This document shows, piece after piece, positions 1 through 64,000 of a stretch of 64,000 bases of DNA. A model generated the notes under the pieces. The model ran no database searches and was not told the DNA's origin. It saw only the letters and a list, made by a program, of their open reading frames with translations. Both the position numbers and the translations under genes were made by a program. Position 1 is the stretch's first letter; every line of letters begins with the position of its first letter. Origin of the DNA: Stegostoma tigrinum (taxonomy: Eukaryota); NCBI RefSeq assembly GCF_030684315.1, contig NC_081386.1, positions 17,369,914 through 17,433,913 on the forward strand. Reading direction: 5' to 3'.

Positions 1-1530
1 GATCAATACGAAGAGAAAGTGAAGCTCATCATTGCCAAGCATACTTAAAACAATTTAATATTCCATAATTTTTCTGAATTTTTTATAAAAATCCATATTA
101 AATGCTGCAATGTCATCAATGAGCCCTTCTGATAGTTAAAATGTGCATTTCTCATAATCTTAAGATCTGTGGGTAAATGAAAATGAAAACAGAAATAATT
201 ATATAAGATGATAAAATACCTCTGACTAAGAAAGCAATGCTGATGGGAATGAACAAGAGGTTAGAATACTTAGACCAGATGAATTTCAGCATTGTAGACA
301 AAGTAAATTAACAAGTATAACAATCTTTGTTCATCAATGTTATATGCTTACCAACATTATTCAGTGTTGACTGCAATGTTTTATTACCTTGTGTTACTTT
401 TCTCAGTTTCAAAGCTTTCTTCACTGTGTTATTGTAAACATTGTAAAATTTTGTTACTGGTATTTTAAAATGTTTGCAGTAAAATGTTAAACATTCTACT
501 ACACTGAGAAATAGAATCAGTTTTGTACAGTTACTTTTCATCCCATGCACAATTTCCCTGGCAGGAAGCTGTACAAGTGATCTGTTATTCGGTCACCATC
601 AATGCCATTCTTGAATCAAACAGTAGGAGATGCATGACTGCAGTTTAGAATAACATTCTTGATGTTTGCATTTCCTTGTAGGAAAGCATCAATCCTTTTA
701 TCAGCTCTCCAGATGGAAGTGCTGCAAATGGAAAATGCATCATTTGGGACACTGTGTAAAAATTCTTATCCAGGTGCTGCAAACCATATCCGAGCAAGTA
801 CTGTGAGCAAATTATTTCAATGTGTAATGAAGGCACAAATCAAATTGCCTTGTTGCATATGTCCATTGATGTTAGTTTTTTGATGGAATAAAGAAGAATA
901 TCTTTTGAAAAATATGATAATTATGGAATGCTCTTTTAGGAACATTTTGAAATTGAGTATTGCTTGTTTTGCACCTAAGGTGTAGAAAAGTTAAATTTCA
1001 ACATTAATTGCTGTGACATTAGTATACAAGGAGAAGCATTTCTATGCATATTTAAAATTATTTTAAAGATGTTAAATACAATAAATTTTGTTCACAAATA
1101 TAGAAGGTAATGTTGGCAGTGAAATTGCTAATTGTTATAGCTTTTATTTCACTGACTACAAGAAATACAATGGTAGAGTTTTTCACATAACAGTGAATGA
1201 ATGGGACACATTTACCACCCTATATCATTGTCAAGAAAAATGGTTAATTATTGGTCACAGAAATAGCGAAGCTCAATTTTCTTGTTTAAAGAACAGGTTT
1301 TAACCATATTCCCAAAAAAAACACCTGGCTGCACTGGTTAGTTACGTGTACTAACCACTGTAATCTGAATAACAATGTAATTTGGTGCTAACTCTTGCAG
1401 AAATGGTTTACAAATAATTTTGTTGAATATTTATACAAACATCTGAAAGAAGAAAATTTCAATCCCCTTGAATTAAGCTGAATTTAAATCTATAAAAGCG
1501 AAAGAGTTGAAAAAAAACTTCCATTTACAC

Positions 1531-1663
1531 GATAGATAACACAGTGTGGAGCTAGAGGAATACAGCAGGCCAGGCAGCATCAGAGGAGCCGGGAGGCTGA
1601 TATTTTGGGTCAGGACCCTTCTTCAGAAAGTTCAGACTCCAGCATTGGCAGTTCTTACAATCT
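1531..1663. mobile_element. Short Penelope-derived tail insertion with 13-bp TSD
   Basis: Flanked by CTTCCATTTACAC at 1518-1530 and 1664-1676. Sequence resembles the tails of the Penelope copies at 26.9 and 37.3 kb. Confidence 0.8.
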
Positions 1664-1689
1664 CTTCCATTTACACTAAATTTAACAAC

Positions 1690-2130
1690 ATTCCAAAGTG
1701 CTTAACAATCACTGACAAACTTTTGAAGTGCAGTCACCGTTCTCAAAGAAAGATTTGCATTAATGTAGCGTTTTTCGTGACTACTGGATGTTCCAAAGTG
1801 TTTTACAGCCGGTGAAGTAATTTTGATGGGTAGACTTTTGCAATATAGGGAACATAATATTCAATTTGCCCACTGCAGGCTTCCAAAACAGCAACGACCA
1901 GGTGACCTCTTTTCCCATTGTTCATTGAGGGTTAATTGTTGGCCAGGAGAACCGAGACCATTCTCCTACTCTTCTGTGCAATAGTGTTTTTTAATCTCTT
2001 ACATTCGGTTGAGAGAGCAGATGGTGCGTCAGTTTAACATTTCACAAAAAGTCAGCACCCCTGACAGATAGTACTTACCCTGTACTGAACTCAAGTAGCA
2101 GCAGTATTTTACATACATAATTCCAGAGTA
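1690..2130 (-). mobile_element. Degenerate Deu-domain (AmnSINE1/SacSINE1-like) SINE
   Basis: Resembles the remembered Deu core (...ggccaggagaac...ctcttctgtgcaatagtg...gagagagcagatgg...gtttaacatttcac...gcacccctgacag...). Confidence 0.6.
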
Positions 2131-2875
2131 AAACTTGTGACTCATAGGCAAGAACAATAAAATTCCAAATGTACAAATTGTCATCATGAATTTGGAGTCG
2201 GCGAAGTTTTCACAAGCTGCAATGTAAGTAACGACCAGAATTTGGTTGAAGGATACGTTTTGCCAAGTATTACGCTTAAGTATCAGCTCAGACCGTGCTC
2301 TGGAGTGAGTCAAATCAATATGAATTTTTAAAATGATGTTTACAATTGTTCTACTGCGTGGATGTCATCTAAAGCAGCGAAACTCAGTCTCACATCTTTT
2401 TGTAGATGTACGAAGGTCAGTATAGTTTCTTGTCAATGTTCCTTTAAGAAAGCTACAGGGTTACGAGGGCGCATGCCTACAACCACCAATCATAATTTCC
2501 TGCCAGATACTGGGCCTTTGTTTTCCTTTTTACATTAATTAGAGACACTGTTGTCCGATGCAACGCTGCGAAGAATAATTCGTGGCATTCTTCAGGGAAG
2601 CATATAATTTTGCGCAAATTAGTGAAAAAGTGTAAATTTAACTGACGAAAACATACTGTCTCTGCTGTTTATTTCTGTAATCTGCGGAGACTTCTTCTAG
2701 GAGCGACTGAACTCTAGTTCGAATGGAACCTCTACCGGCATGATATTCGTTTAAATGCATCCTTTATAATTTTCCAGGCAGCACTTTTTTTTTCCCCGGG
2801 GTCGCAGCAAACAGGTAAGTCATTCTGGAGAGCTGGTAGGGTGAGGGTGGAGACGCGCAGGCGTGGGTGCAGGCT

Positions 2876-2885
2876 GTGACGTCAC
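2876..2885. promoter_or_regulatory. Full palindromic cAMP response element (GTGACGTCAC)
   Basis: Exact TGACGTCA at 2877-2884 inside the CpG island. Nearby: NRF1-like GCGCAGGCG (2855), YY1-like CATGGCGGC (2903), forkhead TGTAAACA (2941). Confidence 0.65.
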
Positions 2886-3071
2886 GGGGAGGCTGGCGGT
2901 GTCATGGCGGCTGCCGGTCAGCGGCTCGGAGTGTTTTCCATGTAAACAGCTCGACGGCTCGTCCTCTCCTCTCCCTCCCTCCCTCCACCCCCCTTTTCCC
3001 TCCACCATCCCTCCCTCCTTCCCTCCCCCCCCCCCGCCGCCCCGACCACCCACCCCCTCCCCCAACCTACA

Positions 3072-3101
3072 GCGCGCGCGCGCGCGCGCATACACACATA
3101 C
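3072..3101. repeat. (GC)9 plus alternating purine/pyrimidine tract
   Basis: GCGCGCGCGCGCGCGCGC ATACACACATAC read directly. Confidence 0.9.
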
Positions 3102-3117
3102 TCGCACACCCCGCCTC

Positions 3118-3876
3118 ATGGAATGTCATGACGGTGCCGAGCGGGGCGGCTTGGCCGTGGAGTTCGCCGGAACCGCGCCGAGCATTCGGGGCGATGGCGG
3201 CAACGGGCGGCTGAAAGGCTCCTGCCGGCCCGGGGAGGCCGCCGCCCCCGCCCCCGCCCCTAACCCCACCCCCGGCCCTGGTGCTGCTCCGAGTACCGGG
3301 ACACACCTGGGCTGGGAGGAGAGTGACAAGGTGCAGGACGCCGCTGTTACGGAGAAAGTGAGGGACGAGGGAGACCAGAAAAACTTGGTAAACAAGATGG
3401 GCGAGCTGTGCGCTGACGCTGAGAGTGACTTAGCTAAAGGAGCCCTGCCTGGCCTGCCACAGCCACAGCAACCGCCCGCGCCGCAGACGGACGCTCAGAT
3501 CCAGGAGAAAAGCAGCCCTAGTAAAATCCCTGAGGGTGACCAAAATCATAGTGCCAGTGACCAAAGCCTGCCTGGAGAATCGCAAAGCATTGACTCATTA
3601 GAGTCCTTTTCGAATCTGAACTCCTGCCCGAGCTCTGACTTGAACAGTGAAGGAGCTGAAGACCGGGCTCTGGCTCTTGCTTTACAAACTGAAGAGTATA
3701 ATAGCAAGGATGGTGTAGCCAAACCATCTAGTTCGAAGGAGAGATTCCCCGGACAGTCAGTCTATCACATTAAGTGGATCAAGTGGAAAACCGAAAACAC
3801 GCCCATTATTACACAGAATGAAAATGGCCCTTGTCCATTGCTGGCAATTATGAACGTTCTTCTTTTAGAATGGAAG
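3118..3876 (+). CDS. MINDY2: MINDY2 coding exon 1: disordered N-terminus plus start of the MINDY catalytic domain (catalytic Cys codon 3832-3834)
   Basis: ATG at 3118. Translation ends KERFPGQSVYHIKWIKWKTENTPIITQNENGPCPLLAIMNVLLLEWK, with the NGPCPL catalytic motif. Donor AAG|GTATAT at 3877, phase 0. Confidence 0.93.
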
Positions 3877-4422
3877 GTATATTTAGAAATATTAATAGCA
3901 CCTAAATGCTAGCACTAAATACTTTAGTATGGTACTTTAATACATGGTGATACGTATTCACTTGTAGCTTGTAGCATACATCACAACTTAGTGGCATGCA
4001 TTGGCTCTAGTCCACCTACACTTGGATTTTTTTTCAAAAAGATTTTTGCATTCACACTTCTGGACCATGCCTTTCACTATCTCTGTAAACACCATGCTAC
4101 AGTGCTCCGAGGAAAGCAATCCTGGAGCTTGGGACCTACGTGACTGAGGGTAATAATGGGTGAACAATATGGGTGATGCACAAATAGCCAGAGTTGGAGG
4201 CACACTTCCTGAACCTGGCTAGTTCTCCTCCTCTAAGATACTACTTAACATCTATGCTTTGTCTCATGCCCTAACATCGTCCTTTGGTTCAAAGTCAATT
4301 TTTGCCTGATTATACCTGTTAAGTTAGTGAGATTTACAATGTTGAAGGGGTGTTCAATCTAAGTTTTCATTGCTTAAATCTTTTCATAAAATCTGATTTT
4401 TCAATACACATTTTTATTATAG

Positions 4423-4480
4423 ATTAAACTTCCACCTATGATGGAAATTATAACAGCAGAACAGTTAATGGAATACTTGG
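4423..4480 (+). CDS. MINDY2: MINDY2 coding exon 2
   Basis: ttattatAG|ATT, encodes IKLPPMMEIITAEQLMEYL(G), donor G|GTAAGA; 58 bp. Confidence 0.96.
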
Positions 4481-7400
4481 GTAAGATGGCTTTTTTTTAT
4501 TGATAAGGGGATATTTTCATTTAAAATGAAATCTTTGTGTATATTTTGTTTAGATACTGACCATGAAACAACTTGTGATAGTCATTTGTATCCTTGTTGA
4601 TTTTCCTGTTAATCACTTGAAAGATTGCATCCTGCTTGGTTTTTTGTAGCTATTTTATTGCAGAGTTATAATTGCCTTTATTGAATGCTAAATGGCCCTT
4701 TTATAATATTTTTGAGATCATCAGGTTTGTGTCTTTGGCCAACTAATGTTCTGTTTCATCAATAGTATGCTCTCCATTATAGGAACAGAAGTAGTGCTGG
4801 CTCAAAATTGCGTACTTTTAAGCTCTGGTTCATGTACCATTCATGATCGGGTAATGGCTATCTTCATGATAGCCCAGTCATTTTTAAATGATCAGTAATA
4901 CTGCCTTCATAGCATCCCCTCCATCAATATTTTGAGTCACCTATGACTGGAAAATCAACAGCAACAATCTCAAATATAGTGGCTGCATGAGCAGGTATTT
5001 GATTAAGATTCACTTGTTTAAATACGCCAAAGTTCCTCTTGTCAACAGTGCATAAGTCAATTTGTTGGAATAGGTGCTGCTTCAACGACGATCAAGCACC
5101 TTGATACTGTCCAGTAGAAAGCAGTTTAATTAGTATCCAATCGATTTTCTTAAAAGGCTCATTCCTTGCATCATTGTTGTACTATGATCTAGAGTGCACT
5201 GCCAGAAAGGACAATATAAGCAGATTCTGAAGGAAATTAGATGGATACTTGAAAAGGAAAACATTTTCGGAACAATAGAACAAGATCAGGCCAGCCGATA
5301 TCAGCATGGTGTATCAGTTAGTTTCCTATGCTGAGATTTAATGTACTGCTGGAATTCCCAAACATCTGACCATTGCCTGGAAGAACAAGGCAATAGGTGC
5401 ATGGCAGCACCAGAATCTCCATAGTTCTGTCTGTTTTTAACCATTCTGATTTCAGCCTGGACTACTTTAATTCTGCATCTCTGATCGAAGTCCTGGAATT
5501 CACAATTTGAACATCTATTTTTGTTAGGTTGTGTAGATTTCTCTGAAAAGAAATCTCTTAAGCCAGTGCAGCAGTTGATGGACTTTTAGGTGCAAGTTTT
5601 GTTGACTGCAGTTTGATTTTTACCTGTGCTCGTTTGAATTCTGTTGTCTAGAATCAGACCCTGCCCAAAGCCTCCCCAGGATGATAAATCTCTTCTGGAT
5701 GTTTTCAAGATTCCTGCTCACTTGCATGCTGTTGAGGAGGCTCCAATATTTAGACTGGTTCTTTTCATTGCAAGGATACTCGTGCTAAAAGCTTTTTAGT
5801 GTAATTATTGAAATTTGCTAAGGAACTGACTCTCTTGTGTCTCAGTATAACTGGGAAATGGTTCTGCACATTTTTGAAATAAGTGTCAGCAATTTTAAAA
5901 TTGGCTTACTCTTCAGTGATAGATTAACTTTGTAATTAAAAGCCCATTTTCTGTCCTGAATCCACTTTTATTTTTATAAAGCACACTGCACTGAATTACC
6001 ACTCTTAAGTAAACCAAGAATTAGTTTTGATGAAAAATTTACAAGATCTAAAATGGAGACCAATTGCCCACGACAGTTTTTTTTTTGTGCACTAATGTGC
6101 ATATGAATTTGAGTGGAAACTTGAAGAAAGGGTAATGCTTTCCAACCAGCTGTACCATGTGCCCATTTTGCTGACTTCAATCAGCAGAACTTCCACTTTG
6201 AAACAGTGGTAAATTAATAAAACTGTAACCAAGCGTGGCATGAAAAAATTCAATTCAATAGATCCGTTGAGCCCAATCCTGCACAGACAGTTGAAGAATT
6301 TTTGAGAGTGAACAATGACATCAAAGGCACATTTGAAGTTTAATGTGACGTAAAGATGTCAGGAGTTAGAGAAGGCTAAATAAATTGGGAAATCATGGTT
6401 AATTAATATTGATCTTACAGCAAGGAGGAATGATGAACAAAACTAGTTCCAAATTCATTCCTGCAAGAGTGAATTAAGTACAAAATTGATATGAATTTTG
6501 ATTTTAACAAAGCAACAATGCAGTTTGTTGCAAGTGTATTAGAAGTAAATTATAGCTTGAATTGGATAGAAATATGGAATTTAAAGAAAGCATAGTACCG
6601 ATACTGTGATTTTTTTGAAACAATTAATGTATTGAATTATTATTTAATTGTGAGGGAAGAGTAAGTTCATTTATTGGATTGCAATTGTTTTTTTGACTTT
6701 TATCTTGTCCCCAGAGTGAGAGAAACTCCAGATAGGGGCAATGTTGAAGGCATGGAGGTATTGGAATTCTTGTGGGTAAAGCAATTTGTTAAAACAAAAC
6801 AGGAAACATGATGGATTTATGGATTAGTAAGTTCAGTTACCGACAAAAGAGATCGACGTAGAAGGCCTGAACATGGAATCTGTGACTGGACTTCGAAGCC
6901 AGTAGCTTCCTAGTTATAACAGCACTTGTAATCTTCTAAAATGAGTTTCTGTTGATGTTATCATTGGTAACCTTAAGCTGAACAAAATGTCTTTCAAAGA
7001 TTTAAAAACTTGATTTTTATTGCTGCATTTGGAGTGAAGAGCAGATTATGCTTCTGTTATTGCAATATGGGGACTGGTGTTTATGATGCTTAGATAGTCG
7101 CCCTGAAGGAAGCCAAAAGTGTCATACGAATTGCTAACAAATTAGAGTGAGTTTGTAGGATGAGTGAAAAGATCATTGATATGATCTGATGTTCTAATGT
7201 ATGAGCTCTTGGCTATAACGGAACGCTTAATAGGAAAGTAGATAGTCAGAAACCAGGTAGCAAGCTATATGGTTAAAATTAGTTGTATGTACAAGCTGCC
7301 AAACACTGTCAGAAGCTTGGAAACATGTGAAATAGTAACTTGATTGACCTGTGTTGATGAGGAAAGTTCCTAGAATATGTGATGGAGGCTGTAAAATCAT

Positions 7401-8599
7401 TAACGTGGACTTTCCAGCAGCCACCCTTGTCAGAATATATCAGACAAAACTTTAAATTTGCTACATGGAGCATGGATCTCAATTTATTATTACCTGAAAA
7501 ATATGTACCTTGCATCATTTCTGAGGTGGGAAATTTTAAATCTGCTGGTGCCCACTAATATAAAACAAAATGAATTTTGGAGATCGTTTTAAATTTGAAT
7601 TTTGACTTTTGCATTTTGACATATTTTCTTGGTCCTGAATACAAAATCTTTAATATTTGTAATGAAGCATTTTTGTGTGCTTCTCGTTGCAACATCATTT
7701 CAGTACTTATCCTATTGGACATTTCACGTCCCTGTTCTTTATTTTGTTTTTCCATCTGATGCCCCCGTTATGTTTGACAGAACATTTGGAAACTGAAATA
7801 GCACTCACCTGTCTTTGAAATAAAGGGAATTTGTTTTGGAAAATGAAACTTTAATTTAAAAAAGACTGCATGTCATTGACTTTTTATGCCAGTGTTTTGT
7901 CATCTTGTGTGCCAAGAAATCCAGAACTGTTAATTGTAGGATCTTGTAGCAATATTAGATTACTGAACAAACTAAATAACAACTTGACTCTGGTACACAT
8001 TCCCTAAGAAAATATGGAGACTTTAAACTGAATATTGAGGACAGGGTTGCTATGGTTGTAAACAACTGTCATTTTAAAGTAACTGAGTCACAGCTATTGA
8101 TAGCTCTTTCAGAAAAGCCTATTTACCTACTATTAAGGGGTTAAACTCTAGAGAGTTTTGATCAGAAGTTTTAAGTTGCTAGAATATCTGTAGTATTTCT
8201 CTGTAGCAAGCGGCAGATTGCATTGGGTGTTTTGGACCGCTGCAGATTCCTTGGATGCAGCCACTAGTGCCGTTTAGATTATTTGACAGAAACCGTGTGG
8301 GTTGATATTACTCTGCCAGTTTTGATGACATGATTGGGCATTTTATATTGTTGTTTCTCATTTTATTATTTCATCTGATGCTACTGTTGGTCTAGCAGTT
8401 GTTGCAGAACACTGAAAAAGGTGTTTTGTTTCTCAGCCCCTGATATCACTTGCATTGAATTTAAAAGCCTGAATTTTTTTTGTCGTGCTGAAATGATGGT
8501 GTATGTCTCTGACCTTTTGAAAATGTTGCCCACCAAGATCTCATTATCTTTAAGGACAGCTCTCTTTGACGTCATTTGCAAACACCATTGCTTTCCCAG

Positions 8600-8710
8600 T
8601 CATCCAAGGATCTTGAGGTTGGTTGGCATGCTGGGCTGGTTTGTTGTTTTGCAGACGTTTCGTTACCATGCTTGGTAACACCCTCAGTGCAGCCTCCGAT
8701 GAAGCTTCAT
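8600..8710 (-). mobile_element. Penelope-like 3' tail fragment with hammerhead-like motif
   Basis: Minus strand reads gcaCTGAGGGt-GTTACC-aagcat-GGTAAC-GAAACGTC-tgca. Same family as the tail at 14040-14120. Confidence 0.7.
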
Positions 8711-8879
8711 CGTAATGTTAAAGGAAGTAACACATAAAGAGCAAAGGTGAAAGCGATGACGAATAGAGCACCTATGGCTAGAAACAAATGGGTATTGATA
8801 ATATTTTTAATGAGTATTGAAATTATTTCTGAGAAAGCAATATTTTAATACTGTTTGTAATTTTACTTTATTTTAATAG

Positions 8880-8944
8880 GTGACTACATTCTCGATGCAA
8901 AGCCAAAAGAAATCAATGATGTTCAGAGATTAAACTATGAGCAG
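8880..8944 (+). CDS. MINDY2: MINDY2 coding exon 3
   Basis: ttttaatAG|G, encodes (G)DYILDAKPKEINDVQRLNYEQ, donor CAG|GTACAA; 65 bp restores phase 0. Confidence 0.96.
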
Positions 8945-10039
8945 GTACAAATTTAATGGTTTGTTGGTTATATGTCTGTAGTCGATGAGGTCTTTGTGAA
9001 AGGAAAGAGACAGTTGAAAATCCGCATAGAACTGATGCTGTAAATGTTGTCGATGTATGTTGAAAACAAACTGAAGGCTATGGAATCAGGAAGCTTACAC
9101 TTAAAGAACTCTTTGATCAAGAGAAACTTTGGATTTTGCTCTTTTGCAGTGAAGTGCTGGAAAAGTTTTGATATGAACATTGCATTTTAATATTTTATCG
9201 ACAGGCACATTTATGGAACACCCAGACATAGGAAGGCTATAAACATATTTTACCCCCAGGATCCAAGTATTTGAAGTTGCTCATTTCTGCAATACACTTT
9301 TTTGTTTTCTACTCTACACTTGGATCAATATATCATCCCATAGAAATGTCTATCATGTCACTTTGACGAATTTCTTTCATGTGTAGCTATTTTCTAGTTT
9401 AAAAATAGCAATGCTAAGTTAAACCGCAATGAAAGTAAGATGAACCTGCAGCATACTGCTGAGCTGAATACTTTGGAAAGTTTTCTTTTGGTGAGACTTA
9501 GTTTTCTAATGCAAAATACTTTACTGTCAGAATAGCTTGAATTGTTCATTTAGTCAGACAAAAATGTTTATTTGAGCACTTTCTAATTTGTCGGTAAGTT
9601 AGGCAGAAAACAATTTTTAATGTTCATTTTCTAGCATACACTACCATTTATTTCCAAAAAAATTTAACTAGATCAGTAGGCTCATGGGACTGCTTGTTTC
9701 ACATGGAGTTGCTGCAGGTCTTCATGTGGGAACCAGAGTGTGGACTGCCTATTGAAACTACACAACATTATGGCTTTCACAAGTTAAGCTTTGGAGAAAT
9801 GTGCGCATCCTAATTTTAAGTTGAAGACATGATTAATTTCACGTACGAAGAATTACCAGCACAAAAGAAAATGTTCCAGTGCTACAAAAGGCGTAAACTG
9901 GGGAAAAAGGCTGACTCTGTTCCGAAGATTTCCTCTCTAAAATGCATCCGAGTAAATGGGTGATGGTTTGGCTTGGTTTTGGCTGCAATGATGCCCACAG
10001 AGATGCAGAGCCAAAACTCTTCCAAGTAATTTTCAAAAG

Positions 10040-11830
10040 TTTAGATTTCCTACCTCAGCTACCCACTCAGGCAGTGCATTCCAGTATCCACCATCCTCTG
10101 GGTGAAAAAAGGTTTTCCTCAAGTCCCCTCTAAACCTCCTGCCTTTACTTTTAAAATTATGTCGCCATGCATTGACCCATCAACTAAGGGGAACAGTTGC
10201 TTTGTATTTACCTTTTCCATGCTCATCATCTTGTACATCTCACAGGTCCTCTGTTAACTTGCAATACTCCCAGAAGCCAGCCTCTGTCTTAGGGCTGAAA
10301 TGCTCCATTCCAGGCAATGTGCTTTTGAATCCCTTGGCACTCCTTCCAGTGTTAGATTCTCCTAATAGGACTATCAGAAATGTTGTCCATGTTTCCTGTC
10401 TCCCACAGTCAGGTTTGTTCACCTGGATGGCCTTCGACTCAACTCATCATACTGTCTTTGGACTCAGTTGACTCGTCGACTGCGGATCCTGGGATACTTA
10501 ATTACAGAAATTGTTTATGGATCTTCCTATTCTGACACTGTCCCACTCTTAAAAACCACATCACCTGCCTACTCCACTAAAATCCATTTTTTACTTCGAG
10601 ATAAGAAATTGAAGCAAGAATGAGCCATTAAGCCCTTCACACCTGTCCCACCACTCAACAAGATGATGACAGATCTTCCCTCGGCTTCAACTCATTTTTT
10701 TTTGGGCCACCTTATAATATCCCTCAACTCCCCAATATTTCAAAAAGAAATGATCTACCACCTCTTTAAATACTTTGTGATCTAACCTCCTCAATTCATT
10801 GGGATGGAGAATGCCAGACATTGACTATCCTTTGAGAGAAGAAATGCCTTTACATCTTACATGCTTGTTGGCTAATTTCCGCTCCACAATGGCAGTGGAG
10901 GGCTCCTGTGTCAGAGCTTGTCTATTTTGACTGCCTTACTTTCTCTTTTACTGTTTCTTCTTGTCTGTTTTCTGTTTTTTTCTTAACTTGTCCTGAGCTT
11001 GGATGGCATTGGTGGCGGCAAGAGGCCAGCACATGGGAGTGCCCTGGGCCCGCTGACTTGGGGTGAGCGTACCACGGATATTGAACGAGCTCACCGCAGG
11101 CAGGCGAGTGAACCACTACGTGGTTTTCAGGATCAAGCGTGGGATCCGCAGGGCATCAAAATGCCTACTACATCAGCAGAGGCAAGATAGTCCCAGTGGT
11201 AAAAGATGGCGCCTGAGGTTTGGCGACATTGTTGGTTGGATCTGGTGCTTGCAAAGCAGTGGCATAAGGGCATCATGGCAACATTGAGGTGGGCTCAGTG
11301 GCGTGAGGTGCAACATATGATTTTGTTCTTTTTAAACTCCAGGCTCCTTGGGTAAAAACCAAAATTCCACTTACCACCTTATCTATTTGCTCTACCAGCA
11401 ATTTTTTGTTTGTTGTTTCATGCACAAGAACCTGACATCCTTCTGCACTCCACTTTCTTGGTTTTCTCTCCATTTAAATAATTGTCTGCCACTTGATTGT
11501 TCTACCAATTGTTTGACTTCACACCTGCCCACATTAATTTCCATTTGCTAAGTTTGTGCCCACTTACTCTATCTACCCATATGCCTTTGAGATTCATTGT
11601 GCATTCAGTGCAACATGCCCCACCACGTATTTTTGTATTTTCAGTAAATTTGGACATGTTGTATATGCCCCCTTCTCCAAGTCATTAACATAGATAGTGA
11701 ATGACTGAGACATGAGGACTGATCGTTGTGGCACACCAGTAGTTATGTCTTTCCAACCTGAAGAAGATCCCAATAATCCTGGTTCTTTGTATTTTGTGTT
11801 AACTAATCCTGAGTGGATGCTGCTACCTTG
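10040..11830 (-). mobile_element. Cluster of old CR1-type fragments, interrupted by a GC-rich insert at about 10870-11340
   Basis: Repeated CR1-tail phrases (cattccagtatccaccatcctctgggtgaaaaa; gaagcaagaatgagccattaagccc). Confidence 0.6.
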
Positions 11831-13299
11831 TGCAAATCTTGTTTGTTATCAACTGTTTTCATGACCTTGAGTCACCCTTTGCAATTTGCTGGCAACTTAT
11901 TTGACTGAGTTAAGTTTCATACGTGGCATCTGACTAGTCATCACGCCAACTTCTTTCACCTCTAATGTCCCTTGCCCATACTACTGTTACTTCTCAACTC
12001 ATGTCAAAATTAATTCTGCATTCTACTGAAATGTTTTCCATCTTCCCAAACTCGGTCATTCTATATAATGTCTGCATTAATTTTTGTTCCTCCATTACCT
12101 TCATCTTCATCACTGTTTATTTGAAAGCATGTAGCATTAGAAGGAGGTTTCTATATCCATTTAGTTGGTGTTGCTGGCTTGGCCAACATTTATTGACGAT
12201 CTGTGGATTCCCTGGAGGTGGTGATGATGAGTCTCGTTCTTGATTTTCTGACGTCTGTCTCGAAGTGCACCCATAGTGCTATAAGGACAGGAATTCCAGG
12301 ATTTTGACACATGAACAATGAAGGAACACAACATAGTTCTAAGCTTAAAAAGGAACCTGTTGGTGGTGATCCCATGCACCTGCCGCCGTTGTCATTTTTC
12401 AACGTTTGAAATCATTTGGAAGGTGCAGTCGTGCACTTTTTTGCAGTATACTGTGATTTCAGCCGTTTCATGATATCGCATTGAGTGAGTCAAATTGGCT
12501 GAAGATTGGCATCTGTGATGGTTAACATCTGTTCAGTATCTGATTCCACCTCTACCTTAGCACCCTCTTTCAGTTTGTGTCATATTGTACACACTTCAAT
12601 AGTTTGAAACTGGCCTGTCATAATGCTGTCTTTGGTTGTTCCTTTGAAGGAAACTGCTGCTCCCTGCAAGTCCCTCCCTAAATATTTACGTCTCTAGTTC
12701 TCTTTTCTAGTTGCTCAATGAAACTTAAAAGCCTGCAATTTTCATCTGGAGTTGAGCCACATCTCCTAATTTTTCTCCAATGGCTTCATTCTACATCAAA
12801 ATGCAACGAAATCTTTAGTGCCTGGAGAGGTTGATTATTGAACACACAAGATTGGAACAGGAATGAGTTAGTGTGGTTTGGTTTACTATAAATTTCCATT
12901 AGTGTTTCACATTGATAGATTTGGATTTCATTTATTTTGCTTTAATCTTCATAAATTTTGGTAATAAAATGAAAGACACTTTTTTACATCAATTAGAACT
13001 GATCTTTTATATTGCTGGGGAGAAACAAATTGGATTTTATTTCTTAAAGGAAGAGAAGAAAGAACATTAACTTTATAAAAACATGGTACCCTTTATTGTC
13101 ATGGGTATTTCACACTTTGACACATCCTTCCTGAAAAGACTGACTTCCACATAGGTAAGATCTATTGTTTGAGGTCAACTTGTTACTGTAAATGTACATT
13201 GTGTGCAGATTTGTATTTGTGAACAAATCATGTTAGTCTTGGGAGAAGGAACAGCATCAGGGAAATTTGAAGTTCGTTATGTGGTTTTAAAGGTCTTAG

Positions 13300-14120
13300 T
13301 GAAATTTTGTAGCTCAGGTTGTGGATTTGGTTCTCGAGTTCTGGGGTGTTGCAGTGTAATATGGCTCACTTAAATAGTGTCTTAATGAAGCTCTGTTTAT
13401 GTAGCCATATCACAATGCAACACCCAAGAACTCCAGAGAATGGAAGAGGAACACCTGCATGAAGTATTTACTGACAACGGATACCCAACAAGTTTTCTCC
13501 ATTGATGCCTACAAAACAAGTGAAAGAGGACACGTTACAGGAGAAGACAATAGTGACTCTACCCTACCTCAAAAATATATCAGAAATGACATCCAGACTC
13601 CGATCGCACAGGATCCTGATGGCACACAAACCTACATCAACAGTGTTATCAAGTATTAAAGACCATGTACCAACAGTAAACAGGACTAACGTGATATACA
13701 GAATCCCATGCAGTGAGTGCAACAGACATTAGATTGGACAAACTGGGAGGAAACTGACGACCAGGATACACCAGCTGGCAGTCAAAAGACACAACCAATA
13801 TTCACTTACCTCAGTACATACACACAATGAAGGCCATCCATTCAACTGGGACAAGCAAACAACAGACATGCAAGAGAATTTCTGGAGGCCTGGTTCTCAA
13901 CATGGGACTCCATTAACAAGTGCATAGAAATAGACCCTGTACACCATCAGTGCTGGAAAACAGAATCAAAATGACAGGATACACCACACCAGAGGATCAT
14001 ATAAATGCAGAGTGGAGCGCACCAACGCTTCACTTAGAAGTCACACTGAAGATGCCTAGAATGGTAATGAAACGTCTGTGTGCCGTGGAACAACTGGCTC
14101 GGTGGGCAAACAAAGAATCC
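13300..14120 (+). mobile_element. Degenerate Penelope-like retroelement 3' portion (GIY-YIG endonuclease plus tail), with a 5' inverted segment
   Basis: Translates TLPYLKNISEM...VIYRIPCSECNRH*IGQTGRKLTTRIH (GIY-YIG), with a stop and frameshifts. The tail has a CTGAAGA...GAAACGTC motif. Confidence 0.85.
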
Positions 14121-14567
14121 TGATATGGATAAAGGAGAAAATATATAGTGTAGAGTTCCATACGGCATCTACCTTGTCAAGTTTGCTGTTGCAGCATGAC
14201 AAGGGATTGTAATGTAGCAAGTAAAATGAGAGGAGTTCCAAGAAGTGGATAATTGTTAGAGCAAGCAGTCGTACATGCATTCATTTAAGTCTGGTGTAAA
14301 GTACTTGGGAATTGTTTTGTTCTTCCTAGTTAGAGATGAATACCTCAATGTATCTTCTTTCACAGTCTGTTGACTTTTTTGAGTGTGCATCTAATTTGGT
14401 TGTAAAATTTCAAACAATGACACTGTCCAAAGTTTTATGTACCAATTTGCACATCACTGCATTGAGGAAGGTTTCAAGTGGCTTACTTTATTGCTTTTTA
14501 TTTCAATCTTTTAACTGTTTGATATGCTTTTCGACCTTTGTATTTTCTTTTTTGTTTTCTGAAACAG

Positions 14568-14726
14568 AACATGAGTGATGCAATGGCCATTCTACACAAG
14601 CTGCAGACAGGACTCGATGTAAACGTGAAGTTTACTGGTGTACGAGTGTTTGAATACACACCCGAGTGCATCGTGTTTGATCTTCTTGATATTGCACTTT
14701 ACCATGGCTGGTTGGTGGACCCACAA
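14568..14726 (+). CDS. MINDY2: MINDY2 coding exon 4
   Basis: gaaacAG|AAC, encodes NMSDAMAILHKLQTGLDVNVKFTGVRVFEYTPECIVFDLLDIALYHGWLVDPQ, donor CAA|GTGAGT; 159 bp. Confidence 0.97.
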
Positions 14727-15519
14727 GTGAGTTGAAATGTACTTTGACCGCAATCTTAAACTAGGCTTCTGTTAATTTTGTTGCACATATAGCCCCTTTT
14801 TCCCTGTCACAGTTAGTACTTTTATTCAGTTGGGTGACAATGCATGCATTAGTGACATTTTCCAGTTTGTCTTCAGTACCTGGAATTAGACACCAGAAAA
14901 TGATGTAACATGAGTTAAACATTCTACCTCATGCCCTTTTTGAATCCATAAAGACTAGCATCCTCACTGACAACGGAGCTAATCTTTGTTGCTTTTGTAA
15001 ACTGTTGAGCTGGGACAGCACATTTAACTGTCACATTACTTTTAACCGCAACTGCCTTCAACTTCTTGATTGGCAACCAATTTGCCTATTCTCAAGCAGT
15101 TTTACAGCCTTCCTGGCATCTGTTTCTCAATATTATTGGGAGATGCATATTGTTACGTTTAATCAAGAACCTTTGCTTTTGGCATCGCTTGTCACCTGGA
15201 ACCTTGTGATGCCAGCTCAAATAGTGTTTGAGAGAATTAACAAACTACATTTCCAGGCTGTTGCTTTTTGAATCCTTTTAAATAACAACTACATGATGGT
15301 TCTTAAAAAAAAAAACACTCCTGTTTTGATATGTCAGGTCCGTTGAGTGGCCAGTGACTCAGATGTCAATGAAGCAGAAAACTTAGCAATAGCATTTCAA
15401 GATGAACTGGGTGGTAATTGAAGATGAAAGATTTTGCATTCACACAAAAAGTGATTTTGGTGCTGTTGATGGCATGGAAAAATTGAAGTGTTAGAAAATA
15501 AGCACAAGCATTTTAATCA

Positions 15520-16700
15520 TTGTATCACAGGACAAGGTATTAGCCTATCTTGCCTGCCCCACCACTTAGTAAGTAAGACCTGATCATGGCCTTAACTCCA
15601 CTTTCCTGCTTGACCCCCTGAACCGTGACTGCTTCATCAGTCACAAATCTGACTAATTCAGTTTTGAATATATTCAATGACCCAGCCTCCAGTGGTCACT
15701 GGAAGAGAATTTCAAAGACAAAATAACTCTCTTAGAAACAAAAATTCTCCTGATCTCTGACTTAAAGGAGAAATCCTTTATTTATATCTACCCTGGTTCT
15801 AGATTTCCTCCAGAAATTGCAATGTCAAGGCCCCTCAAAATCTTAGGTTTTAATAACAGAATTTATCATTCTTCTAAACTCCATGGACTGTAGATACAAC
15901 CTGCTCAGCCTTTGATCATGAGACAGTGTGTTTTCCCAGGAATCAGCTTAGTGAGTCTTTGGGTCCTTTGAGTATCTGAGGAATCTTAGAATATTATAAC
16001 CAGTGCATCAAGTATCCCTGTGCAGCTATTTCTTTTTAGACCGTAGAATGCAAGGTCAATCAAGGGAACATGTCAGCTTTTAGTTCCATTAATTTTCCTT
16101 GGCCTTAAGCTAATGATCTTGGTTGTCCCAGCCTGCCTTTTGTGTCTGGGCTTTCGTGTTTCTCATGCCTTCTGATGTGAAGAAAGGTACAAAATACTTG
16201 TTCCAAGTCTCTGCCATTTACTTGTTTTCCGTTCTTAATTCTTCAGTGTCACTAAGAAATGGATGCTTACTATAGCTACTCTTTGCTTTTTTATATTTGT
16301 AAGTATTCTAGTATCTTCTCATTCTTTCTTTCAAGTTTTCTCTCGCACTCCAATTTCTCCCCTGTTTTGGGGTTTGTGAAACTTTCTTAACTCTGGCATA
16401 TCATTAATCATCACATTGTGTTCTTTCTTTCATTTGACTCTTCTTTAACATAGTGAACCGTGAATGGTACACCATTCTCAGATTCTTTCCTTTTCAGTGG
16501 TGTACATCTTTAGTGAAACAATGTTGTCTTAACTGTCTGACATTGACATTGCTACTTTACTATCTTAGCCTTTAACCTATTTTTCTGTTCCACTTTAACA
16601 ACTGTGTTCATACCTTTGTAATTGCCTTTATTTAAGTTCAAGACTCGAGCTTCAGACCTACATTTCTCATCCTGAAATAGAGTATAAAATTCAATGATGT
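15520..16700 (-). mobile_element. Old CR1-type LINE fragments
   Basis: Similar to the CR1 tails at 19.3 and 27.2 kb (ttgaatatattcaatgacccagcctcca; cattcttctaaactcca). Confidence 0.6.
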
Positions 16701-17144
16701 AACTTTACATTACATCTTGAACACAGAAGTGTCCAAAGTTTGGAAGCCAACTTTTCAACTTGGATCCAAAACACTCTGAGCTACAGACGGTGCTCATGCT
16801 GTTCACAAATTACCACTCTCTGCAACTGCAACACATCACCAGTCCTGCTATCTTAAATTCATTTAACTAGTTTGGCGTCAAATTTTAAAAAATTGCTCTG
16901 TGTTTATCCATAGTTATGTTATCGAGTGTAACTTGTGTGATAAAATTAGTGTATAGCTACACTTTCCTCTTATGTTGCAATTAGATTTTGTTTCTCTTTT
17001 GCAAATGTGAGCGTACTCGGGTCCACTGCTGTTTTCTCCAATCAGGTTTGTGTTTCTCTCCACCACCCCTGCCCCACCCCACTTGCAGTACTGTGAAATT
17101 ATACATGAATATGTTGAAAGTATCTTTTGAGGTTTGCTAATCGA

Positions 17145-17365
17145 GGGTCGCATGGTGGCTGAACGGTTAGCATGCTGCCTCACAATGTCAGGGACCTGGG
17201 TTCGATTCCAGACCCAAGTGACTGTCTGTGTGGAATTTGCACATTCTTCCCTTATCAGCATGGGTTTCCTCTGGGTGTTCTGATTTTCCTCCCACAGTCC
17301 AAATAAGGACAAGTTAGGTGGATTGACCATGCTGAATTGCCTATCGTGTTCTGGAGTGTGTATAT
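17145..17365 (+). mobile_element. HE1-type tRNA-derived SINE
   Basis: A-box/B-box head (tggtggctgaacggttagc...gggttcgattcc) and the same body as four other copies in the window. Confidence 0.85.
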
Positions 17366-17801
17366 CCATAGTATGATAAAGATCACTGAAGAAATGCTTT
17401 AATTGTGCATAAATGTTGAATTACAAAGAAAAGATCACATCAGTGTATTTTGTAATGCTGTTGGTGAGGGGTGGGGGCAAGTTGTTTTTTGTAAAGAATT
17501 TCACGAAGCAGAAATAAAATTCAGGTATTAGATGGGCATATTTAGTTACGTCTCATGGCATCTGAATAGCTCCTTTTGTTTGTTCCCTATTACGTTAAAT
17601 ATTTTACCACTTGGACTTATGTTTTTGTGAAAATGCATGAAGAACATCTTTGCAGTATGTACAGTAGTCTCAACATTCTCAACAGTTTTTAATTTTCATT
17701 ATACTTGCAGATCTTTTCCCATAATGTAAAATGGGGTGTGTAGTGCTAGAATTCTAGGTGCAAGTCTCAAAGTTAATTTTCTGCCGATAATCCTGTTTCA
17801 G

Positions 17802-17904
17802 ACCGCTGATGTAGCGAAGGCAGTGGGAATGTGCAGCTATAACCAGCTGGTAGAGAAGATTATCTTCTGTAAACAATCAGAGAACAGTGAACTAGTCAGT
17901 GAAG
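17802..17904 (+). CDS. MINDY2: MINDY2 coding exon 5
   Basis: tgtttcAG|ACC, encodes TADVAKAVGMCSYNQLVEKIIFCKQSENSELVSE(G), donor AG|GTAAGA; 103 bp. Confidence 0.96.
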
Positions 17905-17984
17905 GTAAGAAAGAATGACATTTTTCGGGTTTCTGCAATTGTAATAGATACTGAGGAAAGAAATGGCAATTTTTAAAAAATCCA

Positions 17985-18295
17985 TTCTTGAGATATGGGT
18001 ACTGCTGTTCCAGGCCAGTATTTATCAACTTTTTATAATGGCCCAGAGGGCAGTTAAGGCTTAATCACATTGCTGAAGGTCTGGAGTGACATGTGGACCA
18101 TAGTTCCTCCTCTGAAGACCATGTTTCCTTTTCTGACTATTACCAGTATTAGTTAGTTAGTTGAGCTTTTTTATTCCAGATTTTCATTGACTCTAAATTT
18201 CTATCTGCGGTGAGAATCAAACCAGCACCCCCACAACGTTAGCTGAGGTTGTAAAATACTTGTCTACTGACATTACCATTAAGTCACCATCTCCC
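17985..18295 (-). mobile_element. tRNA-derived SINE (SacSINE1-like family), degenerate
   Basis: Shares the agagggcagttaag...cacattgctg...ggtctggagtgacatgt block with copies at 27.8, 54.7 and 57.0 kb. Confidence 0.7.
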
Positions 18296-19309
18296 TTTAG
18301 CATTTCTTATTGCAGGAATTATGGTCATGCAATTTATTCATGGTCTGCAGTTCAAAATGCTGTTAATCCTATTATTGATTTTTGACCGTGGTTACTTATG
18401 TTGTTAAGATTCCCAAATGTCTAAGACTGATAGCAGCACATCATCAGTTTTGTGCAGTTGACTCATTCTGAAAGAGAAAAACAAACAGATACATGTATTT
18501 TGAAGAACTCCCTCTCTATTTCATTTATAATTGGTAGTGTAAATGAGAAATGGGTTGTGAATGCCATTAAATATATTGAAATTTTTTACTCTAATTCAAC
18601 ACCAAGCAAGTACTCCATCACTTCAAAAATTACTAGAAAATGTATAATCATCATGGCTTCAATCATAAACAGTAGGGTGAATTGCATGCACTCTGCTGCT
18701 GTCCTAGTTTGAGGTCTGAGTATGTGGATTTGAGGCTAAATAACCAGTAATGTTAAATGTTGTTTCTTTCAATTAACAGTGGACTCTGCTTGTAAATGTT
18801 GAGACTTAATTAACCCCAAATGAAGCACAAATGCAAATTGGCACTTTTAAAAAAATGAACGTTTACAAGGCACCCCTTCAGTTTTGATGATTTAGGTTTA
18901 TCCAAAGTTGCTCATGCGATTTCTTTCAAGTTGCTGATGTGCGTTGGGTCAAATGGACCAACTGCTGAGGTTAGCTGCATACCACATTTCTTGATGAGCT
19001 GTTTCAAACAGTGCATTTTGTATTCGTTTAGAAATTGTGTACTTTTAGAAAAGAACGTTCTCAAGCTCCGAGAAGGGCATGTTTAACAGAAGATAAATTT
19101 CTTGAGCAGGAAAAGAAGATTGTTTTGGTATTTGATTCGGCAGATGAATTTTTAACTTATTAATTTCTTTCCCTCTGGGGTTTTGCTGTTAGTTATCTGA
19201 AATCAAAGTTATTTCATGCATTTTTCAGGGTTGAATGTGATTTTGACCTGCTTTGAACTTGTGGCTAATACTTTGGTAAAGGGCACCATGCCAATACAAG
19301 AAATTTACA

Positions 19310-19785
19310 TAAGAGCCAGGAGCAGGAGTAGGCCATCTGGCTCCTCGAGCCTGCCCTGTCATTTAATACGATCATGACTGATCTTTGGGACTCGGCTCCA
19401 CTTACCTGCCCACTCACCAGAACCCTTAATTCCTTTACTGTTCAAAAATTTATCTAGCCTTGCCTTAAACACATTCAGTAAGGTAGCTTCAACCACTTCA
19501 CTGGGTAGAGAATTCCACAGATTCACAACCCTTTGGGTGAAGAAGTACCTCATGACTTCAGTTCTTCATCTGCTTCCCTTTGGGGTGATGCCCTCTAGAC
19601 CTAGTTTCACTTGCTAGCAGAAATAACTCTTCTCTTCTCCTCCCCCCCACCCCCCCCACCACCACCACCACTTTCTTCCTTTCATAATTTTATACGTTTC
19701 TATAAGATCTCCCCTCATTCTTCTGCATTCCAATGAGGATAAGCCCAGTCTACTCAGTCTCTCCTCATAATCCAACCCTCTCAAA
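19310..19785 (-). mobile_element. CR1/HER1-type LINE 3' fragment
   Basis: Minus-strand translation YEERLSRLGL..LECRRMRGDLIETYKIM and FFTQRVVNLWNSLP, typical of the CR1 ORF2 C-terminus. Confidence 0.9.
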
Positions 19786-21927
19786 TTTGATTTAGTTTTG
19801 TCTGTTTTATGCTTTTGCTTGAGGCTACATTGATGATACACATGTATTGTGTTAGGTTGTAGAAGCAGGTTGGTTTTTTTGTTATAAATTAAATGACCTG
19901 TGCTTACCACAGACTGTGTTGCAGAAAAACATGTTAAGTTGTTATTCGATTGCGTGGCATAAATTTAGAGATTCTCGTGTGTTTAATGTGGGGGGTGATG
20001 GAGCTATTTTACTTTAATGTCTGTGTTGTGAAGGTGCTTCATGTACATTTATTTTGAGAAGACCAACTCGTTTATTTTAAACTACCTTTTCCATTGTTTT
20101 CCAATCTTCCGGGCTAAAGAGTTTGTTTTGATGAGAATATGATAGGCAGATGATATATTCCAAGCTAGATGATATATAGTCCAAGGTTGTTTTTTTTTGT
20201 TTAAACCAGTGTACTAGAGGCAATGTGCACCTTTTGGGGTAATCTGTTTTGGATCTTTTCTACTTATTCTATCTCAAGTGTTTGTTTTCTTGCAGATTTC
20301 TGCACGTTTTTGATAACAATTTGAAATTTGAGATCCACTGAATGATTCATAGGCAATTGTTCGCAAATTTGAGATACTGGGCACTGAGGGTTCAGCATGC
20401 TATATTTCCCACTGCGTATGCAGAATTGGCTAGGCAGCCAGAGAAGTTTTACTGGTTAGATTTTGCCATTTAATTTTATTTGCGGTTGCAGAGTTGTGAC
20501 CAAACTTGTCGCTAAGAAGCTTCATTGTTTTGGCAATATTTTTGCCATCAAAGCTGTATAAGTTTTTTAAATCTCTACAGGAATGATCTAGCATAAGCAT
20601 TAATAATTGTGTACTTTGCATGTTTTTAAGGGTTTTAGTCTATAGTTATCGTGGAAACTTAACGCAATATCAACCAAAATTTGTTGCATGCGTCTGAGCA
20701 TATTGATTAACAATGTATTTTATATGTATGTTTTGGCCTGCATATTCTTAAACAATTGTAATTCTTTCAAAGCACAAGAATCCTAATTGTTTCTTTGTAA
20801 ACTGAAAAATACTTTTCATTTGAAGTCTTTTATGTCTCTTCAGCTGGAAACATGAATTATGCCATTGTCCTGTCACTTGTGAAAAACTTGCATTTTTTCA
20901 TCAGTGAAAATAATTTTGAGATTAAAGAAGTAATGTGTTTTAGGTTATTCTAAATAACCTATTTCAGCTTGATGTCTGGAGGTGGTTTTGTTGATCACTT
21001 TCGTTATATCCCCCCTCTCATATTCTTAGTATGAGTTAACAAGAAGTCAGTTTGGACGTGAGAAATTGTAATTACCATATTTCATTATTTCCATATGTTT
21101 TTCTGGATAGTTGTAAATGTTTGAGATCCCTCAGCAAAGTGTATAGGTTAGAACATAGGTAATGATTTTTGTGTTTTGTTGGAAGTGTCAGTACTACTAG
21201 CAGTTTATTTGCTGTTGAAGTAAAATGGGATCACGTATTCGATATGGCCAGAGGTGATTTTCTTTCTTTATCAGTATGTGATTTTCTTTTTCTTTCCGAC
21301 AAGTGGCCACCAATATTGTATTCAAGTAGCCATTCTTCACTTATGAACCTTAATTATAGATGCTGGCAGATAATTCAGTTGGTAAAGCTTTGCAACTGAA
21401 TCAGATCCTGTTCAAACATCAGTTTCCAGGAGGAAGTCACTGAATAAAGACCACAGTAGATTTGTTCTCCCTCAGGTAACATAAGGCCAGTTTTGAATCT
21501 ACGATTGGTTGATATCAACAAACTGAAAATTGAACCTTGAATTTTGTGCTTTGTATGGGCTTCAAATGAGCCACTGAGGAACATGTGATTTTTAAAAAAT
21601 TATTCAGTTTCTTCTTTTTTTGAAGACAACAAGTTACAGAAAGCAGAATTTGATCGTTTCGATAGATGTAACAATTTTTCAACCTACAAAGCTTGGAGTA
21701 ATCCAGCAAAAATTAAAATGTTCAATACGGGGTGTGAACAGGGCAATATTTGGGGGATAAATCTATTCGTTAACTCTATCTATTTTTAGAGTTAGAGTTA
21801 AGGATAGGTGCAGACATTTGGTCCGTGATCCATGAATTTCTTCTTGTATTATGCCTTTGAGTTCAGAGTAATGGTTTTCATTCAGCTGAGTAATCTGAAT
21901 GTGTTTTTTTTTTCTATATGTTCTTAG

Positions 21928-22070
21928 GGTTTGTTGCAGAACAATTTTTAAACAGCACTGCAACCCAACTAACATTCCATGGGTTATGTGAACTGATTTC
22001 CACAGTTGAAGAAGGAGAGATGTGTGTGTTCTTCAGAAATAACCATTTTAGTACAATGACAAAACACAAG
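21928..22070 (+). CDS. MINDY2: MINDY2 coding exon 6 (catalytic His codon 22044-22046)
   Basis: ttcttAG|GG, encodes (G)FVAEQFLNSTATQLTFHGLCELISTVEEGEMCVFFRNNHFSTMTKHK with the FRNNHF motif, donor AAG|GTATTT; 143 bp. Confidence 0.97.
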
Positions 22071-22834
22071 GTATTTCTTCAAGTTTTAAAGACTTATTTT
22101 AAGACTTAGTGTACTGTATTTGTAATTGTTGCACATTGAAAAAATGTACTAATATAGGCTGCCTTACAATTAGTGAGCTCAGGATAAAGTGAACTGTTTG
22201 TTGACCCTTGTTGAAAAGCATATTCAAAATAAAAAATATCATATTTCTTTTGCCAAAGTGCTAAATTACATGGCGAATTCAATATATTTTGTTCAAGTGG
22301 ACTCTGAAATTGAACCAGCACTTAATAGGGCCATATTGAACAAAATAAAATTTAATTAAGCATGCATTGTTGTAAACGTTAGTGAGCTAGCCTCCAATTT
22401 TTATCATTGTTAAATTCTCACAAAAACCTTTGCAGATGGGTCATGTTCTCAATTTGCGACTAAGTTGATGTTTAGCCCACCACTGAAAACCATGAGGAGA
22501 TGTGGGGGGAGCGGGGAGCATTACTTCCTCCTTAACTTTCAGTTCAGCCTGAAACAGAGATGTTTTCCTGTTGATGATATGTCATGCTATAACGTTCATG
22601 AACAACAAATTCTTGACTGATCATCATATCCTGCTCTTGAAATTCTGACAGTGGCACTGATTCAGCAGGGTTAGTGGAAAGGATATGAGCTGAGCTGTGG
22701 GAATTTTTATTTACTTCAGAGAGCATCCACTGGATACAGATAGTGGAGCGTGTAGCCAGCCAATCCTGCTCTCAGGTCTTGACTTTTACAAGTGAAGTCA
22801 GCATTTCGAAGAGCCCCCAAATTAGAGTTTTTGA

Positions 22835-23055
22835 TAATCAAAGCAAAATACTGCAAATGGTGAAAATCTGAAATTACCAAGGGAAATGGTGGAGAAACTA
22901 GACAGGTCTGGCAGCATCTGTGGAGAGACAAGTTAATTTTTGAGTCCACTTTGACTCTGAAATCTGAAGCAGAGTCACAGTGGACTCAGTGGTAACTCTT
23001 TGTGTTTGTACACATGGTTGTCAATGCTTCCAGTTATTCAGAATTTTCTTCTTTT
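22835..23055. mobile_element. Head-to-head inverted pair of Penelope-type tails
   Basis: Central hairpin TGAGTCCACTTTGACTCTG / CAGAGTCACAGTGGACTCA (22941-22988). Flanks resemble the tail family at 32.1, 50.8 and 54.6 kb. Confidence 0.7.
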
Positions 23056-23717
23056 AATTAAAATTTTGGTGAGATCATTAATTTGACTGAGTGCTTGATG
23101 CCTTCAACCTCACCTGCTCCTTCCCATCTCTACGTTATTGTTTAAATTTGCCCCATTTAATATTGTTTCCTCTTCATGCTGGTAACTCAATGGTGCCTGT
23201 AATCTCATTGAATATTGCACAATTTGTTTCAACTTCATTTCCCACACAATGTGCACCATTTTTCGAATAACCTCTCCTGCTCTCTACGTCCAGCTATGTG
23301 GCCTTTCCTTGTGATAGACCCTTTGCAGTCCTGCTTCCAACAGTACAGTGGAACCTTTATACACCAGATTCCAAATCGCTTGTTTTAAACACCACTTGGC
23401 CTGAATCAGTACTGTAGCTGTTGTCTGACAGCATGCAAGTCCCTTTAAATAGCAAGGCTTTGCTGTGTCACAAGATTTTAAAAAATGTCTACTTTTCAAA
23501 AATTTCCTATTAAAGTTAATTATTTCACATATCCCTATATTATCTTCTATCTAATGTGCCTTTGTGCACTTGTGTAACCAGGCTCTGATCTTTTTGAAAT
23601 CTTTACGGATCTTCCTCAAAGTTGACTTTTTCACCTCATCTAAGTCAATGGACCAAATTTTGCAGTTGTGATAATGGCAAATCGGTGTTTGTCATCATTA
23701 CCCTGGAAAACTGACAT

Positions 23718-25429
23718 CATAGAGTCAGTGTTATACTGCATGGAAACAGACCCTTCAGTCTAATACATCCATGCTGACCAGATAGCCGAAACTGATTTAG
23801 TTCTCTTGGCCAGCATTTGGCCCCTATCACTCATAAAACATTCCTATTCATCCACCCATCCAGACACCTTTAAAATAATGTAATTGTATCCACCTGCTCC
23901 ACTTCCTCAGGCAGTTCATTGCATGCATGCACCCCTCTCTGTCCTAAAATGTTGCCCCTCCATTCCCTTCTAAATCTTGCCCCTCTCACTTAAACTTATG
24001 ATGTCTAATTTTAAACTTACCTCCCCTGGGGAAAAAAGATCTTGGCTATTCACCCCATCCATGCCCCTCATGATTTTATAAACCTCTCAGCCCACCTCTC
24101 AGCCTTCCACTCTCCAGATTTAAAAAAAACCAGGCTATCCAGCATCTCCTATAGCTCAAGATCTCCAATGCCAGCAATGTCCTTGTAAATCTACTCAAAA
24201 CCCTTTCAAGTCTCCCGAATTCTTTGCTATAGTAGGGAGGTATTGAATTGCATGCAGTATTCTAAAAGTGGCCGAACCAATGCCCTGTACAGCCACAACA
24301 TGACATCCCAACTCCTGTTCTTGGTGTTCTGATCAATGACAGCAAGTTTGTTGAATGCCACCTTCACCACCCTGTCTACCTTGACTGCACTTTGAAGGAA
24401 CTGTGCACCAGCACTCCCAGGTCACTATGTTTGGTAATACTCCCCAGGGCTTTACGATTAACTGTATAGCTCCTGCCTGGTCTACCTTACCAAAATGCAA
24501 TACCTCATGTGTTTCTAAATAACTCCATTTGCTATTCCTCAGCCCATTGATCCATCCGAGCAAGATCTTGTTGTACTCTGAGATAACCTTCTTCACTGCC
24601 CACAACACCACGAATTTTGGGGTGTCATCTGCAGACTTACTAACCATGCCTCCTATGTTCAAATCCAAATCATTTATATGAATAACAAAAAGCAGTGGGT
24701 CCAACACTGAGCCTTGGGACAGTCTACTAGTCACAGGCCTCCAGTCTGAAAAACAACCCTCCACCACTACCCTCTGTTTCCTATCTTCAACCAATTTTGT
24801 ATCCAATTGGCTAGCGGCCCGTATTCCATGAACCTTGCTAAACAGTCCACCATGTGGAACCTTGTTGAATGCTTTGCTGAAGTCCAACTGGACAACATAT
24901 ACTGTTCTGCCTTCATCAATCTTGCTTATCACTTCAAAAAACTCGAAGTTATGAGACATTATTTCCCACGCACAAAGTCATGTTGACCGTCTGTAATCAG
25001 TCCTTGCCTTTTCAAATGCATGTAAATACTGTCCCTCTGAATTCCCTCCATCAACTTATCCATCACTGACATCAAGCTCACTGGTCAAGTTCCCTGGCTT
25101 ATCCTTCCATTCTGAAATAATGGCACCATATTTGCCAACGTCGAGTCTTTTGGCACCTCACCAGTGGCTATTGATACAAATATCTTGGCAAATGGCCCAG
25201 AAATCCTGAGCTTCCCACCAAGTTCTGGCATACACCTGGTCAGGTCCTGAGGGCTTATCCACCTTGCATTTTAAGACATTCAGCACCTCTTCTCCTCTAA
25301 TAAGGACACTTTTCAAGATATCACCATTTATTTCCACAAGCTCTCTTGCTTCCATGTCCTTCTCCACAGTAAATTCTGACATGAAATAATTGTTTCGTAC
25401 CTCACCCATCTCGTGGTTCCATACAGATG
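23718..25429 (-). mobile_element. CR1/HER1-type LINE, RT region, degenerate
   Basis: ORF 24333-24959 has RT motifs QLDFSKAFNKVPH, QGSVLDPLLFVIHINDL and ADDT; 3' tail near 23720. Confidence 0.92.
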
Positions 25430-26937
25430 TGCGGGTGAACATTTGCTTAATATGGAAAGTCATCTTGGGGCCTGGCATAGGGGTGAGGGAGGTGGTGTGG
25501 GGGCAAGTGTAGCACTTCCTGCGGTTGCAGGAGAAGGTGCCGGGTGTGGTGGGGTTGGAGGGGAGTGTGGAGCATTCAAGGGAGTCACGGAGAGCGTGGT
25601 CTCTCTGGAAGGCAGACAAGGGTGGGGATGGAAAAATGTCTTGGGTGGTGGGGTTGAATTGTAGATGGCGGAAGCATCGAAGGATGGTGCGTTGTATCCG
25701 GAGGTTGGTGGGGTGGTGTGTGAGAACGAGGGGGATCCTCCTGGGGCAGTTGTGGCGGGGGCAGGGTGTGAGGGATGTGTTGCGGGAGACGTGGTCAAGG
25801 GCGTTCTTGACCATTGCTGGGGGAAAGTTGCGGTCCTTGAAGAACATGGACATCTGGGATGTGCGGGAGTGGAATGCCTCCTCCTGGGAGCAGATGCGGC
25901 GGAGGCGGAGGAATTGGCAATAGGGAATGGAATTTTTGCAGCAGGGTGGGTGGGAGGAGGTATATTCTAGGTAGCTGTGGGAGTCGGTGGGCTTGAAATA
26001 GACATCAATTTCTAGCTGGGTACCTGAGATGGAGACTGAGGTCCAGGAAGGTGAGGGATGTGTTGGAGATGGGCCAGGTGAACTTGAGGTTGGGTTGGAA
26101 GGTGTAGGTCCAGTCCCTATACACCTGTATTCCTCATGCAGATGGCCTCAAGTCCCTCCGTTTCTTCCTGTCCCGCAGGCCCGACCAGTCCCCCTCCTCC
26201 GACACCCTCATGGGCCTAGCCTAACTCGTCCTCACCCTCAACAACTTCTCTTTGGATTCCTCCCACTTCCTACAGACAAAGCGGGTTGCCATGGGCCCAA
26301 GCTATGCCTGCCTCTTTGTAGGTTACGTGGAACAGTCCCTCTTCCGCACCTACACAGGGCCCAAACCCCACCTCTTCCTCTGTTACATTGATGACTGTAT
26401 CGGCACCACCTCTTGCTCCCAAGAGGAGTTCGAACAGTTCATCCACTTCACCAACACCTTCCACCCCAACCCTGCAGCCCAATGGCATCAATGTGGACTT
26501 CACAAGCTGCAAAATCTCCCCTTCCCCCACTGCATCCCAAAACCAGCCCAGTTAGTCCCCTCCCCCCACTGCATCCCAAAATCAGCCCAGTCTGTCTCTA
26601 TCTCCCTCACCTGTTCTTCCTCTCACCCATCCCTTCCTCCCACCTCAAGCCGCACCTCCATTTCCTACCTACTAACCTCATCCCGCCTCCTTGACCTGTC
26701 CGTCTTCCCTGGACTGACCTATCCCCTACCTACCTCCTCACCTATACTCTACTCTCCTCTCTACCTACCTTCTTTTCTCTTCATCTTTGGTCCGCCTCTC
26801 CCTTTCTCCCTATTTATTCTAGAGCCCTCTCCCCATCCCCCCTCTCTGATGAAGGGTCTAGGCCTGAAATGTCAGCGTTTGTGCTTCTGAGATGCTGCTT
26901 GGCCTGCTGTGTTCATCCAGCTTCACACTTTGTTGTC
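25424..26937. mobile_element. Rearranged Penelope-like element (inverted middle segment, RT segment, 3' tail)
   Basis: Plus part: AMGPSYACLFVGYVE...YIDDC (Penelope RT). Minus part: RIPLVLTHHP...CNRRKCYTC. Tail is very similar to the copy at 37.2-37.7 kb. Confidence 0.9.
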
Positions 26938-27150
26938 AGAGAATAAGGTATTTCTTTTGCTAGTGTCTTGGCCAATATTCTCTTCTTCATGCAACAGAAT
27001 GAAAGCACATCACTGGAGTTAACATCACTTAAGACGTCAGCCTTTGATACCTTTAAATCCTACTCTTTAAATCCTACTGAAACAATGTTGATTTTTATGT
27101 TAAATATAATAATTAGAATAACATTTGGTTGGCTAATTTGCTGGTGGTAT

Positions 27151-27667
27151 AAGACCATGAGACATAGGAGTGGAAGTAAGGCCATTCGACACATCGAGTC
27201 CACTCCGCCATTTAATCATGGCTGGGCATTTCACCTCCACTTCCTTGCACTCTCCCCGTAGCCCTTGATTCCTTGTGAGATCAAGAATTTATCGATCTCT
27301 GCCTTGAAGACATTTAATGTCCCGGCCTCCACTGCACTCCGTGGCAATGAATTCCACAGACCCACCACTCTTGGGCTGAAGAAATGTCTCCTCATTTCCG
27401 TTCTAAATTGACCCCCTCTAATTCTAAGGCTGTGCCCATGGGTCCTAATCTTCCTGCCTAACGGAAACAACTTCCCAGCGTCCACCCTTTCTAAGCCATA
27501 CATTATCTTGTAAATTTCTATTAGATCTCCCCTCAACCTTCTAAACTCCAATGAATACAATCCCAGGATCCTTAGCCATTCATTGTACGTTAAACCTACC
27601 ATTCCAGGGATCATCCGTGCGAATCTCCGCTGGACACGCTCCAGGGCCAGTATGTCCTTCCTGAGGT
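27151..27667 (-). mobile_element. CR1/HER1-type LINE 3' fragment, relatively young
   Basis: Open 149-aa frame LERVQRRFARMIPGM...LEFRRLRGDLIEIYK...RVVGLWNSLP; flanked by GGTAT on both sides. Confidence 0.92.
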
Positions 27668-27769
27668 ATGCTGTGTGCAAATTGGCTACTGTATTTAACT
27701 AATATTAGTAACTGCTGTCAAGTAATTAAGTGGACGGAGATCACTCTGGCACATTTTGAAATGCTTTTT

Positions 27770-28104
27770 GTTTATTTATTCATGGGATGAGGACGTTGCT
27801 GACTAGGCCAGTGTTTATTCCCCATTCCTAATGGCCGAGAGAGTCAACCATATCACTGTGGGTCCGGAGTCACATGTAGGCCAGAGTACATAAGGATGGC
27901 AGTTTTCCTTCCTTAAAGAACATAAATGAACCAGGTTGGTTTTTCTGACAGTTGACAATGGATTTGTGGTCGTCATTTAAACTCTTAATTCCAGATATTT
28001 ATTGAGTTTAAATTCTACCATCTGCCGTGCTGGGGTTCATAACACAGATCCCCAGATATGACCTGGATATTTGGATTAATAGATCAGCGATAATGCCACT
28101 AGCC
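27770..28104 (-). mobile_element. tRNA-derived SINE (SacSINE1-like family)
   Basis: Near full-length match to the copy at 57025-57372. Confidence 0.8.
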
Positions 28105-28529
28105 CTTATTACATGCAATTTTGATAAACCGCTTTTCTCTTCATTGCTGCTATTTTTGCCCCCCTTTTCAGAAAAGTAATCGTCACTGTATATCATTTTG
28201 ACCATTTTGACCTCCACCTTCTGTCCCTGGCTGGGAGGAGAAATGGAAGTCTGTTGCGTAGATTTGATTGTTTCCAAATATGGATTTGATTTTATGTAGG
28301 TAATGCCACAAACATTGCAGCAAAAACTGAAAATCTAAGTTTATCCTGGTATATACTCCTCCAAAGAATACTGAACCCAACTAGGAACCACATTCTTTCA
28401 GAGCAAAGCTATGTTGCTTGCATACTCATACACTTCCGACTTTGCAATGGCTGTGAAACATCATCTTTTTAAACTGTAATTCATCTTTCCCATAAATAAA
28501 GTGTTAGTTCCTAAAATGGCCTAATACAT

Positions 28530-28580
28530 GACAATAAAATATGAGGCCGGATGAACACAGCAGGCCAAGCAGCATCCCAG
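28530..28580 (-). mobile_element. 51-bp Penelope tail fragment with 12-bp TSD
   Basis: Flanked by GGCCTAATACAT at 28518-28529 and 28581-28592. Insert matches 37238-37287. Confidence 0.85.
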
Positions 28581-29872
28581 GGCCTAATACATCTCCATTC
28601 CTTTATCAAGAAATGTTGCTCTTGTTTTCTTCCAAACTGAAATCTTCTGATTATTGCACAAAAGGAGGAAACTGATTAAGAGATTAATATTGATGTGTAT
28701 GCGTGTGTGTGTGTGTACACTCTTATTAACCAAGTTCATTGACATTACCCGTTCATTGTGTAAAAATACCTATCATGCAGCTTCTATAGTGTTTTCTCAA
28801 GTGCATATATAAAAGTATGCTAAACAAAACTGGTGAAAAGTTAACAAGTTTAATAGAGTGAAAATAATGTGTGAATTTCTTTTCAAAGACTCCTGTTTTA
28901 TGCCTGAGAGTTGACGTAATGGCTCGCTTTCAGTTGTCAAATTACATGGTCAAAATGTCAGCAATGACATTTCATTTTATGTGCAGTTAGGGAATAATCA
29001 TTGACTACTTAGTGCAGAGGATTTGATGTGTCATAGAGTTGGGCAATAAACGTTAGCCTAGCCAAATGTTCCCCACAGAAACCGGTTGTCATCTTGAAAT
29101 GTTGCAGTCCATGTGGTGTAGGTACAGCTATTATGCTGTTAGGGAGGTTCATGATTTGACCCAGTGACACTGAAGAAATGGCAATATAATTCCAAGTCAG
29201 GATGGTGTCTGTCTTTGAGGGGAACTTGTGTTGGAACACCAACTGCATCTGCTGCCCTTGTACTTTTGGGTGGTACAGGTTGAGAGTTTGGCAGATAGTA
29301 CTGGCATTTGTCGCTATGTTCTGCTCTAACCTTGAAAGAATACCCGGTGCACCAGAGCATTTTGTAACTCTGCCTCATTGTAATCTTTGAATTCTGAGAG
29401 GTTTATGGATTTCATCTACAAAATGCCTGGGATTGTTATGACTCTAATGTTTTTCTTGGCAGTTGTAAGGAGAGACTGTATGGAATGATTTGAGTTTCCT
29501 GGATGAAAACATGGCACTGACCTACTGCATTGTACAATTTCTCATTCTTGAACTTTAGAAAGGACATTGGGATATTTAGATTTATGATTCACACCTCAGC
29601 TTAGTGTCCCACAACAGCAATATTACTATACAAGGCTAGATTTATTTTCAAAAGTAGTTTCCTTAACACAGGCAACAATTTTTGATTTTATTCAGAATGT
29701 TGGTTATGTCCCAGGACTTAGACATTTTTTAACATTTGAAAATCCTTACGGACTATTATTAATGAATGAATTTAACTTGCCGAACTAAACATTTCAGATT
29801 TTTGTTGTTTGTTCAGAAAGAAGTCTGACTAAAATGAAGTTTAATTTGTGTTTCATATTTGTCCTGTGATAG

Positions 29873-30046
29873 GGCCAGCTGTATCTACTGGTGACGGACC
29901 AGGGTTTTCTTACAGAAGAGAAAGTGGTCTGGGAGAGTTTACACAATGTGGACGGAGATGGCAATTTCTGTGACTCTGAATTTCACCTGAGACCTCCATC
30001 TGACCCAGAAACTGTGTACAAAGGACAGCAGGATCAAATAGATCAG
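29873..30046 (+). CDS. MINDY2: MINDY2 coding exon 7
   Basis: gtgatAG|GGC, encodes GQLYLLVTDQGFLTEEKVVWESLHNVDGDGNFCDSEFHLRPPSDPETVYKGQQDQIDQ, donor CAG|GTAAAC; 174 bp. Confidence 0.97.
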
Positions 30047-30125
30047 GTAAACCTGTAAAGAACAAGAATGTCCATTACTAGCTAATTTGACTACACATGA
30101 GCTTAAATGTCTTATCCATAGATTT

Positions 30126-30398
30126 GTAGATTGCCTCCAGTGTGGCAACAAGTCCACACTGACCCTCAGAGCATCCCACCCAGACCCATTCCCCAAATCC
30201 ACCTAATCTACACATTCCTGAACACTCTGGGCAATTTAGCATGGCCAGACAACCTAGCTTGCACATATTTTGGACTGTGGGAGGAAACCCATGCAGACAT
30301 GGGGAGAACATGCAATCTCCGCACAGACAGTGGCCCAAGGGTGAATCGAACCCAGGCCCCTGGCACGATGAGGCAGCAGTGCTTACCACTGAGCCACC
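30126..30398 (-). mobile_element. HE1-type SINE
   Basis: Reverse complement of the HE1-like head and body; matches the copy at 63.7-63.96 kb. Confidence 0.88.
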
Positions 30399-31420
30399 CT
30401 GACACCCCTAAAATTTTAAGGCATGGAACACAACCATGTGCTCAAGGTATTTTTAATCATTTTGCTAAGCTGTTTTACAGCACCTTCTTGGGGCAGGTGG
30501 GATGTGAAGCTGTGTTTGTTGGCTCCAAGGAAGGGACAATCATTGATTTAATGATGCAGCATTTTGACTCCAGCACTTAGCATTGAAGAACAAAACAGAT
30601 ATGGTTGCAAAATAGAAGGAAAATCTTAGACTTGGGAGCCGAGGATATGCTGGTAAAAATTGTCTTGAAATTAAACAGATAGCAGGATAACAGGAATGCA
30701 GCAAAAGTTTCAAACTGCGTTCTGGTTATTCTGGCTGAATGGCCAGCGGTACAATTGAAGTAAAAGAGAAACCTATTGGAAAAGGCATGTGCAAGATGTG
30801 AAACTGAAGGAGATAACAACTGGTTTTACTGCAACTTCTAGCTTCTGTCTTCTGCTTCATGGGGCAGAGGAATTTTCCTCTAATCATTAGCGTCACTTGG
30901 CTCTCTTAAATTGGAACTCTGGTTTATCTCTTGAAATGCGTGAAAAGCTAATGAGTTGATCTGTTTAATCTTTCAGGGGCAAAGTTTCAGGAGGGGGATT
31001 AGAAAGGGCAAATGGTAGCTTCAGTTTTTGCACTTAATGATCAAAATTCCAGCCTGTTCATTTTATGGTTTCATAAGTAACCATCTGAATATTTCTGCAA
31101 ATCCCAAAACTATTGTGAACATTTAGATACCTGATCAAAGAAATTCCAAAGCTTAAATTTATAAAGGATTCTGATTCAAGTATAAAATCTCAAGGAGAAA
31201 GGTGTACAAATAAGGGCATTCAGGAATTCTTTGTGCTATTCCATTTTAACGTTAAAGTAATGACTTTGAAATCATGTATAATATCCCATGCACAATAATT
31301 CTTTTAAGTTTTCAAAACTTTAAGGCATGTTTTATCTTTTCAGTATGTATGTACATTTCAAGGTTAATGACTGATCCCTAATCTAGGGATTTCCTGATTG
31401 GACGTTATTTCTTCTCTCAG

Positions 31421-31597
31421 GACTATTTGATGGCCTTGTCCTTACAGCAGGAGCAGCAAAGCCAGGACTTATCCTGGGAGCAGATTCCAGAAGGAATAAG
31501 TGATCTTGAACTCGCAAAAAAACTGCAGGAAGAAGAAGACAGACGAGCATCCCAGTTCTATCATGAACAGGAACAGGCAGCTGCAGCTCAAAGCCAG
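31421..31597 (+). CDS. MINDY2: MINDY2 coding exon 8 (tandem MIU ubiquitin-binding motifs)
   Basis: ctctcAG|GAC, encodes DYLMALSLQQE...SDLELAKKLQEEEDRRASQFYHEQEQAAAAQSQ, donor CAG|GTAATG; 177 bp. Confidence 0.96.
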
Positions 31598-32339
31598 GTA
31601 ATGAAATGTGACCTGAAATCACTTTGTGCAGTTCTGGTCACCTAATTTGAGGAAGGATATTGTTGACCCTGCGTGGTGAGCAGCAAACTTGATTCCTTAA
31701 AATCTACCAACATTTTGTGAAAGATTAAGGAAATTCAGGTTCGTTTCTTAGGAAAAAGGTTTTGTTTGAATTTGAAAATGAGGAAGTTAATTAAATATTG
31801 ATGTGGACAATTATTCACATCTTCCGAAAGGCTTGTCTCACTCTGGGAATTCTATGTAGATCCATTTTAATTAGCTTATATTACGTAACAGCTCCCAGCG
31901 AGGTTGGGAACAGATCAGATGTTGAAAGAATATCATTATTTTAAGAATCATTTTTAACTTTTCCCTTACTGTTGGAAAGTCATTTTGACCACTGTGTTCT
32001 CCATAACTACCATCAACAACAAGGTCATCTGCCAAAACAGCAGTATTCTTTCAATAAAACAAACACAATGTTGGACAAACTCAGGTCTTGTAGCATCTGT
32101 GGAGATAGAAACAGTTAATGTTTTGAGTGTATGACTTCTTCAGAATGCTTTCATGGGCTGGAAGGTCTCTTTTCCAAGAACGGCAAAACCTATGATGTAG
32201 CAGTTTGAAAACTTGGTTACAGTAGCAGTTAAAACCCTGTCTGTAGATGCAGGTGCAGTGTCATCCTAAAATTACTGTTCCTTTTTATCATTCAGTTATT
32301 ATGATTTAAGATTCAGTATATTTTCCCCTCAAATTCCAG

Positions 32340-32450
32340 GAAGGTCAACAATCGCAGGCAGCAGCTGCTGGCAAACAGCTTGGGGGCACTGAACGGAAAC
32401 AGCGCAAGGAAACAAAGGAAAAAGAAAAGGACAAGTGCATTCTCTTATGA
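32340..32450 (+). CDS. MINDY2: MINDY2 terminal coding exon 9, ending in CaaX-like CILL
   Basis: aattccAG|GAA, encodes EGQQSQAAAAGKQLGGTERKQRKETKEKEKDKCILL, TGA at 32448-32450. Confidence 0.93.
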   Translation, partial: EGQQSQAAAAGKQLGGTERKQRKETKEKEKDKCILL

Positions 32451-35400
32451 TGGGGGGTTGGAGTTTACCAGAAACTAAGTGCATAACCCTTAAAAGATGA
32501 TATGCCGCCTGTGCCTGATCCTGAATTGTTGACACTTTGAGAAGCGAAGGGATGACTTCTTTAATACAGTCGGCCAAACTTAGTTCAATGTTGCACAATG
32601 CACTATATTCTCAACGGAGTTTCTATGGCATTGATTGATGCAGTTACATTTCATTTAACGTAAATCATTGTTGAAAACATAAAAGAAGCACCTTTACGTG
32701 TTAACAGTGAAATCACAATGCTTGTTTTCTACATCACTTGCATTAATTAATACAATCAGCTAATAAGCTATCTTGGCTAATACTGCCTCATTTTTATTAC
32801 AGGTCAAGGGCAGTTCACGGTATGTTTAGTTTTAATGCTCACAGTAAGTGACAATAGCTAGATTTTTATTTTAGCTTTCATTAAGTGCTACTCGAACTGA
32901 TCACCCCAGTGAATTGCACAAAACAAAGACAAAACAAATAAAAATGGTCTTTCATGCAATGGCTTAAAGATATGAAGACACAAATTTTGAGATACACATG
33001 TAGAAGTTAGACAACATTTTGTCCAATTGACACTTTTTCATGAGCTGGTTTTATTTTGAGCTGTACTAATCTGAAGGAATGCACGGAGACAGGTTAACAT
33101 TTAATAATGGTATCTCTTGCTTCAAGTTTTCTTTAACTGAATGTGCTTTTTTTTGAAGGAATTTAAAATTTTTCTGACAATAATCAATTTTGTGGAAATG
33201 TGTGAAAGCAGAGATTAGGAATGTAAGGTATCAGCAAGTTAGGTAAACAAAATTACAAGTGAATACACTATTTTGAGAAAGGTAGTGCTTTAACAATAAA
33301 GTCGTCAGTTTTTTAAAAATAAGATATGGAAGGCCCAACTCCTGTTGTTGAAACCTTGTGCTCTGCTCAATACATTAACAGCAACATTCTTTCTGATAAC
33401 TGATTTACCTTGTCATTACAGGCTATTTTTTTTTAATGTCTTCAAAATTACTCAGTCAAGCAGTTACTAGGTTGTGTTTCTAAATGGGACCAGTATCCCC
33501 AAATGGTGAAATTATAACATGATAGAAACGTAACTTTGCTCCTTGTGGTTTATGCGATACATTTTGATATGGTGGTAAGATGCTGTGCATGTGTTGTTCG
33601 TTGAGATGTGGCTGCTGAAACATGTAAGCAAACACTAAATTGGTGATGTTGAAGTTTGAAGGAATACTGTCTGAAGGTTCATTTTTATACTGTTTAGGTC
33701 CACTTTAGATTATGATCATCTTTCTAATAATGTAGCTGTTTTTGTGGATTTTAATACATTGACCAGTTTATTTATTTGAATACCTCTAAAAGAGCACCCT
33801 CAGTTAAGAGTGCTTGAAGCAGTTATACATATAGGGAAGCAGAGAGGACATGTTGCAACCTTTTGGTAACTGAGATGGTGGGAGGGGAAATAAAAACATT
33901 AAACCTGTTTACTTAGGCATATTTATTCATTATGAAATCATTTTAAATTATTTCAAGATCGGCAACCCAAACAATTTTTTAATGGTTTTTGAAGGAATCG
34001 TATTGCACTTAGAAATTTCCTTTTATTAGGAAGTTCTTTAACCAGAGCAGGTATAGTGAACAAGATTGTTTGAGGGACTTGCTTTGAATGACCTGGCTGT
34101 GTTGTGGATTAGCTGACATCTGTAATGCATGATAATTTTACTAGGTCCTGCAGTAACTGTTCACCCATTCTATTGTAAAGTTGTATTTGTCTCATTAAAA
34201 TATATTGATATTAAAGGCACCAGAAAATATGTATAGATCTAATTATTTGCAATCCTAGACTAGCATTTCTACACAAGATTTTGTTGTAAATTTTCAAGAA
34301 CATATATTAAATACCTAAACCAGACTGGTACTGAAAGTGTTGTACAATTGCCTACCAATAAAAAACATCTTAGGAGTCCATTGCAAAATTGGGCAACTGT
34401 GTTCAAATCTGTAACAGACTCAAAGTGGAGACTGAGATGAGAGTCTTGTGTAGCAAGTGCAACTCTGCTTATGGGTATATCCAGTACCTTAGTAATCCAG
34501 TATGTGCAATTGACTATTTTTCATGCTCTGTATAAGGACAGCTAAGAAGGATGCCAGAAGTCACGTTCTGGACCAAATATGCTTTAAATATCATTTTGTT
34601 CTGTGTTTGCCCATTTATAAGGAATGGTTACAATTAAGCTATTCTGCAAAGCAGATTTCGTGAATTATATTCAGAATACAGGTTCTGAATGCTTTGTTGA
34701 AATTTGGTGCATGAAAGCTCAAAATTGACCAAATCTTTTCATTTCCGAAGAAGCTATATGTTGCCATTTGACGTGGTACATTAAAACACTGACCAGATAT
34801 TTTAACCACATCAACCTCATTTTCTCAGAGATTTAATCTCTTGCAGCACCTTTTGGGTCGAGGGTTATCACAAATATCTCTATCATAATGCATAATAAAG
34901 TTAGCAACATAATGCTTGTGTATTTGACTATCAATAGCAATGGAAAAGCAACGTGCAGAACAGTATTTGTTACTTTCAATTATTTTAGTTTTACTTTTCA
35001 GTTTATTTCAGGGTCTTTGAGACTTGTCATTTACCAAAATACTTGTGATTTTTAAAAAAAATATGCATTGTGAAATATGATGTACATGTTTCAAGTCTGC
35101 TCTATGTACCTTGTTTTAAGTATTTTCTGGATTACAGCAACCATAATATTTGTTGCTTGTTTTGTTGCAAGTCCTGCACTTTTAGAAGTTATTGCCTTTT
35201 GGAAGTTTTGGATTCAAAACATTTAAATTCCTTTTTATTTTTTGTGACCAAACATGTATGTAGCATACTGCCTTGAGGTGTGTTATGTACTTGTTGGAGT
35301 GGATCATGTGAGTTTCGACAATCTCCTGTCCGACTTTCTTAGGTGGCACAAAAATTGGGACAGACACAATAAGAAGTAATTGCAAAGAAAAGCTTTCTGT

Positions 35401-36280
35401 GGAACAGAGACTTTGAGTTCATGTTTTTGATGTTAATTAAAGGTTGAGAGCGTAGTGAATTGTTGGTATCTGCATTTTGTTACACACATCCACTTTGGGA
35501 AAAAATTGAAGATAGCAGCATATTGTGCCATAACAATTCCCACGTTCCACTTTTGCAAGTAAACCCACAATGTTAGATTTAATGCTTTGTATGTATTTTA
35601 TTTTATTTTATTTTATTCATTTGCAATATATTGAGAGTTATCTGAACTTCAAGGAGGAGCAATTGAAAAATATTTGGCTAACAGAATTTCTAGGTTTTTG
35701 AAATCTTAAAATAGGAAGCAGCAACATGTTTGCAAACAGGGGGAAAACAATGAACAAAAATGTTTAACATGGAACCAGGTGTACAAATGAGAGAATATCA
35801 GTTTAGGGATTTGGGTGTCAGAGTTGTTCAAAACCACTGTCCATTTTACAATTGTAGAATTATTGATGTTTACACCTTAAAACTGACAAATCTATTAGCC
35901 CATGTCGCATTGCAGAGCTTTTGCTGTGTTTGGCATAGATTGAGCACGAAATGCTAAGCAGTGAGTGGTATCGGAATAGTCTCTTGTAAATTTGTGCAAG
36001 AAATTTTAGGAAATGGTATACTGTGACCAAATCAGCTTTACCAGCTGAACTGTACACCCATTAGTGCCTAGAAAACCATCAAAAAGAGTAAAATGTGGCT
36101 TTATTTGCAGTTTGACAAGTGAAACATTACTGGAATCATGTTACATTGGAACATTCAACTTTGGTCAAATGTCTTTAATTTATTTGGTACCAATTAGTGC
36201 AAAGACTTCTGTTGTAGCAGAAGGCTGTGAAAATTGTAAAACATTAAACTAAAATAAAAACACATTTCTTGCAATGATAC
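32451..36280 (+). other. MINDY2: MINDY2 3'UTR (about 3.8 kb, AU-rich, no recognisable repeat insertions)
   Basis: Runs from the stop codon to AATAAA at 36253 followed by a GT-rich element. The end is inferred; earlier AATAAA hexamers exist (e.g. 33295, 33889). Confidence 0.6.
36253..36258 (+). terminator. Probable distal polyadenylation signal of MINDY2
   Basis: AATAAA preceded by ATTAAA (36243) and followed about 20 nt later by TTGTGTTTGG. Confidence 0.6.
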
Positions 36281-37200
36281 TTGTGTTTGGAATTATTTCA
36301 ATATAACTACTTTTTTGAACAATTCCAACTTTTTAATGCAAAAAGTGTCTTGAAGTACTTGAAATAAGCATGAGATAAGATTAATAAGAATCTAAATTGC
36401 ATATTTAATGGCTTAGTACTTTGAGGCCTGTGGGGTATAAGGCTGTTACTATAGGTTTAAAACAAAAACACATCAGTTTGGGTATTTTAACTTACAAGTT
36501 TTCTATCTTAGTTTCCTGTGGTGATTTTTTATTTTGTTGCAGCTATTTTTCAGTGTCCTCCACTTTCATATATGTAGCTTTCTGGACAGATTTAGTTAAA
36601 CTATTGTCATTGACCAAATATCCATGTATGTTAATTAAGCATAGACAGTAATACTTGGCAATCCTGTCTGATTTTTCTCCTCTGCTTCAGACCATAAAAC
36701 ATGATGTAGGGGTATTTTAATAGATCAAGACCAGCAACAGACTGATCTTAACAGGAACACCGATGACAATGAATTAATTTAAAAGTTTACGGCAGTATGG
36801 AAAGCTGAAAATTATGTCTTGATCCTACTAAAATAATCAGTTCCCAATAACTACAACATTATCAACTCACTCAGGTCTAAAAACCTTTTTATCATCCAAT
36901 GATGCCCTGTATATTGAATTGGCAGCACGTCATTCTGAATTTGTGGCTATCGACACTCTTGTCAATTTTCCAATCATTGTCTTTTGCTCTCAATTTCATC
37001 ACCCCTTACCCATCTGAATGTTCTGCTACTCCAGGCTCCCAAATTTCCTTAAAACACTTAAAGCAATCCTCATGTTACAGACTGGAGACATTGTCAGATT
37101 TTAACCATAAAACTGCTTTTCTCCTGGCTATACCTCCACCATAGAAAGTCAGCAAAAGAAAGAAATTGGTAAATTAGAAAAATGTGAACCATTAAGAATC

Positions 37201-37734
37201 AGAGATAATGGGAACTGCAGATGCTGGAGATTCCAAGATAATAAAATGTGAGGCTGGATGAACACAGCAGGCCAAGCAGCATCTCAGGAGCACAAAAGCT
37301 GACGTTTCGGGCCTAGACCCTTCATCAGAGAGGGGGATGGGGGGAGGGAACTGGAATAAATAGGGAGAGAGGGGGAGGCGGACCGAAGATGGAGAGTAAA
37401 GAAGATAGGTGGAGAGAGTGTAGGTGGGGAGGTAGGGAGGGGATAGGTCAGTCCAGGGAAGACGGACAGGTCAAGGAGGTGGGATGAGGTTAGTAGGTAG
37501 TGGGGGGTGCGGCTAGGGGTGGGAGGAAGGGATGGGTGAGAGGAAGAACCGATTAGGGAGGCAGAGACAGGTTGGACTGGTTTTGGGATGCAGTGGGTGG
37601 GGGGGGAAGAGCTGGGCTGGTTGTGTGGTGCAGTGGGGGGAGGGGACGAACTGGGCTGGTTGAGGGATGCAGTAGGGGAAGGGGAGATTTTGAAACTGGT
37701 GAAGTCCACATTGATACCATATGGCTGCAGGGTT
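37201..37734 (-). mobile_element. Penelope-like pseudo-LTR / 3' tail, young copy with intact hammerhead core
   Basis: Flanked by CCATTAAGAATC (37189-37200) and CCATTAAGCATC (37735-37746). Retains CpGs. Highly similar to 26471-26937. Confidence 0.9.
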
Positions 37735-39049
37735 CCATTAAGCATCTTTGTGTTTAAAATAACTTAATTCTGCTTTTTTAAGGGACTACAGCAAATGGGA
37801 TCAATGAGTACCGTGGGAATGTTGTGTTTTGCTTGCCATCTCTTGTCTTTTTTGGCATTAGTGGCAAGGCTCAAATTTGATGGTCAGTAAAATGATTGCC
37901 TTGCTAGAGCACTTTACAGTCAACCACAATGGTGTGAACCTGGAGTGGCAGGTAGGAACAGTGCAAACAGTGATAGCAGATTTTCTTTCAAGGTCACCAG
38001 TGAACTAAGTGATATTTAATGTCTGAGTTGCAGTCCTTGTTAGCAAACAAACTTTCATTTTCCATGGTGGATTGGAATCAGGTCCCAGAGCTTGTGTCTG
38101 GACTACTAATATCTTCTCCATCAGACACTGGAGCAGTACTATAATTTAATTTGGGTGTGATACTGGCCTCCTTGAATCATCCCCACTAAATATCATGATA
38201 TACTTACCTGCTTTCAAAAGAATTTCTGAAAAATGGAGTAACTGGTTAACTCTACAGCAGCAGCAGGTTATTGGGCAAGTTTATCTATTCTGAACCAACC
38301 TCCTTTGGTTGAGCCTATGTCCTCAATTGTTTTCTTTGCTGACTAGGGGAGTTCCTTTTTAAATCTGGTTGAACTGATGTTGGTTTCTTTTTGAAGGAAT
38401 GTGCCCTAATTAAATACAAGGTAAGTAGTATGTGATTACATTGTCATTTATTACGTTTGTACTAAACACAATTGTTGCTTTTAGACTATCCAATAAAAGT
38501 CAAACGTATTTAAGCCTGAATATGAACAAGTGTTGCCAGCCACTTTTACTTAGTAGGAAAAAGGTATTTTGAACTAGATGATGTGATTTATTAGTCAAAT
38601 AGAATGTTTAAATTTGCATGCTCTTGGTACAATAATGTAGCTTCAAATATACAGTATACTCAGTTGGATTAAAATAACCCAAACACAGTTGGAAGAATTT
38701 TTAAAGCTATTTATTACTAGTACAATCCATCTACTTGAGTGATCTGCAGACATTTTAAACTGTCCTAAAATGAAAAATTTGGTCAAAGTATTAGTAGTTG
38801 ATGGCACAGGCAGTTAACTTTGTATGCTAGTTTTTGATGCACGGCTCATCTTTCAGTAAATTTGCTTTCATTCCATTTAAATCTGAAAATTTTTTCCCCA
38901 TTTGGACCCAATTTTCAAGATAAGATTGTCAGACTGATGCAAAATTGTCAACGCCCCAATCACTTACTGCCCTGCCCCACCTCACCCCATAAAAACAAAG
39001 TGAGAGACAGGATAGTCAGTGCTACCTAACAGCATTTACTTAGCAATAA

Positions 39050-39208
39050 GTAGTAACAAGGTGTAGAGCTGAATGTACACAACAGGCCAGGCAGCAGCAG
39101 AAGAGCAGGAAAGCTGTTTCGGGTCTGGACCCTTCTTGGACTGCCGTGTTCATCAGCTCTGCACCCTGTTATGTCAGACACCAGCATTGGCAGTTCTTAC
39201 TGTCTCTC
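39050..39208. mobile_element. Short head-to-head Penelope-tail insertion
   Basis: Internal inverted arms (aacaaggtgtagagctga... / ...tcagctctgcaccctgtt). Same layout as 1531-1663. Confidence 0.75.
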
Positions 39209-40619
39209 TTGCTTAACAAGATGTTCAAAGTCTTTTGGGCACTGTCAAGGCCAGTCAATCCGAAACTTGCTTAAGGTCTTAGTCCAAATATGGACAAAAA
39301 TGCTGAACTGAGTGGGTGCTGAAAATGAGGCCATTATATTCCTACCCACTTTGACCACTCATATATAACCTGTTTAAATTTCTTCTCAGCTTGTGCCCTC
39401 CATGTCATATGTTACTATCTACATTAATAACTTAAATGATGAGGCATTGAGTAAACAGTTGAGACCCCTGCACTAAACTTGGCTGTAAGTTTTTCAGATT
39501 CTTGTGATTGGACAGTCATTTTCAAACTTTAAAGTTTGATTTTGTTATCATTTCAAGTATTTGCTATTTTCCAGATCACATTTGCCCCTTTCGTTGGCCC
39601 AGACTCTACAGAGGTAAAATCCTCTGCAACTGTTGTTGTGTTTAATGTTGTGCCCAACCACGCCCCTCCTCTTCCCCCCTGCCCCGCCCCAAAAAAACTT
39701 TCAGGGGGCATCTAAATACTCTCCAGTACTCTGACCTTTGATCTTGCCAATCTCCACCCCTAATGATTCCACTTCCTAAGTATGCACCAAGATCACTTCT
39801 TATTTCTGTCCTTATGTCACTTTTTACCACACTCAGGCAGAAAGAGATGAGGTAGCCCTGGTAATAAGAGTTTGTTTCTCTAGTTGCGATATAAATATTT
39901 ATTTCATAGATTAGGGAAATTTCTCCCACACAAGAATGCTACTTTTCCACAAACCAGCAATTATGACTTCTGGCTTACTTTTGTACTTAACCCCCAATTA
40001 CCAAAAGGACAAAGAATAACCTTACTGGAACAAGCTCATACCATTCAGCCTGGGACATAACACTGAATCAAAATTCTGGGAGCTCATCAGGGTGGTTCAC
40101 CACTGCCAACACTCCTCTGATCATTGAACAAAGTGAAATGCATTAACTCTATCCCTCAATGCAACAAGGCTAGTTGTTTTTGAAGACTGTATATCACCAC
40201 ACTTTTATAAATTAAGATGCTGTGTCACATTGATCTGGGATAACTCTTTCAGGTAATCACCTGACTGCTAATGGAACTCGATTTCAACATGTGAACACAT
40301 GCCAATAGTTCTATCAACAATTTTATCAAATACTTCAGGTGTTAAAAACGTAACCGGAGAAATTCTGGAACTCCGCTCCTAATATTCTTCTTTATGTACC
40401 TAGAGCAGAGGGATTATATCAGTTCAAGGCAGCCACTCATCTCCTACAGCTGAGGGATCGGTAACAAAATGTTGGCCTTGTTGGCAATGCTCAAATCCCG
40501 TAAAATCCAATAAGAACTGTAACTCAAATCAGCATGTCAACGGCTCAATGAGATCAAAATTAGAATGCAAATCAAGCTATATCTAGAAACAAAATCAGGA
40601 AAAGTGACGTGACTCCAAA

Positions 40620-41598
40620 AAAACTCAACTTCTTTATAGATTTATTCCAAAAATGCAAGAATACATTTTCCCAGCATCAGTACCACATTTATACATGTGA
40701 ACTTTTAAAGAACAATCTTCCTTTGGAAAAGAAAAATCAAATTTCTGCTGGTAAATGTAGAAAAGAATTGTCAATAAATACAAGTACTATTTTGCAAAAA
40801 GGTGAACCCCCCATCCCCGCGCAGTGTTCAACATTTGAATGATTACTGTAGAAAAGTATAACTACAGATAGGTGACATTTGTGCAATTCACTGCTATAAA
40901 ACATTGTGAATAATCTATTTGAGAATATACAGTGGAGCCTCAGTTATGTGCTTCCATTACGTGCATTCTCAATTATAGCTTATGTACGATTTTCAAACAG
41001 TTCCTGACTCAGCTGGATAAGTAGACAATTAGACATCCAGTGTTTGGTTGAATTTACTATCTGTGCAGCTGATGCTCAGGGGACAGGAGACTATAACAGC
41101 CAAGGTTGTCAAGCATTCATTAAAAATGTTCAACTTTTAATATAGAAAAGATTGGATGTTATCTACATGCACTACGAGTTTGATTAGGCCATCCAAAAAG
41201 ATACAACTGAATCAAAAATAACCACTGTTCGACTAAGTTTAAGGGATTGCAACCCATTGAATTTTCATTACTTATACAGAGGGTTCCCTCACTGCGCCAG
41301 CAGCAGGTAACTGGGATTCCACTGCCATGTTCTCCCCAATACAAGACATTTACACAAATCAGATTGAAAAGTATAACTGTTTAGTTTACTCCATCTTCAA
41401 CAGTAGTGGTGGTAAAGAAAAAAAATACATTAGTTAGTTAGTCACAAAACCATTTTCTAAAAAAAAACAAGGTTTAATAACGTGTCTGTTGAACAGGAAA
41501 AACATTTGTGAAGAGATAGTTGGTGTACACATTGAATAAGACTACCAAGTACAGACAAATCTCAAAAACAGAGACTAACTGCTACAAACATTGGTACA
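40620..41598 (-). other. SLTM: SLTM 3'UTR (about 1 kb)
   Basis: From the stop codon to AATAAA on the minus strand (tttatt at 40641-40646), with U/GU-rich sequence downstream. Confidence 0.7.
40641..40646 (-). terminator. Probable SLTM polyadenylation signal
   Basis: AATAAA on the minus strand, followed by TATAAA and a U/GU-rich stretch. Confidence 0.65.
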
Positions 41599-41737
41599 TC
41601 AGAATCTTCGTGGAGCACCCCCTTTGAATGGTTTAAAACGAGCATCTCCTGATCCATGTATTCCTTTGGAGCCTGAGACACTGCCTCCTTGCATTGTGTT
41701 GTTGGTGATCTGCACAATTCTGTTTGCTACAGAAGGA
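41599..41737 (-). CDS. SLTM: SLTM terminal coding exon
   Basis: actgtAG|T, encodes (S)PSVANRIVQITNNTMQGG...RFKPFKGGAPRRF then TGA. The C-terminus matches the remembered SLTM end FKPFKGGPPRRF. Confidence 0.95.
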
Positions 41738-42680
41738 CTACAGTGGGCAATGAAAAAACATAAGATACTAGTGAAGAATTCTGATCAGTGGCTACAAATA
41801 ACTTGCATTTAAACCTTAAGACAAAAAATATTAAAACTGTAGCAAAACATGCTAAATGAAGCAAAACTAAGTAATTGAGCAACATAACTGTTGCAACTTT
41901 TTTCTAAAGGTAGTTTTTGAATTAACCTAACACCAACCATCAAGAGATAATAAAGTCACTTTGGACTGTCAATAATCTGTAGAAGACTTTCCTCATGAAT
42001 TAAGTCATCTTTTAATTTGTTGTATCAAAAGCTTTCAATAGAAAGCAAAAGGAAGCATTAAAGAGCCACTAATCAGCATCTTCATGAGTTCAAATTTGTT
42101 CTGTGCAGCCGGAACATTTTAGACGTACTAACAGGAGTCAGTTCTACATTTTGAGAAGTGAATACTCAGAATTGAAGAGCGCCCATGTCAACAAGTGCAA
42201 AGTTACTGCTTGAAGCTTCAAATGTAGTTACGTGTGGTCAGTGTAAAGAAGAATGTAACTATTTAGTGGGTGGGCCATTTTTTTGTCTGATCAAAATACT
42301 TTAAGCGCACGCTTAACCATTCTTTTATCTCGGTTGCAAAGATTCCCACACAGTTTGAGGCAAAGTCTTCCTTCAAGTTGTAACTGTTGAGTATGGGTAA
42401 TTAATTCAGGTTGAGGTAGCACAACACCAAATCAAATTTATCACCAACGAAATGCCAACTTATAGGCAGGGGCAACAGAAGATTTATTAAAGAAAAATAA
42501 GGAAACCTTTTTGATGTTGGAGCACTGTACAGTGAACCAATGCAAAACTGACATGTTGCCCAAGTTTTGCAAGTGAACCAGAATTTTTATGACAATGCTA
42601 GTTTCATGATGATTGTGGAATTAAAGAATTTATGTTCCATATTGGCAGATGTCTCGACCATGCTCAAACTTATCACAACC

Positions 42681-43818
42681 TACTGAACTTGTGGTAGAGA
42701 TTTTAAATTGCAGACAAGGTTTAACCTGGCTACAACCTGAGCAAAGTAGTCAATATCTAAATAACCTACAAGGGAAAGTTGAGGCAAAAATCAAAAATGT
42801 TTTTCAAGAAAGATTAAGAATTAATAGAAAAAAAAGCTTTTCTGACTGGATACTGAAGCACAATGCAGGAAAGAAAGATCAAAAAGGAGAAAAATCACTA
42901 AAAGTGACTCACTGAGCATTGCTGGATACATTTGGAACTGTGAAGAGAGCCAATCACATCAGTCTATTTCTGTCTTTCTTAAAAAGGTTTTCTAAACAGC
43001 CTAAAAGGGCATCATCTGGCTTAGATGGCTGGTCTACCATGCAGAGTTTTTGCAACAGCATGGTTTCAGTTTCTGCACTGGTTTGGGTTACCATGAAGGA
43101 CTCTACTCCTCAATCTGTCACCAGAGATGTGGCAACCCTTTGGTTAAACCACTACCAGTCATCTCTTTCCAATGATGTAGGACTGGCAAACTGTCCATTA
43201 ATTTTGATTTTGGCTAAGTTACTCACTGCTGCAAAACATGTATTTGGAGTGAAACATGGCTTCTTTAGCAATGAAATCGAAGACCCTAACAGAATCTACA
43301 ATTGTAAAACTGGATGAATTTCTACTTTCTTTTGGAAAAGAATTCAAAATTTACAGTGGACCTCCCAAAAAAAACTTGAACTCATTAAGCCTTGGGTTTT
43401 TCAAATTTTAAAATCCTATATGAAATATTCCATGCTGTTGGAAAAACTCTGCATTGTAGACCAGCCATCTGAGCTAAACAATGCTCTTTTAGGCAGTTTA
43501 GAAAACTTTTTTTTAAGGAAGGCAGAAATAGACTGATGTGATTGCTGGATAAATTTGGAACTGCGAAGAGAGCCGATGTTCAGTGAGTCACTTGTAGTAA
43601 TTTTTCTCCTTTTTGATCTTTTTTCCTGCATTGTACTTCAATATCCAATCAGAAAAGCATTTTTTTTCTTTCTATTAATTTGAAATCTTTCTTGAAAAAC
43701 ATTTTTGATTTTTGCCTCAACTTTCCATTGTAGGTTATTTAGATAGTGACTACTTTGCTCAGGTTGTAGCCAGGTTAAACCTTGTCTGTAGTTTAACATC
43801 TCTACCACAAGTTCAGCA
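42681..43818. repeat. Long inverted repeat: arms 42681-43063 and 43430-43818, spacer about 365 bp
   Basis: The left arm aligns to the reverse complement of the right arm along its whole length (roughly 90% by eye), except one 31-bp block in the same orientation in both arms. Confidence 0.95.
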
Positions 43819-44639
43819 TCTGCATTTGCAGGGCGAGAACTGATCAGATCATCTAGAGTTCCTTAACACCATAGGATTTTCTGAGGTGCCTTACGTTTAA
43901 TGTAATTTACAGTGAACCATCTAGCTGAAACGCGAACCAATTATATAATGAATTGTAATGTTAATACGATTTGAGCTTATGTTGACAAATGGCCAAAAGA
44001 ATTCATAGGCTGACCACAGGAAATTGTAGGGGCATATAATCTGCATGCTGTGAACTTGAAAATAAAAAAATTAAGCATGAAAGCTACAGAAAAATAAAAT
44101 GCAAAAAGACAGATATTTCCAGTACTTTGAGAACCACCGGCCCAAGTTGCTGCGCAAGTTGACAGGCAATGATTGAACCAATCATGGCACACAATCAAGT
44201 CTAAACATCACAACTGAGGTGATGTCCTGAATAAAGCATTAGTTTTCTTATAAATTTCATTCTTGTACTTAATGGGCTCAGGAATCAAAATAGTACTTGA
44301 ATAAGGGAAGGCCCAACTTTATTTAAACAATTTTCAAAGCTTGATTTTTGTTTTAGGGATGGTATTAGACATTTGACATTGGGGCATCCACAGGCAGAAG
44401 GCCCAAATTCTGGCACACGTAAGGGAAAGAATTGTGGACAATTGCTCTTGTTTATGACAATCTTAGGATCTTGGCAGGAAATGTCGGTAGACCTACTGCT
44501 GTGGGCAAGAATTAGCTTCTACGCACATTCAGCAAATTGCTATACTTGCAGGAAATATTCAAGAAAAACAGTAACCCACTGAATAAATCAAAACACCATG
44601 TGGTGTTCCAATTTAAGCAAGCCAGCCTTGCCTTTGGAG

Positions 44640-45680
44640 GTCATATGTTGGCATGGATAGAGGTGGGGTTCACTAGAATATAATAGTTAGGATGGGGGCA
44701 TGTTTTCAGGATGGCAATCTGTAACTTAGTAGTGTGCTGCAAGGATCAGTGGGCCACAACTGTTTACAACAAATAATGATGATTGTGGAAGAAGAAACTG
44801 AATGTACTATTGCCAAATTTACAGGTGAGATAAAAACATGTGGGAAGGCAAGTAGTGAGGATGTCACAAAGAACATGCAGAGGGATACAGACAGACTACA
44901 AGAGTGGGTAAAATTGTGCCAGATGGAATATGTGGGGAAATGAGGGCTTGTGCACTTTAGCAGGAATAGAGGAGCTGAATATTAACTAGATGGAGAAAAA
45001 CTGCAGAAATATGAGGGGGGGGGGGAAAAGAGGGGAGGGAGGAGAGAAGATTTAGGATTCTTCATTCACGAATCAAAAACACCAAAAGGTCAGCAAGCAA
45101 CAGAGAAGTGAAAAAGAATGTTGGCCTTTATTTTAAATCAAATGGAGTACAAGTAGAGAGGTTTTGCTAAAACGATACAAGTCACTTGTTTGACCACAGC
45201 TGGAAAACCATGAACAGTTTAGGCCCCTTAAAAGATCGAAAGATACACTGGCATTGGAGGTAGTCCAAATATCGGCGCTGTGCTAACAGGTATGGAGAAA
45301 CTGTTTTATGAAGAGAATTAAGTAGATTGGGCCTGTACTTGTTGGAATATAGTAAAGCGACAGGTGCCTTCATTATGAGATTCTTACACAAACTAACAAA
45401 TGAGGTGCAGAAAGGCTGTTTCCTATCATGAGCAAGTGTAAGGCGAGAGGACATAATCTCAGAGGATTGAGATTCCGTGGAACTCTTTACCAAAGACAGC
45501 TATTGAGGCTGAGTTATTATCTCAGGGCTGTAATGGGCAGAATTTTAATCACTAAGGGAATCAAGTTTTGTGGGGAACAGCCAGAAGAGTGAAACTGAGG
45601 AACATCAGATTAGCTGTGACATCTCAATGAATGGCACAACAACTCAATGGGCTGAATGGCCTACTTCTACTTCAATGTCA
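44640..45680 (+). mobile_element. Degenerate CR1-type LINE fragment
   Basis: Translates LQGSVG...ECTIAKFTGEIK...MQRDTDRLQEWVKLCQME; CR1-like tail near 45650. Confidence 0.8.
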
Positions 45681-46169
45681 AATAAAGTCAAATCCTCAGA
45701 TCAACATGTTCTGATGTCAACAATGCTGCTGTTCAAAAACTCCAGGGTATATGCTATTTTAAACTGTTTTGGTTATAAACAAGTCTTCCAAGATCAACAT
45801 CAAGATTGATGTTAGCATTTTCAACAATACTTGAGGTGGTTTACAGCATACTGTTGTTATGGAAGCTGAAATCTCAAATAAACAATACAAATGGAATGAT
45901 TCATGCTATCAAATGAAAGACACCAATAAAATTGCTGCCATCTGTACAAATTCACCAAATAATTTCAAGAAATAAAACCATAGTTTCCAGCCTACTTTAG
46001 ATCCTCGCCATTAAAACTTGTAATAATAATTCTGCAAGAAGATATGAAGGAGCATAGTGTAAAAGCCTTTTCCTCATCCTTCTCTTCAGAGATGTGTTGC
46101 ATCAAACAATGCTCACTGGTTATTAAATGCAGAGATGATCAAATTTGGAACACTAGGGCAAGACAAACG

Positions 46170-46500
46170 TAGCACTGCTGCCTCACAGCACTAGGGATTG
46201 CTGGCTCAATTCCGGCCTCGGGTGGCTATCTGTGTGGAGTTTGCATGTTGTCCCATGTTTGTGTGGGTTTCAACCGGGTGCTCCGGTTTCTTTCCACAAT
46301 TCAAAGATGTGTTGGTTAGGTGGATTGATCATGCCAAATTGCCCACAGTATCTAGGAATTTGTAGGCTCATTGGATTAGCCATGGTAAATACAGAGTTAT
46401 AGGAATAAGATAAGGGTTTGGGTCTGGTTGGGATGCTCTTTGGCGGGTTGGTGCAGATTCAAAGGGCAAAAATGATCTCTTCCTACACTGTAGGGTATCT
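46170..46500 (+). mobile_element. HE1-type SINE
   Basis: tagcactgctgcctcacagc...tgtgtggagtttgca...tacactgtaggg, the same body as other copies. Confidence 0.88.
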
Positions 46501-47000
46501 ATGCTAATTTCACAAGCATCCAAAATAGTACCAATTATTTATTTAAATTTTGGTAAGAGATGCATAAGTTACTTTTGTACAACTATCTAAATGGAAACAC
46601 TCAGAACACATCATGTTTATGAGGTGAGAATGCTTTTAATGCATTAGAAATTTTTTCTTTTTACACAGATAAAACAAAGTTTGCTTTTCCCAACATAGAT
46701 ACAGCAATGAACCTTTAACATTTGACTACACAAGTAAGCAAACTATTTTGATGGGCTGGTATTCCTCAATGTTTAATTGCGAATAAACCTTTCACAGTGA
46801 ACATCCAATAGGCTTCACCAAGCTAACCATCCAAAAACATCTAGAAGCAATACACTTATCCTAAGTAGATTTTCAGAAAAAAGTAAGCCCCTTTAATATA
46901 AAAACCAGTCAAAAATGTAATACCATACAGAAAGAGTTTACAATACATATATTCAAAGTTACAGGCAATCAAAACAGCTAACAAAATGCAACTTCAATAC

Positions 47001-47167
47001 CTGGATAGTGGAATCATGCCAGGACCACGACTGTCGCTCATTCGTCTCATGTCTTGATAGCCAGTGCCTTGAGAACCAGGTCCAGGATGCCAACTGTTCC
47101 GTGGTCCTCCTGAATCACGACCATGACGTTCTACCACTACATGTCTGTTATCATGGTAGTGAGATTG
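47001..47167 (-). CDS. SLTM: SLTM penultimate coding exon
   Basis: ttcccAG|CAA, encodes QSHYHDNRHVVVERHGRDSGGPRNSWHPGPGSQGTGYQDMRRMSDSRGPGMIPLS, donor AG|GTATTG; 167 bp. Confidence 0.94.
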
Positions 47168-47554
47168 CTGGGAAGAGATTAAAATTAACTATGGACACAA
47201 TAATAACACTTCCATTTTGCAAATTAGTATTATGCTGCACTTCTGAATGAAATCTTTAAAATAACCTACTTGTGGAAACACAACTGATTTCATGTTTTCT
47301 CCAAATATTGAAGTAAATACAATAAATACAGCTAACTATGCTAAGTAGGTCTGCATCAGCCAACACTTATACATGTAACATCAGGTATATAAAATGCATG
47401 GTCACCCCAAGTTGAAAGCAAGCAGCTGTGTTTCGTTTGTGTCAATCAAAATTAAAGCATAGTTCTTTACAAAACAATTCATCCTTAAACAGAACAAAGC
47501 TGCTAGCACCTGTTATCTCATAACTCTAATTAATTTTGTTCAACTTTTCCGTAC

Positions 47555-47693
47555 CTGAGAATTACCACCTCTGTCTCCAATTGCAGGTCTTCCACCATCT
47601 CTGCTGTTATACCCAGCCATACCACTTGGTGGTCCACTTCGTATATTTTGTCCAGACCTCTCTGGGCGCATCCGATCTCTCTCTCTCGAAGTT
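47555..47693 (-). CDS. SLTM: SLTM coding exon
   Basis: tttAG|A, encodes TSRERDRMRPERSGQNIRSGPPSGMAGYNSRDGGRPAIGDRGGNSQ, donor CAG|GTACGG; 139 bp. Confidence 0.92.
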
Positions 47694-48445
47694 CTAAATT
47701 ACCACAAATTAATTTAAGGTCACTGACTGCTAGCTACTTACAAGCTAACTTGCTGACTCACCCATGGAATTTTTCATTAATAACAAAAGCAACATTTCAT
47801 AAGACTTTTTTTGATTCCAAACACTAGCTTGAAAAATCAAAGGCAGTTCACAGCTAAGCAATAAAGAATCGGAATACATAATCCAGCCATTTAGTTTGCA
47901 CTAGCATGGTACATGGTTCAGACTTGTAAATGTAACCCTCCTCAGACGGCTTTCCAAGCAGTTGTATTTCAATAATTCACTAGCACAAGGAGGAATGAAT
48001 GCTGTCTTCTGGAACACCAACTTGACGGTTTTCAAAATCAAAATCCAAATGCATTCTCTTAAGATCAGCAGGTTTAAAATTGATCCTTACATAATGCATT
48101 GCCATCTTTTTGGTTTCTCCTCCTCCAGTGATGGTGATTCCACATAGCAAGGCATTCACAACTAAACACGAATCCCGGTGAAGGTAAAAACGTGAAGATT
48201 AAAAATTAAGCCCCCTTCCCGGAAACACCACTGAACCATTAGAAGTCACCTGAAACACAGTTGCAATTTCTCATAGCTACATATTATAATCTCTAACACC
48301 ATGCAAGTATCACTAAATCTGGCTATGATCTTGTACATAAAATGTAATGAGAATTTTCTGTAATTTCTGAAAGGATAACTAGGACAAAGTTACAGAAACA
48401 TGTGCAATACAGACTTGTAAAATTCAGACAAAATTTCCACGTTAC

Positions 48446-48829
48446 CTTAATTCATGTTTTGTCGAGCCCAAGCTACCACTAGGCTTCCAATCATCGGGTC
48501 GAGAAGAATTATGACTTGGCCGACTGTGATGGACTCCGTGGTCCTCCATCCTATTACGGTCAGTAAAGTTTCTTGATGGGGACATCTTTTGCAGATGCTC
48601 ATGTCCCCTGCTAGCAGCTGAGCGGTCCTGAATTGTTACAGTTCGCCGATCATCTCTCTCCCTAATCTCTCTCCGATCAGTATTTGCGTGAAGTTCACTT
48701 CTTTGTTGGGAAGATGGTCTTCTAGAATCATTGTATGGCTTTGGATAGCGGTTGTAACCAGTGTCCTCTCTGCGACTGCCAGAACGATTCTTTTTTCCTT
48801 CTCCTTGATGGTTGTAGCGATCCCCACGT
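48446..48829 (-). CDS. SLTM: SLTM coding exon
   Basis: ttgcAG|A, encodes RGDRYNHQGEGKK...RYPKPYNDSRR...RRTVTIQDR...DDWKPSGSLGSTKHEL, donor AG|GTAACG; 384 bp. Confidence 0.94.
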
Positions 48830-49161
48830 CTGCAAATTTGTGGAATAACATCAAGTATTAGCTTCATGTAGTAGCCATTATGGTTCAGCCAAACTCAGAT
48901 TGTGGTGTAAAATGTCATCATAGTCATTCAAGGGTTCATTGCACCATTCGAAGAAACAGTTGGGTTGATTTTGACTCAGATGCACATCCATTACCAAAAA
49001 CAGATCAGGAATACACTATGCAAATAGCAGCTATTAACCCATATCCAGAGCTCTGGTGCAATGTACAATCTCAGCACGCTGCCTTTGACATTATTTTCAA
49101 CAGCTGCAGTTTAAAAAGAATCAGATTTCACTTGAGGAAATCATAATCCAGATGCACTCAC

Positions 49162-49299
49162 CTATCAAATGATGGTACTCTGTGGTCAAAGTCATTGTAG
49201 CGATTTGGTTCTTGGCGACTGTAATCAGAACCATGACCAAATCGAGCATCGTGGTCCATAGCTCTCCTTTTATGTTCGTTCCAATAGGGATCATCACGT
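49162..49299 (-). CDS. SLTM: SLTM coding exon
   Basis: cctAG|A, encodes RDDPYWNEHKRRAMDHDARFGHGSDYSRQEPNRYNDFDHRVPSFD, donor AG|GTGAGT; 138 bp. Confidence 0.95.
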
Positions 49300-49639
49300 C
49301 TAGGTATTATAACATTTACATAGTTTAATTTTGGAACAGTTTTTAAAAAAAGTTCACCTAAAATTTTAGGTTCAGATAGAAAAAAAACAAACATGGTAGC
49401 CAATGCGAAAATTTTCTTTCAATGGCTCTGTAATTCTAACAGTTTTTGAAACCCACTTTATTTGCTATTTTTGTATGGAAGGGGAAACAAAAGGCAATCA
49501 AGAAAACCTAGCCTTACAAGAATGGAGTAGCGAGTTGTGATGTAGTGCTGCTTTAGAGGTAAAACACCTTCATTCAAAATATAAGATCAATCACCCTCTG
49601 CTGCTGCGTGGAGACAATAAAGCAGCTACCACTCAGCAT

Positions 49640-50880
49640 TCAGTGAAGTGTTGCTTTTCTGCGGTCATTTCTGGGGATAGGCTGTCCACCAATTTCCATT
49701 ACAAGCGCACAAACTCCCATAGCTACTTCAACTACGCTTCCTCACACTCTACTTCCTTCAAGTATTCCTTTCTTCCAGTATCTCAGTCTGTTACACTGGT
49801 TCCGACTGATACCACCATCCACCACGATTCCTCAACCATGATGAGTGCTCCCACTATTTTTTGCCTTCAGCACAGACTTCCAAAGTTCACGTGCAGTGGT
49901 GGCTTCTGTAATTTCAAGTCAATGCTCGAAGTGGCAGTGGCACATCAAGCACCACATCTGAATGCTCAGTGAAATTACACACATGCGCAGCCTAGCACAG
50001 TGGTTGGGCAAATCCCCCCTTTTACCTTAAATGAGAATTCCCTCCATTACTGTGGTCACAGTCCTCAGCCACATCCAACCCACTTCCTACACTCTGCTCT
50101 CACCCCTTCCATCCATTTGCAAAACAACGAAAGTGTTATGTATGTCCTGATTTTCTACCTCACTAGCTTCTGCATTCAAAGGATCCTACCACCGAACACC
50201 TCTTCCCCGCAAATTGCAACATTCACAGGGACCATACCTTCCATGGCACCCTGGTCTACTCCTCCACAACACTTCACATTTCCTCATTTCTCCATGGCAC
50301 TATCTCATGCATTTGCTACAGGCGCTCATTTACCTTCACTTTCATCACTGTCCAAGGTCAGAAACACATCTTCCAGCAAAACAGCCTTTTACTTGAGCTT
50401 GCTTCAGTCCGGTCAATTGTATTCACTTCTCACAATGCAGTCGCCTTTACATTAGCAAGATCAAACTCAGACTGGGTGACTGCTTTGTGGAATACTGTCA
50501 CTCTTCACAGGAATGACCCCAACCTTCCAGTCGCATGCCATTTCAAAAACCATCTAACAAACGTGCAAATAGTCGTTAGCGTCTGCTGCAACGTTCCAAC
50601 AAAACACAACGCAAACTCAAGGAACACCACCTAATTTTTCATTTTGCACTTTCCAATCTACAAGATGTAACACTGAACTCCACAACCTCTGACTTAATGA
50701 TATTTGATGGACTTGTCTTGGTTGTGGCTCTTCCTCCTGCTTTGTCTGTCAAAAGCAAGAAAACATTTTCCAACCCCTTTCGGTTCTGAAGAGTCATAGT
50801 GGGACTGAAAACATTAACTCTCTCTCCACACAGATGCTCAAAGACATGTTAAGTTTATCTAATATTTTGTGTTTGTTACA
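49640..50880 (+). mobile_element. Old degenerate Penelope-like element
   Basis: Remnants of ..HYKRTNSHSYFNYASSH.., a GIY-YIG-like segment near 50420-50500, and the family tail at 50785-50880. Confidence 0.75.
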
Positions 50881-51076
50881 GAAACGGCCTGATACTTAAC
50901 TCAGAGTACAATACATTAAGGATAAACTGGGAAAAAATGATAAACTATAATCAGCAAAAGCTTAATCTCCATTTAGAAATGGAGGATTAAATTTTATTGG
51001 GAGCAGTCATTATGTGCATTAATCCAAAGAGCTTACTAAAGTTTATTCATTGAAAAGTTGGCAATCACAAACATAC

Positions 51077-51201
51077 CTGTTATCTACATCAGGTGGGCGT
51101 TTTAAAGAATTTCTTCTTTCTTGTTCATAGCGGAGCTGTTCTTGTTGCCGACGAAGCTCTTCACGTTCACGGGCAATGCGCTCTATTTCTTTACGGCGTT
51201 C
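51077..51201 (-). CDS. SLTM: SLTM coding exon
   Basis: tttAG|GAA, encodes [41 protein letters not shown], donor AG|GTATGT; 125 bp. Confidence 0.96.
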
Positions 51202-51844
51202 CTAAAGCATTAAATCAATACAAGTGTCAGAGTTTTTGAAGTATGGCTTGTTTTTAATAAATCACTACCCTCTTCCAGCCCTGATCCCTCGGACAGGCAG
51301 AAACAGGAAAGATCACTTACAGGAGACATATTGCAAGACACAGGAACTACCCCTTTCTCCAACAAGGAACATTTACTCTAGTGCAGTTACAACTCTCAAA
51401 TGAATTTAGGACTAAGGAAACATAATTCTGAAATATGAAGTGTTTCTCTTTCCAGGGATGACTGAGCTGAAGTGTACTTTCAGCATTTTGTTTTCAATTT
51501 TTCGGCATCTGCCATATTTCATTTTATAACTACCTAACTGTTGCCGAAATAATCACCCATCAGTTTAGTTACCATTTCAAAGTTATAATGATCAGTTTCA
51601 ATACATTAAATCATACTCCAACGAAGAGTCTCAGGAATCAATAGAAAACAAAACTTTACCTGAAAAACAGCACCATGAAAATTGCGAAAATCAGTTTCCA
51701 CTACGAAAAAAAATCACTATTTACAAATAACCCAAGTTCTGGCTGATTTATTTATTCAAATGATGGGACCTCTGACAATCACTTTTACTCTCCACTTAGG
51801 ATAAATAAAATTAAGATCCTTCTAGTACTGATTCAGTAAAGAAC

Positions 51845-52160
51845 ATAGAATCCCTACAGTGCAGAATCAGGCTATATGGCCCATCATGTTTACACCAACC
51901 CTGTCCTCGTAACCTTGCATTCCTATAGCTAATCCAGCTAGCCTCAAGGTCCCTTGACACTACAAGCAATTTAGCATGACCAATCCACCTAACTTGCACA
52001 TCTTTGGACTGTGGGGGGAAAACTGGAGCACATGGCTGAATCGCATGCAAACATGGGGAGAACATGCAAACTCCACACAGACAGTCACCCAAGAGTGGAA
52101 TCAAACCTGAATCCCTGGAACTATGAGGCAGCAATGGAAACCACTGATTCACCATGCCGT
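51845..52160 (-). mobile_element. HE1-type SINE
   Basis: Reverse-complement match to the other HE1-like copies. Confidence 0.88.
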
Positions 52161-53547
52161 TTTGTCAAGACTGGCATGCTGTATTTGAGATCAGCATGAC
52201 CAACATATCTCCAGCAGACATCACTTAAAAACTTTTATATCTTAATTTTGCCATTATAAGGAAGTGCCAACTCAAAACCAAGCATTATTGGCCGTGTTAG
52301 TAAGCAAACAGATTTCTTACAGAAGTGCATAAAGCTGTCACACTCAGAAGCAGGTGTCATGGTCCCAGAGCAGACAGCCAAAATTATATTATTATCTGGC
52401 TCGGGACCAAGAACCTTTTTTCCCTTTGAGTAGACGAAGTGAAAAATCCAGCAAATTTACAAAGAAAAGCGTAAACCTCCACGGTTTTGAACATACATTC
52501 TCCGACTTTACATCAGAACAGTAATCCTTATGGCTATCAGGCTGCAAACATGCCACAGCATACATCAAAAAACAAATACACTCAAAACATATTTCACAGC
52601 AACTCCCCTCCAAGACATAGTGAGTCATTAAATCTCATTAAACTTCACAAGGGATCACAATTCTTCCCTTTCGCCAATCAGGCCTTGAAACTCAAATTGA
52701 TCCATTATGCCTTAACACTGGCTCCTGTTCAGGTCGATCCCCAATAACGCCTGCTACCAACTCCAGAAAGTATGCTCCAGTCATTACTCGCTGCACAACT
52801 CCACCTTTTCACTGAGAGCTACCTTGACCAAGTCAGCACAGTTCCTGGATATTCACCAAGCTCTCATCTTGGTCAGCTGCATCCAACAAATATTGCTTGT
52901 GAGCATTTCGACATCCCCTCTCAACTATACTAAACGCTCATGGCACATGGGTTCCTTTGAGCCCCAACTTCCCTAAAGTTTGACTATACGGCTTTTAAAT
53001 TGCTCGAGGACTTCTAAGCTATCACTACACAAAGCCCACATTGTTCAGCTGCTGCTGGCAATACCAAACATGGAATGGTCTTTTGTTCTAGTCTCCTTCT
53101 CCAGCAACCTGCAGCCTATGAATTCCTCTTCCCTAAGTCCCAAACTGTTTTGAATGACCTGTCGCAAAGCGTGCAATGAGACCCTGCCCGTTCGCTGAGC
53201 AGAATTAAAAATAGTGCCACTTAGTAGTTCTTGATTCCATATATATTACCAGTCGAACTGCTAGCTTTTTCAGGATATAAGAGGATTTCTTCAGACGAAG
53301 TTTAGTATCGCCAACTTCTCTTTGGAAGAATAATTTTGGTCATGGAAGAACTTAGTCCATGATGCTGGAGAACCATCTTTTCATACCCTACAAGAACCAA
53401 CACCGTTCATATCCACTGGCCGTGGTACTTTGTCTTTATGAAAATACACTCTTAGTTGGAATTAACAAAGTGTGATTAAGAGGTAATGTGTATAGAACAA
53501 AATGTTTTGAAATGCTGAATCTGCACTGAGAAGCTTAACTGGAGTAC

Positions 53548-53728
53548 CTGTTCAATACGTATGCGTTCCCTTTCCAGTCGTTCCCGTTCCATTCTCTCTC
53601 TCTCAAGTTTTTGTTTTTCAATCTCCAACCGTTCTCTTTCTCTTTGCAAGCGATCACGTTCTTCACGTTCACGTATCATGCGAATGCGTTCCCGCTCGCG
53701 ACGCTGCCTCTCAGCTATTTCACGACGC
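53548..53728 (-). CDS. SLTM: SLTM coding exon (R/E-rich coiled coil)
   Basis: actAG|G, encodes RREIAERQRRERERIRMIREREERDRLQRERERLEIEKQKLERERMERERLERERIRIEQ, donor CAG|GTACTC; 181 bp. Confidence 0.96.
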
Positions 53729-54529
53729 CTAGTTAAAGAGAGTTTTAAAAATGCATAGTGTGTACAGCAGGAATGCTAAGCGGAGTCAAATGGTGAGTTC
53801 TGAAGGGTACAGCGTCCAAAGTACTCTGCTAACATCCTATAGTCTGGTAACTGTTGGTTTATGTACCATTGGTGAGAATTTCTCATTTTGAGTTAAATGA
53901 GAAAAGGAAAAGTACAAATAAATCTGTGCAGCTAACTCTCAAATTCAATCACAAATACAGAACTAGGTGACACTGTTTAACCATTTAGGGTTGTGCTTTT
54001 AGGCCAGAGGCTAACACAAATATTCTCAGACCTAGAGAGACTTTGGACATCTGCAAGGTGTCAGAATATTTTTAAGGTGAAGGTAGATAAGATCCTTGTT
54101 AAGCAAGAGAATCAAAAAGGTTATTGGAGTAGATAGAAATGTGGAATTGTAGACAAACAGTTCAACCATGATATGGTAAATGGTGAGCAGGCTTGCACAG
54201 TAAATGGCCTAGTCTAGGTTCTAATACACAAACTCTCAACCAAAATTAGGAGACAGAAATGCCCTATAATCTTAGTGTCGGATTAGAGGTTTAAGAGATT
54301 TGCATTTACATTACACATTTCATGACAGGCAGATCCAAAAAAGTTTTGGGAAAAAATAGCCCAAGTTTCTTTTGTCATGAAGTCAACACGAAAGTTCCAT
54401 AAGCACGGCAGCTGATTTGTGCATAGCAAGCTTCACCAACAATACTATGATAATTAACAGATTAACCGATTGAGTGCTCTTCGCTAAGGAATCACATCTT
54501 GGCTGGAATACCCACATCTGTTAGAAGTA

Positions 54530-54660
54530 GTTTTCCAGAAGGTTCACTGAACCCAAAACATTAACTGTTTTCTCCTTCACAGCTGCTGGTAGATCTGCTG
54601 AGCTTTTCCAGCAACTTGTTTTTGTTCCTGATTTACAGCACCCACAATTCTTTTGCTTTT
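54530..54660 (+). mobile_element. Penelope-type 3' tail
   Basis: Reverse-complement match to 55745-55845. Confidence 0.75.
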
Positions 54661-54721
54661 TATTAAGACGTGAATTCACATTTTCCAGTAAAATCAATGT
54701 AAATACTGCAGTCAGGATCTG

Positions 54722-54972
54722 CAGAGTCAACCACATTACTGTGGGTCTGGAGTCACATATACACCAACGAGGTAAGGATGGTAGTTTCCTTCCTTAAAAG
54801 GACAATCATGAACCAAATAAGTTTTTCCCAACAATTGGCAACGGATTCACAGTCATCGTTAAGATTCTTAATTCCAGATTATTTTATTGAATTAAAATTC
54901 TACCACCTGCCACAGTGGGTTTGAACTTGGGTGTCTAGATTAACATGCCAGCAATAATATAACCTCGCCTCC
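54722..54972 (-). mobile_element. tRNA-derived SINE (SacSINE1-like family), partial
   Basis: agagtcaaccacatt.ctgtgggtctggagtcacat block shared with 27.8 and 57.1 kb. Confidence 0.8.
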
Positions 54973-55741
54973 ACTTACAACAAAATAAGTTAAAACAAAG
55001 TTAGATATAAAAACATACGGCGACTTTCTTGTCAATTGCACTTTGCTGCTGATCCTGTTTTGCAAACTTCACACTTGTCACACATCTTGTTTTCTAATCA
55101 TCCTGGTTATGACAGACCATTCCTTCTGCTAACTCTCTAACTTGCAGCTTCTTCCAGAACCATCTCTTCAATGATTACTTCTGCACCTATTTATTGGGAA
55201 TAATACCTCAGGTGTGGGTCGGGGGGGGGGGGGGGGGGGAATGCTATGGAAATAATTTAAACATGAAACTATAAATACCCCCACACAGGATTTATGTATT
55301 CATGGCAGCCACGTTTTACCAATCGTGCAGCTCAAGTTTTGGGTCTGGAGCTTGAACAGGAACACTGGTCCAGGTGAGCAAAGCAGTGAGATACAAGTTT
55401 CAGGGACTGGAAGTTAGCCAAGAGATAAATTGTGGGAATGAGGAGTCAGGGAGCAGCCACTTGAAAATAGTGCCCATCAGATCACATGGTCCAAGTCAAA
55501 CCAATGGGAAAACTAAAGCTTTTGAGAAGATTTGTAGCTCAGATGTTGACGAGGTTGTAAACTTGCTCACTGAGCTGGTATGTTTGATTGCAGATGTTTT
55601 GTCACCCTGCTAGGCAACAAAGTAGAAAACTACTTTGAAATGAAGCTTGCAGGGCTAAATCAGAGTGCAGGCCCTATTCTCAGACTAATATTCAAGTTAA
55701 CACAAAATGGAGTAACACTAAAACAGGACTTTGAAATTCAG

Positions 55742-56227
55742 GATCAAAACAAGTTGCTGGAAAAGCTCAGCAGGTCTGGCAGCATCCGAGAAGGAAATTA
55801 AAAATCAGAGGAGTTAATGTTTTGGGTCCAGTGACCCTTCCTCAGAACCAACGGTAGCTGGGAAACTGCTGGTTTATATGCAGAAAATACAGAGAGAATG
55901 GGGTAGGGAGTAAACTATGGAATAAAGGATAGAGCCCAAAGAGAGAGAAGAGCAGTTGGACAGACAAAGCAGTCAATAATGATCTGGCTAGGAGGTTTAA
56001 ATGCTGCTTTGTTACCAATTCCTTTGTCTATTCAGCTGCTCTTCTCTCTCTTTGGGCTCTGTCCTTCATCCCATCATTTACTCCCTAACCCAGCCCCCCT
56101 CCCTATTTTCTGGAAGTAAGCCAATATTTTTCCAGCTATCATCAGTTCTGGGAAAGGGTCACCAGAACCAAAACACTAATTGATTTTTTTTCTTTACAGA
56201 TCTGCATCTGCAGTTCTTTGGGTTTTT
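55742..56227. mobile_element. Head-to-head inverted Penelope-tail element with 14-bp TSD
   Basis: Flanked by ACTTTGAAATTCAG at 55728-55741 and 56228-56241. The two halves are reverse complements, e.g. agagcccaaagagagagaagagcag / ctgctcttctctctctttgggctct. Confidence 0.88.
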
Positions 56228-57024
56228 ACTTTGAAATTCAGCTTAGACAGTTGTACACACTCGAGTCCCAAAGGGAGATGATGCAACTGCAAGTTTGAGA
56301 GTCTTTTAAACAAAATAATGTTAAAGGCAAAAATGCCAAAGTTTCAGAAGACCAGAAGGCTGATCTCTCAGAGGACAAGCTTAACTTGAAGGTCATTGCT
56401 CAGGCAAGGAAAGAGGTTTAGAAGGTAGGACCTTCACCAGAGACCTCAGCTAGTCCAGGAATTGAATCTTTGGTTTTGGTGTCACTCTGTACTGAAAATC
56501 AGCCATCCAGCCAACTGAGTTAACCAACTCCCCTCAAACTTAATTGTAATCTATTTCAAACATAACAATTTCCACATATACAATGACAAAAGCCCCATCA
56601 CCTCAAACTCAGTCCCTCAATATCAAACTAGCAGTCGGAGAGTCAAGTATTGAAGGTGCAGATATTTTCTTCAAAATAAATACTGGGAAAACTGAAGCCA
56701 CGGTCTACTTTCAAATCCCTTTATGCCACGCCAGTTCCAAGGTTTTCATGCTCTTCAAATTCTGGCCTCGAGCATCTTTGATTTTAACTGTTCAAGGACT
56801 GGTGGCCACACTTTCAGATGTTAAGGGTGAAGCTCTGGAGTTCCTGCTTCTTCCCTACCTTGCTCTTGTTCTTCATTGTGTAGCTTAAAACGTACCTCCT
56901 TGCCCGGAGATTTGGTCATCAGGCCCCATATCTGGTATCAAAATTGTTTAATAGTGCAGCAAAGCATCTTGCTGCATTATTATCTTCATGGTATTTCATA
57001 AATATCAAGTTGATTTCTCCTAAT

Positions 57025-57372
57025 TTATTTTATTATTCATTCACCCGATGAGGGTACTGCTGGCTAAGCAGCATTTATTGTCCTCCCCTAGAGGGCAATT
57101 AAGAGTCAACCACATTGCTGTGGGTCTGGAGTGACATATAGGCAGGCCACCTAAGTATGGCAGTTTCCTTCCCAAAAGGACATCTGTGAACAAGGGGCGT
57201 TTTTCTGACAATCAACATTGGGTTCATGATCATCATTACATTGTTAATTCAATATTTATTGAATTCAAATTCCACCAAATGCCGTGGCAGGATTCAAAGT
57301 GAGTTCCCAGAACATTATCTGGGTCTCTGGATTAACAGTCCAACGATAATACCATGAGGCCATCGCCTCACC
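57025..57372 (-). mobile_element. tRNA-derived SINE (SacSINE1-like family), near full length
   Basis: Minus-strand tRNA-like head (gaggcgatggcctcatggtattatcgttggactgttaatcc) and A-rich tail. Confidence 0.82.
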
Positions 57373-58294
57373 CGAATACACAGTGGCAGCTTCAATTTCC
57401 ACATTAATTTATGCTCAGTTTCTAAAGCTCTTATTATGGCTTCTTTTGGAAAGTTTGTTGAAGTAACATTATAAATGAAATGGTCTCAGCCAGTCAACAC
57501 AATTCTTTCTGTTAATTTCCAATGATTAAGTTGTGCTCAACATCCCTGCTGGTGAATAAAGCTTAGCAGTTTTAGAGAACACAGAAGTGAGGGGACATAC
57601 AGAGAACAGGTCTACTAACTGATGCTTTGAAGCCAGTAAAGGTCTGAGCACAAAATCGCAACAAAAACTTGGCCCTCCCTTCTAAACTCTGACATACTGA
57701 TCCAAAAAGACAAGCTTTCACATCAAGTACGAAAAGGACATTTTCACCAGTTATTACATAGACAGTCTGAAGTTATCAAGAAAACTGAAAAGTTTGCTCT
57801 GACCAGGCCTGACGTGAAATTTGACAGCAATAATGATCAAGAATGTGAACTCTGCTCATTGAAGCTGGGGGCACATCCAACAGTTCATAGGTTAGAAATG
57901 GGTGTCCCTCCGACTACCACAATTTGGTCAAGGAAATACTAAGCCATTAAAGGTTTTATTTGACCTGTGCTTCAAGGAGTCGGATTATCTTGTGAAACCT
58001 AATTTAAAGACAGACCTCGGGTCTTCCAATTAATACCACTCAAAAGCCACTATCGCTGGAAATAGAACAAAACTGCAGCTGCCAATAGCAAGGTAAATAA
58101 AAGCTGCACAGTCATGATTATGCAAGGTGCTTGTAAACTGCATTCCATAGAAGGTGGCTATCGGCTGTCTGATTTCTTTTCAGTCAGCGTCATGTTCAGG
58201 GACACCTATCTTACCACAAAGAATCCTGGAACTATCCCAAGACCAAAATTCCACAAATAGCTGAAATTTCCCACCCCGAGCAAGGTTTGCATTT

Positions 58295-58775
58295 ACATAC
58301 AACATAGAAAAATACAGCACAGTACAGGCCCTTCAGCCCACGATGTTGAGCCGTGGAATAATCCTCATCCAAAATTAAAATAACCTAATCTACATTTCCC
58401 ACAATTCAGTGCTGTCCACGTGCATGTCCAGCAGTCGCTTAAATGTCACTAATGACTCTGCTTCCACGACTACCATTGGTAAACTATTCCACGCGCTCAC
58501 AACTCTCTGGGTGAAGAACTTCCCTCTGACGTCTCCTCTGTACCTTCCTCCTAAACCTTAAAACTATGACCCCTCGCGGCAGTCAATCCTGCCCTGGGGA
58601 GAAGTCTCTAGCTATCGACTCTTTCCATGCCTCTCATTACCTTGTACACCTCGATCAGGTCACCTCTCTTCCTCCTTTTCTCCAGAGAGAAAAGTCCGAG
58701 CTCAGTCAACCTCTCCTGTAAGACAAGCTCTCCAGTCCAGGCAGCATCCTGGTAAACCTCCTTTGCACCCTCTCC
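58295..58775 (-). mobile_element. CR1/HER1-type LINE 3' fragment
   Basis: CR1 ORF2 C-terminal motifs on minus ([11 protein letters not shown]) and tail; retains many CpGs. Confidence 0.85.
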
Positions 58776-59321
58776 AATTTGTTGCTATTTCTAGAGGAGG
58801 GTGATGGTGAGCGACCCTAGTAAGTTGATATCCATTTGACCTTTGTCAACATTTAAAATACAAAGTGGCAACAGGTGAATCTAACCTCAAAATCCACAAG
58901 GAAAATAAACTCTCAGGGCAACAAGAAAAAGTGCCCCTGTGTTAGCAAAGGAAGTTTTATAAATTGCTACAGTGCATCCTTCAGATGGTAGACACTTCCG
59001 TCAGTATGTAATGGTGAAAAAGCAAGTTGACATTTAAAGTGATGATCGAGCAGACATCCCTGGTCCTTCACTGTACTCAGCTGAGTCTTCACAGAGCACT
59101 TCTGTACTCATCCAGGCAACTGCAAAGTATTACAACATTGATATGTGTTAGCAGAAAGACTACGGGCAGAATTTCAATGGAGATTTAGTCCCATATTTTC
59201 CTCAGCAAGGTTCAAACTCCAACTCTCCGTTCTATCACACAACTATGATTAGATTCAGATTGCTCAGGTTATCTGATAATATTAATTACCATATTTTCCA
59301 TGAATTGGAAGCTCCACATAC

Positions 59322-59476
59322 CTCCTTAATTCTATTGCACGTCGTATGCGTTCCAATCTGATCAAACGCTCACGAATCTTTTGCTGTTTTATTTTTTCAA
59401 ATGGTAAAATATCCTTTCTGTCTCTGGAGCTTGGTTTGCATGGGATGTGTCTCTCTTTACTTCTTGAAATGGAAGT
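59322..59476 (-). CDS. SLTM: SLTM coding exon
   Basis: gtAG|ACT, encodes TSISRSKERH...KDILPFEKIKQQKIRERLIRLERIRRAIELR, donor AG|GTATGT; 155 bp. Confidence 0.92.
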
Positions 59477-60580
59477 CTACGTTTTGTTTAAAGAAAAAAA
59501 TCTAAATCAGTATCAGTTTAAGATATTTTGTCACAGTTTTCTTTATGTCCTCCCATTTGATATCAAGTCTACATAGACACGTGCGTCATTTAGCTAATGT
59601 TGCTGTTTTGGTAGCATATCCCAGGGAAATGACTATATCTCATGTTCTTATCCTGACACATCGGACAAATTAGCCAAGGTACAAAATACAGCTAAACTAT
59701 GGATTGAAGTGCCTTCCAACCTGCTCAATACTAAATTGAACAGTTTTCGAAAAATCGCATCTTCACACTTGTAGCTAAAAATTCAGAATAACCTTGCTCA
59801 GAAAGCCAAGCAAAAGTGAATTGTTGGATCAGTAGTTAAACACCATGTGTGCTAAGAGATGTCTTGGTATTATATTTTCCTCCACCTGTTTTTCTTCATA
59901 TCTTTGACGCAGTGCAGGCCAAGTGCCTGCTAAAATAGTGAACAACATAAAACTCCTTTGCCAATGAAAGGCTGCCTCATTTCTATTCAACTTTTCTTCC
60001 TTCATCCAAAATAGTCTGGCAAAGATACAGAATTAAACATATCCAAAATTACAAGCTTTCAGCTTGGCTGTCATGATCAAACTCCAGAGAAAAACTATAG
60101 CTTAATGGAACTAGACATCCAAACTGACTTAGATCCACACAAAAATTGAAACCAGTCCAATATTTATAGAAATAAGAGTTTCATTCCAAGATTGGAGTCT
60201 GGTCATTCTACATGATCAGATACAATTTTACAGGTCATAAAAGCAGAAACAAAATTTTCACTTGAAGTTTCAGCATTTCCACAGTTAACTTCTAACCAAA
60301 ATTAATAACTTGCTTAGAATTCTTATGGGGAAGAAATCTTTCCCATTAATCTTAAAATATGGCATTCCTTTAAATTTAACATTTTAATGTTTGATATTCA
60401 TAGATTGGCTCGCACCTGAAATTAACCTCAAGAGGTTTGTGTTATCACTTAAAATAAAAAGGACAGATGCAAGAGGTGGACAGAGGCAACAAACCCTTCA
60501 AGAGTGCAGGCAGTCTGTAACAAATGGAACTCAGATGATTAACATTATATACTGGTTATCCTTTTTCAACAATTCTTCAC

Positions 60581-60675
60581 CTGCTCACTCTTGCCTTTCT
60601 TTGCAGTTTTCACACTAACGACAGGTTCACCTTTAGTTTTGTCAATAACCACCATCCGATGAGAACTCTTCACAC
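60581..60675 (-). CDS. SLTM: SLTM coding exon
   Basis: gatAG|GT, encodes (S)VKSSHRMVVIDKTKGEPVVSVKTAKKGKSEQ, donor CAG|GTGAAG; 95 bp. Confidence 0.88.
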
Positions 60676-60869
60676 CTATCAAGTCAATCATAGAAGGTTA
60701 ATGGTGTTAGGCATGTAATTACTTCTGGGAACATAACTTCTTTTTGAAGTACCTTGCGAATGAACAAGTTCACATTAAAATCTGTGTACATCTTGATTTT
60801 CACCCGAATTTAACAATCTCCGTCTCAAATCCTTTTTTAAAAAATGGCACGTCACAGGGAAATACATAC

Positions 60870-61045
60870 TTCTTCGCCTCTTCTCCTCTACTTTTTTCGA
60901 ATGGTCATGACTAGCGCTTGCTGCGCTTTCCTTGTCATCCTTTTTATTCTCTGATTTCTTTGAAGAACTTGACCCATCTTTGCTTTCTTTTCTCTCTCCA
61001 GGTTTTTCTGTTTTCTTATCCTCTTTTTTGGAAGATACTTGGGTC
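60870..61045 (-). CDS. SLTM: SLTM coding exon (most 5' one in window; gene continues beyond 64000)
   Basis: Minus strand taaAG|G, encodes TQVSSKKEDKKTEKPGERKESKDG...SKKVEEKRR, donor A|GTATGT. Phases fit the next exon. Confidence 0.85.
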
Positions 61046-61151
61046 CTTTATATTCAGAATGAGAAAATTGAAACATCTGGCATTAATGAGTTGATTAACG
61101 TTAGTGTCCCCAGCAGGGCGTATGTCCTCTTGTGGAACAGTGGTAGTATCC

Positions 61152-61521
61152 AGATAGAAGTTTATAAAATCATGAGGGGGGCATGGATAGGGTGAATAGA
61201 CAACATCTTTTCCCCAGGGGTAGGGGACTCCAATACTAGAGGGCAGAGGTTGAAAATGATGGAGAAAGATTTAAAAGGGGCCGAAAGGGCAACATGTTCA
61301 TGCAGAAGGTGGTGCGTGTATGGAATGAACTGAGGAAGTGGAAGAGGCTCGTACAATTACAACATTTAAAAAGGCACCTGAATGGGTACATGAATAGGAA
61401 GGGTTAAAAGAAATATGGGCCAAATGCTGGCAAATAAGCCTAGATTAATTTAGGATATATGCTCAGCATGATTGTGTTGAACCAAAAGAGTCTGTTTCTG
61501 AGCTGTATTTCTCTATGACTC
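61152..61521 (+). mobile_element. CR1-type 3' fragment nested in a tRNA-like SINE
   Basis: IEVYKIMRG.. frame, ctctatgactct tail, TATCC on both sides. Host halves rejoin as tggtagtatcc|ctacccctggactaggaggcccaggtttaagt. Confidence 0.8.
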
Positions 61522-62684
61522 TATCCCTACCCCTGGACTAGGAGGCCCAGGTTTAAGTGCTGCCTGTTCCAGAGGTGATTAATAATATTTCTGAACAGAC
61601 TCATTAGAAAGTATCCTGTTACAATTGGATCTTTCTAAAGTTGTGCCAAAGTGTTATCTGCAAATAAGATTATGCCCATGGAGTTCCCATGGTGCTACAT
61701 ATGGCAAGTTAAAACTTAGTGTCAAATAAATCTGAGTTAATTGTTTTACCAAATCATCTAACAGATGAAATGTTTCAACTGGTTTTGTATTCAAAAATGG
61801 TGCTTCGCACAGTGAATTGATGAGTCTGTTATAAGGCACCAATGGAGTTGGGAGACAGTGCCCACCAAGGGGCTGTAATTTCATGGTTGCCAACAGAATT
61901 TAACTAGAATAGTCATTTAGCAAAGATATAACTTGACTTTGACACTGACTGTAATTGTGACAGGAGTAAGGTTTGTCAGCTGGAAAGTATAAAACAAAAC
62001 CTTTTTCATTCATGTGAAGACTTCATCACTACAACTCTAAACTGAACTCAAACCACTATGTGTTTATTGGCCATCAGATTCCAGTACAAATATAGACTGT
62101 TTCAAATAGTTTCTTAAAACAGCACATCCTGGAGCTAACCAGAGAGTTAAGATATATTGGAACTATTATTATAAAACAAGACAGGGTTCCTTCATCTCAG
62201 TGAAGGTGCCCCTAGGTAGCAACTACAAGTTGACTGCATTTCACATTGCTTGGAGAGTAGTAGGCCAGCACTGAAAAAAAAGGGTAATTTGATTCCATTT
62301 TATCTCCACAGGTTCAGCTAGACCTTCTGAGATTTTCCAAAAATTTCCATTTTGGGTCAGAGACTTGTTTAAAATTATGAGGGCATGAAAGCAAAACTAA
62401 AAGTGAATTGGCAAATTAAGAGAATTAATAGATCATTAGAGATGAAGCTGCAGACATTCGAAGAGATATTTTGGCATTCAAAGAGTACACGCATTCCACA
62501 GGGATTAAGAAAAAAATTCAAGGGATAGATTCCCATTCAATTTAATTAGAAATGTTAAAGTTAATAGCAAACCTAAAAGCAGCGGCACATAATTGTGCAA
62601 AGACAGATGGTAGGTCAGAAAATTATGACTGAAGAAAAAGCAAAGAAGCACACCAGAAAGCTACCCAGAAAATATAAGAGCAGT

Positions 62685-63270
62685 CATACAGCACGGACAA
62701 AGACCCTTCAGTCCAACTCGTCCATGTTGACAAAAGTTTTCCAAACTGAACTAGTCCCACCTGCATTTGGCCCATATCCCTTTAAAGCTCTCATACCCAT
62801 GTACCTGTCCAAATGAGTTTTAAATGTTGTAACTGTACATACATCTACCACTTCCTCTGGTAGTCTGTATGAGACCACCCGCTGTTTGACAGACTTTCCC
62901 CTTAGGTCCCTTTACAATCTTTCTCCACTCACCTTAAAAATATGCCCTCCGGTTTTGGACTTCCCCACTAGGTAAAAGACCTTTGTTATTCACTTTACTT
63001 TTGCCCCTCATGATTTTATGAAACTCTAAAGGTCACCCTTTCCATGTCTGACATTCCAGTGAACATGTCCCAGCTTCTTCTTGTAACTCAAACCCTCTGG
63101 TTCGGTAACATCTTTGTTAATCTTTTCTGCATCCTCCCCAATTTAATAACATCCTTCCAATAGCAGGACGATCAGATCTGTACACAGTACTCCAAAACTA
63201 GCCTTGCCAACATCCTATACAACCACACCTGATGACCCAGCTGCTGTACTCAAACAGTCTGAGCAATGGA
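62685..63270 (-). mobile_element. CR1/HER1-type LINE 3' fragment
   Basis: Similar to 23720-24310 (gcatttggcccatatc..., gcccctcatgattttat). Confidence 0.82.
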
Positions 63271-63639
63271 GGGCAAATGGGGAGGAGCACTTCACTCGTG
63301 CCTTGTTGATGGTGGATAGTCTCTGAAGAGTCAGGCGGCAAGTTACTTTTCAGAGAATTCACAGTCTCTGAACTGCTTTTGCAGCAGAGTATTTACACAG
63401 TTGTATCATTTTGGTTTCTGGTCAATGGTCAACCCCAGAGTAGAGGATTTTTGCAATGGCAATGCGAATGTCATTCAATGTCAAGGTACAATGGTTGGAA
63501 TCTCCTGTTGCATACTGTTTCTTGCCATTTATCAGTCCAAGCCTGGATGTCGTCCAGGTACTATCGCATTTGAACACAGACTGCCTCAGTATCTGAGAAG
63601 TTGCAAGGGTGCTGAACATAATGCAAACATCAGTGAGCA

Positions 63640-63958
63640 TTTTTTTTTTTTTTTTTTTTTTTTTTTAGATTCCCTACAGTGTGGAAACAAGCCCTTTGGC
63701 CCAACAAGTCCACACTGCCCCTTGAAGTATCCCACCCAGACCCATCTCCCTATAACCTACACATCCCTGAACACTACAAGCAATTTAGCATGGCCAATCC
63801 ACCCAGTCTGCACATTTTTGAATTGTGGGAGGAAACCGGAGCACCCGGAGGAAACCCACGCAGACACGGGGAGAATGTGCAAACTCCACACAGACAGTTG
63901 CCCGAGGCTGGAATCGAACCCGGGTCCCTGGCGCTGTGAGGCTGCAGTGCTAACCACT
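63640..63958 (-). mobile_element. Young HE1-type SINE with poly(A) tail
   Basis: Near-consensus copy retaining CpGs, with a T27 run at 63640-63666. It interrupts an older LINE fragment. Confidence 0.92.
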
Positions 63959-64000
63959 CTACTTCTAAGCTCATGACAGATGGAAGGTCATTGACGAAGC

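What the first reader, a model, noticed from the sequence alone, without database searches (positions are those of the whole stretch)
42681..43818. ~385-bp-arm inverted repeat in the last intron of SLTM
Seen: 42681-43063 is the reverse complement of 43430-43818 (about 90% by eye) around a ~365-bp spacer. The arms resemble none of the SINE, LINE or Penelope families elsewhere in the window, and I see no TSD at the outer edges. It lies about 940 nt upstream of the terminal 3' splice site. Known: long intronic duplexes are ADAR substrates and can alter splicing. Inference: either an unrecognised foldback/MITE-like element or a locus-specific inverted duplication giving a long dsRNA stem in the pre-mRNA of an RNA-binding protein gene.
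Basis: partly seen in the sequence, partly recalled or inferred. Interest (0 to 1): 0.7.

Follow-up and report, generated by a model that had tools for sequence, protein, structure and literature searches.

The report
Edited backwards copy in SLTM intron
About 380 bases of an ordinary intron sit copied backwards 366 bases away, a copy that two related species lack and that a DNA-copying slip likely made; one RNA fragment from it carries 13 A-to-G changes, likely RNA editing of the predicted hairpin, and the whole is probably a tolerated accident, not a gene switch.

Summary
Real, explained, of known kinds. The arms (42683-43063 / 43430-43816) are 85.7% complementary and lie in the last intron (splice joint 41737-47001 in three RNA-like runs). 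It is not a MITE. The arm has no dispersed copy found in the genome, apart from ~50 nt of a SINE-like head that it truncates. Three of three runs from two related organisms keep the left arm and spacer but lack the right arm, with 13 letters in its place. The junctions carry 3-nt and 5-nt microhomologies, the pattern of a '3-2-1-4' template-switch inverted duplication; a 29-nt piece inside the copy is re-inverted. One 151-nt contig of a spliced-RNA run of the same species has 14 differences, all A>G on the gene's strand. Thirteen are absent from DNA runs, all lie in the arm, and none follows a G: A-to-I hyper-editing, though likely one molecule and without matched DNA. No sign of selected function: arms about 6.6% diverged, no wobble bias, normal splicing seen. 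Loss of the arm in the relatives is not fully excluded. The scan noted similar edited intronic inverted duplications on other DNA (LZTR1, HJURP; unchecked notes).

The parts
42683..43063 (.). Left arm: the original, resident intron sequence (donor of the copy)
   Evidence: Present and collinear on one + strand contig in organism B (X5 piece 42200-43113) and partly covered in organism C; 2 candidates in the own-genome search, both at this locus
43430..43816 (.). Right arm: inverted copy of the left arm, absent from organisms B and C
   Evidence: 85.7% complementary; joint 43425->43812 skipping 386 nt with 13 other letters in X5, X13, X20
43064..43429 (.). Spacer / predicted loop, not inverted relative to the relatives
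   Evidence: X5 contig runs 43093-43425 then 43812-44300 on the same strand
43012..43175 (+). Dispersed SINE-like repeat straddling the inner edge of the left arm; only its first ~50 nt were copied into the right arm
   Evidence: 39 dispersed matches among 40 scored of 508 candidates, all within 43006-43175; right-arm matches limited to 43427-43491; extents. 'SINE-like' rests on a recalled resemblance to tRNA A/B boxes, not on a library hit
43545..43573 (.). 29-nt micro-inversion inside the right arm (direct to 42922-42950), between ATTG and a CAAT-like word
   Evidence: 37-nt direct match at 92%; contexts; organism B is collinear with the left arm here, so the flip is in the copy
43430..43432 (+). 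CCA microhomology at the inner switch point
   Evidence: Hand parse of the 13 junction letters against the contexts printed
43812..43816 (+). TTCAG microhomology at the return switch point
   Evidence: The relatives resume at 43812 while the arm's complementarity runs to 43816
43454..43511 (-). Cluster of 13 A>G changes (T>C on +) in one RNA contig, likely A-to-I editing; 43485 is a DNA variant and is not counted
   Evidence: X14 record 43395-43544, 14 differences all T>C; only 43485 is also in DNA runs X1 and X2
41738..47000 (-). Last intron of the SAP+RRM (SAFB/SLTM-type) gene
   Evidence: Splice joint 41737->47001 in X14, X24, X17; SAP and RRM_1 hits on the same strand upstream of the window
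47001..47174 (-). Penultimate exon
   Evidence: Contig pieces of X14, X24, X17
41599..41737 (-). Coding part of the terminal exon (3' UTR continues to lower coordinates)
   Evidence: Sequence read directly; spliced contigs

Best explanation
The right arm is an inverted copy of 379 bases of neighbouring intron, absent from two related organisms and likely made by one microhomology-guided template switch during DNA replication or repair; in the pre-mRNA the two arms are predicted to pair into a ~330-bp stem that ADAR likely hyper-edits, and the structure is probably a tolerated by-product that leaves with the spliced intron. Steps. (1) Shown: the relatives hold left arm and spacer but not the right arm. 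(2) Inferred: the nascent strand left its template after CCA (43430-43432), primed on the opposite strand at the CCA of 43061-43063, copied back to about 42688, and returned through TTCAG, replacing about 5 nt (switch order 3-2-1-4). The 29-nt internal flip is either two more switches in the same event or a later micro-inversion. (3) Predicted: a long duplex on the sense strand. (4) Shown for one contig: 13 clustered A>G changes in the arm; inferred to be ADAR's work. (5) Inferred: no selected role.
For: Empty site with the same 13 letters in 3 of 3 non-A runs laid with the arm region at 80% likeness (X5, X13, organism B, two studies; X20, organism C). Arm search gave 2 candidates, both local; the same tool gave 4911 candidates for a palindromic multicopy element in this window. 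The copy cuts a dispersed repeat after ~50 nt. Microhomologies at both junctions (hand parse). Both arms share 5 states against B and C (42690, 42691, 42736, 42812, 43000). Fold: -596.5 kcal/mol and 334 arm-arm pairs, against -242 to -268 for four same-length pieces of the intron. Editing: 13 of 34 sense-strand As in the arm part against 0 of 16 in the spacer part of the same contig (Fisher p 0.004) and 0 of 110 including two other intronic contigs of that run. The 5' neighbour is A or U at 12 of 13 edited against 9 of 21 unedited As (p 0.005) and is never G. 13 changes in 151 nt exceeds the 5% hyper-editing threshold of PMC5625713. No selection signal: 7 G-U wobbles against 10 A-C mismatches and 9 transversions on the sense strand; canonical splicing in A and C alike.
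Against: The editing rests on one read-length contig (likely one amplified fragment). Its run has no library record and no matched DNA, and sites on one molecule are not independent. B and C are the closest pair by raw counts, so loss in their common ancestor is not excluded by outgroup logic. With the B/C letters at 42690-42691 the donor end resembles the empty-site junction at 11 of 13 columns (hand parse), which fits a longer return microhomology but also a remnant of a deleted arm. Only 40 of 152 difference rows were shown. Replication slip and break repair cannot be told apart from sequence.
Confidence: 0.78

Rival explanations
1. The duplication is older than the split of A from B and C, and the right arm was deleted once in a B+C ancestor by slippage between short CCA repeats.
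For: B and C are closest by raw counts: A differs from both at 16 of 397 flank positions; about 8 of 490 are B-only and about 17 of 530 C-only (derived by hand tables 3 and 8). Arm divergence (about 6.6%) is close to the A-B distance (5.7-6.6% on the two longest left-side pieces). The junction resembles the arm's end at 11 of 13 columns with B/C letters. The right arm has more private changes than the left (at most 14 against 6; p 0.12).
Against: It needs a deletion that starts exactly at the arm's inner junction and spares spacer and left arm, plus two further shared changes in the 14-nt remnant, plus arm-to-arm homogenisation at 42690-42691. Five sites unite the two A arms against B and C.
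Confidence: 0.09
2. The hairpin has been recruited: pairing and editing tune splicing of the last intron, 3'-end formation, elongation or nuclear retention of SLTM, possibly as feedback on editing.
For: The stem is long and edited. SLTM was a validated negative hit in a human reporter screen for editing regulators (bioRxiv 10.1101/2024.11.22.624788, passages). Inverted SINE pairs lower expression (PMC5080714, abstract).
Against: Absent in two relatives that splice the same joint (C shown). The stem ends 945 nt from the 3' and 3184 nt from the 5' splice site and encloses no known exon. No wobble bias. The same preprint found no fall in overall editing on SLTM knockdown.
Confidence: 0.07
3. The 13 T>C letters are not editing but a haplotype of that individual, a paralogous copy, or a library artefact.
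For: One contig, no matched DNA, library not on record.
Against: All 14 differences are one class, on the strand expected for this gene, confined to the arm, with the ADAR neighbour pattern. The contig spans the unique spacer-arm junction. The spliced contig and two other intronic contigs of the run show none in the tables. No paralogue found.
Confidence: 0.04
4. An unrecognised foldback transposon or MITE with 385-bp terminal inverted repeats inserted here.
For: Long arms around a spacer; the genome does carry palindromic multicopy elements. The own-genome search warns that no match does not prove rarity.
Against: The relatives keep the left arm and spacer and lack only the right arm; no TSD; no dispersed copies; no transposase hit in 10 of 10 open frames.
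Confidence: 0.01
5. Assembly artefact.
For: X1 and X2 may come from the assembly's own study.
Against: The arms differ at about 25 substitutions plus indels and a micro-inversion; short-read contigs bridge both junctions; X14, from another sample and study, bridges the inner junction.
Confidence: 0.01

Closest known systems
Four-point template switch, type 3-2-1-4 / 1-4-3-2 (Loytynoja and Goldman 2017, PMC5453318; passages and section 6 read)
   Same: Switch points fall in the order 3-2-1-4, the copied fragment is reverse-complemented, an inverted repeat results, and the spacer is not inverted. That type was 31% of their high-confidence human-chimp events.
   Different: [quoted passage not shown] This one also holds an internal 29-nt flip and is old enough to have decayed.
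Human sub-kilobase inverted duplications (Sudmant et al. 2015, PMC4617611; passages read)
   Same: 54% of their sequenced inversions were inverted duplications, nearly all under 1 kb and within 5 kb of the other copy, not typically tied to retrotransposition: the same size and geometry.
   Different: Those are human polymorphisms; this one is present in all organism-A samples whose contigs reach its junctions (S1, S2, S6), and editing was seen.
CHM exon-12 inverted duplication (PMC8756506; passages read)
   Same: Intragenic inverted duplication with 8-bp and 4-bp junction microhomology, ascribed to FoSTeS/MMBIR, with a predicted pre-mRNA hairpin and 274-nt loop.
   Different: That copy is 1,752 bp and includes an exon, which is skipped and causes disease. 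Here both arms are intronic, no exon is enclosed, and normal splicing is seen.
Hyper-edited intronic dsRNA (Porath et al. 2017, PMC5625713; passages read)
   Same: Dense A-to-G clusters in long duplexes with G depleted 5' of the site; elephant shark brain is among their 21 species, with 200,171 unique sites.
   Different: 77% of their sites lie in annotated repeats (inverted SINE pairs, palindromic Harbinger). This duplex is mostly non-repeat sequence paired by a local duplication.
Template-switch-born hairpins and miRNAs (bioRxiv 10.1101/2023.04.19.537475; passages read)
   Same: A single switch creates a complete intronic RNA hairpin that is transcribed with the host gene.
   Different: Their stems are 30-55 nt and feed the miRNA pathway; this one is about 330 bp with a 366-nt loop. 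'ADAR' and 'editing' do not occur in that main text.

Membership tests
Template-switch inverted duplication (3-2-1-4 / FoSTeS-MMBIR type) | Ancestral-type allele lacks the copy but keeps donor and spacer | tested here: met
   Joint 43425->43812 in X5, X13, X20; left arm and spacer collinear
Template-switch inverted duplication (3-2-1-4 / FoSTeS-MMBIR type) | Inserted sequence is the reverse complement of nearby DNA | tested here: met
Template-switch inverted duplication (3-2-1-4 / FoSTeS-MMBIR type) | Microhomology at both switch points, little sequence lost | tested here: met
   CCA and TTCAG, about 5 nt replaced (hand parse); a 3-nt match alone is weak
Template-switch inverted duplication (3-2-1-4 / FoSTeS-MMBIR type) | Polarity: gain in this lineage rather than loss in the relatives | tested here: inconclusive
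   Two relatives lack it, but their branching order is not known from my calls
Template-switch inverted duplication (3-2-1-4 / FoSTeS-MMBIR type) | Formed at a replication fork rather than in break repair | not testable with these tools
   Both leave the same sequence
MITE / foldback DNA transposon | Many dispersed copies of the whole element | tested here: not met
   positive control
MITE / foldback DNA transposon | Empty site lacks both arms and the spacer | tested here: not met
   Only the right arm is missing
MITE / foldback DNA transposon | Target-site duplication | tested here: not met
   Outer flanks; junction letters
ADAR hyper-edited duplex | Cluster of A>G on the transcribed strand above 5% of read length | tested here: met
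   13 of 151 nt in one X14 contig; threshold from PMC5625713
ADAR hyper-edited duplex | Sites lie in a long duplex, with G depleted 5' of the site | tested here: met
   10 of 13 paired to the left arm in the MFE, 3 at an A-C mismatch or bulge; 0 of 13 with 5' G
ADAR hyper-edited duplex | Absent from DNA of the same individual, seen in several molecules | tested here: inconclusive
   Absent from X1 and X2 (other samples); no DNA of S6; one contig only
Selected regulatory RNA structure | Conservation and compensatory or wobble-biased change | tested here: not met
   Absent in B and C; 7 G-U against 10 A-C; no Rfam match at E up to 1
Selected regulatory RNA structure | Measurable effect on splicing, retention or expression | not testable with these tools
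   Contigs drop rare isoforms; only the canonical joint was among the rows shown (15 of 166 joints)
SLTM (SAFB family) | SAP and RRM domains upstream of a long charged tail | tested here: met
   PF02037 E 2e-11 and PF00076 E 4e-5 on the same strand upstream of the window; E/R-rich exons in the window. That these exons share one transcript was not shown directly
SLTM (SAFB family) | Orthology to SLTM rather than SAFB/SAFB2 | not tested
   A MINDY_DUB exon lies on the opposite strand; the MINDY2-SLTM neighbourhood is recalled from human and comes from no call

The most novel reading that the evidence does not exclude
A single template switch turned plain intron into a full-size ADAR substrate in one step, inside the gene of a reported editing modifier, and this lineage now uses the stem to tune SLTM output. 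More broadly, transposon-free inverted duplications would be a recurrent, uncounted source of edited self-dsRNA whose birth can be dated against empty sites.
Probability: 0.07. Interest if true: 0.6.

Novelty: new member of a known kind. Interest (0 to 1): 0.3.

Why it matters
As it stands it is a clean, dated example that joins two known things at one locus: a sub-kilobase template-switch inverted duplication, with its empty site in relatives, and hyper-editing of the resulting intronic duplex. It shows that non-repeat DNA can become an ADAR target in one mutation. The relatives give a natural 'before' state, so the cost of a new long duplex in a last intron is directly testable. It would matter more only if the stem proved to change SLTM splicing or level, for which there is no evidence here.

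Tried and rejected
Coding or retrocopy origin: the arm holds open frames of 96 and 133 codons, but 0 of 10 frames hit Pfam at E up to 1, and a six-frame genome search found only this locus plus one match at E 0.54. Known RNA family: none in 41000-47500. Tandem repeat: none in the element. Selection for pairing: no G-U excess on the sense strand, and both strands fold alike (-596.5 against -599.9). Arm homogenisation: the outer 133 nt have 5 substitutions against 20 in the other 245, not significant (p 0.13). Faster decay of the copy: 6 against at most 14 private changes (p 0.12); a vote of 20 repeat copies adds two to each side. No RNA holder was on record in the run list, and no piece of X14 or X24 was shown over the non-repeat part of the left arm: neither counts for or against. 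The 90% cut-off would drop contigs edited more heavily than the one seen. PDB search of the RRM exon gave only generic RRM proteins. Background: 264 kb (the window plus 20 stretches) held 33 local inverted pairs, most in sequence repeated elsewhere in the sample, so editable duplexes look common in this genome. No earlier scan note lies near this place. Literature: (listings and abstract starts only) showed no paper on this locus, or on template-switch duplications as editing substrates; the library lacks most subscription papers, and supplements of PMC5453318 and of the two preprints were not seen.

Full report
Observation. A self-comparison of the window finds 42683-43063 complementary to 43430-43816 over 391 columns at 85.7%, E 1.7e-124, around 366 nt. 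Aligned in parts, the outer 242 columns have 14 substitutions and the inner 113 have 12. Between them a 29-nt piece of the right arm (43545-43573) lies in direct orientation to 42922-42950, between ATTG and a CAAT-like word. Setting aside three columns that belong to an indel, and 43485, where DNA runs carry the left-arm letter, 25 substitutions remain in about 376 columns (6.6%; count by hand).

Gene context. Contigs of X14 and X24 (organism A) and X17 (organism C) join 41737 to 47001 across a CT..AC intron on the minus strand. The repeat ends 945 nt from the 3' and 3184 nt from the 5' splice site. SAP and RRM exons lie upstream on the same strand beyond the window, and a MINDY deubiquitinase exon lies on the other strand.

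Not a transposon. The left arm as query gave 2 candidates in the 3.2-Gb genome, both here. Its translation gave nothing else better than E 0.54. The tool warns that it skips very common words, so I ran a control: a palindromic element at 55800-56200 gave 4911 candidates. The wider region matches dispersed copies only at 43006-43175 (39 matches among 40 scored of 508 candidates), a SINE-like repeat that straddles the inner edge of the left arm. The right arm holds only its first ~50 nt. So the right arm is the copy, and it was made after that repeat inserted.

Empty site. One search listed 24 runs; I laid 8. In all three runs from other organisms laid on the arm region at 80% likeness (X5 and X13, organism B, two studies; X20, organism C) one contig joins 43425 to 43812, skipping 386 nt, with the same 13 letters, ATATCCCAGGTAA, between. 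Left arm and spacer are present and collinear. By hand, the first eight of these letters align to 43426-43432 with one mismatch and one extra A, ending in the CCA that also begins the donor on the opposite strand. The relatives resume at TTCAG (43812-43816), which is also the donor's end (contexts). About 5 nt were thus replaced by 379 nt. The switch points fall in the order 3-2-1-4, a type that PMC5453318 (passages and section 6 read) reports as creating an inverted repeat. The size and spacing match the commonest class of human inversion-type variants, under 1 kb and within 5 kb (PMC4617611, passages), and the junctions resemble the CHM case (PMC8756506, passages). DNA contigs of X1 and X2 bridge both junctions in organism A; they may be the assembly's own study, but X14, from another sample and study, also bridges the inner junction.

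Polarity. Five positions unite both A arms against B and C (42690, 42691, 42736, 42812, 43000), six unite the right arm with B against the left, and at most 14 set the right arm apart (only 40 of 152 rows were shown, so the last figure is an upper bound). This fits duplication on the A branch followed by roughly even decay. Against it, B and C are the closest pair by raw counts, so a single loss in their ancestor is possible. With their letters at 42690-42691 the donor end matches the junction at 11 of 13 columns (hand parse). That can be read as a longer microhomology guiding the return switch, or as a remnant of a deleted arm. I prefer gain, because loss needs a deletion starting exactly at the arm's inner junction plus further shared changes. 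An outgroup would settle it.

Editing. The sense strand folds at -596.5 kcal/mol with 334 arm-arm pairs and uninterrupted runs up to 43 bp, against -242 to -268 for four same-length intron pieces. Run X14 has no library record but holds a spliced 3,867-nt contig, so it is RNA. One of its contigs (43395-43544, 151 nt, depth 23.6) has 14 differences, all T>C on the + strand, that is A>G on the gene's strand. One (43485) is also in DNA runs X1 and X2 and is dropped; it is the only one preceded by G. The other 13 fall on 34 As of the arm part, with none on the 16 As of the spacer part (p 0.004) and none on 94 As of two other intronic contigs of the run. Twelve of 13 follow A or U, against 9 of 21 unedited As (p 0.005). 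Ten are paired to the left arm in the fold and three sit at A-C mismatches or a bulge. This meets the read-level definition and neighbour pattern in PMC5625713 (passages), which also reports 200,171 sites in elephant shark brain. Limits: a read-length contig is likely one amplified molecule, so the p-values overstate independence; DNA of that sample was not available.

Function. Nothing points to selection. The repeat is missing in relatives roughly 6-9% away (piece counts), arm mismatches give 7 wobbles against 10 A-C pairs on the sense strand, no exon is enclosed, and the canonical joint is the only splice-type joint among the 15 of 166 shown. Contigs drop rare isoforms, so a small effect is not excluded. 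A human screen lists SLTM as a negative hit on an editing reporter but found no fall in overall editing on knockdown (bioRxiv 10.1101/2024.11.22.624788, passages). Inverted SINE pairs can lower expression (PMC5080714, abstract). These are leads for the recruitment rival, not evidence for it.

Novelty and verdict. Both halves are known kinds. My searches (listings only) showed no paper on this locus or on template-switch duplications as editing substrates, within a library that lacks most subscription papers. Unchecked notes of this scan describe similar intronic inverted duplications elsewhere, two of them with editing, which suggests a recurrent class; I did not test them. Verdict: real, a new member of a known kind, probably a tolerated by-product; interest 0.3.

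Noticed in passing
window 55814-56179: A second hairpin-forming element in another intron of the same gene (71-nt core arms, 87% complementary, 52-nt spacer). It is a member of a high-copy palindromic family with ~190-nt and ~390-nt forms (4911 candidates), MITE-like, and a likely further editing substrate.
   Followed up: partly
L036:892-1363, L039:8448-8630, L041:4273-4451, L040:6961-7155 and others: Self-complementary elements of about 180-470 nt recur in the sampled stretches, some 95-96% perfect: a young palindromic repeat family, not characterised here.
   Followed up: no
L037:3853-4088 / 5085-5322 and L030:7976-8044: Local inverted pairs with no other match in the 264-kb sample; they may be further locus-specific inverted duplications. 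Genome-wide copy number not checked.
   Followed up: no
window 26468-26937 / 37237-37734: A 510-column, 80.6% inverted pair 10 kb apart, each with a 39-nt tandem array; looks like two copies of a dispersed retroelement end, in the region downstream of the first MINDY exon on the + strand.
   Followed up: no
window 43485: The assembly has T where DNA contigs of X1 and X2 and the X14 contig have C, the letter that pairs with the left arm: an allele or an assembly error.
   Followed up: partly
window 42690-42691: Two adjacent letters differ between both A arms and both relatives; possibly one event, and possibly copied from arm to arm after the duplication.
   Followed up: partly
window 41805-41970 and 46727-46902: Unedited intronic fragments in RNA run X14 show that unspliced last-intron RNA was captured in that library.
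   Followed up: yes
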